NCBI GenBank assembly: GCA_938044045.1
Contig: CALIQN010000110.1
Coordinates: forward strand, 1-60,581
Length of the DNA: 60,581 nt
Direction of reading: 5' to 3'
Source: an uncultured Peptococcaceae bacterium
Lineage (GTDB): Bacteria; Bacillota; Peptococcia; Peptococcales; Peptococcaceae
Notes under the pieces: generated by a model
Databases searched by the model: none
Told to the model about the DNA's origin: nothing
The model's input: only the letters and a program-made list of their open reading frames with translations
Position numbers and translations under genes: made by a program
In this document: positions 1 through 60,581 of the stretch, in pieces
Position numbering within the stretch: the first letter of the stretch is position 1
How the letters are laid out: each line of letters begins with the position of its first letter

Positions 1-247
1 CTAACTTACTTTTTATAAGATAGCCTCCTAAAATAATGAATTAAAATTACACCATCACAACTATTAGCTAAAGCTAACAATTATGCAATAAAAAGTATGA
101 TACAGATGTATAACTTTGTCAAGTTGTTAGAAGGCAAGAAACTATTGTTTAGAGAGTATTATTTTTACTAAAAACACTTAACTAAGGCTAATTTTAACAG
201 TTTAAAAAGATTATATAAAATATTTTGATTAATAACTAAAAAGTTTT

Positions 248-724
248 TTAAAGTTTATCTTGGCTAGGGGCGTCATCGCCCTTGTCATATTGATAGAGAA
301 TGACACCAGCTTCTTCAAAAAAAGTCATGGCAAGGTCATCCGGATACCTACCGATAAATACCACCCGTTTAATACCGGCATTGATGAGCATTTTGGCACA
401 GAGGCTACAAGGGGAGTCTGTAACATAGCAAGTCCCACCATCAATGGAAACCCCTAAGACGGCAGCCTGAATGATGGCATTTTGTTCGGCATGAGTAGCT
501 CGACAAAGTTCTTGGCGTGTGCCTGAGGGAATTTTGAGCTTTTCTCGCATACAGCCGCCAAGGTCATCACAGTGTGCCATGCCCTTAGGTGCCCCATTGT
601 AGCCAGTGGTAATAATATGGTTATCCTTGACAATCACTGCACCGACTTGTCTTCTTAGACAGGTGGAGCGTGTTGCCACGATTTTGGTAATTTCAATAAA
701 GTAGGTATCCCAGCTTGGTCTCAT
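248..724 (-). CDS. dCMP deaminase (ComEB-type cytidine/deoxycytidylate deaminase)
   Basis: ORF 248..778. Zinc motifs HAEQNAI and [14 protein letters not shown]. Start moved to the internal ATG (MRPSWDTYF), which follows an AAGGAGAGAG RBS. Confidence 0.9.
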
Positions 725-831
725 AATCTCTCTCCTTAAGTTAAACTTGAGTCTAGCAAATTCTAAGCCATCTTGCAAGTTATGGCAAAGGTGACGTATA
801 CTAGGGTTATATAGGTGAGGAGGTTTTTATT

Positions 832-1140
832 ATGGACAAGAAGATTATTGCCCTACCACGTTTAAATGCCCTATCCCCTACCTTGGAATCTACTGCCTTA
901 AAGCTCATGGAAGAGACTGGCGAGCTGGCTCAGGCGATTGGCAAGTTTCGTGGGTTATCTGGCGAGGTGGCACTTTCAGACACTGAGGTTACAGAAAAAC
1001 TTGGTGAAGAGCTTTTGGATGTAGCGCAGACGGCAGTATCGATGATGTATGTGTTAGAAGAAGATTATGGGGTGGATTTATCCCAAGCTTTGGAAAAGCA
1101 TATTCAAAAATTGATTGATAAAAATTACTTAAAACGATAG
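832..1140 (+). CDS. small MazG-like nucleotide pyrophosphohydrolase
   Basis: 102 aa with an LMEETGELAQAI-type MazG helix motif. GAGGAGG RBS. Confidence 0.7.
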   Translation: MDKKIIALPRLNALSPTLESTALKLMEETGELAQAIGKFRGLSGEVALSDTEVTEKLGEELLDVAQTAVSMMYVLEEDYGVDLSQALEKHIQKLIDKNYLKR

Positions 1141-1150
1141 GAGAGTAGCC

Positions 1151-2302
1151 ATGGAACAGACTGTAAAAAAAATAGCCTTTATCTTTGGCACGAGACCAGA
1201 AGCCATCAAGATGGCACCTTTAGTAAAGGCAGTAGAAAAAGAGGCAGGGCTCAAGCCTTTGGTGATTGTCACTGCCCAACATCGTGAGATGCTTGATCAA
1301 GTGATGGCACTTTTTGAACTTGAGGCAGACTATGATTTGAATTTAATGAAGGCTGGACAGAGCCTAGGTGATATTACCACAGGTGCCCTTTGTGGCTTGG
1401 AAGAAGTTTTAAAAAAAGAACGCCCTGATATGGTACTTGTTCATGGGGATACCACGACAACCTTTGCTGGTGCCTTAGCGAGTTTCTATCAAGGGATTAA
1501 GGTTGGCCATGTGGAGGCAGGACTACGCTCCTTTGATATGAGTTCTCCTTTTCCTGAAGAGGCCAATAGAAAACTCACAGGTGTACTTTCCAGCTATCAT
1601 TTTGCCCCAACACCATCAGCTTGTGATAATCTCCTTAGAGAAGGGATTAAGCCTGAAAGTATTTTAGTGACAGGCAATACAGTGATTGATGCCTTGATGG
1701 AGACAGCGAATAAGCCTTATACCTTTACGCCTGAACTCGAGGCGATTTTGAGCAAGCCAGCCAAGAAGATTCTTTTGACCACGCACCGTAGAGAAAACCA
1801 AGGGGAACCAATGCGTCAAACCTTTGAAGGCATCTTGGATTTAGTCCAAGCCGATCAGGAGGTTTATGTCATCTTCCCTGTGCATAAAAATCCAAAAATC
1901 AGAGCTTTGGCAAAGGAAGTCTTAGGGGAACATCCACAAATTCTTTGTATTGAACCTTTAGACTACTTGCCTTTTGTACACTTAATCAGTAGAGTGGACT
2001 TGGTATTGACAGATTCTGGTGGCTTACAAGAAGAAGCCCCATCTTTAGGCAAGCCAGTTTTAGTGCTTAGAGATAATACTGAACGTCCTGAAGCCATTGA
2101 GGCAGGAACTGTTGTTTTAATTGGTACAGATAAGGTTATCTTAAAGAAAAGTGTTAGCGAACTTTTGTATCATGATGAGGCTTATCAAAAGATGGCGCAA
2201 GCCATTAACCCTTATGGCGATGGAAAAGCATCCGAGCGTATTGTCCAAGGGATAAAATATTTCTTAGGCTTAACAGAGGTGCCTGCCCAAAATTGGCAAT
2301 AG
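1151..2302 (+). CDS. wecB: UDP-N-acetylglucosamine 2-epimerase (non-hydrolysing)
   Basis: 383 aa. FGTRPEAIKMAPL, HVEAGLRS and TDSGGLQEEAPSLGKPVLVLR are typical WecB/MnaA motifs. Confidence 0.93.
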   Translation: MEQTVKKIAFIFGTRPEAIKMAPLVKAVEKEAGLKPLVIVTAQHREMLDQVMALFELEADYDLNLMKAGQSLGDITTGALCGLEEVLKKERPDMVLVHGDTTTTFAGALASFYQGIKVGHVEAGLRSFDMSSPFPEEANRKLTGVLSSYHFAPTPSACDNLLREGIKPESILVTGNTVIDALMETANKPYTFTPELEAILSKPAKKILLTTHRRENQGEPMRQTFEGILDLVQADQEVYVIFPVHKNPKIRALAKEVLGEHPQILCIEPLDYLPFVHLISRVDLVLTDSGGLQEEAPSLGKPVLVLRDNTERPEAIEAGTVVLIGTDKVILKKSVSELLYHDEAYQKMAQAINPYGDGKASERIVQGIKYFLGLTEVPAQNWQ

Positions 2303-2362
2303 TCCTAGCTTTTTGAAGCTGAGATAGCTTTTTTAAGCGAAAGCTAAATTGTAGTGAGAATA

Positions 2363-2391
2363 TTGCAAAGCATTTTAGGTTTCGTTATAAT
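2363..2391 (+). promoter_or_regulatory. candidate sigma-A promoter of the atp operon
   Basis: TTGCAA (2363..2368), 17-nt spacer, TATAAT (2386..2391). Lies about 60 nt upstream of the first atp ORF. Confidence 0.55.
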
Positions 2392-2448
2392 GGGATAGAT
2401 AGCTCAAAGCTTACTTCTGTAGGCATTTTAGCGAGGAGGAAGAGTCGC

Positions 2449-2748
2449 GTGGATAAGAAAAAAGACGTCAAAATACCAGACTTTTCTCTCTTGCCCTCAA
2501 AACGTCTTAGAAAAAATCGTGACATCAAAGCCTTTACTTTAGGGATGAATATTGTCGTTAATTTTGCCATTATTATGGCTGTCTCCCTATTTATTACTGT
2601 TAAGGTTGGACTTTTTCTGGATGAAAAATTAGGTACTGGCTTTATTTTTACTTTTCTTGGTGCGATTTTGGGGATTTTTTCTAGTTTTAGAGTACTCTTT
2701 GACCAAATTAGGATTTTAGACAGAGAGGAGGGCGAGGATGAATCCTAG
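2449..2748 (+). CDS. AtpZ/AtpI-like small membrane protein (ATP synthase gene-1 family)
   Basis: 99 aa, 2 TM, GTG start after a GAGGAGGA RBS. It is the first gene of the atp operon. Confidence 0.7.
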   Translation: MDKKKDVKIPDFSLLPSKRLRKNRDIKAFTLGMNIVVNFAIIMAVSLFITVKVGLFLDEKLGTGFIFTFLGAILGIFSSFRVLFDQIRILDREEGEDES

Positions 2749-3025
2749 CCTAGTAAGCTTCTGTCTTGCCTTTCTCTTTGGTGTTACACTCTCCCTTTTA
2801 GGAGGATTAATTATCAAAATTTTTGCTAAAAAAGCAAGTATTGGTGGCGTACAGATGGCATTTTTATGTCGGTTTATGATTGATGTTGCTGCCTTTAGCC
2901 TTATTTATCAAGTTTATCACTCTCTTCCAAGTCTAGTTGGTTTGGCCTTGGGATTGATGAGTTATAAAAATGTATTGGTTTTTCGTGTCATCAAAGAAAG
3001 TTGGCAGGAAAAGAGAAAGGAGTGA
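2738..3025 (+). CDS. atpI: ATP synthase protein I-like membrane protein
   Basis: 95 aa, hydrophobic. Overlaps the upstream ORF and lies immediately before atpB. Confidence 0.65.
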   Translation: MNPSLVSFCLAFLFGVTLSLLGGLIIKIFAKKASIGGVQMAFLCRFMIDVAAFSLIYQVYHSLPSLVGLALGLMSYKNVLVFRVIKESWQEKRKE

Positions 3026-3029
3026 GTTA

Positions 3030-3722
3030 ATGTTTGCAGAGCCAGCCTTTGCCGCCGTTAGTGAGGAAAGTAGTGTCGTATGGGAAAATGGCTATATTAC
3101 CTTGAGTAGTGAGATTATTACTATGTGGGTGCTTATCGCACTTATCGGCATTATAGGCTACTTGGGAACAAGAAAGTTGAAAATGGTACCAACAGGACTT
3201 CAAAATGTCTTGGAGTACACTATCGAAGGGTTTATAGGTTTTTTTGAATCCATTTTAGGCAGAGAAAGAGCGAGAACCTTTGGTCCTTATCTTTTCACCT
3301 TTTTTATTCTCATCCTTTTTTCCAACTACGTAGGCTTACTGCCACTAGCTGGACATTTGCCAGGGTACAAGCCACCGACCAGTAACCTTAGTGTGACTGC
3401 TGCTTTGGCACTTATTGTACTCATCAGTTACTTTGTATTGGGGATTCGCTATGGCGGTAAAAAGTTTTTAAAGTTTTACTTTGGCCCGATGATTCTGGTC
3501 AATCTTTTAGAGACAATTACCAGACCGCTATCCCTCGCCTTGCGTCTGTATGGGAATATCTTTGGGGAAGAAATGATTATTTTAATCTTATTTAGTATGG
3601 TGCCCCTATTTTTACCCTTACCGATGTATCTCTTAAGCATCATGTTTGGTGGGATTCAAGCTTTTGTGTTTACGCTTTTGACGGCTGTTTATTTAGAAGA
3701 GGCGTTAAGTGGTGGACACTAA
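3030..3722 (+). CDS. atpB: F0 ATP synthase subunit a
   Basis: LSLALRLYGNIFGEE stator-arginine motif. Start set at ATG 3030 (MFAEPAF) after GGAG. Confidence 0.93.
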   Translation: MFAEPAFAAVSEESSVVWENGYITLSSEIITMWVLIALIGIIGYLGTRKLKMVPTGLQNVLEYTIEGFIGFFESILGRERARTFGPYLFTFFILILFSNYVGLLPLAGHLPGYKPPTSNLSVTAALALIVLISYFVLGIRYGGKKFLKFYFGPMILVNLLETITRPLSLALRLYGNIFGEEMIILILFSMVPLFLPLPMYLLSIMFGGIQAFVFTLLTAVYLEEALSGGH

Positions 3723-3845
3723 TTAAAGTACAAGCTATCGGAGGATTTGCTTTATAGCTAGTTTTTTTGTGGGTGCTAGGGCAAGTTCCTTCAAAAAAAC
3801 ACAAGTCTCTCACTAGAGGTAAGAAACTAACTTAACGACAATTAG

Positions 3846-4103
<258 letters not shown>

Positions 4104-4143
4104 GTAAATCATGAAGTTCTAGGAAAGGGGGGCGTAGTCTGAG

Positions 4144-4626
4144 ATGGAGATCAATCTTTCAACAGTCTTAATGTCGATGGTAAACTTCTTTATCTTGCTT
4201 TTTATTGTCAAAAAGTTTCTCTACAAGCCTATCCTAAATGTATTGGATGAGCGTGAGGCTTCTGTCAAAGCAACTTTGGCAGGCGCTGATGCAGCAAAAG
4301 AAGAGGCTGAGGCGTTAAAGGCGTGTTACTCAAGGACATTGCAGGACGCCCACAGAGAAGCCAAAGAAATCCTCAATAAGGCGACGAAAGTAGGGGAAGA
4401 AGAAAAGGCACGGTTTATTGAAGAGTCTAAAAAAGAAATTCTTACCATACATTTTCGTGCTAAAGAGGAGCTAGCCAGAGACAAGGAGACTGCTTTTTTG
4501 AGTTTAAAAGAAGAAGTAGCTGACCTTGCCATCGAGGCATCTAGTATTATTTTGGGTCGTGAAGTTAAAAAAGAAGATCATGAAAAGGCAATCAATGATT
4601 ATCTTAGTCAAAGAGTAGAGGTGTAG
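4144..4626 (+). CDS. atpF: F0 ATP synthase subunit b
   Basis: One N-terminal TM followed by a long charged helix. Operon position fits. Confidence 0.9.
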   Translation: MEINLSTVLMSMVNFFILLFIVKKFLYKPILNVLDEREASVKATLAGADAAKEEAEALKACYSRTLQDAHREAKEILNKATKVGEEEKARFIEESKKEILTIHFRAKEELARDKETAFLSLKEEVADLAIEASSIILGREVKKEDHEKAINDYLSQRVEV

Positions 4627-4629
4627 CCT

Positions 4630-5184
4630 ATGTTAGATGAACGTATTGCTAGGCGCTATGCTAAAGCTTTGTTTGACTTGGCACTAGAAGTCGATCGTCC
4701 CAGGGAAATAGGCATGGAATTTCTTAGTGTGACTGAAACCTTGGATGAAAACGCCTCTTTAGGGAAGCTTTTTGTAGAGGGCGTTTATGTCACAAGGGAA
4801 TTAGAGGCAGTTACCAGAGGAGTTTTTAAAGATAAAGATGCTTATCTTGTCAATTTTATCTGTCTTTTGATTGAAAAAAGACGGACAGCTTATATTTATC
4901 TTATCCAAGAAGTTTATCAAGACCTGCTTGATCAGTATGAAGGGATTGCAGATGCCGAAGTGGTATCTGCTTTTGCCCTTGATGAGGCGGATCTAGAAAA
5001 GATTAAAAGGCATCTAGAGGAGAAATTTCAAATCAAAATCAGACTAAATGCCAAGGTGGATCCAAGCTTGATCGCAGGCATTCGAGTTCAATATAAGGAT
5101 TATGTCTCAGACTCATCTTACAAGACAAGGCTTTTAGAGATGAGCAAAAAAATACTTGCAAATGAACAGGAGGTGAACCTATGA
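4630..5184 (+). CDS. atpH: F1 ATP synthase subunit delta
   Basis: 184 aa. [14 protein letters not shown]-type N-terminus. Operon position fits. Confidence 0.9.
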
Positions 5185-6695
5185 GCATTAGACCAGATGA
5201 GATTAGTGCGATTTTAAAAACACAGATCAAAAACTTCGATACCAAGTTAGAGGCCAGTGAAGTCGGCATGGTAATTGAAGTAGGTGATGGGATTGCTCGT
5301 GTTCACGGACTTCAAAATACCATGGTAAACGAACTATTGGAGTTTCCTGGTGGGGTTAAGGGTATGGCACAAAACCTTGAGGAAGACAATATTGGTTGTA
5401 TCATCCTTGGGGAGTATATTCATATCAAAGAAGGTGACCTTGTCAAACGTACAGGGCGTATTGTTGAGGTACCTGTTGGCGATGCCTTAATTGGGCGTGT
5501 CGTCAATGCTATCGGTGAACCTATTGATGGCAAGGGGCCGATTGTTACTGACAAGAGCCGTCCAGTGGAAAATGTTGCTTCTGGGGTTATCACACGTAAG
5601 GAAGTTAAAGAGCCACTTCAAACAGGGCTAAAGGCGATTGATGCTTTAGTGCCGATTGGTAGAGGACAAAGAGAGCTTATCATTGGCGATAGACAAACAG
5701 GTAAGACAGCCATTGCCATTGATACTATCATCAATCAAAAAGGAAAAGACGTCATTTGTATCTATGTTGCCATTGGACAAAAGGCATCAACCGTTGCCAA
5801 TGTTGTTACCAAGTTAGAAAACTTTGGGGCGATGGAGTATACCATTGTTGTTTCTGCCAGTGCTTCTGAAGCCTCTCCTATGCTCTACCTTGCACCTTAT
5901 GCGGGGGCAGCGATAGGGGAAGAGTTTATGTTTAACGGTAGAGATGTCCTAATTGTTTATGATGACTTATCCAAACAAGCTGTCGCTTACCGTGAAATCT
6001 CTCTTTTACTTCGTCGTCCACCAGGACGTGAAGCTTATCCAGGGGATGTCTTTTATCTCCACTCACGCTTATTAGAAAGAGCTGCAAAATTAGATGATAA
6101 TTATGGTGGTGGCTCAATGACAGCCCTACCAATTATTGAGACTCAAGCATCTGACGTCTCTGCTTATATTCCAACCAATGTTATCTCTATCACCGATGGT
6201 CAGATTTTCTTGGAAAGTCATCTCTTCTACTCAGGCATTCGACCTGCAATCAATGCAGGGATTTCCGTTTCCCGTGTTGGGGGCTCTGCTCAAGTTAAGG
6301 CGATGAAAAAGGTCGCTGGGAACTTGCGTATTGACCTTGCCCAATACAATGAACTCAAGGCCTTTGCCCAATTTGGTTCTGACCTTGATGAAGGGACAAA
6401 GGCAACTTTGGCAAGAGGGGAAAGGGTAACTGAAATCTTAAAACAAGATCAGTACCAACCAATGCCAGTAGAAAATCAGATTGCCGTCATTTATGCAGTT
6501 TCTAAGGGCTATACTGATGATATTGAAGTGAGCAAGATAAGAGCATTTGAAAAAGAATTCTTATCTTACCTCGCTTCTAGTGAATATAAGGCGAGTGTTT
6601 TAGAACCACTACAAACAGAAGGTGTCTTGACCGATGAAGTGGAAAACGCCTTAAAAACAGCGATAGAGAGCTTTAAGGTAAGTTTTTTAGCCTAG
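5181..6695 (+). CDS. atpA: F1 ATP synthase subunit alpha
   Basis: Walker A GDRQTGKT. Full-length alpha subunit. Confidence 0.98.
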
Positions 6696-6713
6696 TGAAA
6701 GAAGGTGTTTTAA

Positions 6714-9042
<2,329 letters not shown>

Positions 9043-9043
<1 letters not shown>

Positions 9044-9306
9044 TGGCTCAACGTTTTCGTTTTCAAGGTGTCACTGCTCAAGGGTTTGTCATTGATGAAG
9101 AAATTACTGCCTTTTATGTAGATAACCCAAAAGGTTCCTTTGGGCTCATGGCAGGACATGCCCCTATTGTTTCTAGCTTAGAGACTTCTTCTGTACGCTA
9201 CGAAATCGATGGGAAAGAGACAAAACTTGAGGTGGAAGAGGGCTTTATAGAAATGCGTGATAACATTTTGACCCTCTTGGCAAAGAGTATAAAAATTGTA
9301 GAATAA
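9043..9306 (+). CDS. atpC: F1 ATP synthase subunit epsilon, N-terminal beta-sandwich only (87 aa)
   Basis: GSFGLMAGHAPIVSSL motif. The ORF stops just before the terminator and has no C-terminal helical hairpin. Confidence 0.88.
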
Positions 9307-9366
9307 AAAAAGGTATTATCCAAATGTCCCTTTTGGGCTGAGTTTGGATAATACCTTTTTATTTTT
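9307..9366 (+). terminator. intrinsic terminator of the atp operon
   Basis: AGGTATTATCCAAA (9311..9324) pairs with TTTGGATAATACCT (9343..9356), followed by a T-run. Confidence 0.85.
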
Positions 9367-9486
9367 GCCACAGTTTTGCCAAGATTTTAAGGTGATTTTA
9401 CCGAAATTAATGGACTATACTAACACCAAGCTAAGCGAAACGCTTATAAATAATAGACCTCAATAAAAAAGGGATAGGTGAAGAAA

Positions 9487-10176
9487 ATGAAAAAAATGAC
9501 TACCTTAGTCTTAGCTGGTGCTTTAATCGCCTCTTCAGTGATGTCAGCTTTTGGAGCAAATGCAGTAGAATTTAATAAAGTTGATCAAAAAACAGCATTT
9601 ACAGTGACACAGAATAATACGATAGATAAAACTATGGCAATGAGCATGGAAACCTATATTAAAAGCTTGAGTGTTTTAAGTGAAAAAGAAAAACAACAGC
9701 TTTTACAAACAGAAAAAGCCCTAGCGCCTAAAGTCAAAGCCCTAAATGAAATCAATGCCAAGCTGGATGACAAAATCAGCCAAGCCTTTAAAGCCATCAA
9801 CCTCTATAAGCAATACGAAGCCTTTGACAGTAAAAGAAATGAAGCCCTTTGGGAAAAACTGTATAAAAAGGTCGGCAGAAATGAGTTTGGCATGGATGAA
9901 AAAGCCTTGATTAAAATTTCAACAACACTCACCAATCGAGAAAAAAATAGCCTTCTAAAAGAGCTTGATGCCCTTGAAAAGCTAGACAAGAAAGCAGATA
10001 GCAAAGAAAAAGAAGTCCTAGCCAAGGAAAAAGACCTTGTTGCCCAAGCCAAAAAACTAAAAGCAGAAATTGCCGCAGAACATGCTAAAAACCAAGCCAT
10101 ATGGGATAAGGTAACCAAGGACGCTAGAGCCAATGATAAGACTGATGACCCTAGTGTTATCCCTTATAAACAATAG
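9487..10176 (+). CDS. secreted coiled-coil protein, function unknown
   Basis: Signal peptide MKKMTTLVLAGALIASSVMSAFGANA. The rest is K/E-rich and helical. A GTG at 9478 is an alternative start. Confidence 0.7.
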   Translation: MKKMTTLVLAGALIASSVMSAFGANAVEFNKVDQKTAFTVTQNNTIDKTMAMSMETYIKSLSVLSEKEKQQLLQTEKALAPKVKALNEINAKLDDKISQAFKAINLYKQYEAFDSKRNEALWEKLYKKVGRNEFGMDEKALIKISTTLTNREKNSLLKELDALEKLDKKADSKEKEVLAKEKDLVAQAKKLKAEIAAEHAKNQAIWDKVTKDARANDKTDDPSVIPYKQ

Positions 10177-10265
10177 ATAATAAGCTCAACTGACAGTAAG
10201 GAAAGAAGTTACAAATCACAAAACTGTTTTTTTATAAATGACTCCTTAAAAATAAATTTTCACAT

Positions 10266-10297
10266 AAAAAAATCTCCCTCTATAGGGAGATTTTTTA
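10266..10297 (+). terminator. intrinsic terminator
   Basis: TCTCCCT / AGGGAGA stem followed by T6. Confidence 0.7.
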
Positions 10298-10533
10298 TGG
10301 GTAGGTGAGATTTTGGAAAAAAATAGCATTGACATAGTATATATTTAATAATAGACTACTATTAGTTAGCCAATACTATCAAAAAAGAGAAAGATTTGCG
10401 CATAAAATGAAACTTCAAAGGTATAAGAATGGGATATATAGGGTGTTGCGATAGCAATTTGAGTAAAAAATGATGGACAGGCTGATGGACTTTATAGGTT
10501 TATCTATAAGTCAATTGTCTATAAGGATTTGAT

Positions 10534-10928
10534 ATGAAGAAGAATATTGTATTCATATTGTTTTTGACTTGTATAGTAACATTAACTTCATGTTCACATT
10601 CACAAGAAAAGACAAAAAAAGAGGTATATTTAGGGATAGATGTTGAAATATTGGGAATAGATAAGAAAAATAAAATTTTAACTGTAATTGGATTAGAAGA
10701 TTATGATAAAAAATTCTTCGACTCAACAGGTAAAATTGATTGTATAAATTTGGAGGAAATTGTAAACTTTTTATTTCTAAACCAGATTTGGATATAGTTT
10801 TGATATCTTTTGATGATTTAAAAATTTCCGACCATATTAAAGTGAATATAAGTAATGATGAATTTAAAAAGATGCAGGAAACTGGGGTTGCAAAAGTAGA
10901 GCAGATGGAACTACTAAGTAAAGATTAA
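10534..10928 (+). pseudogene. small lipoprotein gene apparently split by a frameshift
   Basis: ORF 10534..10797 has lipobox LTSC. The overlapping ORF 10740..10928 in another frame continues plausibly (KLFISKPDLDIVLISFDDLK...) and has no ATG or RBS of its own. Confidence 0.45.
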
Positions 10929-11024
10929 AGCGTTAGAAGATTGTTGTCATCTTTGTCAACAGTCTTCTTTTTGTATTAAATATAAAGATAAAATGATTTG
11001 GGTAATATGAAGGAGATGCTAGCA

Positions 11025-11491
11025 ATGTATAAATTGATGGCTAAGTTTGTTAGGACAAGAAAAGAGGGCTATACACCTGCTAGAATGGTTTTTTTAGTGG
11101 TTGCTTTCTTAGTTGTCTTTCTATACTATTATCCTTTTTTTTTTTGATTTTTCTACCAGCTAAAATGGATCTTGGCAGATTGATTGAACCATGGCTAGCT
11201 ATTGGTGATCGTATTGGCTTTTTTATCTCTGCGCCAGTGATAACAGGACTAATCTCTGTGGTGATCCTAGCTCGCTACAAGAGTATCTTGCTAAAGATAT
11301 TTTTTATCTTTTGCTACCTCCTAGCCCTTTATTTCATCTTCATTTATATGGAGACTTTTAAACTCATGGGCATAAGCTATTGGGCTGAACTTGCTTCTTG
11401 TCTCTTGCCTCAAGTAATTATCCTTTTTCTCCATGGTTTAATCTTTAGGGTGCATTATTGTGAGAGGCGAAAAGAGTATCATGATGATTAG
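11025..11491 (+). pseudogene. membrane protein gene interrupted at a T11 homopolymer
   Basis: ATG 11025 gives a 40-aa TM segment that ends in TGA right after T11 (11135..11145). One extra T would fuse it in frame to ORF 11144..11491. Confidence 0.5.
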
Positions 11492-11532
11492 GCAAAAACA
11501 AAAAGCGCCAATTTTAGTAAAGAATTGACGCC

Positions 11533-11886
11533 TTAGGCAAAGTTGGAAACCAAGAAGATAAAGATTGGATAAAACACAAGAAAAAAGCTAAAAATGGCGA
11601 ATTTCCGGCGCTCATTGTTAAAGGAAATCACGACAAAGTAAATACTAAAGACATAGAGTGCCACTTGAACAAAAGAGAGGACTAAAAATAAGGTATTGAT
11701 AGAAGCATAACCATGAAAGCCTGTAAATAGGACGCCAATAAGATACAAAAGATAAATACTGGCAATGCTCAAGCTTGCGAGTAAAGTACGGTTGATATTA
11801 AAATTAAACTTTAAATTAAAGCTTAATTTTGGACGCTTTAACTTTGGTAATTTTAACTGTGATAGTTTTATTTTCGGCAGTTTCAT
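11533..11886 (-). CDS. membrane protein with a basic KLPK-repeat N-terminus, function unknown
   Basis: Start set at the internal ATG (MKLPKIKLSQLKLPKLKRPKL) after an AAGGAGGG RBS. 2-3 TM segments follow. Confidence 0.65.
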   Translation of the reverse strand: MKLPKIKLSQLKLPKLKRPKLSFNLKFNFNINRTLLASLSIASIYLLYLIGVLFTGFHGYASINTLFLVLSFVQVALYVFSIYFVVISFNNERRKFAIFSFFLVFYPIFIFLVSNFA

Positions 11887-11925
11887 TATAGCCCTCCTTT
11901 CATTGACATTGTCTCTATCATACTC

Positions 11926-11955
11926 AAAAAGCCCTTGCATTGGCAAGGGCTTTTA
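11926..11955 (-). terminator. intrinsic terminator downstream of hslO
   Basis: GCCCTTGC / GCAAGGGC stem with a T-run on the minus strand. Confidence 0.6.
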
Positions 11956-12082
11956 GGTGCTTAATGTAGGAATTTAGACAGGTTTTTTAGGACTTAGATA
12001 CTAAAGTTCTAATTAAAACTTCTAGTATTTTATTTTTGTACACTATCTTAGTTGAGATGATGTTTTATCTCAAGGGCTGTGC

Positions 12083-12958
12083 TTAATCTAAGGCCTTGAG
12101 TAAACATTTAAGTTCCTCTTCGCTAAAGTGATAGTTAGAATTACAAAAATGGCAGTGTAAGTCCGCCTTGCCATCTTCTTCTAAGAGGGCTTCAAGTTCT
12201 CGGCGTCCAAGTGCAATGAGAACACTTTCCACTTTTTCTCTAGAGCAATCGCAATGAAAGCTTAGAGGAATTTTGTCGTTGATGGTATAACCAACTTCAC
12301 CAAAGAAAAACTCTGCTAGGCTCTCTGGACTTTCACCCTTGCTATAGAGGGTAGTAAGGGAGTCTAATCCTTGAAGCTTATCTTCTAGGAGCTTGGTTGC
12401 TTCCTCACTTGCCTCAGGCATGAGCTGAAGGATAAAGCCGCCAGCATGCCAAACCTTTGTACCTGCGACTAAGACACCGAGAGAAACTGCAGAAGGTACT
12501 TGTTCAGATTGGGCAAAATAATAGGTGAGGTCTTCGGCGATTTCTCCGCTGACGATTTCAACCATACCATGGTAGGGTTGACCAAAGGGCATGTCACGGA
12601 TGACATTTAAGGTGCCTTTACCAACGAGGGCAGAGACATTGAGTTTACCATTTGGCTTATTTGCTACATTAGCCTCCGGATAGGCGATAAAACCCTTAAC
12701 CTTGCCTTGATTGTCTGCAGTGACGAGGACCTTTCCTCCTGGTCCATCGCCTTTGAGTTCTAAGGTGAGCTTATCTTTTTCACCTTTTAACATGAGTCCC
12801 ATCATAGCACCTGCTGTTAATAATCTCCCAAGGGTGGCAGTTGCAACAGGGGTGGTATGATGCTTGTCGCAAGCAGTCTGAACACAGTCTTGACTTGTGG
12901 CAAAGAAGGCTCTAATCATGCCATCAAAGGCAGTAACTCTTAAAATATAATCGCTCAT
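12083..12958 (-). CDS. hslO: redox-regulated chaperone Hsp33
   Basis: 291 aa. C-terminal zinc centre CDCSREK ... CHFCNSNY. Confidence 0.95.
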   Translation of the reverse strand: MSDYILRVTAFDGMIRAFFATSQDCVQTACDKHHTTPVATATLGRLLTAGAMMGLMLKGEKDKLTLELKGDGPGGKVLVTADNQGKVKGFIAYPEANVANKPNGKLNVSALVGKGTLNVIRDMPFGQPYHGMVEIVSGEIAEDLTYYFAQSEQVPSAVSLGVLVAGTKVWHAGGFILQLMPEASEEATKLLEDKLQGLDSLTTLYSKGESPESLAEFFFGEVGYTINDKIPLSFHCDCSREKVESVLIALGRRELEALLEEDGKADLHCHFCNSNYHFSEEELKCLLKALD

Positions 12959-13034
12959 GATGCTCTCCTTATCCTTTTCTAAAATACATACTTATGGTTT
13001 AATGATAGTGATTTTAGAAAAGGGGTCAAGCTTT

Positions 13035-13589
13035 TTAGGCAAATTTTTGTTTTTTAAGGGCTTGAACCAGTCTAGGAGAGACGAGTCCAATTAAAAAGGA
13101 ATGGATAAAGGCATTCGGTAGCGGGGTAAGGATACAGGCAGCGATAACCTTGCTCAATTCTTGTGGCGCATTTAAAAAGTAAACGTTTAAGAGGTAGAAA
13201 TAAATCGTGCCTAAAAGGTAGACTGGGACTAGGGCAATAAAAGAAATGAGCGTATAGCCTAAAAAACTTTTAACTTGGAAGCGCTCTTTTAGGTAGCCTG
13301 CCAAAAAACCACCGACGATAAAGCCGATAATGTAGCCAAAGGTAGGTTTCGCAAGATAACCAATGCCTCCTCCACCGGTGAAAACAGGAATACCGACAAG
13401 CCCTAGGGTAAGGTAGAGGGCAGAAGCAGCAGCACCGATTTTTTTGCCAAAAATGGCACCTGCTAAGATGACAAAAAAGGCTTGAAAGGTTAAGGGTACT
13501 GGTTGTAAAGGGATGGTGATGTAGCGTCCGACGATGATTAAGACCGTCATTAGGGCAGTTGTGGTTAAAAATCTGGTGTTTGTTGTCAT
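13035..13589 (-). CDS. bioY: biotin transporter S-component BioY
   Basis: 184 aa, about 6 TM. PVPLTFQAFFVILAGAIFG and GGIGYLAKPTFGYIIGF are BioY-like. Confidence 0.88.
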   Translation of the reverse strand: MTTNTRFLTTTALMTVLIIVGRYITIPLQPVPLTFQAFFVILAGAIFGKKIGAAASALYLTLGLVGIPVFTGGGGIGYLAKPTFGYIIGFIVGGFLAGYLKERFQVKSFLGYTLISFIALVPVYLLGTIYFYLLNVYFLNAPQELSKVIAACILTPLPNAFIHSFLIGLVSPRLVQALKKQKFA

Positions 13590-13683
13590 GGTAACTAACC
13601 TCCATATCTAAAATTGCAAAGCCTATCTTAAAAGAAAAGTTTACATATTTCAAGAGAAAGTTTACAAAAAAGGAGAAATTTTG

Positions 13684-14352
13684 ATGGCATTTTTATATAA
13701 TGATTGGCAGGACTACCTAAAAGAGGAGTTTGAAAAGCCGTATTATCTGAATTTACGGGATTTTTTAAAAGAGGCCTATACAAGGGAGAGAATTTTTCCT
13801 CCGGCAAAAGAAATCTACCAAGCCTTACACCTGACCAGTTACGAGGAGACTAAGGTCGTTATCTTGGGTCAAGACCCTTATCATGGCGAGGGTCAAGCCC
13901 ATGGGCTTGCCTTTTCTGTGCGTGAGGGAATGCGTTTTCCACCATCTTTAGTGAATATTTTTAAGGAGCTAGAGGCTGACCTTGGTTGTCCTTACCCAAG
14001 TTCAGGGGATTTGACGCCTTGGGCAAAAGAGGGGGTACTACTTTTAAACACGACCTTAACTGTCAAGGAAAAAACACCCCTTAGTCACAAAGACAAGGGT
14101 TGGGAGACATTGACCGATAGCATTATCAAAGTCTTAGCCCAAAAAGAAAGCCCCCTTGTTTTTATCCTCTGGGGGGCAAATGCTAGAGCCAAGAAAGCCT
14201 ATCTCAAGGATACGCCTCATCTCATTATTGAAAGCGCTCACCCGAGTCCCTTATCAGCCCATCGTGGTTTTTTTGGTTCCAAGCCTTTTAGCAAGTGCAA
14301 TGCCTTTTTGAAAAGCGTAGGTCAAGAGGAGATTGATTGGTGCTTGCTGTAA
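13684..14352 (+). CDS. ung: uracil-DNA glycosylase
   Basis: VVILGQDPYHG and AHPSPLSA motifs. Confidence 0.96.
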   Translation: MAFLYNDWQDYLKEEFEKPYYLNLRDFLKEAYTRERIFPPAKEIYQALHLTSYEETKVVILGQDPYHGEGQAHGLAFSVREGMRFPPSLVNIFKELEADLGCPYPSSGDLTPWAKEGVLLLNTTLTVKEKTPLSHKDKGWETLTDSIIKVLAQKESPLVFILWGANARAKKAYLKDTPHLIIESAHPSPLSAHRGFFGSKPFSKCNAFLKSVGQEEIDWCLL

Positions 14353-14396
14353 GGGAAGACGATAAAAATTTTATTTAAAAAATTGCAGAAAATAGA

Positions 14397-14547
14397 TTGA
14401 CCATTAAAATAGGCTGTGCTATTCTTCTTTCAAATTAAATGTTACCTGCTTTTGCTAGCCCTGCCACTCGAGCATTTTACAGGCGAACCTCGTGCATTTA
14501 ATTGTCCCTTAATGTTCAGGTAGTTTTTTAGAAAGAAGGTCAAGACG
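14397..14547 (+). promoter_or_regulatory. promoter plus a structured 5' leader of about 115 nt (candidate riboregulator)
   Basis: TTGACC-17-TGcTATTCT promoter. Helix 14433..14441 / 14495..14503. Outer helix TACCTG (14443..14448) / CAGGTA (14517..14522) followed by T6. Confidence 0.3.
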
Positions 14548-14808
14548 ATGACGGATTCAAAATGGTTAACGATATTAGGTTGGGTAGCAACCTGCACAGC
14601 GATGCTCATGTACATTTCTTATTTCCCACAGATTGTCAGTAACCTCCATGGGGATAAGAGCGGCTTTTTACAGCCAACTGTGGCAGCGATTAACTGCATC
14701 TTGTGGGTAAGCTATGGTTTTTTTAGAGAAAAGAAAGACTGGCCAATCATTGTTGCCAATTTACCAGGGGTAGTCTTTGGTACCCTTGCGGCAATTACAG
14801 CCCTATAA
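14548..14808 (+). CDS. SemiSWEET-type (PQ-loop) 3-TM transporter
   Basis: 86 aa, 3 TM, with YFPQIVSN PQ motif in TM1. Confidence 0.7.
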   Translation: MTDSKWLTILGWVATCTAMLMYISYFPQIVSNLHGDKSGFLQPTVAAINCILWVSYGFFREKKDWPIIVANLPGVVFGTLAAITAL

Positions 14809-14812
14809 AAAT

Positions 14813-14850
14813 AAAAAGACTTCAGCATTTAAAGGCTGAAGTCTTTTTGT
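14813..14850 (+). terminator. intrinsic terminator (copy 1 of a duplicated 36-nt hairpin)
   Basis: AGACTTCAGC / GCTGAAGTCT stem followed by T5. Near-identical to 17927..17962. Confidence 0.85.
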
Positions 14851-14988
14851 TTATTTCCTGATTTGAAAAACATAGGACAACAAAGTCAACTGGTATTTGA
14901 ATGAATTAATAAAATTTATTAACATAGGTTGACAGATTTTAAATAAAAAAGTACCATTTTTATAGTAAGAGGTGTAGATGGTATTTTT

Positions 14989-15759
14989 ATGAAAGAGATG
15001 AGTGCCATGAAAAAAATTGTGATAGGGATTTTAACTTTAGGGCTGCTCTTTGGGATAGGGGGGATGACCTTTGCTGATGAGCTAGCGGATATTTTACACC
15101 CTGTAGATCCTAAAAGCGAGCTGCCAATGATGACCGATACAGAGCTAAAAGACGTGATAGAAGATGCCGGTGATGTTAAGTTTGAAAAAAGTTTAGTACC
15201 TTTTACAAGAGCAGTTTTTAAGCACGATGATGAGACAGAAATACTTAAGCTAGTCGAGGAATATGGAAAGTATTGGTTTTTAGCCTTTATCGAAAAAGAT
15301 GTGCCAATTCCCGATGAGATGACTAGAGATAAGGGCTTATTGGAAGAGCTTAATGCTCGTCAAAAGTATTATTTTACTCATAATTTTGATGTTAATGCGA
15401 CTTCTTATAAGATGGACTTAAGTTTAGAAGATGTCATGGTAAAAGATGGTATGGCGAAGGTGATTATCAACCGAAGCTTGAAGCTTCAAAAAAAGTTTAA
15501 TGATAGTGCCTATCCGGTAGATGTTGCTTTTGGTCAGTCGGAAGGTTATATCCTGGAAAAAGTAGATGGCAAGTGGTACTTTAATAATATTATCTTTGAT
15601 ACCGATTCTTTGCCAAGTAGGATCCTGGAAAGTCTTGCCAAAACAAGTGATCCAAAGGAATGGAAAGAGAAGTTTTCTTTTGCCGTCTTACCAAGAAAAG
15701 CCTATGAAGTGCGTAATTTTACAGAGGAAATAAGAGGCGAAAAGAAATTAGAAACTTAA
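14989..15759 (+). CDS. secreted protein, function unknown (possible N-terminal part of an ancestral amidase-domain protein)
   Basis: Signal peptide MKKIVIGILTLGLLFGIGGMTFA. The ORF ends where base composition drops sharply. Confidence 0.65.
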   Translation: MKEMSAMKKIVIGILTLGLLFGIGGMTFADELADILHPVDPKSELPMMTDTELKDVIEDAGDVKFEKSLVPFTRAVFKHDDETEILKLVEEYGKYWFLAFIEKDVPIPDEMTRDKGLLEELNARQKYYFTHNFDVNATSYKMDLSLEDVMVKDGMAKVIINRSLKLQKKFNDSAYPVDVAFGQSEGYILEKVDGKWYFNNIIFDTDSLPSRILESLAKTSDPKEWKEKFSFAVLPRKAYEVRNFTEEIRGEKKLET

Positions 15760-16083
15760 TCCCAACTATAAATACTTCTCTAAAATAATAACATCTATTT
15801 TTAGGTGTTTCAAGCTCAAATTTTCCCTCCCTTAATTAATCACAAGTAACTCCTCTTTAGGACGTTATATTATCAATATATTTTTTTTACATTTTATAAT
15901 AAAAGATATATATGTCAATAGTGCTAAAATATTATATATTCCTTACTCACATATTTGCAATTAGCTATATTAAAAATATTAATTTCATAAATTTATTTTA
16001 TCAAGTTATTGACATAAACTATTAAGTTGTGATATTTTATGAAAAATAAAGTCACCCTATATAAAATCAAAGGAGTGTTATTT

Positions 16084-16812
16084 ATGAAAAATAAAGTTTT
16101 AGTGTTATTCATGGTAATTCTTATATCACTTTCGTTAAACTCTCAAGTTTATGCGTATAATTTAATCGAAGAAGAATATGTTAATGAAGATTTCTCTCAA
16201 TTCATATCTGATGAAGAAATGGCTAAAATAGATAGGGAAATAGCTGAGTTTGAAACTAGTCAAATTCAAGACTATACGCAACCTATATTATTTGGTGTTG
16301 GATATAATGGTTTTAATTATTTAGATGGTGATATCCTTGTTACACATAGCACTAGCTCTAATGGATTAACAGGTCACGTTGGAATAGTATCAGGCAATGG
16401 CGTCATTCATATTAGTCCACAATACAATAATGGACACCCTGAACTAATATCTATAAAAGAATGGTTTAGTAGATGCCCCTCTACAATGGTTATTCGATAC
16501 AAAGGTGATAGAAGTGTACCAGTTAATGCATCGTGGTATGGAAAGACCTTTTATATAGAAGGTAGAGGAAATGATAGAACCTATCGCATAACAACTACTT
16601 TAGATAATCAAAAATATGAATATTGTTCTGGATTAGTGTGGAAATGTTATAAAAATGGTGCTAATTTTAAATTTTTAGTCAAAAAACCTATCCCTCCACA
16701 TTACACAGAAGAAATGGTTGTGACCCCAACCTTTATTCAACCATATGAATTCATAAATAATAGAGTACTTAATAATTTCTCGGCTGTTCATAAAGTTAAT
16801 TGGACATTGTAA
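16084..16812 (+). CDS. secreted permuted papain-like (YiiX/C92-type NlpC/P60) hydrolase
   Basis: Signal peptide ending QVYA. His-before-Cys order: LTGHVGIVSGNGVIHI, then YEYCSGLVWKCY. Start set at the second MKNK after an AAAGGAG RBS. AT-rich. Confidence 0.6.
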   Translation: MKNKVLVLFMVILISLSLNSQVYAYNLIEEEYVNEDFSQFISDEEMAKIDREIAEFETSQIQDYTQPILFGVGYNGFNYLDGDILVTHSTSSNGLTGHVGIVSGNGVIHISPQYNNGHPELISIKEWFSRCPSTMVIRYKGDRSVPVNASWYGKTFYIEGRGNDRTYRITTTLDNQKYEYCSGLVWKCYKNGANFKFLVKKPIPPHYTEEMVVTPTFIQPYEFINNRVLNNFSAVHKVNWTL

Positions 16813-16818
16813 ACAATT

Positions 16819-17187
16819 ATGAAAAATCTATTATTTATATCTTATTTACCCTTTCCATTTATTATTGTAGTATCATCTTGTTTTGACAAAAAATACTTTT
16901 ACCTTTCTATCTTATTATATATAATTGGTATTAGCGCACAAGTTGGAAGAGGCTCAATTATTTCCTGTATTAGCTCAACTTTAATTAGTATAGTTGTTTC
17001 CTTATTTCTTGGTATGGCTATATTTAAAGAAAATCCTTGGATAGATATATCTACTTTAAGTTGGATACCTGTAGATATACAAAGAGGAATGTATAGTGAA
17101 TATTTTATACAAATTCTTTGTAAAGCTTCATTACTGTTAAATGGATTGGTTTTATTCTCTATATATTTCGATAATCGTAGGAAATAA
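16819..17187 (+). CDS. 4-TM membrane protein, function unknown
   Basis: 122 aa. Starts 6 nt after the hydrolase gene and has the same low GC. Confidence 0.55.
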   Translation: MKNLLFISYLPFPFIIVVSSCFDKKYFYLSILLYIIGISAQVGRGSIISCISSTLISIVVSLFLGMAIFKENPWIDISTLSWIPVDIQRGMYSEYFIQILCKASLLLNGLVLFSIYFDNRRK

Positions 17188-17192
17188 AAGGG

Positions 17193-17218
17193 GTGCAAGG
17201 GGACTAGTCCCCTTGCAC
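17193..17218. repeat. perfect 26-nt palindrome
   Basis: GTGCAAGGGGACT / AGTCCCCTTGCAC. It follows the stop of the 4-TM gene directly. Confidence 0.8.
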
Positions 17219-17283
17219 ATTAGACTCTTACTCACTAAAAATCAGGATACAAAAGAGTATTTTTTGTATCCTGATAAAGCATT

Positions 17284-17386
17284 TTGACAAAATTGAATTT
17301 TGGGGTATAATTTTAATAGGCAAAAATGACAGAAATGCTCATGAGAGTACAAAAAAGCCACGAGTCGTAACCTCGTGGCTTTTTCT
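17284..17386 (+). ncRNA. candidate small transcript (promoter to terminator, about 65 nt)
   Basis: TTGACA (17284..17289), 16-nt spacer, TATAAT (17306..17311). Terminator AGCCACGAG / CTCGTGGCT followed by T5 (17356..17384). The only ORF inside is 14 aa and has no RBS. Confidence 0.3.
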
Positions 17387-17419
17387 ATTCCGTTTTTGGC
17401 AAGGTGGCTTATACCTTAG

Positions 17420-17898
17420 GCTGACTACCAATTATTCATCTCTATCCAACCATTTGCAAATATAGTGGCAAACTACACCATTTTGCCATTTGGTTTTAAG
17501 GGACGAGATTGTACTAACTTTGTTTCTCAAGCGCTGTAGCAGGAGGCTTAACTAAGACAGGGGTATGGTACTATAATAGTGATGATAGTTATAGTCACTC
17601 TTGGATTGCAGTTAAGCCTTTAAGAGACTACCTTATCAATAATCATCTTGCTAAAGGGTATTATCAAAGCTTACCGCCATATCCTAGTGGCGTACCTGTT
17701 TATGGCACGTTGATACAATATTCTGATGGTAACGATTGGGTGCATTCAGCCATTATTCGTGAAATAGGACAAGATGGTAAAATTTATGTTGCTGAACATA
17801 GTGGTAACTGGATTAATAATGGTTGGGCTGGAAATAGCTCATACACTATACATGGTGATGACTTATCAAAAAAGCGAACTTTTTGGATAGGTGGATAG
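17420..17898 (+). pseudogene. 5'-truncated, frameshifted amidase-domain (PF12671-like) gene remnant
   Basis: The frame opens at 17420 with no start codon. GRDCTNFVSQAL runs into TAG at 17537. The sequence continues in another frame from 17539 (AGGLTKTGVWYYNSDD...HSAIIREIG...) to the stop at 17898. Confidence 0.7.
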
Positions 17899-17926
17899 TT
17901 GTTAGTGGGATATATGAAAAGCATGT

Positions 17927-17966
17927 AAAAAGACTTCAGCACTTAAAGACTGAAGTCTTTTTTTAA
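17927..17966 (+). terminator. intrinsic terminator (copy 2 of the duplicated hairpin)
   Basis: AGACTTCAG / CTGAAGTCT stem followed by T7. Confidence 0.85.
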
Positions 17967-18247
17967 GTCTGGTTTACACTAGAGTATTGGACGAGTTCAA
18001 TTGATGGTTGGACTGGTGGAAGTTTCTTCAGAGCAGAGGACTGTTAACTTGGATGGCGTAATATAGCGTCATTGGGGTTATTTTGCATATGTATAAAAGA
18101 CAAAAAAGGAAAATTGTGGTTTTTGCTTGCAAATTTGTCTTAAAGCGTGTATCATTTTAGATAATGTAATAAATTATATCTATATAAGCTATGCGACCCA
18201 GTCGCTAGCAAAAATTTTGTCTTTTGACAGGAGGTTACGATTTAATA

Positions 18248-19900
18248 ATGGGAAAACGTGTTTTAATCGTTGGTGGTGTCGCTGGTGGTGCATCTTGCGC
18301 TGCTCGTTTACGTCGTCTAGATGAAAGCCTTGACATCGTGATGTTTGAAAAAGGTCCTTATGTTTCTTTTGCGAACTGTGGACTACCTTACTACATTGGT
18401 GGTGCGATCAAAAATCGTCATGAACTTTTGGTGCAAACTGTACCAGGCATGCAAGATCGCTTCAATATGAAAATTTATGTCAATACTGAAGTGACAGCAA
18501 TCAATCGTGATGCAAAGACAGTCAGTGTGACAAACCTTGAAAATGGCGAAACAAGAGAAGAAGCTTATGATGTATTGGTGCTTTCTCCAGGGGCTAGCCC
18601 AGTGAAACCACCTATCGAAGGGCTTCCTGACGCTGAAGATAGAGTCTTTACTTTACGTAACATTCCTGATACAGATGCAATTTACAACTTCTTACAAGAA
18701 AAAGCACCAAAGGTAGCTACCATCATCGGTGGTGGTTTCATCGGTCTTGAAATGGCTGAAAACCTTGTTGATGCTGGACTTAAAGTTCGTGTTATTGAAA
18801 TGCTTGACCAAGTTATGGCACCTATCGACCCAGAAATGGCAGCAGAAGTACACACCCACTTAAAAGAAAAAGGTGTAGAACTTGTTTTAGGTGATGGTAT
18901 CAGTGCATTCTTAAACAATGGTACTGCTATTCGTACCAGCAGTGGTAAAGAATTTGAAACTGATATGACCATCCTTTCTATCGGTGTTCGTTCAGAAAAC
19001 AAACTCGCTGTAGATTCTGGTTTGGAACTAGGTTTCAGAAACTGCATTAAAGTTGATGAATACATGCAAACAAGCGACCCTAGTATCTATGCAATTGGGG
19101 ACGCTATCGAAGTTAAAGACTGGGTCAACCAAGAAAGTGCAAACATTGCCCTCGCTGGTCCTGCAAATCGTCAAGGTCGTATGGTTGCAGATAACATCGT
19201 CTTTGGCAACAAGAAGACCTATCCAGGTACCCTTGGTAGCTCTTGTGCGAAGATTTTTGACCTCACTGTTGCCAACACTGGTACCAATGAAAAAATGTTA
19301 AACTTCTTCAAAAAGACCTATCAAGCCATTCACCTCTATCCATCTAGCCATGCAAGCTATTACCCAGGTGCACATCCAATTTCTCTTAAAGTCCTTTACA
19401 ATCCAGAAAATGGTAAGCTTTATGGGGCACAAGCTGTAGGTTATGAAAATGTGGATAAGACAATTGACGTTATTGCAACCGCAATTATGGCAGGTCTTAC
19501 TGTTTACCAATTAGGTGACCTTGAACTTTGCTATGCACCACCATACAACTCTGCAAAAGCGCCAGTTAACTTTGCTGGTTACATTGCAGAAAACATCCGT
19601 GATGGCATCAAAGTTGTTGGTTGGGATAAGATTGATGCTCTTATCGAAGAAGGCGCATACATCTTAGACGTATCCATGGAAAATGAATTTGAATCAGGTA
19701 CTTACCCAACAGCGGTAAATATTCCTGTAGACTTCCTACGTGATGAATTAGATGATATTCCAAAAGATAAGACAGTTTATGTTAACTGCCGTATCGGTCT
19801 CCGTGGTTACATCGCTAGCCGTATCTTAAGACAAAATGGCTTCGATGTTGTCAATATCGATGGTGGTTACACAACCTGGAAGAAAATGAAAGAACAATAA
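18248..19900 (+). CDS. CoA-disulfide reductase / NADH oxidase family flavoprotein with a C-terminal rhodanese domain
   Basis: GGVAGGASCAARL FAD motif, redox Cys in FANCGLPYY, GGGFIGLE NAD motif, and rhodanese loop CRIGLRG. Confidence 0.9.
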   Translation: MGKRVLIVGGVAGGASCAARLRRLDESLDIVMFEKGPYVSFANCGLPYYIGGAIKNRHELLVQTVPGMQDRFNMKIYVNTEVTAINRDAKTVSVTNLENGETREEAYDVLVLSPGASPVKPPIEGLPDAEDRVFTLRNIPDTDAIYNFLQEKAPKVATIIGGGFIGLEMAENLVDAGLKVRVIEMLDQVMAPIDPEMAAEVHTHLKEKGVELVLGDGISAFLNNGTAIRTSSGKEFETDMTILSIGVRSENKLAVDSGLELGFRNCIKVDEYMQTSDPSIYAIGDAIEVKDWVNQESANIALAGPANRQGRMVADNIVFGNKKTYPGTLGSSCAKIFDLTVANTGTNEKMLNFFKKTYQAIHLYPSSHASYYPGAHPISLKVLYNPENGKLYGAQAVGYENVDKTIDVIATAIMAGLTVYQLGDLELCYAPPYNSAKAPVNFAGYIAENIRDGIKVVGWDKIDALIEEGAYILDVSMENEFESGTYPTAVNIPVDFLRDELDDIPKDKTVYVNCRIGLRGYIASRILRQNGFDVVNIDGGYTTWKKMKEQ

Positions 19901-19920
19901 ACCTTTATTACTAGAGGGTA

Positions 19921-19952
19921 AAAGCACGCCACCTCGGTGGCGTGCTTTTTTA
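19921..19952 (+). terminator. intrinsic terminator
   Basis: AAAGCACGCCACC / GGTGGCGTGCTTT stem followed by a T-run. Confidence 0.85.
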
Positions 19953-20012
19953 TTGGAGCAAGGTATGCTAGTATGGGTATGAGTATGAAAGACAATGATT
20001 TAGGAGGTTACT

Positions 20013-21269
20013 ATGTTAAAAGAAAATTTCAGTCTTGCTGTCCTAACAGATGAGACTTTAACAACAGAAAAATTTTTGCGTGCCACAAGTGCCATTTTGG
20101 AAAATGGTGCGGGGCTACTCATTTACAAAAGAAAGTCAGGAGAGGCAGATTATCTTGAAAATGCCACCTTGCTAAAAAAAGAAGCCTTGGATAAAGGGGT
20201 GAGTTTTTTTGTCTATGACGATCTTGAGTTAGCACATAATCTTGACACTGGACTATGCTTTTCTAGTTTAGACACCTTAAAGGCAAGTGCGAAAGGTGAG
20301 ACACCTTTTGGGGTAGTCATTACCAGTCTTGAAGAAGCAAAAGAGGCTAAGGCCTTGGGCGCAGCCTTTTTACTTTATGGCAAGATCTTTGAAGAAGGTA
20401 GGCTTGAGGTGGACAAAACAGCAAGCCTAGCCCTTAGTGCCTTAGGCGTGCCAGTCCTTCGTTATGGCGGGATTAGCTCTAGTAATGTTTCTCTTTTGGC
20501 AGGGAGTGGCTTAAGTGGTGTTTTGGTCAAAAAAGCCTTGTACAGTTTGCCTAATCCAATGCTAGAGGTCAAGCGTCTAAAAAATCGCCTAGACTTTATT
20601 TTAAATGCCAAGAGCTTAATAAAAGGTATGCTCTTTGATATTGATGGGGTTTTAACTGATACCTTAGCGTTTTGGCAAAATCGTGCTGTTGAGTATCTGA
20701 AACAAAATGGCTATGACCCAGGTCCGGACTTGATCGAAATTATTGAAGAAAAGACCCTTCCAGAACAAGCTGGCTACATCAAGCACAACTATTCTGTCTA
20801 TGATGGCATTGGTGAAATGATTTATACCTGGCTTGGACAATTAGAGTCCTATTACAAAAAGGAAGCCAAGGCAAAAGAAGATGCCAAGGCCGTTTTAAGC
20901 CTGCTCAAGGAAAAGAGCATTGCACTAAAAGCCTACACCTTAAATCCTAGCGACCTTGCTTTGGCGTTGTTGAAACAAACAGGTTTGGCTACTTTACTCA
21001 ATGGGGTAGAAAGTGCTTGGAATGACAAACTAGAACCAACGGATACACGTCTTTACACTCAAGCTGGCATGAGCTTAGGGCTAGCAGGAGAAAATGTCTT
21101 GGTCTTTGAAGACAGTATCTTTGCCTTGCGTGCTGCCAGTCGTGCAGGCTACAAGACAGTTGCCCTCTATGACCCTAACCATAGCAAAAACAATTGGAAG
21201 TTGATGGTTCAAGAAGCAGACTTGGCGTTTTTTAACTTTACAGAGGTTAAAAACTGGCTAGAAAATTAA
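20013..21269 (+). CDS. fusion protein: divergent ThiE/TenI-like TIM-barrel domain plus HAD-IA phosphatase domain
   Basis: The N-terminal half aligns with ThiE landmarks (IYKRK, VYDD, RYGGIS). The C-terminal half has HAD motif I (FDIDGVLTD) and FEDSIFALRAA. Confidence 0.7.
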   Translation: MLKENFSLAVLTDETLTTEKFLRATSAILENGAGLLIYKRKSGEADYLENATLLKKEALDKGVSFFVYDDLELAHNLDTGLCFSSLDTLKASAKGETPFGVVITSLEEAKEAKALGAAFLLYGKIFEEGRLEVDKTASLALSALGVPVLRYGGISSSNVSLLAGSGLSGVLVKKALYSLPNPMLEVKRLKNRLDFILNAKSLIKGMLFDIDGVLTDTLAFWQNRAVEYLKQNGYDPGPDLIEIIEEKTLPEQAGYIKHNYSVYDGIGEMIYTWLGQLESYYKKEAKAKEDAKAVLSLLKEKSIALKAYTLNPSDLALALLKQTGLATLLNGVESAWNDKLEPTDTRLYTQAGMSLGLAGENVLVFEDSIFALRAASRAGYKTVALYDPNHSKNNWKLMVQEADLAFFNFTEVKNWLEN

Positions 21270-21398
21270 AAATAATTTTCTTAAAAAATATAAAATTAGA
21301 AACAAAAATATAAAAACTGAGGATTTTTCCTTGTCAAGTGGTAAGAATTATTTTAATCTTGTAGAGAGTTAGAGAAGATAAAGGAGGATGATGGAAAA

Positions 21399-22541
21399 AT
21401 GATGACAAAGAAGAATCGAATCATTACCTATATTTTACTACTGGGATTTTTGCTTGGCTTTGGCATGCCAAATGAGGCCTTTGCAGCGACTTCAAAAACA
21501 GAAGTGAGCTATCGTTATTTAAGAGCAGGGGATAATGCAGACTTACCACCGGAAGTTTTAAACCATCTCCCTCTCTTACGTCGCTTTGATCAGGATAGAG
21601 CCTTGATGATTATCCCTGATCCTCCACTTGACTTAGAAAAAAAAGGTGACTATTATGAAGTCCAAGTTGAAAATGGTGCTTGGCTTTTTGATGGGAAATA
21701 CAACGAAGAATACACCTATGCAGATAGAGATAAGGTAGAATTCATTGGCTATTGGACCTTTGTACCTAAGGCTTTTGAACCAGATCAAGCCGCAGCAAAA
21801 GCGAAAAAAGAAAGCCAAGTCCAAGCGCTTGATCCTGCGCTAGGCATCGTTTTACCAAAAGATTTGAATTCACTTGACCATTATCAATACATTTATGGCT
21901 ATCCAGATGGTACCATTCGTCCCTTGGAAAAGCTCACAAGAGCAGAAGTGACAACTATTTTTTATCGTCTTTTGGTGGATAAAAAAAGAGATGCCATCTT
22001 TACCAAGACCAATGCTTTTACTGATGTCAGTGAAAAAGATTGGTACAATAAGGCAGTGTCTTCTATGACTAAGGGCAAGTATTTATCAGGCTATAAAGAT
22101 GGTAGCTTTCTTGCTGATAAGACCATGACTAGGGCAGAATTTTTTGCCTTAGCCTCACGTTTTCTACCATTAAAGTCAGGGGAAATTAGTTTTAAAGACG
22201 TATCACAGACGCATTGGGCTAGAGAAGCGATCACGAGTGCTGTGGCCTATGGCCTTGTAAAGGGACAAAATCAAGATAGCTTTAGACCAGAAGCGTCAAT
22301 CACACGTGCTGAGGCAGTCTATGCCATCAATAGAATGCTCCATCGTGGTGTTGATGCCCTAGGACTTTACCCAGGGTATCAAAAATGGAGAGATAATCCA
22401 GAAGATGCCTGGTACTATTATGATATTATCGAAGCAAGTACGGGTCATACCTATAGTGGTGTCTATCCAAATGAAAGATGGAACACTGTTGGTTTAGAAC
22501 ACAAGTATGATGTGGAAAAATATGAAAGATCAGAAAAATAA
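21399..22541 (+). CDS. SLH-domain cell-surface protein with an N-terminal SHIRT-like domain
   Basis: Signal peptide. VSYRYLRAG...LPPEVLNHLP...GAWLFDG...FIGYWTF pattern. Three SLH repeats (ITRAEA / MTRAEF motifs). Confidence 0.8.
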   Translation: MMTKKNRIITYILLLGFLLGFGMPNEAFAATSKTEVSYRYLRAGDNADLPPEVLNHLPLLRRFDQDRALMIIPDPPLDLEKKGDYYEVQVENGAWLFDGKYNEEYTYADRDKVEFIGYWTFVPKAFEPDQAAAKAKKESQVQALDPALGIVLPKDLNSLDHYQYIYGYPDGTIRPLEKLTRAEVTTIFYRLLVDKKRDAIFTKTNAFTDVSEKDWYNKAVSSMTKGKYLSGYKDGSFLADKTMTRAEFFALASRFLPLKSGEISFKDVSQTHWAREAITSAVAYGLVKGQNQDSFRPEASITRAEAVYAINRMLHRGVDALGLYPGYQKWRDNPEDAWYYYDIIEASTGHTYSGVYPNERWNTVGLEHKYDVEKYERSEK

Positions 22542-22604
22542 GCGCAATTTTTTGCCGTTACCTATAGCACTTTCATTCCCTCTTTAGGAAGTGTTAGATA
22601 CGAG

Positions 22605-22637
22605 ACTCCTATCACTAGAGTGATAGGAGTTTTTTTG
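22605..22637 (+). terminator. intrinsic terminator
   Basis: ACTCCTATCAC / GTGATAGGAGT stem followed by T7. Confidence 0.85.
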
Positions 22638-22704
22638 ATAATTTATAAGTCCTAATGCGTTAAAGGTCAACTTATGGTAGAATAAGCAAGAAATGGGGGA
22701 AAGT

Positions 22705-23187
22705 ATGCAGAGTCTCTATGAAGTGATTATTGTAGAGGGCAAGGCAGATGAGAGTCGTCTAAAAGCCCTCTTTGATGCTTTGGTGGTTGAAGTTGGGGGC
22801 TTGGCCTTGCGTCAAGACAGTCTGAGAAAGCTGGATATTTTAAGTCACTACCTACCAATGATAGCCCTCTTTGATCCCGATAGCGCAGGCAAAACAATAG
22901 CAAAGCGCCTAAAGAAACGCTACCCCAAGCTTAGGGTAGCGACACTCAAGGGCAAGGCCTATCGCTCCAAAAATGGCAAGAAGATAGGACTCGCCTATGC
23001 GAGAAGTGATTTGATTGAAGAAAGCCTCTATCAAGCAGGGGCGAGTGTTTGTTTTTTGGAAAAAAGATATCAAAAAGAGGACTTTTTATTTACCAAGACG
23101 AGTGTTTTGAGTCCTTTGGAGAAAAAATATTGGGCAGATGTATTCAATCGCCTACCACAACATGAGGAGGAAACTTATGGATGTTAG
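22705..23187 (+). CDS. rnmV: ribonuclease M5 (Toprim)
   Basis: IIVEGKADE and FDPDSAGK Toprim motifs. Conserved position upstream of rsmA. ATG 22693 is an alternative start. Confidence 0.85.
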   Translation: MQSLYEVIIVEGKADESRLKALFDALVVEVGGLALRQDSLRKLDILSHYLPMIALFDPDSAGKTIAKRLKKRYPKLRVATLKGKAYRSKNGKKIGLAYARSDLIEESLYQAGASVCFLEKRYQKEDFLFTKTSVLSPLEKKYWADVFNRLPQHEEETYGC

Positions 23188-24016
23188 AACCAGATTAAAG
23201 GCACATCAGTTTCGTTTTAAGAAAAAATTTGGGCAAAACTTCATCACCGATCCTACCTTGCTGGGAAAAATTGCTAGAGTGGCACCTCTTGATGAGGAGA
23301 CAGTGGTCTTAGAAATTGGTGCAGGGGCGGGCACCTTGACTTGTGCCTTGGCAGATTTGTCCAAGGCGGTGATTGCCATTGAAGTGGATAAAACCTTACT
23401 GCCGATTTTGGAAGAAATGACGGTTGGACGGCCTGTGACCTTAATTGAGGGCGATGCCTTAAAATTTGACCTTGATCAGCTAGTGTATGAAAAAACCGGT
23501 GCCAAGTCATATAAAATTATCGCCAATTTACCTTATTACATCACCACACCACTCATCATGAAGGTACTTGAGGAAGCACCTCATGCCAGTGAGATTGTTA
23601 TCATGGTACAAAAAGAGGTTGCCGAACGCCTAAAGGCCAAGTCAGGCTCACGTACTTATGGGGCAATTAGTGTCATGGCACAGTACCAAAGTGAGGTCAA
23701 GGAAGCTTTTTTTGTTTCCAGAAAGGCGTTTATGCCTTCTCCTGAGGTAGACTCAGCGGTGCTTCATTTGAAACGTCATGAAACCAAACCTTATCAAGCT
23801 AAAGATGACAAGGTTTTTCGTAAGGTTGTCAAGGCAAGCTTTGGGCAAAGAAGAAAGATTTTAAGGAATGCTCTAAGAACCCTAGGTTTAGCAGATGAAA
23901 TCTTGGAAGTAGGTTTTGAAAAAGCGGGTATTTCCCCTTTAGCTAGGGGAGAGAGCTTAAGTGTTGAAGACTTTGTGCGCTTGGCTGATGTTTTGTTTGA
24001 GGAGGGCTTGAGATGA
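23177..24016 (+). CDS. rsmA: 16S rRNA (adenine1518/1519-N6)-dimethyltransferase
   Basis: KKKFGQNF and EIGAGAGTLT SAM motif. Start at ATG 23177 after GAGGAGG. Confidence 0.95.
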   Translation: MDVRTRLKAHQFRFKKKFGQNFITDPTLLGKIARVAPLDEETVVLEIGAGAGTLTCALADLSKAVIAIEVDKTLLPILEEMTVGRPVTLIEGDALKFDLDQLVYEKTGAKSYKIIANLPYYITTPLIMKVLEEAPHASEIVIMVQKEVAERLKAKSGSRTYGAISVMAQYQSEVKEAFFVSRKAFMPSPEVDSAVLHLKRHETKPYQAKDDKVFRKVVKASFGQRRKILRNALRTLGLADEILEVGFEKAGISPLARGESLSVEDFVRLADVLFEEGLR

Positions 24017-25581
24017 GTTTCAAGGCACTCTACCGTACCTATCGCCCAAGTCGCTTTGAAGATTTGGTGGGGCAAGAGGTCATTAGTACCATTCTAAAAA
24101 ATGCCCTTATCAAAAATAGACTCTCTCATGCCTATCTTTTTTGTGGGCCAAGGGGGACAGGCAAGACCAGTAGCGCCAAAATCTTGGCAAAGGCAGTCAA
24201 TTGTGAAAATTTGGAGGCAGGGGAGCCTTGTAACCATTGTGCCTCTTGTCTTGCGATGCAAGAAGATCGTATGATGGATGTCTATGAAATTGATGCAGCC
24301 TCCAATCGTGGCATAGAAAATATGCGAGAACTCAAGGAAATGGCATTTTTTGCACCGGCACAAGCCAAGTATAAGGTCTTTATCATTGACGAAGTGCATA
24401 TGCTCACCACAGAAGCCTTTAATGCTTTGTTAAAGATTTTAGAAGAACCGCCAGCACACGTCCTTTTTATCCTCGCTACAACAGATCCTGATAAGGTGCC
24501 CTTGACTGTCCTTTCCCGTACTCAGCGTTTTGATTTTAAGCGCATCCAAAATGAAGATATGCTTGCCCATTTGCGTAAGATTAGCCAAAAAGAGGGAGTC
24601 AGTATCACTGATGAAGCACTTTTTTTAATCGCTGACAGAGCCAAAGGAGGACTAAGAGATGCTTTGAGCCTTTTAGATCAAGCGATTTCCTTTAGTGAGG
24701 GAGAACTGGATAAAAAAGCGATTAGAAAGATTTTAGGTGGGGTAGATGAGAGCGACCTCATTAAGCTCTTGGAAAATCTTTTGGCAAAGGCGTACAATGT
24801 TCTTTTTGATCAATTGGAAACTTTTTTTGCCGATGGTTTAGAGGCCAAGACGATTTTAAGTGCCTTAATCGAGCTCATGCGAGGGATGCTCGCTTTAAAG
24901 GTTGGTCGTCCAGAGGGGAGCCATTTTTCTCATGAAACCATAAGTGCCATTTCACCTTTGGTCGAACGCTTGAGTTTGATGGCGATAGAGCGCTTTTTGA
25001 CTTATTTTGGCGAAGCTATGGTTCAGATGCGTTCTGCACCAAATGGGCAGCTGGTACTGGAGTTGCTCTTTAGCCGCTTGATTATCGCTCAAAAGGGTAT
25101 TGCCACTTATGCAAATGATTTGGCAAGGATACAGCAAGTGAGCCAAGAGGCGAGTTTGACTACAAATAAGGCACAAAGCCTACCATCCAATGAACCTGTA
25201 GCTCCTCAAGCAACACCAGCTGCTTCCCCAACACAAGCGAAAGCGCAAGGCATGCAAAATCAATTGCCTTGGCAAAAAATCATGAATCATTTAGATGAAA
25301 AAAGTTTTCGTTTGTATGGCATTTTTAGAGTGGTGCGACATAAAGTCGATGGGGAAAAATTGCTTTTGGCTGTCCCTCAAGGGGATCATTTTCGTTTGGC
25401 AGAAGTCAAAAAAGAAAGCAACCAAGAGAAACTACTGGAAAGTATCAAAGCTATTACAGGTCGGAGCTTTCGTATAGAAGTGCTTGAACCCTCTCAAAAA
25501 GATGATAAAATAATAGATGAAAGTGTGAAACGTGCCCAAGCACTCTATGGGGCAGATAAAGTAAAAATTAAATACGATTAA
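24013..25581 (+). CDS. dnaX: DNA polymerase III subunit gamma/tau
   Basis: Walker A GPRGTGKTS, zinc module CENLEAGEPCNHCASC, SRTQRF sensor. Confidence 0.96.
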   Translation: MSFKALYRTYRPSRFEDLVGQEVISTILKNALIKNRLSHAYLFCGPRGTGKTSSAKILAKAVNCENLEAGEPCNHCASCLAMQEDRMMDVYEIDAASNRGIENMRELKEMAFFAPAQAKYKVFIIDEVHMLTTEAFNALLKILEEPPAHVLFILATTDPDKVPLTVLSRTQRFDFKRIQNEDMLAHLRKISQKEGVSITDEALFLIADRAKGGLRDALSLLDQAISFSEGELDKKAIRKILGGVDESDLIKLLENLLAKAYNVLFDQLETFFADGLEAKTILSALIELMRGMLALKVGRPEGSHFSHETISAISPLVERLSLMAIERFLTYFGEAMVQMRSAPNGQLVLELLFSRLIIAQKGIATYANDLARIQQVSQEASLTTNKAQSLPSNEPVAPQATPAASPTQAKAQGMQNQLPWQKIMNHLDEKSFRLYGIFRVVRHKVDGEKLLLAVPQGDHFRLAEVKKESNQEKLLESIKAITGRSFRIEVLEPSQKDDKIIDESVKRAQALYGADKVKIKYD

Positions 25582-25600
25582 AAGATAGGAGACTAAATTT

Positions 25601-25921
25601 ATGAGCATGCAAAAAATGATGAAAGAAATGCAAAAAATGCAAAAAAACATGGCAAAACTTCAAGAGGAGCTTGCCCAAACACCAGTAGAAGGTAGTGCCG
25701 GTGGTGGGGTCATCAAGGTAACTGTCAACGGTGCCAATGAAATGCTCTCTGTTGAAATTGATAAAGATATTCTTGACCCAGAAGAAGTAGAAATGCTCCA
25801 AGACCTTATTGTGGCAGCAACCAATGATGCCATGGCTAAGGCCTCTAAACTCAGTGAAGAACGCATGGCAGGACTCACTAAAGGGATGAAGATGCCTGGA
25901 GGTATGGGTGGCTTATTTTAA
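25601..25921 (+). CDS. ybaB: YbaB/EbfC nucleoid-associated protein
   Basis: 106 aa. MQKMQKNMAKLQEEL followed by GGGVIKVTVNG. Sits in the conserved dnaX-ybaB-recR order. Confidence 0.93.
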   Translation: MSMQKMMKEMQKMQKNMAKLQEELAQTPVEGSAGGGVIKVTVNGANEMLSVEIDKDILDPEEVEMLQDLIVAATNDAMAKASKLSEERMAGLTKGMKMPGGMGGLF

Positions 25922-26526
25922 TGCGCCATCAATACAATGATGCGCTGGAAACTTTAATTGATGCCTTTGCCAAGTTGCCTAGTATCGGCAGAAAGAGTGC
26001 CACTAGGTTGGCGTTTCATTTACTTGAGGGTTCCTATGAGGAAGCAGAAGCTTTGGCAAAGGCAATTATTTTTGCCAAGCGCAAGATAAAGCCTTGCAAG
26101 CTTTGCTATAATCTTACCGATAGCGAGTATTGTAAGATTTGTCAAGATGAGACAAGGGACAAAGGTACCCTTTGTGTCGTTGAAAGTGCAAGGGAGCTAG
26201 AGGTCTTAGAGCGTAGTGGTGCCTTTAGGGGGCGCTATCATGTTCTTGGGGGGAGCCTAAGCCCAATTAAAGGTATTGCCCCGGAAAATCTCAGGATAGA
26301 TGAGCTCCTCAAGCGTTTGCAAGATGAGGCGATTACAGAGCTTATCTTAGCGACCAATGCTAGTCTAGAAGGTGAAGCCACTGCCTTTTATATCAATGAT
26401 TTATTAAAAAATAGTGGGATTAAAATCACCCGCATTGCTCAAGGCTTACCTATGGGCGGGGACATCAAGTATACTGACGAGATGACCTTGGCACGTGCAT
26501 TTTTACACAGGCAGGAAATATCGTAA
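25921..26526 (+). CDS. recR: recombination protein RecR
   Basis: LPSIGRKSATRLAFHLL HhH motif, C4 zinc finger CKLCYNLTDSEYCKIC, Toprim. Confidence 0.96.
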   Translation: MRHQYNDALETLIDAFAKLPSIGRKSATRLAFHLLEGSYEEAEALAKAIIFAKRKIKPCKLCYNLTDSEYCKICQDETRDKGTLCVVESARELEVLERSGAFRGRYHVLGGSLSPIKGIAPENLRIDELLKRLQDEAITELILATNASLEGEATAFYINDLLKNSGIKITRIAQGLPMGGDIKYTDEMTLARAFLHRQEIS

Positions 26527-26544
26527 GAAAGAAGTGAAAAAAAT

Positions 26545-27519
26545 ATGGCAAAGCGGCCTCGTAAAGGGCAAGCTTTTTCTCATAAAAGGCAACCTTTTAT
26601 TGTACGTTTTTTTCTTGGATTGATCAAAAAAATCATCGTCATCACCATAATGTTAGGGCTATTTATAGGGAGTGTATTTGGCGGTCTACTCGCTATCAAT
26701 ACCATTTTTAAACCTGAACCTTTGGAAAACTTGCCAATGGAACAAAGACAGGCAGAGGCGATGAAACGTGCCCAAAACAATGTACATTTCTTATTGGTAG
26801 GCTCTGATGAAAGAGAAAATGAAACTTCACGTTCCGATACTATGATTTATATGGTTGTGCGTCCAGATGATAAGAAAATCGCCTATCTTTCCTTTCCTCG
26901 AGATACCTTAGTAGCAATAGAGGGTTATGGAGAAGATAAGCTCAATCACTCCTATGCTTTTGGTGGCTTGGCGTTATTGACTGCGACTTTAAAAAATAAC
27001 TTTCATATTCCGATTGACCATACAGTTAAGGTCAATTTTAAAAGTTTTCAAAAGGTCATTGACACCATGGGTGGGATAACCATAGATGTCGAGACAGATA
27101 TGGATGTCCCTTGGGAAAACATTAATTTAAAAAAAGGAAAACAACTCTTAAATGGCTACAATGCCCTAGCCTATGTACGTTGGCGTAGTGATGGACGAGG
27201 GGACTTGGGACGTATCGAAAGACAGCAAAAATTCATGCACGCTGTCAGTGAAAAATTTAGAGAAATGAAACCTTGGACGGCGGCTAAGGTGCTTTGGGTC
27301 ATCTATCAAGAAGTTGATACAGATATGAGCTTTAAAGATATGGTTTTGTTAGGGACTAAGCTCATTGGTATTGGCAAAGATGATATTCAACACTATAAGC
27401 TGACGGTTCAAGATACCTATATCAATGGCATTAGCTATGTTCTCTTTAATGAGGAAAATGTCAAGGCGGTAATTGATGAGATGAATTATGGGATTGGTGT
27501 GCAAGGGGAGGTAGAATGA
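26545..27519 (+). CDS. LytR-CpsA-Psr (LCP) family cell wall polymer ligase
   Basis: N-terminal TM. LLVGSDERENETSRSDTMIYMVV and LGRIERQQKF motifs. Confidence 0.88.
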   Translation: MAKRPRKGQAFSHKRQPFIVRFFLGLIKKIIVITIMLGLFIGSVFGGLLAINTIFKPEPLENLPMEQRQAEAMKRAQNNVHFLLVGSDERENETSRSDTMIYMVVRPDDKKIAYLSFPRDTLVAIEGYGEDKLNHSYAFGGLALLTATLKNNFHIPIDHTVKVNFKSFQKVIDTMGGITIDVETDMDVPWENINLKKGKQLLNGYNALAYVRWRSDGRGDLGRIERQQKFMHAVSEKFREMKPWTAAKVLWVIYQEVDTDMSFKDMVLLGTKLIGIGKDDIQHYKLTVQDTYINGISYVLFNEENVKAVIDEMNYGIGVQGEVE

Positions 27520-28238
27520 GAAATAAACTCTTTAACCTAGAAATTGATAATCTAACGCTTTTAGAAGCCTTAGAAAAAATAGATGATTTGATTGCTTCTG
27601 GAGGATGTCATCATGTCGTCACTGCCAATCCGGAAATTCTCTATCGTGCTTTAAGTGATAAAGGACTTTATGAGACTATTGCGCAGGCTAGTTTGGTCAC
27701 AGCCGATGGTCAGGGCGTCCTCTTGGCGGGGAAACTCTTGGATCAACCCTTTAAAGCTCGTGTAACGGGGATTGATTTGGCAGAGGCACTTTGTGCAACC
27801 AGTGGTGAACGAGGACACAAGATTTACTTCCTTGGGGGTAAAGAGGGAATCAGCAAAAAAGCGCAGATGGTAATCTTAAGACGCTACCCCAATGCCAATA
27901 TTGTAGGGGAGCATCATGGCTATTTCAAAAATGACATCGAGCCTCTTTTGGCAGACTTAAGGGAAAAACAGCCGGATATTCTTTTGGTGGCGATGGGTTC
28001 TCCTTATCAGGAAGAGTTTATCTTGCGCTATCAGAAGCTTTTAAATATACCTGTGGCAATTGGTGTCGGTGGCACCTTGGATGTCTTTAGTGGTGAGGTC
28101 AAGCGTGCCCCAGAATTGGTGCAGACCTTAAAGCTCGAATGGGCGTACCGTATCCTCTCTGATCCTAAAAGATGGAGACGTACCTTAGTCTTGCCAAAAT
28201 TTGTCCTTGCCGTCTTAAAAGAAAAATACAAAAAATAA
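27516..28238 (+). CDS. tagA: WecG/TagA/CpsF family N-acetylmannosaminyltransferase
   Basis: VVTANPEILYRA, GSPYQEEF and IGVGGTLDVFSGEVKRAP motifs. Confidence 0.88.
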   Translation: MRNKLFNLEIDNLTLLEALEKIDDLIASGGCHHVVTANPEILYRALSDKGLYETIAQASLVTADGQGVLLAGKLLDQPFKARVTGIDLAEALCATSGERGHKIYFLGGKEGISKKAQMVILRRYPNANIVGEHHGYFKNDIEPLLADLREKQPDILLVAMGSPYQEEFILRYQKLLNIPVAIGVGGTLDVFSGEVKRAPELVQTLKLEWAYRILSDPKRWRRTLVLPKFVLAVLKEKYKK

Positions 28239-28279
28239 AAAATACCTCAAGTGTCAAAGGGCACTTGAGGTATTTTTTT
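28238..28279. terminator. bidirectional intrinsic terminator
   Basis: AATACCTCAAGTG / CACTTGAGGTATT stem flanked by A- and T-runs. Lies between convergent genes. Confidence 0.85.
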
Positions 28280-29198
28280 AGGATAATCGTTCGTAGTAGC
28301 TTTCGATTTGTTGGATAATATCGGCTTCCACATCGCTGATGGTTTGATTTTTGGCATAGACGAGGTAGTGCACAATATGGATAGGGTAGTCGGTAAATTC
28401 AATCAATTGAAATTGGCCACTACTAAAGAGAAAATTATTTTCGCAGGCGAGCTTGCTGGTGAGCCCAAGGCTGTTATTTAAACGCACAAAGTCATAAAGA
28501 GCAGCCTGGTCATCGAGGGCAACAAGGCTAGGAATATTGGCAAGGTCACTTTGCTCTTTAAAGATACCTTGGTGGATGAGATCGGTAGGAATGGCGACTT
28601 TAAGATTGTTTTCAATGATTTCATGAAAGGAAATCGCCTCTTTTTTGCAGAAATCACTACTGGACCTGGCAAAGAGGTAGAGCTTGTCAAGGTACATACT
28701 GACCAAACGCAAGTCATTGGTCTCGGCATAGTCACGATGACGCTTTAGACAATAGTCATTGCAGGAAGAAAGCCCAATAACGCCCTTGCCCTCTTGCAAG
28801 AGGCGCATAATATCCCCTGCCATGTGGTGATGAAGGTAAAAATGTACCGAAGGGAAGATTTCCTGACTTCGACTGATGGCCTCGATAAAGGCGGGTTTAC
28901 ACGCATTGGAAGTCAATAAATGGAGATGGGAGAGGGTGACGGTGTTGACCCCTGCTTTCTTTTTGATGGCATAAAAATCCTCGACTGTTTTTTCAATCAA
29001 GGGTACCAAATCTTCTGCCAAGGGGGTCATCTCCATCCCTCGCCGTGTACGCTTGAAAAGCTTTTTGCCAAGCTCATTTTCCAGTCCGGCAATGGCAGAA
29101 GAAAGGGTGGGCTGTCCCACATAGATATTGGCAGCAGCTTGCGACAGGGAACCATACTTGGCCACCATGAGAAAATACTCCAATTGTTCGATACGCAT
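28278..29198 (-). CDS. LysR family transcriptional regulator
   Basis: N-terminal HTH MRIEQLEYFLMVAKYGSLSQAAANIYVGQPTLSSAI. Confidence 0.9.
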   Translation of the reverse strand: MRIEQLEYFLMVAKYGSLSQAAANIYVGQPTLSSAIAGLENELGKKLFKRTRRGMEMTPLAEDLVPLIEKTVEDFYAIKKKAGVNTVTLSHLHLLTSNACKPAFIEAISRSQEIFPSVHFYLHHHMAGDIMRLLQEGKGVIGLSSCNDYCLKRHRDYAETNDLRLVSMYLDKLYLFARSSSDFCKKEAISFHEIIENNLKVAIPTDLIHQGIFKEQSDLANIPSLVALDDQAALYDFVRLNNSLGLTSKLACENNFLFSSGQFQLIEFTDYPIHIVHYLVYAKNQTISDVEADIIQQIESYYERLS

Positions 29199-29208
29199 GA
29201 CTTACCTC

Positions 29209-29904
29209 CTATCTAAAGTCTTCTAGGGCATCAAGGTCTAAAATTTTAAAACTAGAACGGTGATAACTAATTAGCCCCTCATCTGCCATCTGCGTTAGGG
29301 TGCGTGAAAGGGAAGGGCGTTGGACACCAAGATAGAGGGCAAGTTCCTCTCTATTGTAGGGGATTTCAAAGGCTTCGTTTTCTTTTTTGTCCTTGCCAAC
29401 CTGTAAGAGATAGCGTGCCACCTTGCCCTTTAGCGAGGTGGTGGCAAGACAATCCACACGCTTGTTTAAATTTTGGGTTTGGTCAGCAAGGAGTGCCATC
29501 ATGTTTTTGATAACATTTTCATGGCTCTTGCAAGTGGCACTACAGGATTTGTAAAAAATCCTTTTGGGAAAGCGTGCCACACGGGAAGCCTTTGTCGCAC
29601 GAATGGTCATGGCGCTTTTATTTTCTTTACCAAAGACAGTCGCTTGACCATAGACATCACCGCTTTTTAAGGTCTCTACCACAAGGATATTCCCTTGGAC
29701 ATCCATTTTTTCTAAGATGAGCTCGCCTTTTAAAATGAGTAAAATATCTTCTAGGGGAACATCTTGCTCATGGACGATTTCATCTTTGGTATAAGAAACA
29801 ATTATTGGGTAATTACAAGTCAAAAATTTTACGATTTCATCAGTACTACAGCTAGCAAATAAGGGAGAAGTACGCATCAAATCCAAATCTTCTGATATTA
29901 TCAT
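29209..29904 (-). CDS. hcpR: Crp/Fnr family regulator, HcpR-like
   Basis: cNMP-binding-type beta-roll plus C-terminal HTH (REELALYLGVQRPSLSRTL). Divergent from hcp. Start at ATG 29904 after AAAGGAGG. Confidence 0.8.
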   Translation of the reverse strand: MIISEDLDLMRTSPLFASCSTDEIVKFLTCNYPIIVSYTKDEIVHEQDVPLEDILLILKGELILEKMDVQGNILVVETLKSGDVYGQATVFGKENKSAMTIRATKASRVARFPKRIFYKSCSATCKSHENVIKNMMALLADQTQNLNKRVDCLATTSLKGKVARYLLQVGKDKKENEAFEIPYNREELALYLGVQRPSLSRTLTQMADEGLISYHRSSFKILDLDALEDFR

Positions 29905-29920
29905 AAGAATACCTCCTTTT

Positions 29921-29962
29921 GTAACTATAGTTACATACACAACTTTACATGATATTTATAAT
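29921..29962 (+). promoter_or_regulatory. candidate HcpR operator plus hcp promoter
   Basis: Perfect palindrome GTAAC-TATA-GTTAC (29921..29934). TATAAT at 29957..29962. The palindrome centre is about 41.5 nt upstream of the predicted TSS near 29969. Confidence 0.6.
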
Positions 29963-30013
29963 GGTGGCAAGCTAAAGTTAAATAATAGAGTGTATTTTAG
30001 AGGAGGAAATATT

Positions 30014-31582
30014 ATGTCAAATCAAATGTTTTGTAACCAATGTGAACAAACGGCTGGCGGTACAGGTTGCACCACGATGGGGGTCTGTGGTAAAAATCCT
30101 GCTGTGGCTGCACTTCAAGATGAACTCATCTGCCAAGCCATTCGCCTTGCTGAAGCCGGCGAAAAACACTATGACAAAGAGGCAGCAAAGCTTTTAATCG
30201 AAGTCCTTTTTGTCACCATTACCAATGTCAACTTTGATGAAGCAGATATCAAAAACTGGGTGAGCAAGGTACGTGCCAAAGTCGATAGCCTCGATAGCAC
30301 AGTGGCAGAAATCCCAAATGACAAACTTTTTGCTGGCGAAAAAGACATCGTTTCTTTGCGTCAAACCTTGCTTTATGGGCTAAAAGGGACAGCAGCTTAT
30401 GCCCATCATGCCCTAGTACAAGGCTATGAAGATGAAGCCATCTATAAAGAATTTAATCGCCTTGTGGCAAGCCTTTTAAGAGATCATGAGGTCGAAACTT
30501 GGCTCGCTAACCTTATGGCTTGTGGTACCCTAAACTTAAACACCATGGCACTTTTAGATAAGGCCAATACCACAACCTTTGGTAAACCTTTCCCAAATCA
30601 AGTCACCACCCATGTGGAAAAAGGGCCTTTCATCATTATCACAGGCCATGACCTTTATGACCTTAAAATGCTCCTTGAACAAACCGAGGGCAAGGGCGTC
30701 AATGTTTATACCCATGGTGAAATGCTTCCAGCACATGGTTATCCAGAGCTTAGAAAATATACCCACCTCAAAGGTAACTTTGGGACAGCATGGAACAATC
30801 AAAGAAAAGAATTTGATGGTGTGCCAGCACCTATCCTTTATACCACAAACTGCATTATGCCACCTAAAGAAAGCTATCGTGAAGGGATTTATACCACTTC
30901 TGTTGTCGCTTATCCAAATACCCATCACATCAGTGCTGATGAAAATGGACACAAGGATTTTACTGACCTAATCAACGCTGCCATTGAGCTCGGTGGTTAC
31001 ACAGAAGATAAGGTCTTTGGCGGTACCAATGGTGGAGAAGTTATGCCAACAGGCTTTGGTCATGGCGCTGTCTTAGAACACGCTGGTGAAGTCATCGAGG
31101 CAGTTAAAAATGGTCAAATCAGCCATTTCTTCCTTGTTGGTGGTTGCGATGGGGCAAAACCTGGTAGAAGCTACTACACTGACCTTGTCCGTCAAGCACC
31201 GAAAGATAGTGTGATTTTGACCCTCGCTTGTGGTAAATTCCGTTTCAATGACTTAGACCTTGGCACTGTTGCAGGACTACCAAGACTCATGGATATGGGA
31301 CAATGTAACGATGCTTATGGCGCAGTTCAAGTTGCTCTTGCCCTTGCAGGTGCCTTTGAATGTGGGGTCAATGATTTGCCACTTACCCTAGTCCTTTCTT
31401 GGTATGAACAAAAGGCAGTTTGCGTCCTTTTAACACTTCTCTCCCTCGGCATTAAAAATATTTACGTTGGACCAAGCTTGCCAGCCTTCTTCTCTGATAC
31501 CGTTTTATCAACCTTGGTGGAACTCTTTGACCTCCATCCAATCACAACAGCAGAGGAAGATTTAAAAACCATCTTGGCATAG
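30014..31582 (+). CDS. hcp: hybrid cluster protein / hydroxylamine reductase
   Basis: N-terminal CNQCEQTAGGTGCTTMGVCGK cluster motif. Full length. Start at ATG 30014 after GAGGAGGA. Confidence 0.96.
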   Translation: MSNQMFCNQCEQTAGGTGCTTMGVCGKNPAVAALQDELICQAIRLAEAGEKHYDKEAAKLLIEVLFVTITNVNFDEADIKNWVSKVRAKVDSLDSTVAEIPNDKLFAGEKDIVSLRQTLLYGLKGTAAYAHHALVQGYEDEAIYKEFNRLVASLLRDHEVETWLANLMACGTLNLNTMALLDKANTTTFGKPFPNQVTTHVEKGPFIIITGHDLYDLKMLLEQTEGKGVNVYTHGEMLPAHGYPELRKYTHLKGNFGTAWNNQRKEFDGVPAPILYTTNCIMPPKESYREGIYTTSVVAYPNTHHISADENGHKDFTDLINAAIELGGYTEDKVFGGTNGGEVMPTGFGHGAVLEHAGEVIEAVKNGQISHFFLVGGCDGAKPGRSYYTDLVRQAPKDSVILTLACGKFRFNDLDLGTVAGLPRLMDMGQCNDAYGAVQVALALAGAFECGVNDLPLTLVLSWYEQKAVCVLLTLLSLGIKNIYVGPSLPAFFSDTVLSTLVELFDLHPITTAEEDLKTILA

Positions 31583-31585
31583 GAC

Positions 31586-31622
31586 AAAAAAATAAGCTAG
31601 GCTAAGCCTAGCTTATTTTTTT
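31586..31622. terminator. bidirectional intrinsic terminator
   Basis: ATAAGCTAGG / CCTAGCTTAT stem flanked by A- and T-runs. Overlaps the 3' end of the convergent gene. Confidence 0.8.
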
Positions 31623-32060
31623 ATAGTGGTAGCGATAATTTTTTAGGTAGAGGATGGTACAAGCGAGCCAAAGCAAGGTGCCGAAGCGTATGCTCTTAAA
31701 GTAGCTAGCATAGTGCTCAAATAAAACGGGTACCCACAACACCAGCACATTGAAAAGACAGAGGAGGGCACAAACTACAGAGAAAACCATCAGATAGCTC
31801 TTGGTAGCAGGGTTTTCCCTCAAAAAACTGTGGTAAGACCATGCCACCAGACAGACCAAAAGGGCAAGAGCGACAAAATAAAAGGTTTCTAGCGCCCTGG
31901 CATAATCATGTGCCCAGAAAAAACCTTGGTTTTCCAGTGCCACGGTTTTGATTTGAAAAACGATAGGGAAAGCAAAAGCCAACACAAAACTAAAGAGAAA
32001 AAGGGTGAATTTTTTGAGGGTTTGGTTTTCCCTTGGAGCGATTTGAGAAAGTTCAGACAT
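31608..32060 (-). CDS. 4-TM membrane protein, paralog 1 of a tandem family
   Basis: 150 aa. KKFTLFLFSFVLAF ... LWLACTILYLKNY signature shared with the next two genes. Confidence 0.7.
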   Translation of the reverse strand: MSELSQIAPRENQTLKKFTLFLFSFVLAFAFPIVFQIKTVALENQGFFWAHDYARALETFYFVALALLVCLVAWSYHSFLRENPATKSYLMVFSVVCALLCLFNVLVLWVPVLFEHYASYFKSIRFGTLLWLACTILYLKNYRYHYKKIS

Positions 32061-32082
32061 GATAAAGACCTCCTTATGGTTT

Positions 32083-32223
32083 TTAAGATAGTGATTTCCC
32101 TTTGAAAAATGACAGGGATAAAAAAGTCAGCAAAGCACTTAACGAGAGGCTGAGTAGAAATCTTAGTAAAAAGCCCCTCAAGTCTCGAGTATTAAAATGT
32201 GTTATTTGCTTGCCTTGGGACAT
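32083..32223 (-). CDS. 46-aa ORF resembling the N-terminal third of the paralog family (possible remnant)
   Basis: AAGGAGG RBS 7 nt before the ATG. MSQGKQITHFNTRDLRGFLLRFLLSLSLSALLTF. Below the ORF-track length cutoff. Confidence 0.35.
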   Translation of the reverse strand: MSQGKQITHFNTRDLRGFLLRFLLSLSLSALLTFLSLSFFKGKSLS

Positions 32224-32272
32224 TATCATGCCTCCTTAATTGCTCAGTTCATAATCAAGAGACAAAAGTCAT

Positions 32273-32749
32273 TTACTTTTTGTGTTGGGCAAGATAGTTT
32301 TTGACATAAAGAACTGTACAAGCCAGCCAGAGAAAGCTACTAAAACGCAGGGTTTTGAAAATATCAAGATAAAAATAATCCCTGAAAATATTAGGATAAG
32401 CATCTCTATCAAGTAAAAAAGATAGGCTTAGCATGAGGATTTCAACGAGATAGAGGACTAGGCAAATGCTAGTAAAAACCATCAGGTAACTTTTGGTCGT
32501 CTCTCCTGCAAGCAAAAATTCACGATAAGTCAAGATGACGAGTGCAAGCAAGAGACTAAGGATGAAAAAATAAAGGAGTGACACGATTTCGGCGACCTTA
32601 CCTTCTTCAAAGATAATCCCTAAATCACACAACTTTTTTGTCTCTATGTGGTAAATGATTGTGACCAAAAAAACTAAGCAAAAACTAAAAAGAAAAAGGA
32701 TAAATTTTTTCGCTCTTGAGTCTCTGCTTTCGCTTGAGTGGGACATCAT
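32273..32749 (-). CDS. 4-TM membrane protein, paralog 2
   Basis: 158 aa. KKFILFLFSFCLVF ... LTYREFLLAGET ... LWLACTVLYVKNYLAQHKK. Confidence 0.72.
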   Translation of the reverse strand: MMSHSSESRDSRAKKFILFLFSFCLVFLVTIIYHIETKKLCDLGIIFEEGKVAEIVSLLYFFILSLLLALVILTYREFLLAGETTKSYLMVFTSICLVLYLVEILMLSLSFLLDRDAYPNIFRDYFYLDIFKTLRFSSFLWLACTVLYVKNYLAQHKK

Positions 32750-32783
32750 CAGACCTCCTTATAGATGATTGAACTGTGAGTAG

Positions 32784-33236
32784 TTACTTTTTGTGCTGGA
32801 CAAGATAGTTTTTGACATAGAGGATGGTACAAACGAACCAGAGAAAACTATTAAAACGTAGGGTTCTAAAAAGACCAATATTATCATAGCCACCGATTAA
32901 AAAGGATAGGGTTAAGTTGAGAATTTCAACGAGGTAGAGGACGAGACAAACACTAATAAAAATTATCAGGTAGTTTTTACTAGTCTCTCCTGCGAGCAAA
33001 AATTCACGATAGGTCAAGATGACGAGTACAAGCAAGAGGCTAAGGATGAAAAAATAGATGAGCTCTATTTTTTGGTCATTGGTACCCTCTTCAAAGAAAA
33101 ACTGGAGGTCACGCAATCGTTTTGTCTCTGTGCGGTAAATGATGGGTACTAAAAAAGTTAATACAAAACTAAAAAGAAAAATAACAAATTTTTTCAGTCT
33201 CAAGTTTTTATTTTTGTTTGACTGGGACATCATCAT
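32784..33236 (-). CDS. 4-TM membrane protein, paralog 3
   Basis: KKFVIFLFSFVLTF ... LTYREFLLAGET ... LWFVCTILYVKNYLVQHKK. Start at one of three consecutive ATGs after GGAGG. Confidence 0.72.
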   Translation of the reverse strand: MMMSQSNKNKNLRLKKFVIFLFSFVLTFLVPIIYRTETKRLRDLQFFFEEGTNDQKIELIYFFILSLLLVLVILTYREFLLAGETSKNYLIIFISVCLVLYLVEILNLTLSFLIGGYDNIGLFRTLRFNSFLWFVCTILYVKNYLVQHKK

Positions 33237-33500
33237 ACCTCCTTTTTTGAAAAATGGGGGAAGATAAGCTAACTTTAAAATAATATTATCATAGGCTAAA
33301 AATGAAGACAAGGGGCGAAATCAGCACTATTTAGACTAAATTTTCTCAAAGGTAATAGAAAAGTAAGGAAACTAGATAAGTCAGAAAATAAAAATATTTT
33401 AAAACCGTACTAATAAATACCATTGATAAATACAATTAATGAATAAGCCCTTTACAAATGGCTATTATTAACATATAATGGCTCAAACTTCAGTTGAAGT

Positions 33501-33600
33501 TCATTTATCAAGAGTGGTGGAGGGACTGGCCCAGTGAAGCCCGGCAACAGCCTATTATGGAAATGTGCCAAATCCAGCAGACAATGTCTGAGAGATAAGT
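33501..33600 (+). promoter_or_regulatory. SAM-I (S-box) riboswitch aptamer
   Basis: TTATCAAGAGTGGTGGAGGGACTGGCCCAGTGAAGCCCGGCAAC ... GTGCCAAATCCAGCAG ... GAGAGATAAG matches the S-box core. Confidence 0.93.
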
Positions 33601-33618
33601 GTAAAAATAGCATTTTTT

Positions 33619-33652
33619 GGGCTATCTCTCTATAGAGATAGCCCTTTTTTAT
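33619..33652 (+). terminator. S-box expression-platform terminator
   Basis: GGGCTATCTCT / AGAGATAGCCC stem followed by T6. Its 5' arm TATCTCTC can instead pair with the P1 3' strand GAGAGATA (33590..33597). Confidence 0.9.
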
Positions 33653-33673
33653 TTACTAAGAGGAGGCGTCATA

Positions 33674-34969
33674 ATGACCAACGAAGAATTAAACGTTTTA
33701 CAAACTGAAAGCAAATGTGTTCAGGCAGGTTATCAACCAAAGGCTCACGAACCACGCATTATGCCAATTGTCCAATCTACAACCTACAGATACGACGATG
33801 CAGATGAATTGGCAAAGGTCTTTGACCTCTCTGCTCTTGAATATGTTCAAAGCATGTACTCTCGTCTAGGTAACCCTACAGTGGCTTATCTAGAAGAAAA
33901 ACTCGCTTGCCTTGAAGGCGGAATTGGTGCGATGATGACCTCTTCTGGTCAAGCTGCTGTTTTGGTCACCTTTTTAAACCTAGCAAAAACAGGAGATCAC
34001 TTTATCGCCCTAAGTAACCTTTATGGTGGGGTACACACCTTACTTGGTAGCCAAATCAAAAGGTTAGGCATTGAAGTGAGCTTTGTTTCTCCAGATGCTA
34101 GCCTAGAAGAAATGCAAGCCCTTGTAAGAGAAAACACCAAAGGGATTTATGCAGAAACCATTGGCAATCCGGATGTTGATGTCCTAGATTTTGAAAAAGT
34201 CTCTGCCCTAGCAAAATTTGCTGGTGTTCCACTTATCGTAGATAATACCTTTGGTACCCCTTACCTTTGCAATCCTATTGCCCATGGTGCAGATATTGTC
34301 TTGCACTCAACCACCAAGTATATTGATGGTCATGCGACCTCTGTTGGTGGGATTGTTATCGATGCAGGGACTTTTGACTGGACAAGTGAAAAATTCCCAC
34401 AATTTAGTGAGCCAGATCCAGACTACCATGGTCTCGTCTATAACAACTATGGCAAGGCAGCTTTTTTGGTACGTTTGCGTGCTAGCCTACTCCGTGATAT
34501 GGGGACAACCTTTAGCCCATTCAATGCCTTTTTGACCAATTTAGGACTAGAAACCTTGCACTTGCGTATGGCAAGACATAGTGAAAATGCCCTTGCAGTT
34601 GCAAAATTCTTAGAAAACCACGAAAAAATAGAATGGGTCAACTATCCAGGCCTTGAAAGCTCACCATCTTATGAAAGAACAAAAAAATACTTGCCAAAAG
34701 GTGCTAGCGGTGTTGTTTCTTTTGGAGTTAAAGGTGGTAAGGAAGCGGCGAAGAAGTTTACAGAAAACACCAAACTCGCTAACCTTGTTGTTCATGTTGG
34801 GGACATTCGTACCTGCTTACTCCAACCAGCGATGACTACCCACAGACAACTTTCTGATGAAGAATTGCTAAAAGCTGGTGTTCGTCCGGAAATGATTCGT
34901 TTCAATGTAGGGATTGAGCATATTGATGACATCATTAAGGATTTAAGCCAAGCTTTAGATAGCCTATAA
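33674..34969 (+). CDS. metY: O-acetylhomoserine sulfhydrylase (PLP-dependent)
   Basis: HSTTKYIDGH PLP-lysine motif. Start at ATG 33674 after GAGGAGG. Confidence 0.92.
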   Translation: MTNEELNVLQTESKCVQAGYQPKAHEPRIMPIVQSTTYRYDDADELAKVFDLSALEYVQSMYSRLGNPTVAYLEEKLACLEGGIGAMMTSSGQAAVLVTFLNLAKTGDHFIALSNLYGGVHTLLGSQIKRLGIEVSFVSPDASLEEMQALVRENTKGIYAETIGNPDVDVLDFEKVSALAKFAGVPLIVDNTFGTPYLCNPIAHGADIVLHSTTKYIDGHATSVGGIVIDAGTFDWTSEKFPQFSEPDPDYHGLVYNNYGKAAFLVRLRASLLRDMGTTFSPFNAFLTNLGLETLHLRMARHSENALAVAKFLENHEKIEWVNYPGLESSPSYERTKKYLPKGASGVVSFGVKGGKEAAKKFTENTKLANLVVHVGDIRTCLLQPAMTTHRQLSDEELLKAGVRPEMIRFNVGIEHIDDIIKDLSQALDSL

Positions 34970-34993
34970 GATTCAAAATAAAGGAGATTTGCG

Positions 34994-35929
34994 ATGCCTG
35001 TCATTATACCCAAAGACTTGCCCGCCAAAGCCATACTGGATAAAGAATACATCTTTTCGATGTCAGAGGAGAGGGCAAGAACGCAGGACATTCGCCCTTT
35101 GCGTCTTGCCTTAGTCAATCTGATGCCGACAAAGATTGTCACCGAAACCCAGTTTATGCGACTTTTGAGTAATACGCCCTTGCAAGTGGATATTGACTTG
35201 ATTGCCATGAGCACACATGAGAGCAAAAACACCTCCAAGGCACACTTGTATCGCTTTTATAAGACCTTTGAGGACATCAAGCACCAAAAGTATGATGGGA
35301 TGATTATCACTGGCGCACCGGTGGAAATGCTGGATTTTTCTGAGGTGAATTATTGGGAAGAGCTTGAGTCCATTATGGACTTTGCCAATACCAATGTGTA
35401 TTCTACCTTGTTTATCTGTTGGGCATCTCAGGCAGCCCTTTACTATTATTATGGCGTAGAAAAATATCCTCTCGAAGAAAAGATGTTTGGCATTTTCTCC
35501 CATCAGCTTTTACGTGTGCGTGATATTACCAAGGGTTTTGATGATGAGTTTTTTGCCCCTCATTCCAGACATACAGAAAACAGACCCCAGGATTTGGCAA
35601 AGTTACCTCAGCTAAAAATTCTTGCCCAATCTGATGAGGCTGGGGTTCTCCTTTCAGCTACCACTGACCAGAGACATTACTTTATCTCTGGTCATATGGA
35701 GTATGATGCGCTGACTTTAAAAGAAGAGTATGAAAGGGATTTAAAAAAAGCGCAAAGTGGTGTATCCTTACCTAAGGCGTACTTTCCTCATGACGATCCT
35801 AGTCTCGAACCAATTGTAAAGTGGCGTGCCCATGCAAACTTACTTTATTCTAATTGGCTCAACCACGTTGTCTATCAAAATACGCCTTATGACTTAGAAA
35901 AGTTACAACCACGAGAGGAGCTTATATGA
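34994..35929 (+). CDS. metA: homoserine O-acyltransferase (MetA family)
   Basis: LNLMP-like VNLMPTK, YDGMIITGAP, FICWASQAAL catalytic Cys region. Confidence 0.93.
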   Translation: MPVIIPKDLPAKAILDKEYIFSMSEERARTQDIRPLRLALVNLMPTKIVTETQFMRLLSNTPLQVDIDLIAMSTHESKNTSKAHLYRFYKTFEDIKHQKYDGMIITGAPVEMLDFSEVNYWEELESIMDFANTNVYSTLFICWASQAALYYYYGVEKYPLEEKMFGIFSHQLLRVRDITKGFDDEFFAPHSRHTENRPQDLAKLPQLKILAQSDEAGVLLSATTDQRHYFISGHMEYDALTLKEEYERDLKKAQSGVSLPKAYFPHDDPSLEPIVKWRAHANLLYSNWLNHVVYQNTPYDLEKLQPREELI

Positions 35930-36939
35930 GCGAGGCGATTATAAAAATAGAGTCACTGTACAAGCAGTTTTATCTCAAAGGGCAGAAGATAAGTGCTTTG
36001 GAGGACATTAATCTAGAGATTAATAGAGGCGAGGTCTTTGGTATTATTGGCATGAGTGGGGCAGGTAAGAGTACCTTGGTACGTTGCCTAAACTTCCTCG
36101 AGGTGCCAAGTGAAGGGCAGATTATTTTTAATGATAAGAGTCTTGGGCAACTGAGTCAGATGGGCTTGCGTCAAGTACGCCGTGAGATGGGCATGATTTT
36201 TCAACAGTTTAACCTCCTCATGCAAAGGACAGCCTTAGAAAATGTATGCTTTCCGTTGACGATTTCAGGGATGAAAAAGCAAGACGCCCAAAAGCGTGCT
36301 TTGGAGCTTTTAGAAATTGTAGGACTAAGCGATCGTGCCAATTCTTATCCATCTCAACTCTCAGGAGGACAAAAGCAAAGGGTAGCGATTGCTAGAGCTT
36401 TGGCAACAGAGCCTAAGGTACTTCTCTGTGATGAGGCGACAAGTGCCCTAGATCCAGAGACCACAAAGTCTGTCTTGAGACTTTTAAAAGAATTAAACGA
36501 AAAAATGGGCATTACCATTATTATCATTACCCATGAGATGAGTGTTATCGAGGAGATTTGCCAAAGGGTGGCAATCATAGCCGACCATAAAATTGCAGAA
36601 GTTGGCACTGTCCAAGAAATCTTTACTCATCCTAAGACAGAGGCGACTAAGCGCTTGGTCTATCAAGACACGGCTCAAGCACCAAGCTTTAACCCTAATC
36701 GTGGCAAACAGCTCCGTATTGTCTTCAATGGTGGCTCATCTTTTGAACCTGTACTCAGTCAGATGGTGCTAGATTTAAAGATACAGGTCAATATTATGTT
36801 TGCAGATACCAAAAATATTGATGGTCGTGCCTTTGGACAGCTTGTGATTCAATTACCTGATGAGGTATCAAGTGAGAAAGTCTTGAGTTATTTAAAGACA
36901 AAAAATGTCCAAGTCGAGGAGGTGACTCAACGTGTCTGA
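35926..36939 (+). CDS. metN: methionine ABC transporter ATP-binding protein
   Basis: Walker A GMSGAGKST, signature LSGGQKQR, C-terminal NIL domain. Confidence 0.93.
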   Translation: MSEAIIKIESLYKQFYLKGQKISALEDINLEINRGEVFGIIGMSGAGKSTLVRCLNFLEVPSEGQIIFNDKSLGQLSQMGLRQVRREMGMIFQQFNLLMQRTALENVCFPLTISGMKKQDAQKRALELLEIVGLSDRANSYPSQLSGGQKQRVAIARALATEPKVLLCDEATSALDPETTKSVLRLLKELNEKMGITIIIITHEMSVIEEICQRVAIIADHKIAEVGTVQEIFTHPKTEATKRLVYQDTAQAPSFNPNRGKQLRIVFNGGSSFEPVLSQMVLDLKIQVNIMFADTKNIDGRAFGQLVIQLPDEVSSEKVLSYLKTKNVQVEEVTQRV

Positions 36940-37591
36940 TATGGTAAATATGCTTTTTGAAGAATCGTTAAAGACACTGATGATGACCTTTATGACAACA
37001 TTTTTTGCCTATCTCTTTGGACTACCTTTAGGGGTCTTTTTGATCACTAGTGCCAAGGGCGGCTTAAGACCACATCCTATTTTAGGCAGTATTGTTGGCC
37101 TCATTATCAATTTATTGCGTTCGGTACCATTTTTGATTTTGATGATTTTGTTGGCGCCATTAAGCGACTTGCTTTTGCATGCGACCATCGGCCCTAAGGT
37201 GGCGATTTTTGCCCTTACCTTTTCGGCAGCACCTTTTGTGGCTAGGGTAGTGGAACAATCCCTTCTTGAGGTTGATAAAGGTGTCATCGAAGCCGCCCTT
37301 TCTATGGGTGCCAGCCCGAGGCAGATTGTCTGGAAGGTCTATCTCGTTGAAGCTTTTCCTTCCTTGGTCAATGGGATGCTCCTTTCTCTGACAACGATTC
37401 TTGCCTACACAGCTATGGCAGGTTTTATCGGTGCGGGAGGCCTAGGGGATGTGGCAATCCGTTTTGGTTACCATCGCTATGATTTTACGACGATGATTGT
37501 TGTGGTTATTGTCATTGTTATTTTAGTACAAATTATACAAATGCTTGGTGAACGTTATGTTCGCTATACAGATAAAAGAATAAAAGAATAA
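36932..37591 (+). CDS. metI: methionine ABC transporter permease
   Basis: 219 aa, 5 TM. EAALSMGASPRQI EAA loop. Confidence 0.92.
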   Translation: MSDMVNMLFEESLKTLMMTFMTTFFAYLFGLPLGVFLITSAKGGLRPHPILGSIVGLIINLLRSVPFLILMILLAPLSDLLLHATIGPKVAIFALTFSAAPFVARVVEQSLLEVDKGVIEAALSMGASPRQIVWKVYLVEAFPSLVNGMLLSLTTILAYTAMAGFIGAGGLGDVAIRFGYHRYDFTTMIVVVIVIVILVQIIQMLGERYVRYTDKRIKE

Positions 37592-37623
37592 ATAAAATAA
37601 ATAGAAGAAACGAGGTTAGACTC

Positions 37624-38472
37624 ATGATAAATACAAAAAAATTAACAGCTGGTGTTTTAGCCCTTGGACTTTTCGCGACAGTACTAACAGGTTGTGGTAG
37701 TAATGCCAATGATGCAGATGCTGCAAAGACAGAAACAGAAGCAAGCAAGGTCATTAAAATTGGTGCTAGCCCTAGCCCACACGAAGAAATCTTAAATGCA
37801 TTAAAAGATGAATTCACAGCAGAAGGTTATACCCTAGAAGTGGTACCATTTTCTGATTATGTTTTACCAAACAAGGCACTTGCCAATGGGGAATTAGATG
37901 CCAACTACTTCCAACACCTACCTTACCTTGAAGAATTCAACAAAGAAAACAAACTTGACCTTGTCAGTGCAGGCCCAGTACACTACGAACCAATGGCAAT
38001 CTTTAAAGGCAAGACCGAAACTTTGAGTGCGCTAAAAGATGGGGCAAAGATTGCTGTCCCAAATGATACCACCAACGAAGCAAGAGCCCTTCTCCTCCTT
38101 CAAGATAACGGCTTTATCAAGTTAGACGAAAAAGCTGGTCTCAATGCGACTAAAAAAGACATCGTGGACAATCCTAAAAACTTTGAAATCGTAGAACTTG
38201 AAGCAGCTCAAATTCCAAGATCTCTTGGTGATGTAGACATCGCTGTCATCAACGGTAACTATGCCATTTCTGCCGGTCTCAACCTCAGTGATGCCCTTGC
38301 CAAAGAAGAAGCAGATAGCTTAGCTGCAAAGACTTATGCTAATATTATCGCTGTTCGTGCAGAAGATAAGGATAGCGAAAAGACTAAGGCAATTATGAAA
38401 GTTCTCGTTAGCCCTAAAGCAGTAGAATTTATCGACAAAAACTATAAAGGCGCTGTTGTTGCCAGTAAATAA
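37624..38472 (+). CDS. metQ: methionine-binding lipoprotein (NlpA/MetQ family)
   Basis: Lipobox LTGCGS. Substrate-binding protein following metNI. Confidence 0.9.
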   Translation: MINTKKLTAGVLALGLFATVLTGCGSNANDADAAKTETEASKVIKIGASPSPHEEILNALKDEFTAEGYTLEVVPFSDYVLPNKALANGELDANYFQHLPYLEEFNKENKLDLVSAGPVHYEPMAIFKGKTETLSALKDGAKIAVPNDTTNEARALLLLQDNGFIKLDEKAGLNATKKDIVDNPKNFEIVELEAAQIPRSLGDVDIAVINGNYAISAGLNLSDALAKEEADSLAAKTYANIIAVRAEDKDSEKTKAIMKVLVSPKAVEFIDKNYKGAVVASK

Positions 38473-38479
38473 TTGAAGT

Positions 38480-38508
38480 AAAAAAACGCCCCTAAGGGGC
38501 GTTTTTTG
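38480..38508 (+). terminator. intrinsic terminator of the met operon
   Basis: AACGCCCCT / AGGGGCGTT stem followed by T6. Confidence 0.88.
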
Positions 38509-38549
38509 TTGTGGCGAGGTATTCTTTTAGAGAATAGGGCAGGCGTAGT

Positions 38550-38744
38550 TTAGTTTACATCTTTTTTATTAAAAAATAGACTAAAGAGCATTCCTAAGCT
38601 GATTCCCATTGGAATCCAAAAGGCGATATTGTGTGTCATGATACCTATAGCGCTTCCGAGGGATAGACCAGTGGAAAGCCCAATAGATAAACCAACATCA
38701 TTTTGCTTGTCGTATTCTTGTTTTTTATCCGTATGTTTTTTCAT
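38550..38744 (-). CDS. small glycine-zipper membrane protein, function unknown
   Basis: 64 aa. AAGGAG RBS. GLSIGLSTGLSLGSAIG. Confidence 0.55.
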   Translation of the reverse strand: MKKHTDKKQEYDKQNDVGLSIGLSTGLSLGSAIGIMTHNIAFWIPMGISLGMLFSLFFNKKDVN

Positions 38745-39090
38745 GGTAGTTCGCTCCTTATCAATGTTTCATTTTATTTTCCTAAAATAAGACGAAATGA
38801 TGGTATCCATCTATAATAAATTAAAATCTATCTGATTGTCCGTTGTAACCGCCTTTAGTACCTTTTAGTGCAATGCGATGTGATTATAGAAAGTGTCTAC
38901 GTATTTTTTGGAGAAGATGGATGATGACATCAACATGTTTACAAGAGGAAGCAAAACTTATTTTGACCTATCCCCATAAGGCTCAATTGAATCAAATAAG
39001 TTACTTAGCCATAGTAGCGACTTTTTTATGGAAGAGTTCCCAAGCAAATAAAGAAACATGATAAAAGTTTGGTAGGATATAGAAAATTTA

Positions 39091-39727
39091 TTACCTATTG
39101 TAGGTCGTTAAAATCAAAGTGTTGTCTACATACTCTCCTAAAAATATTTCACTGTATTTATTGATTCCTTGATGGTTTAATTCTTTAAGAAGCCATTTTT
39201 CGTCTTTACCAATTACTTTTAGGATATCATTTTGTACCTGACCATCTGTAATAATTGGAAATTTTGGGTTTTCTTCACCAGCTTGTATTATGATTAGCTG
39301 GCCATTTTGTTCGACGACTGCTCTTTTGACCGTCTTTGATGAATAAATACCATTTGTACGAAGTTTAAAGGCGACATCATGGGCTGATAGTCCAACTTTC
39401 TTACAATTATCAATATCAATTTTTCCGTTATCGATAATGATCATAGCCTTGCCATCTATCAGTTGTTTAGCTTTTATATTATGTTTCTTTATCCACTTTA
39501 GGCTTAGAACAAGTGTACACCAAATACATAGAATGGCAATAAAATCGGGTATTTGAATAGTCTCATTATAAATAACACCACCGATAATTCCACCAAGCAC
39601 ATAATTTACTATTTGGTCGCTAGCTGATGAGGGAGCTAGATTTCCTTTACCAGATAAATTTATGGTTGTAACTATTGCAAAAAAAACCAATTAGTAGTTT
39701 GATTGTTACTAATAGAAATGGATGCAT
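39091..39727 (-). pseudogene. DUF421 (YetF-like) membrane protein gene with a frameshift in an 8-nt homopolymer
   Basis: ATG 39727 (MHPFLLVTIKLLIGFF) goes out of frame at the run 39679..39686 (A8 on the + strand). A run of 7 would give one continuous ORF. The C-terminus LIDGKAMIIIDNGKI...VVEQNGQLIII is DUF421-like. Confidence 0.55.
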
Positions 39728-39763
39728 TATTTTTCACCTTTTTTCTAAGTATTGTGTGTCATA

Positions 39764-40336
39764 TCATGGTATGACACATCTACCTTTTGATTGACAATAG
39801 TGTTGATAATTCTCTTCTCTTAGAGGATTCCAATAGACAAAGACATATTTGGAAACGCCAAAGATGGTGTGATGGGGTTTTTGTTGCAGTTTTAGGTTTT
39901 TCATAAAGAAAGCAAACAGCCCTTCATACTTTCCAGGCTCATAGAAACGAGGGAGATGGGCAGGCATACTGAAGTAGATGGTTTTGTCATTAAAGCAAAA
40001 TTTCATATCTGCGATTGCCCCACGTTTGATGTCTACAGCTTGAATGTAGTAGAGATTATCCAAGATATTGGTATAGACCAAGTTATCATTTAAGTAATAG
40101 TTAATGATCTTGTCCTCTGTGACTTCTATTTTTTGCTTATGGATGGATAAAAAGATGACAAGGATAAAAGAGACGGCAATCATTAATCTGATGAGATAAA
40201 TGGAGTTTTCTTGGTGATTGGGATCAAAAAGATGATAGTAGACGATACTGCTCAATAGATAGACAAAGAAGGCGATCGCTAGGACTAGCCAAGCATTTAG
40301 CCTTGTGCCGTAGAAGGTAAAAGTTTGAGGTTTCAA
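39764..40336 (-). CDS. 2-TM membrane-anchored protein, function unknown
   Basis: 190 aa. TTG start with a weak RBS. Confidence 0.55.
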   Translation of the reverse strand: MKPQTFTFYGTRLNAWLVLAIAFFVYLLSSIVYYHLFDPNHQENSIYLIRLMIAVSFILVIFLSIHKQKIEVTEDKIINYYLNDNLVYTNILDNLYYIQAVDIKRGAIADMKFCFNDKTIYFSMPAHLPRFYEPGKYEGLFAFFMKNLKLQQKPHHTIFGVSKYVFVYWNPLREENYQHYCQSKGRCVIP

Positions 40337-40386
40337 GAGAGCGTTATCCTTTCGTAGGGTATTTTGCTGATACTTAAAGGTTAGAT

Positions 40387-40956
40387 TTATTTTTCGTTTT
40401 CAAGCATCTTGGCGATTTTTTCAAAGGTATTACTATTTCTTATGGTAATTTGCTTATAAAAATCTTGCTTTACTAATTTTTTATGGTAGGTCGTTTTGAG
40501 GTAGTCTGCCTCATCATATTTGCCCCAAAATATGGCGTGCTTTCCGACATGGACGATTTCATTGTGAAAGGTCGCTTTAGCGATAAAGTCAAGAATACTG
40601 GCTTTATCCAAGTGAGGCGAAAAAAATAAAACATCCTTTCTTGCTAGCGCTTGCCCCCACCAATCAGGCAAGGTAGCACTTTCTTTTAAGTAAGCCTCTT
40701 TAGTGATTAAAGCAAAAGGGATAGGAAAGTCGTAGTTGGTGTCTAACAAATGACCTATCTTGGCAAGACAAGTTTCATTATTTTGGTCACTGCTGAAAAA
40801 CAAATTGCCACTATTAATATAAGATGAAACCTTTTCAAAGCCTGCCTCTAATAACAGTGCTTTGAACTCGCTCATCGCTACCTTATGCTTGCCACCGACA
40901 TTGATGCCACGCAATAAAAGGACATATCTCAATGCCTTCTCCTCCATAAATTTCAA
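40387..40956 (-). CDS. DUF1697 family protein
   Basis: LLLRGINVGGKHKVAMSEFKALLLEAGFEKVSSYINSGNLFF is the DUF1697 N-terminal signature. Confidence 0.8.
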   Translation of the reverse strand: MKFMEEKALRYVLLLRGINVGGKHKVAMSEFKALLLEAGFEKVSSYINSGNLFFSSDQNNETCLAKIGHLLDTNYDFPIPFALITKEAYLKESATLPDWWGQALARKDVLFFSPHLDKASILDFIAKATFHNEIVHVGKHAIFWGKYDEADYLKTTYHKKLVKQDFYKQITIRNSNTFEKIAKMLENEK

Positions 40957-41107
40957 TTGATGGTAAAATCATTGATAAAATTATAATATTTACAAGCAGT
41001 TTTTTCTAGGGCAGAATTTTTTACTTGTTTTGCCAAAAGTTCTGTAGTAAAAATGATAGTAGGATAAAGTTTATCGTATCTTTATTTTATCCAAAATGAG
41101 GGTGTGT

Positions 41108-41210
41108 TTGACGTGATGGGGGCGATAGTGCTATACTGTCCTTAGACAAATGATGGATAGGATTTTAATATAGAAAAAAGCGACCAGGTGGAGCTGGTCG
41201 CTTTTTTATT
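41108..41210 (+). ncRNA. candidate small transcript (promoter to terminator, about 65 nt)
   Basis: TTGACG (41108..41113), 18-nt spacer, TGcTATACT (-10 at 41132..41137). Terminator AGCGACCAG / CTGGTCGCT followed by T6 (41179..41208). Confidence 0.3.
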
Positions 41211-41559
41211 TAGGCTAGTTGTCGTCTTTGGGACTGTCTAGCCATTTGATGGTGTAATAACAAATTGCGCCACCTATGACAATCCCAATGATGGACAGAA
41301 TGTATTTAAACATAGTATCAATTCCCTACCGTCGTAGGAATAGTTGACGATAAAAACACTGTAGCATATTACTGCTAAGATGGTGGCTTTTATTTTAAGC
41401 CTAGATAGAGGAAAATGTTGGGCAGAAAATTCTGCTGGGGTCTTATTTGGTGAGGAAGTGGTGGAAAAAGACTTATCCTAGGCACCCAGGGGCGTGTTTG
41501 TTTTGTCTTTTGGCTCGGATTTTGCTATGATTAAAAAAATCACTAAAGGAGACACTAAC

Positions 41560-42618
41560 ATGGCACTGACCTATACCGTAGAACAGGTGGCAGACTTGCC
41601 CCAAGCAATTGACCTCGATAGCCTAGTCGCTTTTTTGAAAGATAGCCAAAGTTATGAATGGGCGATGTTTGCCTCTAAGACAGAAGACCCACAAGACACA
41701 CTAAAAGAGGCTTTACTAGAGACTAATTCCAAGCAGTGGTTGACACGTCCCTTATCAATTTTAGGGATAGACTTTACCCTCGCCTATCTGGATGACACTG
41801 TGGACAGCAGTCGTCCGATGATGACCAACTACCACAAAAATAGAATGCAGCTTTACCAAAAAGGGGAGGCACAAGTCTTTTACCTCAATGGATTGCCATT
41901 TTGGACACTGGGCGAGGCAAATCCTTTGGCGCTACTTCAGTTTGCACAAGATGAGGCGGGCAACGTTTTTTGTGTCAATGGAAAGCGACCTTTTCTTTTT
42001 GCCTCTGCGGAAGATTGGCAAAAGGCGACTGTCGAGACCTTTTTTACCCTTTGCTTGGACTATATCTTTTTTACGGATAGCTTGCGTCTACCGTCCTATA
42101 GCGCTTTCCTCGCCCTAGAGGCCTTGAGAGGACTGGCGATGGTGAGTTTAAATAAGCGCTACCGCTACCAAGTGGGGAGGCATGATGAACTAAGGGACAA
42201 TCTACACTACCTTGCCCAACTTTTAACCGGTCAAAAGCAAGCAAGGGGGATTTTGGATACGGTGGTGCTTATCACGGAAGATGGGGAGGATTTTCTCTTT
42301 TGGGAAGAGAGTTTTCAACAATTTGAGACCAAGGAAAGACGCCTCATGCACATCACAAGTGAAAGAGACCTTGCGGTGGCTTTAAGTCGTGATATGGAGA
42401 TTATTGTGCTACCACAAGCCCATTTGGAGACCTTTTTCTATATGCTACCAAGTTGGCGCAACAAAAAAATAGCCTATCTTTTAGATGAGGTGAGCCTAGG
42501 CAAAGAGGGTGCAGAAACGTTGTGGCAACGTCTGGAACATCGCATTGAAAAAGAGAGAAGTCTTGTTCTCTACCCTGAACAAGTGGACAAAGACCTTAGC
42601 CTTGCTTTTGAAGGCTGA
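41560..42618 (+). CDS. 352-aa cytoplasmic protein, function unknown
   Basis: Start at ATG 41560 after AAAGGAG. It has its own terminator. I recognise no motif with confidence. Confidence 0.7.
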   Translation: MALTYTVEQVADLPQAIDLDSLVAFLKDSQSYEWAMFASKTEDPQDTLKEALLETNSKQWLTRPLSILGIDFTLAYLDDTVDSSRPMMTNYHKNRMQLYQKGEAQVFYLNGLPFWTLGEANPLALLQFAQDEAGNVFCVNGKRPFLFASAEDWQKATVETFFTLCLDYIFFTDSLRLPSYSAFLALEALRGLAMVSLNKRYRYQVGRHDELRDNLHYLAQLLTGQKQARGILDTVVLITEDGEDFLFWEESFQQFETKERRLMHITSERDLAVALSRDMEIIVLPQAHLETFFYMLPSWRNKKIAYLLDEVSLGKEGAETLWQRLEHRIEKERSLVLYPEQVDKDLSLAFEG

Positions 42619-42625
42619 CGATAAA

Positions 42626-42663
42626 GGAGCTAACGCAGGTATCTTGGTGCGTTAGCTTTTTTG
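42626..42663 (+). terminator. intrinsic terminator
   Basis: AGCTAACGCA / TGCGTTAGCT stem followed by T6. Confidence 0.85.
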
Positions 42664-42702
42664 CTAGTGCTAGTCTAAAAAATAAAAAAAATTAAAAAAA
42701 GT

Positions 42703-42728
42703 GTGACTTTTTGTGCCACAAATTCGTC
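42703..42728 (+). promoter_or_regulatory. candidate ECF-type promoter
   Basis: GTGAC, 17-nt spacer, CGTC. Lies about 80 nt upstream of ATG 42807. Confidence 0.4.
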
Positions 42729-42806
42729 TTAGTAGGTGAAGGATAATTCAGTAAAGCTAAAAACCAACCTATCAATAGAAATGTTAAGATGAAAGGATGA
42801 ATTTTT

Positions 42807-43577
42807 ATGATGAAAAAAAGAATGGTCGCTATGATTTTAAGTGTTTCCATAACAGGCAGTTTTTTAGTGAGTGAAAGAGGGGAAGCCAATTCTAATTTAC
42901 CTGAAGTTAAAGACTTGAATTATACCATGATAGAATACAATCAAAGCGTGTTGACCCCTATGGAGCTCATGCGCCAAATCTTTCAGCCAAAGAGGAGTCA
43001 CGATATTGCTTCAGGTGCTTGGGCAACGAATGAAGGTAGCACTCTACCAAAGGATAACCCAGAGGCAATGCAGGCATTTAACAATGCGATGAGGGATTTT
43101 CTAGGCGGTCATTATGAAGTTATGGCGATCCTTGGATCACAAGTGGTGGCAGGCACAAATTATGCCTATCTCTGTAAGGGAAAAGCAGTCATCCCTAAAG
43201 CAAAATCAGCATATGTTATTGTATATGTCTATGAAAATCTTGAAGGTAAAGCAACTGTGACGGGGATAAAAGACTTACTTCAAGCTGCTCAAGAAGGGAT
43301 GACAGGTGGTTGGCAGTATCATCAAGGTAAGCCAGCTTTAAAGGATAATCCTAAGTTGAGCGCCGATTTTAAAAAGGCGATGGCTGACTTTGAGGGCACT
43401 TACTATAGTCCCATGGCCTATCTTGGCAGCCAAGTGACCACTGGCACAAATTATGCACTATTTTGCAGTGCCAGGGAAACAACTTTAGGCGCCAAGAGAA
43501 AGTTTTCAATCGTTACAATCAATAGTGACCTTAATGGCAAGGCAACACTTGTTGATATTGCTGATGTGTCTATCTAG
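42807..43577 (+). CDS. secreted protein with two stefin/cystatin-like repeats
   Basis: Signal peptide. Repeat 1 has SGAW then SQVVAGTNY. Repeat 2 has GGW then SQVTTGTNY. Repeat period is about 97 aa. Confidence 0.75.
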   Translation: MMKKRMVAMILSVSITGSFLVSERGEANSNLPEVKDLNYTMIEYNQSVLTPMELMRQIFQPKRSHDIASGAWATNEGSTLPKDNPEAMQAFNNAMRDFLGGHYEVMAILGSQVVAGTNYAYLCKGKAVIPKAKSAYVIVYVYENLEGKATVTGIKDLLQAAQEGMTGGWQYHQGKPALKDNPKLSADFKKAMADFEGTYYSPMAYLGSQVTTGTNYALFCSARETTLGAKRKFSIVTINSDLNGKATLVDIADVSI

Positions 43578-43608
43578 TTGAAGGCATAAGTGAGAGAAAG
43601 AGGATAGT

Positions 43609-44160
43609 ATGCAAGATGAGACAATTATCAGTCTCTACTTTAAAAGAGCAGAGGAAGCAATCACTGCCACAAAGGATAAATATGGTCGGCTGTTGGTTTC
43701 TATTGCCTATGGGATACTAAAAAATACAGCAGATGCCGAAGAATGTGAAAATGATACCTATCTAAAAACATGGGCAAGTATTCCGCCGAAAAAACCAGCA
43801 TTTTTAAGGGCATTTTTAGCTAAAATCACAAGAAATCTAGCCTTGGATGCTTATGAGGCAAAGCAGGCACAAAAACGTGGTGGTGGCGAAATACCAGCTG
43901 TTTTAGAGGAATTGGCTGAAATACTTCCAGATAAGGCGACTTTTTCAGAAACTTCAGATTTAGCAGAGGGGTTAAATGCATTTTTAGCAGACCTAAAGCC
44001 TGAGGCAAGTTATCTCTTTATGAGACGCTACTGGTTTGGCGACTCTCTACAGGAGCTTGCAGAGCGTTCTGGTTATGGCCTTAGTAAGATAAAAATGAGC
44101 CTTTCACGTTCAAAAAAACAGCTAGGGGAAAAGCTAGAAAAGGAGGGCTACCTTAGATGA
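43609..44160 (+). CDS. ECF-type RNA polymerase sigma-70 factor
   Basis: 183 aa. Region 2 (DAEECENDTYLKTW) and region 4 (LQELAERSGYGLSKIKMSLSRSKKQL). Confidence 0.88.
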   Translation: MQDETIISLYFKRAEEAITATKDKYGRLLVSIAYGILKNTADAEECENDTYLKTWASIPPKKPAFLRAFLAKITRNLALDAYEAKQAQKRGGGEIPAVLEELAEILPDKATFSETSDLAEGLNAFLADLKPEASYLFMRRYWFGDSLQELAERSGYGLSKIKMSLSRSKKQLGEKLEKEGYLR

Positions 44161-44789
44161 AAACACAAGAAGTCAAAAAACTGTTGTATGCGATGAGCGA
44201 GATTGATGATGCTTATATTGAAGCAGCCTTAAGCTTTACACCTAGGGTGAAAAAGCCTAGCACTAAGCTGACTTTTCCAGCGATGAAGCGAGTGGTCTTA
44301 GCGATGGCAGCTTTTCTAGTGATGGGTGTCAGTCTGTATTATCTTTCAGATTTTACCGAGGATGCACCTCCTATGATTGGGGAGGTTACACCTTATCAAG
44401 AAGTTGGCTCACTTCAAGTAGCCTCTTCTCTGGCAGGCTTTGAAATGATAGTGCCAAAAAACCAAGCATCTGAGTATGAGGTAGCTTATCTTGTCTATCA
44501 TGGCGATGGTATAGCAATGATTGAGGTAAATTATAAGGCAGAAAATGGGACTGATAGAGGATATTATGTCCGAAAGGCTAAGGGTAATGAAGACATCAGT
44601 GGAGATTACAATACTTATGCTAGCACAGATATTGAAAAGCGAGATGGTCGAGTGATTACCCTAAAAGGCAATGATGGCAAGTGGTCTTTGGCAACATGGT
44701 CAGCCAATGGTTATTCCTATGCAATCGGCTTACAAAATCAGTCAATGGATAAGGAGACAATCCTAGCCCTCACCAAGGAAATCAGCTAG
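44157..44789 (+). CDS. single-pass anti-sigma-like protein with a DUF4367-like ectodomain
   Basis: 4-nt overlap with the sigma gene. TM at about residues 45-65. C-terminus WSANGYSYAIGLQNQSMDKETILALTKEI. Confidence 0.65.
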   Translation: MKTQEVKKLLYAMSEIDDAYIEAALSFTPRVKKPSTKLTFPAMKRVVLAMAAFLVMGVSLYYLSDFTEDAPPMIGEVTPYQEVGSLQVASSLAGFEMIVPKNQASEYEVAYLVYHGDGIAMIEVNYKAENGTDRGYYVRKAKGNEDISGDYNTYASTDIEKRDGRVITLKGNDGKWSLATWSANGYSYAIGLQNQSMDKETILALTKEIS

Positions 44790-44843
44790 AAAAAGTGTGT
44801 TAAAAAAGACTAGCAAAGAAAAATTTTAGCATGGAGGAAAGAG

Positions 44844-45323
44844 ATGAAGCCAGTTGTTGTATTTTACTCTTATTCAGGGCTAACAAGGCGTTTAGCCAAG
44901 GATATTGCCTTGATTGTTGGTGGAGAGTTAAGGGAGCTAAAACCGGAAAAACCTTATTCTTTTTCTTACAATACTGCTGTTAAAGAGGCGAGAGCAGAGA
45001 TAGAAAAAGGCTATTGTCCGCCCCTGTTGCAGGGTGCAGAAAGCCTTGGAGAAACACAAGTGATTTTTATAGGCTCACCAAATTGGCTAAAGACTTTTGC
45101 CCCACCCATTCGTACCTTTTTGCACCAGGTGGATTTAAGGGGTAAGACCATCATTCCCTTTTGCACCCATGGTGGTGGGGGCTTTGGGAAAATGATGGAG
45201 GAGTATAGGGCAAGCTGTCCAGCGAGTACGGTGCAAGAGGGGATTGCCTTAAAATCAGATTATGATTTTGAGAATTTGGAAAGATGGTTAAGTGCGCTGA
45301 CTGTTTTAGACAAAGCCCTTTAA
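44844..45323 (+). CDS. flavodoxin-like protein
   Basis: 159 aa. VVFYSYSGLTRRLAKDIA FMN-loop-type N-terminus and CTHGGGGFG. Confidence 0.75.
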   Translation: MKPVVVFYSYSGLTRRLAKDIALIVGGELRELKPEKPYSFSYNTAVKEARAEIEKGYCPPLLQGAESLGETQVIFIGSPNWLKTFAPPIRTFLHQVDLRGKTIIPFCTHGGGGFGKMMEEYRASCPASTVQEGIALKSDYDFENLERWLSALTVLDKAL

Positions 45324-45334
45324 AGCAAGGTATA

Positions 45335-45373
45335 CAAAAAAAGCCATTCCAAGATTGAAATGGCTTTTTTTTG
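45335..45373. terminator. bidirectional intrinsic terminator
   Basis: AAGCCATT / AATGGCTT stem flanked by A7 and T8. Confidence 0.8.
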
Positions 45374-45386
45374 TATAAACGCTGCT

Positions 45387-45485
45387 TTAATCTCGGCGTA
45401 GCTCAAGGACAAGACGGACTAAACTAACCAAGACAGTAAGGCTTGAGATGATTAGTGTGCACTTTAAAAGTTGTTCTGTTTCCAT
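45387..45485 (-). CDS. 32-aa hydrophobic peptide (METEQLLKCTLIISSLTVLVSLVRLVLELRRD)
   Basis: AGGGGGA RBS 7 nt upstream, a consensus promoter upstream and a terminator 14 nt downstream. Below the ORF-track length cutoff. Confidence 0.55.
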   Translation of the reverse strand: METEQLLKCTLIISSLTVLVSLVRLVLELRRD

Positions 45486-45528
45486 GTTTTATCCCCCTGG
45501 TTGATATTCGTTTGATTTAGCTTAGTGT

Positions 45529-45557
45529 ATTATAAGCTATCTTACGAAGATTTTCAA
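45529..45557 (-). promoter_or_regulatory. consensus sigma-A promoter for the 32-aa ORF
   Basis: On the minus strand: TTGAAA (45557..45552), 17-nt spacer, TATAAT (45534..45529). Confidence 0.65.
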
Positions 45558-45596
45558 ATCATGGTAATAGAAAGAAGTATTAAGCAGATTAAATGC

Positions 45597-45638
45597 ATAA
45601 AAAAACTCAAGATGAGGAAAAACTATCTCATCTTGAGG
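45597..45638 (-). terminator. intrinsic terminator of the glutathione peroxidase gene
   Basis: CTCAAGATGAG / CTCATCTTGAG 11-bp stem with T8 on the minus strand. Confidence 0.85.
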
Positions 45639-45648
45639 TGGGGATAAC

Positions 45649-46182
45649 TTATAAAAGTGCTTCGATTTCTTGAGCAAGTTCTTCTGGGGTGACCGTTGGA
45701 GAAAAACGTTCTACAAGGTTACCTTCTTTATCAATTAAAAACTTTGTAAAGTTCCACTTGATCGCATCGCCTTCACGGGTTTGCTTGAGTTCTTCAAGGA
45801 GCTTTTTAAAGTCTTCTGTACCAGCATTTTCTTTATCTTCTGGTTTTGCTTCACGAAGGGCTTTAAATAGTGGAATAGCATCTTCACCATTGACATCTAC
45901 TTTTGCAAAGGTTGTAAAAGTGGTGTTGTAATTGGTTTGGCAGAAGGTTTGGATTTCTTCATTGGTGCCAGGTGCTTGTTCCAAGAATTGGTTAGATGGG
46001 AAGTCTAAAATCACTAAGCCCTTATCTTTGTAAGTTTGATTTAATTTTTCTAAACCTTTATATTGTGGAGTTAAGCCACAAGCAGTAGCGGTATTAACGA
46101 TTAAGACTACCTTACCTTTGTAGGTTTCTAAGCTGACTTCCTTGCCATCTGCTGTTTGGACATTAAATTTATAAATATTCAT
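45649..46182 (-). CDS. glutathione peroxidase family protein (Cys type)
   Basis: VNTATACGLTPQY and FPSNQF motifs. Start at ATG 46182 after GAGGAG. Confidence 0.92.
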   Translation of the reverse strand: MNIYKFNVQTADGKEVSLETYKGKVVLIVNTATACGLTPQYKGLEKLNQTYKDKGLVILDFPSNQFLEQAPGTNEEIQTFCQTNYNTTFTTFAKVDVNGEDAIPLFKALREAKPEDKENAGTEDFKKLLEELKQTREGDAIKWNFTKFLIDKEGNLVERFSPTVTPEELAQEIEALL

Positions 46183-46255
46183 TTTATTTCTCCTCTCGAT
46201 AGACATGACGATTATTATTGTTTGTCATAGAGAAGTATACCCTAATCTACCTTTA

Positions 46256-46912
46256 TTAATCAGATTTAGGTTTTTTTGCAACTAATTTATAAATTGGGAG
46301 GCCTTCACGCACAAAACGGCGCTCATATTCTGTGGCAATGTTATCTTCTGGCAAGTAGGCATAGAGGTCACGTATCTCTTCTATAATCTGCCAATTGGCT
46401 GCCTTTAGCTCTTCAAGGGAAAAATCAAAAAGGGGCAGACCATCGGTTTTAAAGACGAGTTCGCCATCCTCTTTTAACAGCTGTTGGTAGACTTCAAGGA
46501 AGTGGTGATGGGTAAGACGCCTTTTGGCATGTCTCTTCTTTGGCCAAGGATCAGAAAAATTGAGATAAATCTTAGCAATACTGGCTTCACCAAAAATATC
46601 CACCAAGGTCTTGGCATCAGCTAGAAGAAATCTCACATTGTCACTAATCCCTTCGCCTTTGGTGTGCTTTTTGACCGCATCGACCAAAATTTCTGGTACA
46701 ATATCAATACCAAAGTGGTTAAACTCTGGATGAAATCGCCCATGAAGAGTAATAAAGCGTCCTCTACCACTGCCGATTTCTAGGATTAGGGGAAGGTCTT
46801 TTTGAACAAATACCTCTTGCCATGGACTAGCAAGTAGGGTGTCTTGGGTAAGGATATAGGGGCTTTCGGCGATACGTTCGGGCGTATCTTTGCGGCGTCG
46901 AACTCTAGCCAT
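46256..46912 (-). CDS. trmB: tRNA (guanine46-N7)-methyltransferase
   Basis: LEIGSGRGRF SAM motif and NFSDPWPKKRHAKRRL. Confidence 0.94.
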   Translation of the reverse strand: MARVRRRKDTPERIAESPYILTQDTLLASPWQEVFVQKDLPLILEIGSGRGRFITLHGRFHPEFNHFGIDIVPEILVDAVKKHTKGEGISDNVRFLLADAKTLVDIFGEASIAKIYLNFSDPWPKKRHAKRRLTHHHFLEVYQQLLKEDGELVFKTDGLPLFDFSLEELKAANWQIIEEIRDLYAYLPEDNIATEYERRFVREGLPIYKLVAKKPKSD

Positions 46913-47016
46913 ATAAAAATCAGTCCTTTTCTCTTTTCATTTTTATAAAATTTCGTTACAATAATAGAAAAACATCTTCCCCATGATAGCATAAAAGGGG
47001 AGAAAGTGGGAATGCT

Positions 47017-47238
47017 ATGAAAGGTCATCTTGAATTATTTGAAAATAGATTAAAACAAGTTGCCAAAGGTTTAAAGGGCAGTGAGGCTATGAATAGCGAG
47101 GCGCTTTTTTTGGCCTTTGCTGATGCCCTAGGGGAGAGTATCCCCTACTATGATGTCCATAGTGGTGTGACATTAGCAGATTATTATAATGCTCAATTTG
47201 TGCAATTTGTCAAAGCTAAGCTAAAAGAGGCAAATTAG
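47017..47238 (+). CDS. 73-aa protein, function unknown
   Basis: ORF only, with a weak RBS. Confidence 0.45.
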   Translation: MKGHLELFENRLKQVAKGLKGSEAMNSEALFLAFADALGESIPYYDVHSGVTLADYYNAQFVQFVKAKLKEAN

Positions 47239-47289
47239 TGCAAATTTAGGGTATATGATAATGGAATAAGACAAAGGGGGACATGAAGG

Positions 47290-47601
47290 ATGAATTTTTT
47301 AACAGTCGATACTTTTCACCAAGAAATAGCTAAAGGTGGGATCAAACTGGTAACCTTTGTGAATCCAGGTTGCCAAGTGTGTGCCATAGTGTATCCTAAT
47401 GTAGAAGAAGCTGTAGCGCAACATCCAGATAAGCTCCAACTTTATCGTGTGGATGCCAAGGCAGATAAGCCTCTTATGGAGGAATTTTCTTTAAATGGGG
47501 TGCCACAGGTACTCTTCTTTAAGGAAGGTCGTTATATTGGCAAGATGGCAGGTCCTCAAGATGTCGAAGATTACTTAAAAAAGATTGAAGAAATTATCTA
47601 A
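47290..47601 (+). CDS. thioredoxin-fold protein with a CQVC active site
   Basis: 103 aa. NPGCQVC and GVPQVLFF (cis-Pro region). Confidence 0.8.
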   Translation: MNFLTVDTFHQEIAKGGIKLVTFVNPGCQVCAIVYPNVEEAVAQHPDKLQLYRVDAKADKPLMEEFSLNGVPQVLFFKEGRYIGKMAGPQDVEDYLKKIEEII

Positions 47602-47604
47602 ATG

Positions 47605-47635
47605 GGCGGTGTGGCAAACACACCGTTTATTTTTG
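47605..47635 (+). terminator. intrinsic terminator
   Basis: CGGTGTG / CACACCG stem followed by a T-rich tail. Confidence 0.7.
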
Positions 47636-47651
47636 CCTAGGGAGTGAAGAG

Positions 47652-48422
47652 ATGAAATTTATCTCATGGAATGTCAATGGTCTCCGTGCGGTTTATCAAA
47701 AAGGTTTTATGGATATTTTTAACGGCTTAGATGCTGATATCTTTGCTTTGCAGGAGACAAAAATGCAACCGGATCAGTTGACCCTTGAGTTAGAGGGTTA
47801 CCATCAATTTTTTAACAGTGCTGAGAAAAAAGGGTATTCTGGCACAGCAATTTTTACCAAAAAAGCGCCTTTGGCAGTGCAAAATGGTATTGGCGTTGCC
47901 GAGCATGACAAGGAGGGGAGGGTGATTACCCTCGATATGGGTGAGTACTATTTTGTGACCACCTATACACCTAATAGCCAAGACAAACTCAAGCGTTTGG
48001 CGTATCGCCTTTCTTGGGAAGAAGCTTGGAAAGCTTATCTCAATAGTTTAAAAGCCCATAAACCAGTGGTGATTTGTGGAGATCTCAATGTCGCCCATAC
48101 AGAAATTGATCTCAAAAATCCAAAAACCAATCGCAAAAACCCTGGTTTTTCTGATGAAGAGCGAGAGGCTTTTACTAGACTTTTGGCAGATGGCTACATT
48201 GATACTTGGCGTTATCAGCACCCTGATACTATTGAAGTGTATTCTTGGTGGAGTTATCGCTTTAAGGCGAGAGAAAAGAATACGGGTTGGCGGATAGATT
48301 ATTTTCTAACGAGTGAGGACTTGCAAGATAAGATCGCCACCACTGCCATACACACGGATATTTTTGGTTCTGATCATTGCCCGGTGGAACTTGTCTTAGA
48401 GGATAAGGAGGGGCTATGCTAA
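47652..48422 (+). CDS. xth: exodeoxyribonuclease III
   Basis: MKFISWNVNGLRA, LQETK and GSDHCPV motifs. Confidence 0.95.
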   Translation: MKFISWNVNGLRAVYQKGFMDIFNGLDADIFALQETKMQPDQLTLELEGYHQFFNSAEKKGYSGTAIFTKKAPLAVQNGIGVAEHDKEGRVITLDMGEYYFVTTYTPNSQDKLKRLAYRLSWEEAWKAYLNSLKAHKPVVICGDLNVAHTEIDLKNPKTNRKNPGFSDEEREAFTRLLADGYIDTWRYQHPDTIEVYSWWSYRFKAREKNTGWRIDYFLTSEDLQDKIATTAIHTDIFGSDHCPVELVLEDKEGLC

Positions 48423-49108
48423 ATCGTTTACAAAGGGACATCCAGTCCATCAAAGAAAGAGATCCTGCAGCGACAGGACTTTTGGATATCTTGCTCAACT
48501 ATCCAGGGCTTCATGCCATTTGGGTACATCGCTTGACTCACAAGCTCTATAAAAGGGGGAACCGAACCCTAGCACGTTTCTTATCACAGATTGCACGGTT
48601 TTTCACCCAAGTGGAAATTCATCCAGGTGCTGTGATAGGTGAAGGACTTTTTATCGACCATGGTTGTGGGATTGTGATTGGTGAGACCACTATTATTGGC
48701 GATAATGTCACGATTTACCAAGGGGTCACTCTAGGGGGAACAGGTAAAGAAACCGGCAAGCGTCACCCGACCATTGGGGACGATGTGATGATTTCTTCCG
48801 GTGCCAAGATATTAGGCAATATTACCATTGGCAGCAATGTCAAAATTGGGGCAGGTTCTGTTGTTTTAAAACACGTACCATCCAATGCGACAGTTGTCGG
48901 TGTGCCAGGGCGAGTCGTGCGTCAAGATGGACAAAAGGTACAAAATCTAATCACCGAGCTAGATCATGGGCATTTGCCAGATCCTATTGGGGATAGCTTG
49001 TACGAGTTGCGCAAGAAAATAAAGAGCCTAGAGATGAGACTAGCAAAGTATGAGAGCGAAAAGAGAGATGCGGAGGGTGAGCATGCAAACGAAACTCAGT
49101 CTGTATAA
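48416..49108 (+). CDS. cysE: serine O-acetyltransferase
   Basis: Hexapeptide repeats. IHPGAVIGEGLFIDHGCGIVIGET. Confidence 0.94.
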   Translation: MLNRLQRDIQSIKERDPAATGLLDILLNYPGLHAIWVHRLTHKLYKRGNRTLARFLSQIARFFTQVEIHPGAVIGEGLFIDHGCGIVIGETTIIGDNVTIYQGVTLGGTGKETGKRHPTIGDDVMISSGAKILGNITIGSNVKIGAGSVVLKHVPSNATVVGVPGRVVRQDGQKVQNLITELDHGHLPDPIGDSLYELRKKIKSLEMRLAKYESEKRDAEGEHANETQSV

Positions 49109-50483
49109 TACTTTAAGCAGACAAAAAGAAATCTTTGTGCCTTTAAAAGAAGGTGAGGTCAGTATTTACGTCTGTGGACCGACGGTGTACAATTACATTC
49201 ATTTGGGTAATGCCCGTCCAATCGTGTTTTTTGACACCTTGAGACGCTATCTGACCTACAAGGGTTTTAAGGTCAATTATGTGTCTAATTTTACTGATGT
49301 CGATGATAAAATCATCAATCGTGCCAATGAGGAGCAAAAAAGCGCCAAGGCAATCGCTGAGTGCTACATCAAAGCCTATTTTGAAGATACGCAAAAGCTA
49401 GGGGTCTTACCGGCGACAAGCCACCCTCGTGTCAGTGACTATATGCAAGAAATCATTGCCTTTGTTGAGGGGCTTATTGAAAAAGGGCATGCCTATGCCT
49501 TAGACAATGGTGACGTTTACTATAGTGTGCGTAGCTATGAGGACTATGGTCGCTTATCAGGACGAGACATTGAGGACTTGAAAAGTGGGGCTAGGGTAGC
49601 CATAGATGAGGGGAAACACGACCCTCTGGATTTTGCCCTTTGGAAAAGTGCCAAGCCAAATGAGCCAAGTTGGCCTTCCCCTTGGGGTGAGGGGCGTCCT
49701 GGCTGGCATATCGAATGCTCTGCCATGAGTCAAGCCTTGCTAGGCAATGCCTTTGACATCCATGGTGGTGGACAAGACCTGATTTTCCCTCATCATGAAA
49801 ACGAGCTTGCCCAAAGTTGTGCTCTTCATGATGGCAAGATGGCAACTTACTGGATGCACAATGGTTTTATTACCATCAATGAAGAAAAAATGAGCAAGTC
49901 TAAGGGGAATTTCTTTCTTTTGAGGGAGATTCTAGAGAAGCATAGACCGGAGGTTGTGCGTTTTTACTTGCTTAGCGTCCATTATCGCAGCCCACTAGAT
50001 TTTGATGATGAAAAGCTCGAAGTGGCGAAAAAAGGCTTAGAACGCATTAAAAACTGTCTGATTGCCTTAGATGAAGTAGAGGGAGAAGGCCAAGGTCAAG
50101 CCGGTGAAACCATTTTGGCAAGCTTAAAGGCGAACTTTGAAAGTGCCATGGATGATGATATTAATACTGCCTTAGCCATCAGTGCCATTTTTGATGCAGT
50201 GCGCGAAATTAATAGCCTCTTAAAAGAAGGTTTGGCAAAAGAGACAGCCCTTGCCTTAAAACAAGGCATTTTGACCTATTTAGAGATTTTAGGCGTCAAC
50301 CTAGAAACAAAAGCAGATGAAGATGGTCTCGTGGATAAACTCATGAATCTTTTAATTGACCTTAGAAAAGAAGCAAGAGCCTCTAAAAATTTTGCCCAAG
50401 CAGATAAAATCAGAGATGAGCTAAAAGCCATCGGCATTACCCTAGAAGATGGTAAAGAAAAAACCATCTGGAAAGTGGATTAA
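49083..50483 (+). CDS. cysS: cysteine--tRNA ligase
   Basis: HLGN (HIGH-type) and KMSKS motifs. Start at ATG 49083 after GGAGGGTGAG. Overlaps the cysE 3' end. Confidence 0.96.
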   Translation: MQTKLSLYNTLSRQKEIFVPLKEGEVSIYVCGPTVYNYIHLGNARPIVFFDTLRRYLTYKGFKVNYVSNFTDVDDKIINRANEEQKSAKAIAECYIKAYFEDTQKLGVLPATSHPRVSDYMQEIIAFVEGLIEKGHAYALDNGDVYYSVRSYEDYGRLSGRDIEDLKSGARVAIDEGKHDPLDFALWKSAKPNEPSWPSPWGEGRPGWHIECSAMSQALLGNAFDIHGGGQDLIFPHHENELAQSCALHDGKMATYWMHNGFITINEEKMSKSKGNFFLLREILEKHRPEVVRFYLLSVHYRSPLDFDDEKLEVAKKGLERIKNCLIALDEVEGEGQGQAGETILASLKANFESAMDDDINTALAISAIFDAVREINSLLKEGLAKETALALKQGILTYLEILGVNLETKADEDGLVDKLMNLLIDLRKEARASKNFAQADKIRDELKAIGITLEDGKEKTIWKVD

Positions 50484-50488
50484 CAAAG

Positions 50489-50530
50489 AAAAATACCCTA
50501 AATCCGTAAAATGGATTTAGGGTATTTTTG
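50489..50530 (+). terminator. intrinsic terminator
   Basis: AAATACCCTAAATCC / GGATTTAGGGTATTT stem followed by a T-run. Confidence 0.88.
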
Positions 50531-50687
50531 ATTGACAGATTTAATAGGTATACGATATAAATATAAGTAAGAAGAGGAAATACTGATGATTGTTCAATCT
50601 TTGTCGTCTTTATCGTAAGCAAACTTTTAGGGAATATCAACCTTTATCTGAATATCGGACTACTTTGTATTTAAGGAGGTTTTTAAG

Positions 50688-51128
50688 GTGAAAACATTTA
50701 TGGGAGTAATGATGTCGTTTGTCTTGATGTTTGGTGGATTTAGTGGTGATAAAGCACCTTTGGAAAGTAACCAGATGCCTGTTGCAGTTGATACAGTCGC
50801 CCCTATGGTACCTTATGTCGCTGATTATTCAGGTCATTTTAGTGTTCAAGTTGGTGAAAGTTGGCAACATCGTTTCCAAGCGAATAAAGCGCTAAAAGAT
50901 AATGGCGCTGTTTTTTTTATAAAATTGACTGAAGTTACTGGTGGCGGTCAGTATAAGGTGATAGCTGTTGGCTCGAAGGGGTATGGTTTTGAGTCCGATG
51001 AGTATTCTGGCAATGCTTCTTTTACGATTAAAGGTATCAATGGCGATGAGGATGTTATAGTGTATGTCATAAATACTTCTGCAAAGATGGTTTCTGGTAA
51101 GGTTCAAATTTCTAGGTGCGCTATTTAA
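50688..51128 (+). CDS. small secreted beta-rich protein, function unknown
   Basis: GTG start 8 nt after AAGGAGG. Signal-like N-terminus. Confidence 0.6.
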   Translation: MKTFMGVMMSFVLMFGGFSGDKAPLESNQMPVAVDTVAPMVPYVADYSGHFSVQVGESWQHRFQANKALKDNGAVFFIKLTEVTGGGQYKVIAVGSKGYGFESDEYSGNASFTIKGINGDEDVIVYVINTSAKMVSGKVQISRCAI

Positions 51129-51233
51129 TAGCATAGCAAATCTTGATTTAACACTATAATGGTCAGTCTGACATGATATATCTTCTCTATTGGAGAGGAA
51201 GAATTTTCTTGTTTGTATAGGTACAAGGTTAAC

Positions 51234-51284
51234 AAAAGTCCCCCATTCAGTGATTTTGATGCTCACTGAATGGGGGACTTTTCG
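51234..51284. terminator. bidirectional terminator hairpin
   Basis: 19-bp stem AAAGTCCCCCATTCAGTGA / TCACTGAATGGGGGACTTT between convergent genes. Confidence 0.8.
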
Positions 51285-51319
51285 TTAGGCTAATACCATG
51301 TACAAGGTATGAACACTAT

Positions 51320-51847
51320 CTATATGATAATTAGCAGGCAATAGCCTTTGTTTGTTGCGCTATTATAAAGGTATGACTTCGTAGAACTTGAGGTGATGTG
51401 ATGACTGTAATACAAGTGTTCTTGATCTGTTTGAGGCATTTTTTCTAAGATGTGCTTTAAGGCAAGTAACTTAACTTTCTTAAACGGCTTGGCCATCACA
51501 AGCTCCATATCAATAAGCTCCAGATAATTTGTGTAGGTTTCTTCAAAACCTTTATCGAGCCTATGTAGTGTGCCAAGTTTTTCTGCACTCTTTAGCGAAA
51601 AAGAATAAATAGTAAAGCGATCGTTTCCAAACCCTATTTCGCTCTGGTATTCATTTTGACACTCAGCTACATTAGTTTGAATTTCTTTGAGATCTTGCAT
51701 TTCTCGACTGACAGTGAGTTCATAAAAAATTCCATTGAGGGGTTCGACGATGATGTTAATGGCATCCAGTCTAATTAGTGCGAGGACATAACATATGATA
51801 ACAGTGCATACAATAAAAGCGACAGTATTATTACTTAAACGTTTCAT
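51320..51847 (-). CDS. N-terminally anchored protein, function unknown
   Basis: 175 aa, one TM. GAGGT RBS. Confidence 0.6.
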   Translation of the reverse strand: MKRLSNNTVAFIVCTVIICYVLALIRLDAINIIVEPLNGIFYELTVSREMQDLKEIQTNVAECQNEYQSEIGFGNDRFTIYSFSLKSAEKLGTLHRLDKGFEETYTNYLELIDMELVMAKPFKKVKLLALKHILEKMPQTDQEHLYYSHHITSSSTKSYLYNSATNKGYCLLIII

Positions 51848-51910
51848 GATTGACTACCTCGGTAGTATTGCTTGATAAGGTGATTAAATTAGTGGCTTGG
51901 CAAGCTTGTC

Positions 51911-52393
51911 TCAAAGGCTAGACGCTTCGAGTGAGAGGGTGCCACTAAAATAGGTACCACTGACAAAGAGGGCGTATTTTCCCTTTTCTAAGGTGATTTT
52001 TTGGGATTTTTCCAAGTCTAAGTGGTAGGTGGTTAAGGTGTTATTGTTCAAATTAACAATCGTTAGCCTTGGTAGGGTATGAAAACAGCTCGTCGTGGAA
52101 ACCGTCAGTGCCATGGGTATGGGATAATCGAGGTCTTTAAAGTGTTCAATACCGATTAAGCCACGGATAGTGTAGTTGATGTGATTGCCTAACTCATCCT
52201 TGAATGAAGTATTATAAGTATTGTCCAATCTTCGCTCATAGTTGGTATAGCTCAGCACATTACTTTTGATAAACTTATCAGGGTCATCTTTATAGTCTGA
52301 GTAAATTTTAATTCTAGGTGTCAGAATCGTTACAGCAAGGGTTATAAGGGTACAGAGCCATAGAAAAGTATCTTTTTTAGGACGTACTAACAT
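51911..52393 (-). CDS. N-terminally anchored protein, function unknown
   Basis: 160 aa, one TM. AGAGG RBS. Confidence 0.6.
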   Translation of the reverse strand: MLVRPKKDTFLWLCTLITLAVTILTPRIKIYSDYKDDPDKFIKSNVLSYTNYERRLDNTYNTSFKDELGNHINYTIRGLIGIEHFKDLDYPIPMALTVSTTSCFHTLPRLTIVNLNNNTLTTYHLDLEKSQKITLEKGKYALFVSGTYFSGTLSLEASSL

Positions 52394-52430
52394 AGGTTAA
52401 AACCTCTGATTTCATTAGTATAGTGGAAAA

Positions 52431-52461
52431 TAAAAAAAACGACTAGAGTTTTCTCTAGTCG
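52431..52461 (-). terminator. intrinsic terminator of the tRNA operon
   Basis: GACTAGAG / CTCTAGTC stem with T8 on the minus strand. Confidence 0.8.
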
Positions 52462-52469
52462 CATTATGA

Positions 52470-52543
52470 TGGCGATACAGGGACTTGAACCCCGGACACT
52501 ACGGGTATGAACCGTATGCTCTAGCCAGCTGAGCTATATCGCC
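52470..52543 (-). tRNA. tRNA-Met (CAT), elongator type
   Basis: Cloverleaf GGCGATATAGCTCAGCTGGCTAGAGC...ACGGTTCATACCCGT...GGTTCAAGTCC. Closely resembles Bacillus elongator tRNA-Met. Confidence 0.9.
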
Positions 52544-52546
52544 ATA

Positions 52547-52619
52547 AGCTGATAACCGGGATTGAACCGGTGACCTCCACCTTACCAAGGTGGCACTCTA
52601 CCGACTGAGCTATATCAGC
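52547..52619 (-). tRNA. tRNA-Thr (GGT)
   Basis: GCTGATATAGCTCAGTCGGTAGAGT, anticodon arm CCACCTTGGTAAGGTGG, T-arm GGTTCAATCC. Confidence 0.9.
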
Positions 52620-52629
52620 AAACAAAAAA

Positions 52630-52702
52630 TTGCGGGGACAGGACTTGAACCTGCGGCCTTCGGGTTATGAGCCCGACGAGCTACCAACTGCTCCACCCCG
52701 CG
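52630..52702 (-). tRNA. initiator tRNA-fMet (CAT)
   Basis: CGCGGGGTGGAGCAG 5' end with a C1-A72 mismatch. Three G-C pairs in anticodon stem TCGGGCTCATAACCCGA. Confidence 0.92.
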
Positions 52703-52714
52703 ACAATAAAAAAG

Positions 52715-52796
52715 ATGGAGGGAGAAGGATTCGAACCTTCGAAGGCAGAGCCAACAGATTTACAGTCTGTCCCCTTTGGCCACTCGGGAACCCCTC
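52715..52796 (-). tRNA. tRNA-Tyr (GTA), long variable arm
   Basis: GGAGGGGTTCCCGAGTGGCCAAAGGGG, anticodon loop CTGTAAA, T-arm GGTTCGAATCC. Confidence 0.9.
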
Positions 52797-52831
52797 CATC
52801 AAGGTATTCACTAGGAATACCAGCGAAATAA

Positions 52832-52860
52832 AGTATATAATATAAAGCTTTAAATGTCAA
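52832..52860 (-). promoter_or_regulatory. sigma-A promoter of the tRNA operon
   Basis: On the minus strand: TTGACA (52860..52855), 17-nt spacer, TATACT (52837..52832). Confidence 0.65.
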
Positions 52861-52921
52861 TACTTTTTCTTAAAAAATTAGAAAAAGGTGAATTTTTTAT
52901 TTTTTAGTCTAAAACCACAGT

Positions 52922-53497
52922 TTAAGCTTCAAAAACTGTGAGTTTTTCTTGGCGTGGTAGTTTGTCTTTTGCTTCTGCAGGGGTGATGACTTTGCCAAAA
53001 GGCATTTGGGCAACGAGTTGATAGTCTTCTGGGACTTGATAGCGTTCCTTGACCCAAGTCTCTATGGCAGGGCCATAATGTTGTAGGCTAGCGCCTAAAT
53101 TAAGGGTAGTAAGGGCATTCCAGATATTGATTTGTGCCATACCATTGGCATGGGTAGCATAGAGGCTAAAAGCATCTTTATAAAGAGGAAAAGACTCTCC
53201 GAGGTTATGAACTGTCTTTTGGTCAATAAAATAAAGGATTGTGCCATTTGCCCTCTTGAAACCGGCCAATTTTTCTTTGTCAAGTTTATTGTCATAGGTG
53301 GCATTGACCTCATCCCAAAAATCCTCACTTGCTTGGTCAAAAAGGAGGATGAGGCGTTGAGACTGCATATTAAAAGCATCTGGAGTGAGGTCAAGAACCT
53401 CCCCAATTAGGGCTTTTACTTGCTCTTTATCAAGACTTGGGTCTTTTTCAAGGGCGTATTCGGAATGTCTTTTTTGTAAAGCATCTATAAATGTCAT
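52922..53497 (-). CDS. nitroreductase family protein
   Basis: 191 aa. N-terminal ALQKRHSEYA-type motif and overall NfsB-like pattern. Confidence 0.75.
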   Translation of the reverse strand: MTFIDALQKRHSEYALEKDPSLDKEQVKALIGEVLDLTPDAFNMQSQRLILLFDQASEDFWDEVNATYDNKLDKEKLAGFKRANGTILYFIDQKTVHNLGESFPLYKDAFSLYATHANGMAQINIWNALTTLNLGASLQHYGPAIETWVKERYQVPEDYQLVAQMPFGKVITPAEAKDKLPRQEKLTVFEA

Positions 53498-53596
53498 TGT
53501 ATTTTCTCTCCTTAATCAGTTATATTACTCCTTGTATACCCAGTGAAAAGACTGATAAAAATAGTTGACGGCTAAAAGTGCTTTAGGGATTTGGAA

Positions 53597-53634
53597 CAAA
53601 AAAAGAAGATGGCGAGTGCCATCTTCTTTTTTTG
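53597..53634. terminator. bidirectional intrinsic terminator
   Basis: AAGAAGATGGC / GCCATCTTCTT stem flanked by A7 and T7. Confidence 0.85.
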
Positions 53635-53641
53635 ACTAAGT

Positions 53642-54244
53642 TTAACCAGCGACATATTGTTCAGAGACCCAACCTTCTACCCCATTTGCGGTGACGACAC
53701 GTACCATGCCATTAGCGCTTTCGTATAGGGTCAGTCCACTACCATCACTAGCTTGGCTAATAATAGCAGAGTTTGGATCAGAGCTAGAACGGACATTTAA
53801 GCTAGCGCCATTACCTGTGGCAACGACGCCATTACGGGTGCTTTGCGCCGGTGTTTGCGGTGTTTGTGTTGTTGTGTTTTGGGTGGTAGTTGCGGTTGTT
53901 TGATTTTGAGTTGTTTTAGGTTGTTCTATGGTTGGTTGCGCTGTAGAAGTAGAAGTCGTAGAGCTTCCATTTTGACCAGTGGTACTTGTGCTACTGTTAG
54001 ATGTACTTGAACTGCTAGAAGAAGAGCTTGAGTTGTTTTTATTTTCAATTTGGCTTTCTGTTTCATCTTCTAGGCCATTTTTAATAGGGGTTTCATCCGT
54101 ATTGGTCGTGGTAACACCTGGTTTGGCATCACCATTTAAGCTATTTGAATTAAAGAGTCCACTAGCAGCACCAATGATGACCCCAAAAACAATACCTACA
54201 CCGATCGCAAACACAATCCCTAAAAAAATATTCTTCTTATTCAT
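53642..54244 (-). CDS. membrane-anchored protein with a Ser/Thr-rich linker and a C-terminal SH3b domain
   Basis: Start at ATG 54244 after AAGGAGG. One TM. Low-complexity S/T/Q tract. C-terminal GASLNVRSSSDPNS...GWVSEQYV. Confidence 0.8.
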   Translation of the reverse strand: MNKKNIFLGIVFAIGVGIVFGVIIGAASGLFNSNSLNGDAKPGVTTTNTDETPIKNGLEDETESQIENKNNSSSSSSSSSTSNSSTSTTGQNGSSTTSTSTAQPTIEQPKTTQNQTTATTTQNTTTQTPQTPAQSTRNGVVATGNGASLNVRSSSDPNSAIISQASDGSGLTLYESANGMVRVVTANGVEGWVSEQYVAG

Positions 54245-55289
54245 TCTTTTCCTCCTTAACTTGGCTATTCTTTCCCAATATATCGAGTTTGCCCGCACCT
54301 AAGATGATGGTGGTTAGAATAATCACAATAAAGAAAAAGCCTTTTTGAGTGGTAAGGGCGCTTAGGATAAGGGCGCTTACTGAAAGCCCAGCTGAGAGGG
54401 CGTAGATGGTTAAGACTGTTCTTTTGTGGCTAAAACCACGCTTTAGAAACTGGTGGTGCAGGTGTGCTTTATCTGCTTCAAAAATAGGTTTACCAGAAAG
54501 CATTCGCCGAACAATGGCAAATAAAGTATCAAATATAGGAACACCCAGGATTAAAATTGGGATACAGACACTAATAAAAGTTAGACTTTTTGCAGCTGCC
54601 ATGAGCGAGCTGACACCTAAGGCATAACCAAGAAACATCGAACCCGTATCGCCCATAAAAATAGAGGCGGGATTGAAGTTGTAAGGCAAAAAACCCAAGG
54701 AAGCACCAAGCAAGGCGAAAAGAATCACTGCAAGGAGGATATCTTTATTAAAAAACGCTAAGATACCCATTGTCAAGGCTGCAATAGCAGAAAGACCACT
54801 GGCTAAACCATCTAGTCCATCAATGAGGTTAATAGCATTAATGATACCGATAATCCAAATAATCGTCAGAGGGATAGCAAACCATTCTGCTAGAGGCAGG
54901 ATATTGCCTTCATAATTAAAGACATTGGTCACATAGTCGATACGTGTACCAAAGATAGCAACGATACTGGCAGCGATAATCTGACCAAATAGTTTAACTT
55001 TTGCAGGGAGTTCTTTCATGTCATCAATCACACCGACAACAAAAAGGACTAAGGCACCGGCAAAGAAAGGTAAAAGCACTCGATGATTTTCTATGGTCAA
55101 AAAGAGTGCGAGCCAAAATCCACAAAAGATGGAGACGCCACCTAGCCGTGGCATAATTTTTTGATGTACTTTTCGAGCATTGGGTTTATCTACTGCGCCT
55201 AAGAGAAAGGCAAGACGCTTAGCAACAGGCACTAAAAGAAAGCTAAAGATAAAACTCAACCCAAGTGCCCACAAGATGCTAGTGAGCAT
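54237..55289 (-). CDS. tagO: undecaprenyl-phosphate GlcNAc-1-phosphate transferase (WecA/TagO, MraY-like)
   Basis: 10-11 TM. NAINLIDGLDGLA and FMGDTGS motifs. Confidence 0.9.
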   Translation of the reverse strand: MLTSILWALGLSFIFSFLLVPVAKRLAFLLGAVDKPNARKVHQKIMPRLGGVSIFCGFWLALFLTIENHRVLLPFFAGALVLFVVGVIDDMKELPAKVKLFGQIIAASIVAIFGTRIDYVTNVFNYEGNILPLAEWFAIPLTIIWIIGIINAINLIDGLDGLASGLSAIAALTMGILAFFNKDILLAVILFALLGASLGFLPYNFNPASIFMGDTGSMFLGYALGVSSLMAAAKSLTFISVCIPILILGVPIFDTLFAIVRRMLSGKPIFEADKAHLHHQFLKRGFSHKRTVLTIYALSAGLSVSALILSALTTQKGFFFIVIILTTIILGAGKLDILGKNSQVKEEKNE

Positions 55290-55359
55290 GACTTCCCTCC
55301 TATAAAATATTCCTTATAATTTTAATGGTTTTATGTTTTGATAGCAAGAATAAAAATGA

Positions 55360-56406
55360 TTATTTTAACAAATTGAGAGCAATTCTTGCAGATTCATGTG
55401 CACTTTGTTGATAGTTGGCTAGGTTTTCTTGATAAGTTTGAGCGGTAAATAAGTGATGCTTGATGTGATAAATAAGATTTTCTGTGGTGAGGATGTCTAA
55501 GTCAATACTATTAGGATTACCTATCATGTGCATAAAACTCGCACATTTTGGATCATAGCTTAGGGCAAGTAGTGGTTTTTTTTGTGCTGCTGCCATGATG
55601 AGTCCATGTAGTCTCATGGCAATGGTTGCATCTGCTTGAGAAAAGATTGCCATCAGTTCATCGATAGTGTAGTTGCCTTTTAAGATTTCTACAGGACTTT
55701 GACACTCTTTTTGGATGAGTTTGGCAAAGCTATCATCGCTACCAAGATGAAGCGGTAAAAGTAGGATTTGATATTCCTCGCTCAGTGCATCAATAGCATG
55801 AGAAAAGAGGCTAGGTGAGAGGTTTTTCCATCCTCTTAGGGCAAAGATAAGAGTCTTTTTATAAGGGTCTTTGACAAACATTTCATGATCAACTTTATTG
55901 GTATAGCCCAGGACAGGGTCAAAGACAAGCTCACTTTTAGGCATATTATTGCCTAAGCTTTCAAAGAGTGTTTGAGATTCCTTATCTCTAAAAGTTGCCT
56001 GGTTGACATGTTTTAGGATGAGACCAGAAATATGGCGATTGAAAGGTAAATTGATCGGGCCAAGACCTTGAGCATAAATCATAGTAGGTTTTTTAAGGAA
56101 CTTGGCAAATAGAATGATAGCAAGGTAGTAATACAAGCCATATTTACTACTGACATCCTGTAAAAGAGAGCCACCACCACTGATGAGGAGATCAGCATTT
56201 TTTAAGGTTTTTAAAATAGGTAATAACTTCCAACGATTGACAGCACTAACCTGATAGGTTAGTGCTGTTTTTTCTGGTTGATTGGAAAGTACAACAATAT
56301 TTAACTGAGGGGCAAGGGCACGAAGATCAGAGATGATACTCTTACAAACTGCTTCATCTCCGGCATTATCAAAGCCATAATAACCACTTAAAACGACTGT
56401 TTTCAT
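55360..56406 (-). CDS. csaB: polysaccharide pyruvyl transferase CsaB
   Basis: GYYGFDNAGDEA N-terminus, GGGSLLQD, MRLHGLIMA. Confidence 0.88.
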   Translation of the reverse strand: MKTVVLSGYYGFDNAGDEAVCKSIISDLRALAPQLNIVVLSNQPEKTALTYQVSAVNRWKLLPILKTLKNADLLISGGGSLLQDVSSKYGLYYYLAIILFAKFLKKPTMIYAQGLGPINLPFNRHISGLILKHVNQATFRDKESQTLFESLGNNMPKSELVFDPVLGYTNKVDHEMFVKDPYKKTLIFALRGWKNLSPSLFSHAIDALSEEYQILLLPLHLGSDDSFAKLIQKECQSPVEILKGNYTIDELMAIFSQADATIAMRLHGLIMAAAQKKPLLALSYDPKCASFMHMIGNPNSIDLDILTTENLIYHIKHHLFTAQTYQENLANYQQSAHESARIALNLLK

Positions 56407-58427
56407 CGAAAGACTCCTTTATGTCGGGAACGATCAAAATATTGATACAAGTAACGATCAAATAAGGCGCCAATAAAATGAATCGCAAGGAGCAGTAAAA
56501 CACCGAAGATAATCCCCAAAAGCATACCATTAAAGGAGCGTAAAAGAGAAATAGCGAGTGGGGTATGAAGGTGTGCATAGGTATTGACCAAGGAAACTTG
56601 ACCAATCACCATTGGGATGGTCAAAATCCAAAAAGCTCGCTTGCCAGCACCAAAATGGAAGAATACAAGTGTCAGTGGATAGCCAATGATAAATTCTTTA
56701 TTTCTCGGTCTGACGCCAAGGTAGTCGGTGAGGAATTGACGAAAGGCAGTTTCTGTTTCAGAAATTTTCATCCCATCATTGCCTGTTCTTGCCAAATAAA
56801 TGCTGATAGCAACGAGTGCAAGGACACTTAAAATCGCCCAGCGATAATTAATTGCTTGATTTAAGAGGTTTTTAATTTCATCTATTGGGGATGGTGCCAT
56901 CCAAATGTAGGTGAGGAAAGGTACCAGTAAAATTGGCAAGAGATGGGCGAGCTTGACCCCTGAGAAATGTTCCAATTTCACAAGGAAAAGGGTTTCACTC
57001 AAAAGTCCTACCATCAAAAGGGCACCAATCATACTGAGTAGTGACATACCTAGTAAGCTATACACGCTACGGGCAATGGTCATCTTACGATTAGGGAAAC
57101 AATACACCATGGAAAAGACAGGGAAGATGATTACCGAACAAAATGCCATAGCCTTTAATGCCAGCGTAGGATTAATGACAAGATAACCGATGACAAAGCC
57201 AAGATAGAGGAAGAGACCGGAGAAAAAGGCAAAACGTTTAAATTTCAAATAATCCAAAAGAAGTGCCAATCCACTTGCTACCCCTAGGGCGATCAAGAGA
57301 ATGATGAGTTTTGGTGTTTGTGGCATTTGTAAACGCTCAAAGTCACCATTACTAAAGACAAAGCCATCTTCTTCTAGGGCATTTTTGATGTCTTCAAGGT
57401 AGGTCATATTTTCTTTATAGCTTAAACCTGGTGTTTCCATAGACCAAAAACGCACTAAAAGAGCACGCATTTCTCTTTCTTTGACAGCGAGTTGCCAACG
57501 ATCAATGGCAGCTTTTTTACCCAAAACTTTATCTTGAGGGGTGTCGCCTGTAAAGTTTCTCATTTCACCATTAGAGATGGTATGTAGGCGAACGACCCAC
57601 TTGTCAAGATTTTGGGCAAGTTTTTCGCTGCCGATTTGGTCACTAAATTCAATCGTGCCAAGGGGATAGAGCACCTTGCCATCTTTATTTTTAAAGTAGG
57701 CAGAAAACGCTTGAATCTCATCTGGATAGCCTGGGATAACAGGGTCATTAAATAAGATGAGACGAATATTTTTTAGATTTTTAATTTCCTCATAAATCAG
57801 TTTCATGGAGTTGGCATCAATCCCTTTCCATGTGCGAATTTGAGGGACGATCCCCATATCCATACTCGCAACAGCATCAGCTAAAGCTTGATTAAAGCCG
57901 ATGCCGACTTCTTCATAACCTAGAGAAGCACTTGGGACTTCTTTTTGATCTTGGGGAAGCATAGATGGGACTGCAAGGACATCTACCTTGCCTTTTTCAT
58001 AAAGCACAGCCCCCGGTATCTTTGGTAGGGCGAAATTTTTCAAGTTTTTCAACCAAGTATCGTTTTCTAGTACAAGGTAGGTCATTGTTTCTTTGAGAGG
58101 AATATTATCTTCCATATCCTTATAGCGAGGATGAGATTGGAGAGAATAACCTTTATAGACAGTTAAATCACCAGATTGAATAAGACTACCAAGACTTGCT
58201 TCTTTAAAGAGGATATTAAAAACCCCTCTTTTTTTCATTTCACTTAAAACTTCGGCTAAAGTCTTACCAGTTGCTCCGCTAAAGCTTCGGGCATCAGCTT
58301 CATTGACCACAAAACTGAGTTTATTGTATTGTTCTTCTGCTACCATACGTTGATAGCCCACCCAAAAGGAGAGCAAGATAGAGAGGAGAACAAGTAAAGC
58401 AAGCGCTTGTTGCATTCTTTTACTCAT
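56403..58427 (-). CDS. large polytopic membrane protein coupled to csaB (possibly DUF5693-type)
   Basis: Start at ATG 58427 after AAGGAAGG. N-terminal TM, then an extracytoplasmic domain of about 350 aa, then roughly 10 TM. Its stop overlaps the csaB start (ATGA). Confidence 0.8.
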   Translation of the reverse strand: MSKRMQQALALLVLLSILLSFWVGYQRMVAEEQYNKLSFVVNEADARSFSGATGKTLAEVLSEMKKRGVFNILFKEASLGSLIQSGDLTVYKGYSLQSHPRYKDMEDNIPLKETMTYLVLENDTWLKNLKNFALPKIPGAVLYEKGKVDVLAVPSMLPQDQKEVPSASLGYEEVGIGFNQALADAVASMDMGIVPQIRTWKGIDANSMKLIYEEIKNLKNIRLILFNDPVIPGYPDEIQAFSAYFKNKDGKVLYPLGTIEFSDQIGSEKLAQNLDKWVVRLHTISNGEMRNFTGDTPQDKVLGKKAAIDRWQLAVKEREMRALLVRFWSMETPGLSYKENMTYLEDIKNALEEDGFVFSNGDFERLQMPQTPKLIILLIALGVASGLALLLDYLKFKRFAFFSGLFLYLGFVIGYLVINPTLALKAMAFCSVIIFPVFSMVYCFPNRKMTIARSVYSLLGMSLLSMIGALLMVGLLSETLFLVKLEHFSGVKLAHLLPILLVPFLTYIWMAPSPIDEIKNLLNQAINYRWAILSVLALVAISIYLARTGNDGMKISETETAFRQFLTDYLGVRPRNKEFIIGYPLTLVFFHFGAGKRAFWILTIPMVIGQVSLVNTYAHLHTPLAISLLRSFNGMLLGIIFGVLLLLAIHFIGALFDRYLYQYFDRSRHKGVFR

Positions 58428-58576
58428 AAAAACCTTCCTTACGTTGTAATATCGCTTTATTTTAGCATAAAAAAAGGCTATATAAAAGCCTTTCAAGCCA
58501 TAAAGATGAGCATAAAGTGGTTATTGGGTTAAAAAAGTTTTTTTGTGAATCTTTTGCTTCTAATTTTGTATTTACA

Positions 58577-58614
58577 GTTTTTAAATGAAATATTGATAAT
58601 GTTTCATTTAAAAC
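58577..58614. repeat. 12-bp inverted repeat in a divergent promoter region
   Basis: TTTTAAATGAAA (58579..58590) and TTTCATTTAAAA (58602..58613), separated by 11 nt. Confidence 0.6.
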
Positions 58615-58903
58615 TTGCATTACCATTGGATAACATCTTGTCATAAAAATACAGCCATTGATGGATAAAGTAAAGCAATTAAAGAAAGGCTATAGGCTGT
58701 TAGCTAGAGATAAATAATTTTTCCTTTTAGAATTATCTCTAATATTGACAAAGAGTTTTAATTAATCTACTCTAATATTTAGATATTGGATAAAATAGTT
58801 ATAGGTTACAATTTTTAAAAAGATAAGAAAGTTTAAAATAATTATTTGCAAAATAAAAGGTGTCCAATATTAATACCAATCTTATATCTAGGAGGAGAAC
58901 ACA

Positions 58904-60581
58904 ATGTATTCCACTAAAAGACGTCTGTTGTCTTTCACGCTCGTTGCCTTGATGGCAGGTAGTACGGGGACAGTCTATGCAGATGTGACAAGCCCAACTA
59001 ACCAGGTAAAGGGTGTTATGGCAGTTGAGGATACCAAAGGGAGGGTTGAAGTTTTAGCAAATCAGTTACTTGCTAGAGAAGACCTTGTAAGGCGATTTTT
59101 GGGGACGGTTTACATGCATCCCCAAGTAGCAGGGCACTACACTGGCACAGATAGAAGTGCTGTGCCTAAGGAGATTATTAGAGATACACCTTGGTATTGC
59201 ACGTGGGAAGCAGCTTATGAGACGAAGCTTTTCCTTGGTAGTTATGATGAAAAACTCGCTAAAAATGCAATGAGTAATCTGAACTACTATGATAAGCTTT
59301 ATGCCTTTCCTATGAGTCATCACCTCACAAAAGATGGCTTTTATAAAGGGGACTATAAAACCTACACCATGCAGTTTTTAGGTGGTAATCCTGCTGTTCA
59401 AGCTTTCTATAAAATGAAAGAGGAAAATAAGGACATCAGAAAACTATTTTCACATGTTGGTGTCTTTAAAAGGGGCAATGAGCTTGAGGTGAATTTTGCC
59501 TTAAATAAGGATGAGGCAAGAAATATTGAGTATGTATCTGTTGGACATATTGCGACAATTTTACCAATTGCAGAGTTAGGGCCAACGGCTGAAGAGAAGA
59601 CACTATTTTCTGTAGTAATTCCTGGTGAGCTCACAGGTGATGAACTCGTTATCACTGAGCTATCTTATGTCGATAAAAACGGCGTGAAGAAAAAAACAGG
59701 TACTTTTGGGGTGGATATTGACTACAGTAAGCTTGCCTTTGATAAAAATTATGAAATTCCAGGTCAAAAAGAACGTGTCAAGCAAATTGCAGAGGCTTGG
59801 ATTGCAAGAGGTTATGCCGTGCTTGATGAATTATCTGAAACAGACCATCCTACTGAAGCCCGTGAAATAAGAGGGGCGATTGAAAAATTAACTGCCCTAA
59901 AAGCAAAAGCTGATTTAAATCAAGATGAGATTTATGCTGTTGTCGCCCCAATTTACATCAGTGAAAATGAAGCCACCTTAAGAGAGCTTATTTCTGAGAA
60001 GATTACCAAGCATATTGATATTGTAAAAACTGGCTTTTATAAAGAAAAAGATTATACAAAGGAGAGCATTAAAGCTTATGCCAATTTCTTAAATAGAGCC
60101 AATAGTAATAATGAATACATGAGTTTAGGTGAATTGGTTGAGTTGGATAAAAAATTAGATCGTGCCAGTAGCAATACTATTTTACGCTTTAATACTGCCT
60201 ATTTAGAAAAACTCTTGGCCATTGCTGATAGTAAGCATGTTACTAACTACACAGAAGAAAGCTTAGGTGCTTTTTATACAGCCAAGTCAGGGGCTAAAAA
60301 ATGGGTAGAAAAAAATAAGGCCTCAAGACCTCAACTCAATGAAACAGGTGAGCACATTGACACCTTATTAAAGGCAATCAATAATCTAGAAAGAATTGAT
60401 GGGACTTCAGAAACACCGATTAAAAAAGAAGATTTGTATGACAATAAGATAGAAGCACCAGAAGTGGAAAAAGTCTATTCCGTCAATGGGGCGATTAAAT
60501 ACTTCTATGATTCAAACCAAGATACCCCTTTGGCAGCCATGTTTGAAAGTAAGATGAGACTGACTGAGACAGCAGGCAACA
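58904..60581 (+). CDS. large secreted surface protein, 5' part (runs off the window)
   Basis: GGAGGAG RBS. Signal peptide ...TGTVYA|DV. Open frame with no stop to the window end (my own translation; absent from the ORF track because it has no stop). Contains helical YT.ES..A-type repeats. Confidence 0.8.
   Translation, partial: MYSTKRRLLSFTLVALMAGSTGTVYADVTSPTNQVKGVMAVEDTKGRVEVLANQLLAREDLVRRFLGTVYMHPQVAGHYTGTDRSAVPKEIIRDTPWYCTWEAAYETKLFLGSYDEKLAKNAMSNLNYYDKLYAFPMSHHLTKDGFYKGDYKTYTMQFLGGNPAVQAFYKMKEENKDIRKLFSHVGVFKRGNELEVNFALNKDEARNIEYVSVGHIATILPIAELGPTAEEKTLFSVVIPGELTGDELVITELSYVDKNGVKKKTGTFGVDIDYSKLAFDKNYEIPGQKERVKQIAEAWIARGYAVLDELSETDHPTEAREIRGAIEKLTALKAKADLNQDEIYAVVAPIYISENEATLRELISEKITKHIDIVKTGFYKEKDYTKESIKAYANFLNRANSNNEYMSLGELVELDKKLDRASSNTILRFNTAYLEKLLAIADSKHVTNYTEESLGAFYTAKSGAKKWVEKNKASRPQLNETGEHIDTLLKAINNLERIDGTSETPIKKEDLYDNKIEAPEVEKVYSVNGAIKYFYDSNQDTPLAAMFESKMRLTETAGN

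Follow-up and report, generated by a model that had tools for sequence, protein, structure and literature searches.

We describe a three-gene module in which a secreted protein built from two stefin/cystatin-like repeats is encoded directly upstream of an ECF-type sigma factor and a single-pass anti-sigma-like protein, behind a promoter motif of the ECF type that is conserved across homologous operons. The module was examined in a stretch of DNA of 60,581 nucleotides, called the window below. The DNA belongs to an uncultured, human-associated Clostridia lineage, a placement supported by the organism's CysS, which shares about 65% identity with CysS from MAGs of Peptococcaceae and Clostridia. 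We propose that it is self-contained, and that the stefin-like protein is a C1 peptidase inhibitor whose production is raised by the autoregulated sigma factor, a reading to which we assign a probability of roughly 60%. The module is a new combination of known parts, and the coupling of a cystatin-fold protein to an ECF sigma factor has not been described before; our literature searches returned no report of a cystatin/ECF link or of DUF4367 anti-sigma factors. Its features are the following.

42623..42662, + strand: intrinsic terminator of the upstream gene, a 15-bp stem followed by a U-run
42702..42731, + strand: predicted ECF-type promoter, with -35 TGTGAC (42702-42707), 17-nt spacer (42708-42724) and -10 CGTCTTA (42725-42731)
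42733..42742, + strand: conserved block just 3' of the -10, TAGGTGAAGG, which reads TAGGGTGAAAGG or TAGGTCAGAACGG in distant loci
42792..42797, + strand: ribosome-binding site AAAGGA, read from the sequence, 9 nt 5' of the cystatin-like ATG
42807..43577, + strand: secreted tandem stefin/cystatin-like gene, 256 aa
about residues 1-29 of the cystatin-like protein, + strand: signal peptide with no lipobox Cys
residues 30-65 of the cystatin-like protein, + strand: linker, of low confidence in the AlphaFold2 model
43002..43286, + strand: cystatin-like repeat 1 (residues 66-160), with G70-A-W, Q112-VVAG-TNY and L145-E-G147
43293..43574, + strand: cystatin-like repeat 2 (residues 163-256), with G167-G-W, Q209-VTTG-TNY and L-N-G
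43609..44160, + strand: ECF-type sigma gene, 183 aa, starting 31 nt 3' of the cystatin-like ORF
44157..44789, + strand: single-pass anti-sigma-like gene, 210 aa, overlapping the sigma gene by 4 nt (ATGA)
residues 3-25 of the anti-sigma-like protein, + strand: cytoplasmic part, two short helices with the motif SEIDDAYIEAA (AlphaFold2)
44283-44348, + strand: transmembrane helix of the anti-sigma-like protein, residues 43-64 (AlphaFold2)
44394-44777, + strand: ectodomain of the DUF4367 type, residues 80-207, assigned by homology

On re-checking, the ORF coordinates, the 31-nt gap and the 4-nt overlap of the initial annotation all agreed with ours, as did the positions it had given for SGAW (residues 69-72), GGW (167-169), SQVVAGTNY (111-119) and SQVTTGTNY (208-216). 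The module is bounded on its 5' side by the terminator of the upstream gene (dG -20.1 kcal/mol, z = -3.4 relative to shuffled sequences), and a search of the region between the cystatin-like and sigma genes revealed no terminator there. A flavodoxin gene lying downstream was considered as a further member and rejected, since an opposite-strand Fic gene intervenes in close relatives and flavodoxin is not recurrent near other loci of the family; read-through into it may nevertheless occur in this strain, because the anti-sigma gene has no clear terminator on its 3' side.

Both repeats of the first protein adopt the cystatin fold in the AlphaFold2 model, where they reach pLDDT values of 95-98 with the topology β1-α-β2-β3-β4-β5, matching the five-stranded antiparallel sheet round one helix (β1-α-β2-L1-β3-β4-L2-β5) by which the fold is defined. 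Together with the ORF translation, the model confirms the earlier description of a signal-peptide protein composed of two repeats, which are about 95 aa each and share 40% identity. Foldseek searches against the PDB returned phytocystatin, potato multicystatin, sialostatin L2 and cystatin C as best matches, at a probability of 1.0, and also retrieved the two-domain relatives latexin and fetuin-B. When a single-repeat profile was compared with the PDB, 20 of the 21 matches were cystatins or stefins (best E 4e-4), and an hhalign comparison of such a profile with human stefin A gave 94% probability at E 1.2e-7 over an alignment spanning all three wedge segments, namely the N-terminal Gly (GG), QVVAGTNY and the L-x-G of the second hairpin. 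The match to the cystatin fold, for which the initial annotation had named a Foldseek and profile check, was thereby recovered in both repeats. Pfam and NCBIfam scans of the protein gave nothing above threshold: it scores 13.1 bits with PF00031, under the Pfam cut-off of 22.2, and 15 with SQAPI against a cut-off of 31, and within the family the Pfam Cystatin model is matched at E<=0.01 by 17 of 64 members and SQAPI by 8.

The best-conserved columns of the family are those of the G...QxVxG motifs, as had been anticipated, and the invariant and near-invariant columns taken together correspond to the three wedge segments. Among 64 homologues no variation is seen at G70, Q112, V114, G116 or N118, and conservation of G167 is at least 90%; the N-terminal Gly (G5) does not vary across 44 aligned single repeats, and QxVxG is found in most repeats of 120 homologues. 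The L-x-G of the second hairpin (L145, G147), also at least 90% conserved, aligns with L73-P-G75 of stefin A and has no Pro or Trp. In the window protein, Thr replaces the central Val of QxVxG in repeat 2 (QVTTG), and its closest relatives have QVTTG or QVTNG at this point; most other homologues keep the canonical QVVAG in repeat 2, and there both repeats read QVVAG. Traits specific to the family are the Trp after GG, the L-x-G second hairpin and a conserved Cys in YAxLC, and most members, judged from the consensus of 64, have an LxxC lipobox instead of a plain signal peptide. Several observations speak against the reading proposed above: a second hairpin of L-E-G or L-N-G, unlike the L-P-G of stefins or the P-W of cystatins, the sub-threshold PF00031 score, QVTTG in repeat 2 and the absence of a recurrent peptidase neighbour.

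The window protein lacks paired cysteines and its domains have the length of those of stefins, about 95 aa. It shares with stefins A and B (MEROPS I25A) a domain of ~95-100 aa without disulfides, the N-terminal Gly hinge and the fold, and its first hairpin QVVAGTNY is identical to that of stefin A, with the second aligned to L-P-G. Unlike stefins, which are single-domain, cytosolic proteins with no signal peptide, the family described here is bacterial, exported and tandem, with 2 to ~6 repeats, and departs from them in the Trp after GG and in L-E/N-G for L-P-G; the window protein differs further in the QVTTG of its repeat 2 and in scoring below the PF00031 threshold. By sequence the window protein is stefin-like, yet its signal peptide and two domains set it apart from a classical stefin. 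Several cystatin domains per chain are also found in multicystatins (potato multicystatin 4lzi, two-domain phytocystatin 2mzv, kininogens, fetuins), which were the best structural matches over both repeats in Foldseek; these proteins, in contrast, have no sigma link, and because they are eukaryotic and 14-16% identical to our model, the tandem duplication probably arose independently.

The second gene encodes a protein with sigma regions 2 and 4 only (Pfam Sigma70_r2 at 1.1e-10, r4_2 weak), and its length falls in the range of about 180-200 aa expected of ECF (group 4) factors. Its scores with Sigma70_ECF (26.5 bits, Pfam cut-off 21.1) and TIGR02937 (52.4 bits, cut-off 42.9) establish the ECF identity that had been assigned to it, and its nearest solved relatives in the PDB are the ECF factors SigE and SigR. 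An anti-sigma role for the third protein is suggested by its architecture and gene coupling; the cytoplasmic part comprises only ~42 residues with no Cys/His motif, where class-I anti-sigma domains span about 50-90 aa and often carry HxxxCxxC, and neither Pfam nor the AlphaFold2 model revealed a zf-HC2 or class-I anti-sigma domain. In alignments of homologues the ectodomain carries the invariant motif RK..G..DISGD...Y...W. The earlier label of a DUF4367-like ectodomain holds by transitive homology: although the window protein itself has no match to Pfam DUF4367 (PF14285) at E<=1, full-length homologues related to it at E 1e-20 to 1e-24 reach 25-33 bits, above the cut-off of 22.1, and PF14285 is annotated on several database homologues. 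Neither Foldseek nor a sequence-profile search of the PDB found a significant match for the ectodomain; Foldseek came closest with PsbP and LolA, at E 0.06, and a LolA-like label was therefore dropped.

The motif upstream of the operon (GTGAC at 42703-42707, CGTC at 42725-42728, 79 nt before the cystatin-like ATG) had been read as an ECF-type promoter, and phylogenetic footprinting backs this assignment. It displays, by sequence, the hallmark of autoregulatory ECF promoters, a -35 that ends in AC and, at a distance of some 16-17 nt, a -10 of the CGT type, and the pattern TG(T/C)(G/C/A)AC-N17-(C/T)GT(A/C)T has a single match in the 60.6-kb window, both strands included. Of the 19 sigma-linked reference loci, 15 have the two-part motif ahead of the operon, as do three further loci, against a background of ~0.014 matches per 400-nt region. 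Position, strand and spacing are kept across homologous operons, including those of distant relatives, and 28 of 36 motif instances have the 17-nt spacer. SIG-ASIG-CYS loci possess a separate copy ahead of the cystatin-like gene, the motif also lies 5' of 8 of the 61 cystatin-like genes without an adjoining sigma gene, and the -35 variant co-varies with one residue of sigma region 4. The conserved block at 42733..42742 is the probable start-site or initial-transcript region. Both the cystatin-like features and those of the promoter appear, from these sequence comparisons, to exceed chance expectation.

To our knowledge, the cystatins of bacteria have so far been seen as rare oddities gained by horizontal transfer, with no function demonstrated. 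Clustering at 50% identity divides the stefin-like family into 3,192 clusters, and reference genomes contain at least 501 of its loci. The family is therefore not rare, and the initial remark on the scarcity of cystatin-fold proteins in bacteria no longer holds where this family is concerned. Its members, mostly lipoproteins with tandem repeats, are abundant among Clostridia of the gut, rumen and mouth and are left unannotated by current domain models. Kordis and Turk (2009) described in silico stefin-like genes in Clostridia (Clostridium, Oribacterium), proposed that bacterial stefins serve as a defence against host proteolysis and called their distribution "very limited and patchy" (PMC2784779); for bacterial stefins their text contains no sigma factors, operons, lipoproteins or tandem repeats (PMC2784779). 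Some of those stefins probably belong to the present family, which differs from the picture drawn then both in its 3,192 clusters and in its conserved regulatory module.

Of 80 reference loci sampled, 19 have an adjoining sigma gene and 17 an anti-sigma gene, in two gene orders, with the anti-sigma kept in 17 of the 19 sigma-linked loci. A survey of gene neighbourhoods, one of the checks named in the initial annotation, repeatedly placed homologues next to ECF sigma genes, and did so with the same sigma/anti-sigma family. The linkage spans unrelated flanking contexts and proteins that are merely 30-45% identical, is clustered phylogenetically and is shared by many bacteria of the gut and rumen. 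No other neighbour was recurrent across the 80 loci, and no target peptidase gene recurred near family members in this sample. The other 61 sampled homologues have no adjoining sigma gene, so only about a quarter of the sample is linked; that three quarters of the sampled members lie away from any sigma gene is an observation that tells against the proposed reading.

In the mechanism that we propose, the promoter TGTGAC-N17-CGTCTTA, of the type read by the operon's own sigma factor, would drive all three genes. At rest, the sigma factor would be held at the membrane by the anti-sigma; a signal at the anti-sigma ectodomain would bring about its release, and the released sigma factor would transcribe its own operon, a positive autoregulation that would yield more of the stefin-like protein. 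Outside the cell, this protein would most likely inhibit papain-family (C1) cysteine peptidases by tight binding of the wedge type; host, diet, protozoa and other microbes are candidate sources of such peptidases. Our search of the literature returned no biochemical test of any bacterial stefin. In the SigV-RsiV system of Bacillota, a single-pass anti-sigma senses an extracellular threat, lysozyme, and an autoregulated ECF operon encodes the countermeasure. The logic proposed for the window module is the same, with the difference that SigV-RsiV employs an RsiV-type sensor domain and has OatA and Dlt as outputs.

The signal itself could be proteolytic, although we consider this extension rather unlikely. 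A foreign papain-type protease would cut the exposed DUF4367 ectodomain of the anti-sigma, the candidate cut sites being the DISGD loop and the hydrophobic-Arg-Lys stretch, which is invariant. The cut would take the part of site-1 cleavage and so set the sigma factor free, and the inhibitor encoded by the operon would end the signal. Sister modules would then have the inhibitor fused to another copy of the domain that is cut, or present that domain alone as a decoy. If true, the module would be the first ECF switch in bacteria to sense a foreign protease class and answer it with the cognate inhibitor.

The stefin-like protein might instead serve mainly as a signalling partner of the anti-sigma, binding or shielding the DUF4367 ectodomain or presenting a ligand to it and so tuning sigma release, with inhibition as a secondary activity. 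In RseA-RseB (sigma-E) and with CseA (Streptomyces sigma-E), an accessory extracytoplasmic protein is likewise co-encoded with the sigma/anti-sigma pair; the folds of RseB and CseA are unrelated to that of the window protein, for which a regulator role is a candidate. Such a role would be consistent with the membrane-surface location of most family members, which as lipoproteins share the site of the ectodomain, and with the occupants of the first-gene slot elsewhere. With the same sigma family, the first gene encodes a DUF4367-only lipoprotein, a paralogue of the anti-sigma ectodomain, in some modules (P0205, L093-95), which hints that the first-gene product may be more than an output, and a cystatin×2-DUF4367 fusion in others (P0190, L096); such fusions also occur in ten further loci. 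The fused and anti-sigma DUF4367 copies are, however, 25-37% identical within one locus and thus give no sign of co-evolving mimicry, and a fused domain mimicking the ectodomain of its own locus was rejected, the two being old, separate lineages. Since, moreover, the window protein has neither a DUF4367 domain nor a lipobox, the strongest conservation falls on the protease-binding wedge and on no other surface, and most family members have no sigma or anti-sigma neighbour, we regard a primarily regulatory role as improbable.

A cystatin fold that binds some other extracellular ligand, with no protease inhibition, would have counterparts in monellin, cathelicidin pro-domains, fetuins and latexin. 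Latexin is a carboxypeptidase inhibitor, fetuin-B a metallopeptidase inhibitor and SQAPI an aspartic-protease inhibitor; that Foldseek also matches latexin and fetuin-B, that Pfam scores are sub-threshold with SQAPI scoring as well as Cystatin, and that the Trp after GG, the L-x-G and the Cys in YAxLC differ from the classical stefin set would all suit this idea. Within the cystatin superfamily, however, members that do not inhibit generally lack the Gly / QxVxG signature, having lost it, and in the present family this signature is the most conserved part across ~3,200 clusters; GGW, moreover, also occurs in bona fide tick cystatins matched by the profile (8r28). We therefore judge a purely non-inhibitory function to be quite unlikely, and inhibition of C1 peptidases to be the better reading. 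That the sigma/anti-sigma adjacency is fortuitous and the upstream motif a chance match would fit the 61 of 80 sampled homologues with no adjoining sigma gene, but linkage in two gene orders and different contexts among proteins of 30-45% identity, the lack of any other recurrent neighbour, and a motif position, strand and spacing far above background leave this explanation, on comparative grounds, effectively refuted.

Staphostatins of Staphylococcus are staphopain inhibitors, cytoplasmic proteins with a lipocalin-like fold whose genes lie in a small operon beside that of the protease they target. The window module resembles them as a Bacillota small operon with a predicted cysteine-protease inhibitor and differs from them in that no protease gene is recurrent near the stefin-like family and a sigma gene adjoins instead. 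Our analysis identifies a sizeable stefin-like subfamily coupled to an ECF sigma/anti-sigma pair of its own, behind a promoter that can be recognised from its motif, and provides a first candidate regulon and promoter for an uncharacterised sigma/DUF4367 anti-sigma group. It offers the hypothesis that commensal anaerobes detect and neutralise cysteine proteases of host, diet, protozoa and competitors, and points to a putative new source of two-headed protease inhibitors.

The idea that the window anti-sigma has acquired a DUF4367 domain of the fused type is unsupported, as the anti-sigma-type profile scores higher in all cystatin-only modules; in the window protein the margin is small, with 96 bits for the anti-sigma-type profile against 90 bits.

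The three open reading frames, the protein motifs and the promoter motif on which the initial annotation was built all lie at the positions it reported. The features of the module and its surroundings are:

33502-33601, + strand, SAM riboswitch (Rfam RF00162, 89 bits)
42623-42662, + strand, strong terminator (-20 kcal/mol) at the upstream edge of the module
42703-42728, + strand, GTGAC-N17-CGTC, 79 nt before the cystatin-like ATG
42807-43577, + strand, cystatin-like ORF (256 aa), with SGAW at residues 69-72, SQVVAGTNY at 111-119, GGW at 167-169 and SQVTTGTNY at 208-216
43609-44160, + strand, sigma ORF (183 aa), starting 31 nt past the cystatin-like ORF
44157-44789, + strand, anti-sigma-like ORF (210 aa), overlapping the sigma gene by 4 nt
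52470-52797, - strand, cluster of four tRNA genes

The N-terminus of the cystatin-like protein in the window (MMKKRMVAMILSVSITGSFLVSERGEA, followed by NS) was interpreted as a Sec signal peptide lacking a lipobox cysteine. Direct library scans of this protein, which gave SQAPI at E 0.033 and Cystatin at E 0.12 in Pfam (both under the curated cut-offs) and no match in NCBIfam, are only suggestive of a cystatin; the evidence becomes strong once its homologues are included. Of the 374 relatives recovered by homology search, none had a Pfam domain precomputed; the few with names were 'hypothetical', apart from one fusion protein named after its DUF4367 domain. Most of these relatives carry QxVxG and GGW in both repeats. 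Columns G70, Q112, V114, G116, N118 and L122 are invariant in a 64-sequence alignment of the family, bearing out the conservation of G..QxVxG among homologues, and 17 of these 64 members individually match Pfam Cystatin at E<=0.01 (8/64 for SQAPI). The AlphaFold2 model built from this alignment (pLDDT 95-98 in repeats 1 and 2) has the element order b1-helix-b2-b3-b4-b5 in each repeat, and its best Foldseek match in the PDB was a two-domain phytocystatin (E 1.5e-5), followed by potato multicystatin, latexin, sialostatin L2, fetuin-B and cystatin C, with cystatins at probability 1.0. Searching the PDB with a single-repeat profile (A2, 44 repeats) at E<=1 gave 21 sequences, 20 of them cystatins or stefins, and hhalign matched this profile to human stefin A at 94% probability, pairing GG with GGW, QVVAGTNY with QVVAGTNY, and L73-P-G75 with a conserved L-x-G. 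The proposed cystatin fold was recovered by structure search, profile search and profile alignment. The protease-binding wedge of cystatins comprises three segments, and these are the best-conserved positions of the family, since the conserved columns and the stefin A alignment coincide there.

Compared with the classical cystatin pattern, members of this family have a signal peptide or lipobox, a domain duplicated in tandem, a Trp behind GG (shared with the tick cystatins matched by the A2 profile), a second hairpin without Pro or Trp and, in the window protein and its closest relatives, QVTTG in repeat 2. Some members carry four to about six repeats (loci L022, L032, L059, L068, L069 and L080; the 753-aa protein P0338) and are bacterial 'multicystatins'. 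The earlier view that cystatin-fold proteins are uncommon in bacteria did not hold up for this family: an exhaustive profile search covering 1.84 billion cluster representatives placed 3,192 clusters in it at E<=1e-3 and 1,012 at E<=1e-30, some of their proteins having as many as about six repeats, and at least 501 loci turned up in species-representative genomes. Named loci are nearly all from Bacillota (Ruminococcus, Lachnospiraceae, Oscillospiraceae, Lachnoanaerobaculum, Lactobacillus kalixensis), and identical copies of the window's cystatin-like gene occur in ENA metagenome contigs whose record names suggest an origin in human cohort studies. CysS encoded in the window shares about 65% identity with its closest named matches, from Peptococcaceae and Clostridia MAGs, and the source organism belongs to an uncultured Clostridia lineage. 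Our literature search found a single paper on bacterial stefins (Kordis and Turk 2009; PMC2784779), which listed predicted stefins from a few Clostridia, regarded them as very limited in distribution and did not refer to sigma factors, operons, lipoproteins or tandem repeats.

Across 80 reference loci, nothing recurred beside the cystatin-like gene except the sigma family (19/80) and the anti-sigma (17/80), and no protease gene recurred there, in agreement with the conserved sigma linkage anticipated by the initial annotation; chance adjacency is effectively refuted. Two gene orders occur, cystatin-sigma-anti-sigma (as in the window) and sigma-anti-sigma-cystatin. Linkage was found in 9 of the 10 closest reference loci and clusters by phylogeny, the nearest neighbour being also linked for 14/20 linked genes versus 5/61 unlinked ones. 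The module also persists, amid unrelated flanks, in metagenomic relatives that are 54%, 49% and 39% identical; one of them has a CorA gene inserted between the cystatin-like and sigma genes.

The sigma protein exceeds the cut-offs for Sigma70_r2, Sigma70_ECF and TIGR02937, and among solved structures it is closest to ECF SigE and SigR. The model of the third protein places two short helices in the cytoplasm and a single TM helix at residues 43-64, and predicts with confidence a beta-rich ectodomain (residues 80-207). It has no Pfam match of its own, and its description as DUF4367-like is upheld through full-length homologues (E 1e-20 to 1e-24) that exceed the DUF4367 cut-off; several database homologues carry PF14285. 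Since the classical zf-HC2 domain is absent, we infer its anti-sigma role, and with it binding to the sigma, from architecture and gene coupling. The ectodomain alignment (A3) contains an invariant motif, R139-K140..G143..D146-I-S-G-D150...Y154...W181. In the window (ectodomain 44394-44777), this R-K-x-x-G-x-x-D-I-S-G-D-x-x-x-Y ... W signature centres on a 13-residue inter-strand loop. PDB searches with the ectodomain by fold and by sequence gave no significant match, and in three distant ectodomain relatives (P0214, P0215, P0217) DUF4367 is joined by PF07833, a copper amine oxidase N-terminal-like domain.

The promoter motif proved to be part of a conserved two-part element, with a -35 of TG(T/C)(G/C/A)AC, a 17-nt spacer in 28 of 36 instances and a -10 of (C/T)GT(A/C)T(A/T)TAGG..GAA.GG. 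The 60.6-kb window contains a single instance (42702, + strand), and the element lies directly 5' of the operon on the coding strand in 15/19 linked reference loci, as well as in L085, L087 and L088, supporting the proposed ECF-type promoter. Loci of the sigma-anti-sigma-cystatin order have their own copy immediately before the cystatin-like gene (L005, L006, L009, L011, L023). The -35 variants TGTGAC, TGTCAC and TGCAAC partition perfectly with K, N or T at one residue of the region-4 helix in the cognate sigma (position 160 in the numbering of the window's sigma; 21 sigmas compared), a pattern consistent with direct recognition, though confounded by phylogeny. Conservation runs about 15 nt past the -10 (TAGGGTGAAAGGCA or TAGGTCAGAACGGCA among the L005-L096 instances; TAGGTGAAGG at 42733-42742 in the window), and this block may reflect a preferred start site or an element of the 5'-UTR. 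A slightly relaxed pattern precedes 8 of 61 cystatin-like genes without an adjacent sigma (L010, L021, L032, L033, L040, L048, L065, L073), against a background of about 0.014 hits per region, which suggests that a sigma encoded at another place in the genome controls them as remote members of its regulon.

At many loci, a homologue of the anti-sigma ectodomain forms the C-terminal domain of the cystatin-like protein (E 1e-7 to 1e-18). The DUF4367-type domain is found as anti-sigma ectodomain, as a stand-alone lipoprotein of about 170 aa and behind cystatin repeats. The first gene of modules with this sigma family has three forms: DUF4367 only (lipoprotein P0205), two cystatin repeats plus DUF4367 (lipoprotein P0190), and two cystatin repeats only. 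First genes vary while sigma and anti-sigma stay, and the general module is therefore an exported first-gene product followed by sigma and anti-sigma. Within-locus DUF4367 copies, considered as close mimics, were not close on comparison, and a domain-transfer scenario found no support.

The best-supported reading, to which we give a probability of roughly 0.6, is an autoregulated module in which the sigma would transcribe its own operon, and thereby drive a secreted, two-headed stefin-type protein predicted to inhibit papain-family peptidases. What the analysis shows is the fold, the conserved motifs, the gene linkage and the conserved promoter; sigma/anti-sigma binding, the transcription start, the inhibitory activity and the signal are inferred. 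The underlying observation is confirmed, and computation, as far as it can reach, supports this interpretation. It is unlikely that the window protein serves instead as an accessory regulator of the anti-sigma, and a non-inhibitory binding module is less likely still. For the autoregulated inhibitor module, the three first-gene architectures prompt a speculative scheme, itself rather doubtful, in which the signal would be proteolytic attack on the DUF4367 ectodomain and the inhibitor, a decoy domain or both would provide feedback. The cystatin fold, ECF sigma and DUF4367 anti-sigma are already known kinds; the novelty lies in the conservation of their coupling, in the promoter and in how large the family is.

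The terminator at 42623-42662 insulates the module on its upstream side; the gap separating the cystatin-like gene from the sigma gene shows no structure, nor does a clear terminator follow the anti-sigma gene. An ORF without a Pfam match (41494-42618, + strand) adjoins the module before this terminator and is conserved, at 352-374 aa, in all close relatives (L001-L004, L090-L092). The flavodoxin gene was rejected as a module member, because an opposite-strand Fic gene separates the two in close relatives. This Fic-domain gene (about 5037-6290, - strand, in the coordinates of those loci) stands between the anti-sigma and flavodoxin genes in L090-L092, strains whose cystatin-like protein is 83% identical to that of the window, and is absent from the window. 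The same neighbourhood occurs on a 1.33-Mb NCBI contig (L089; GCA_015473165.1, BNJT01001013.1) with many genes fragmented, the cystatin-like, sigma and anti-sigma genes among them, probably reflecting a frameshift-rich assembly. In related contigs, the SAM riboswitch region contains methionine ABC-transporter genes.
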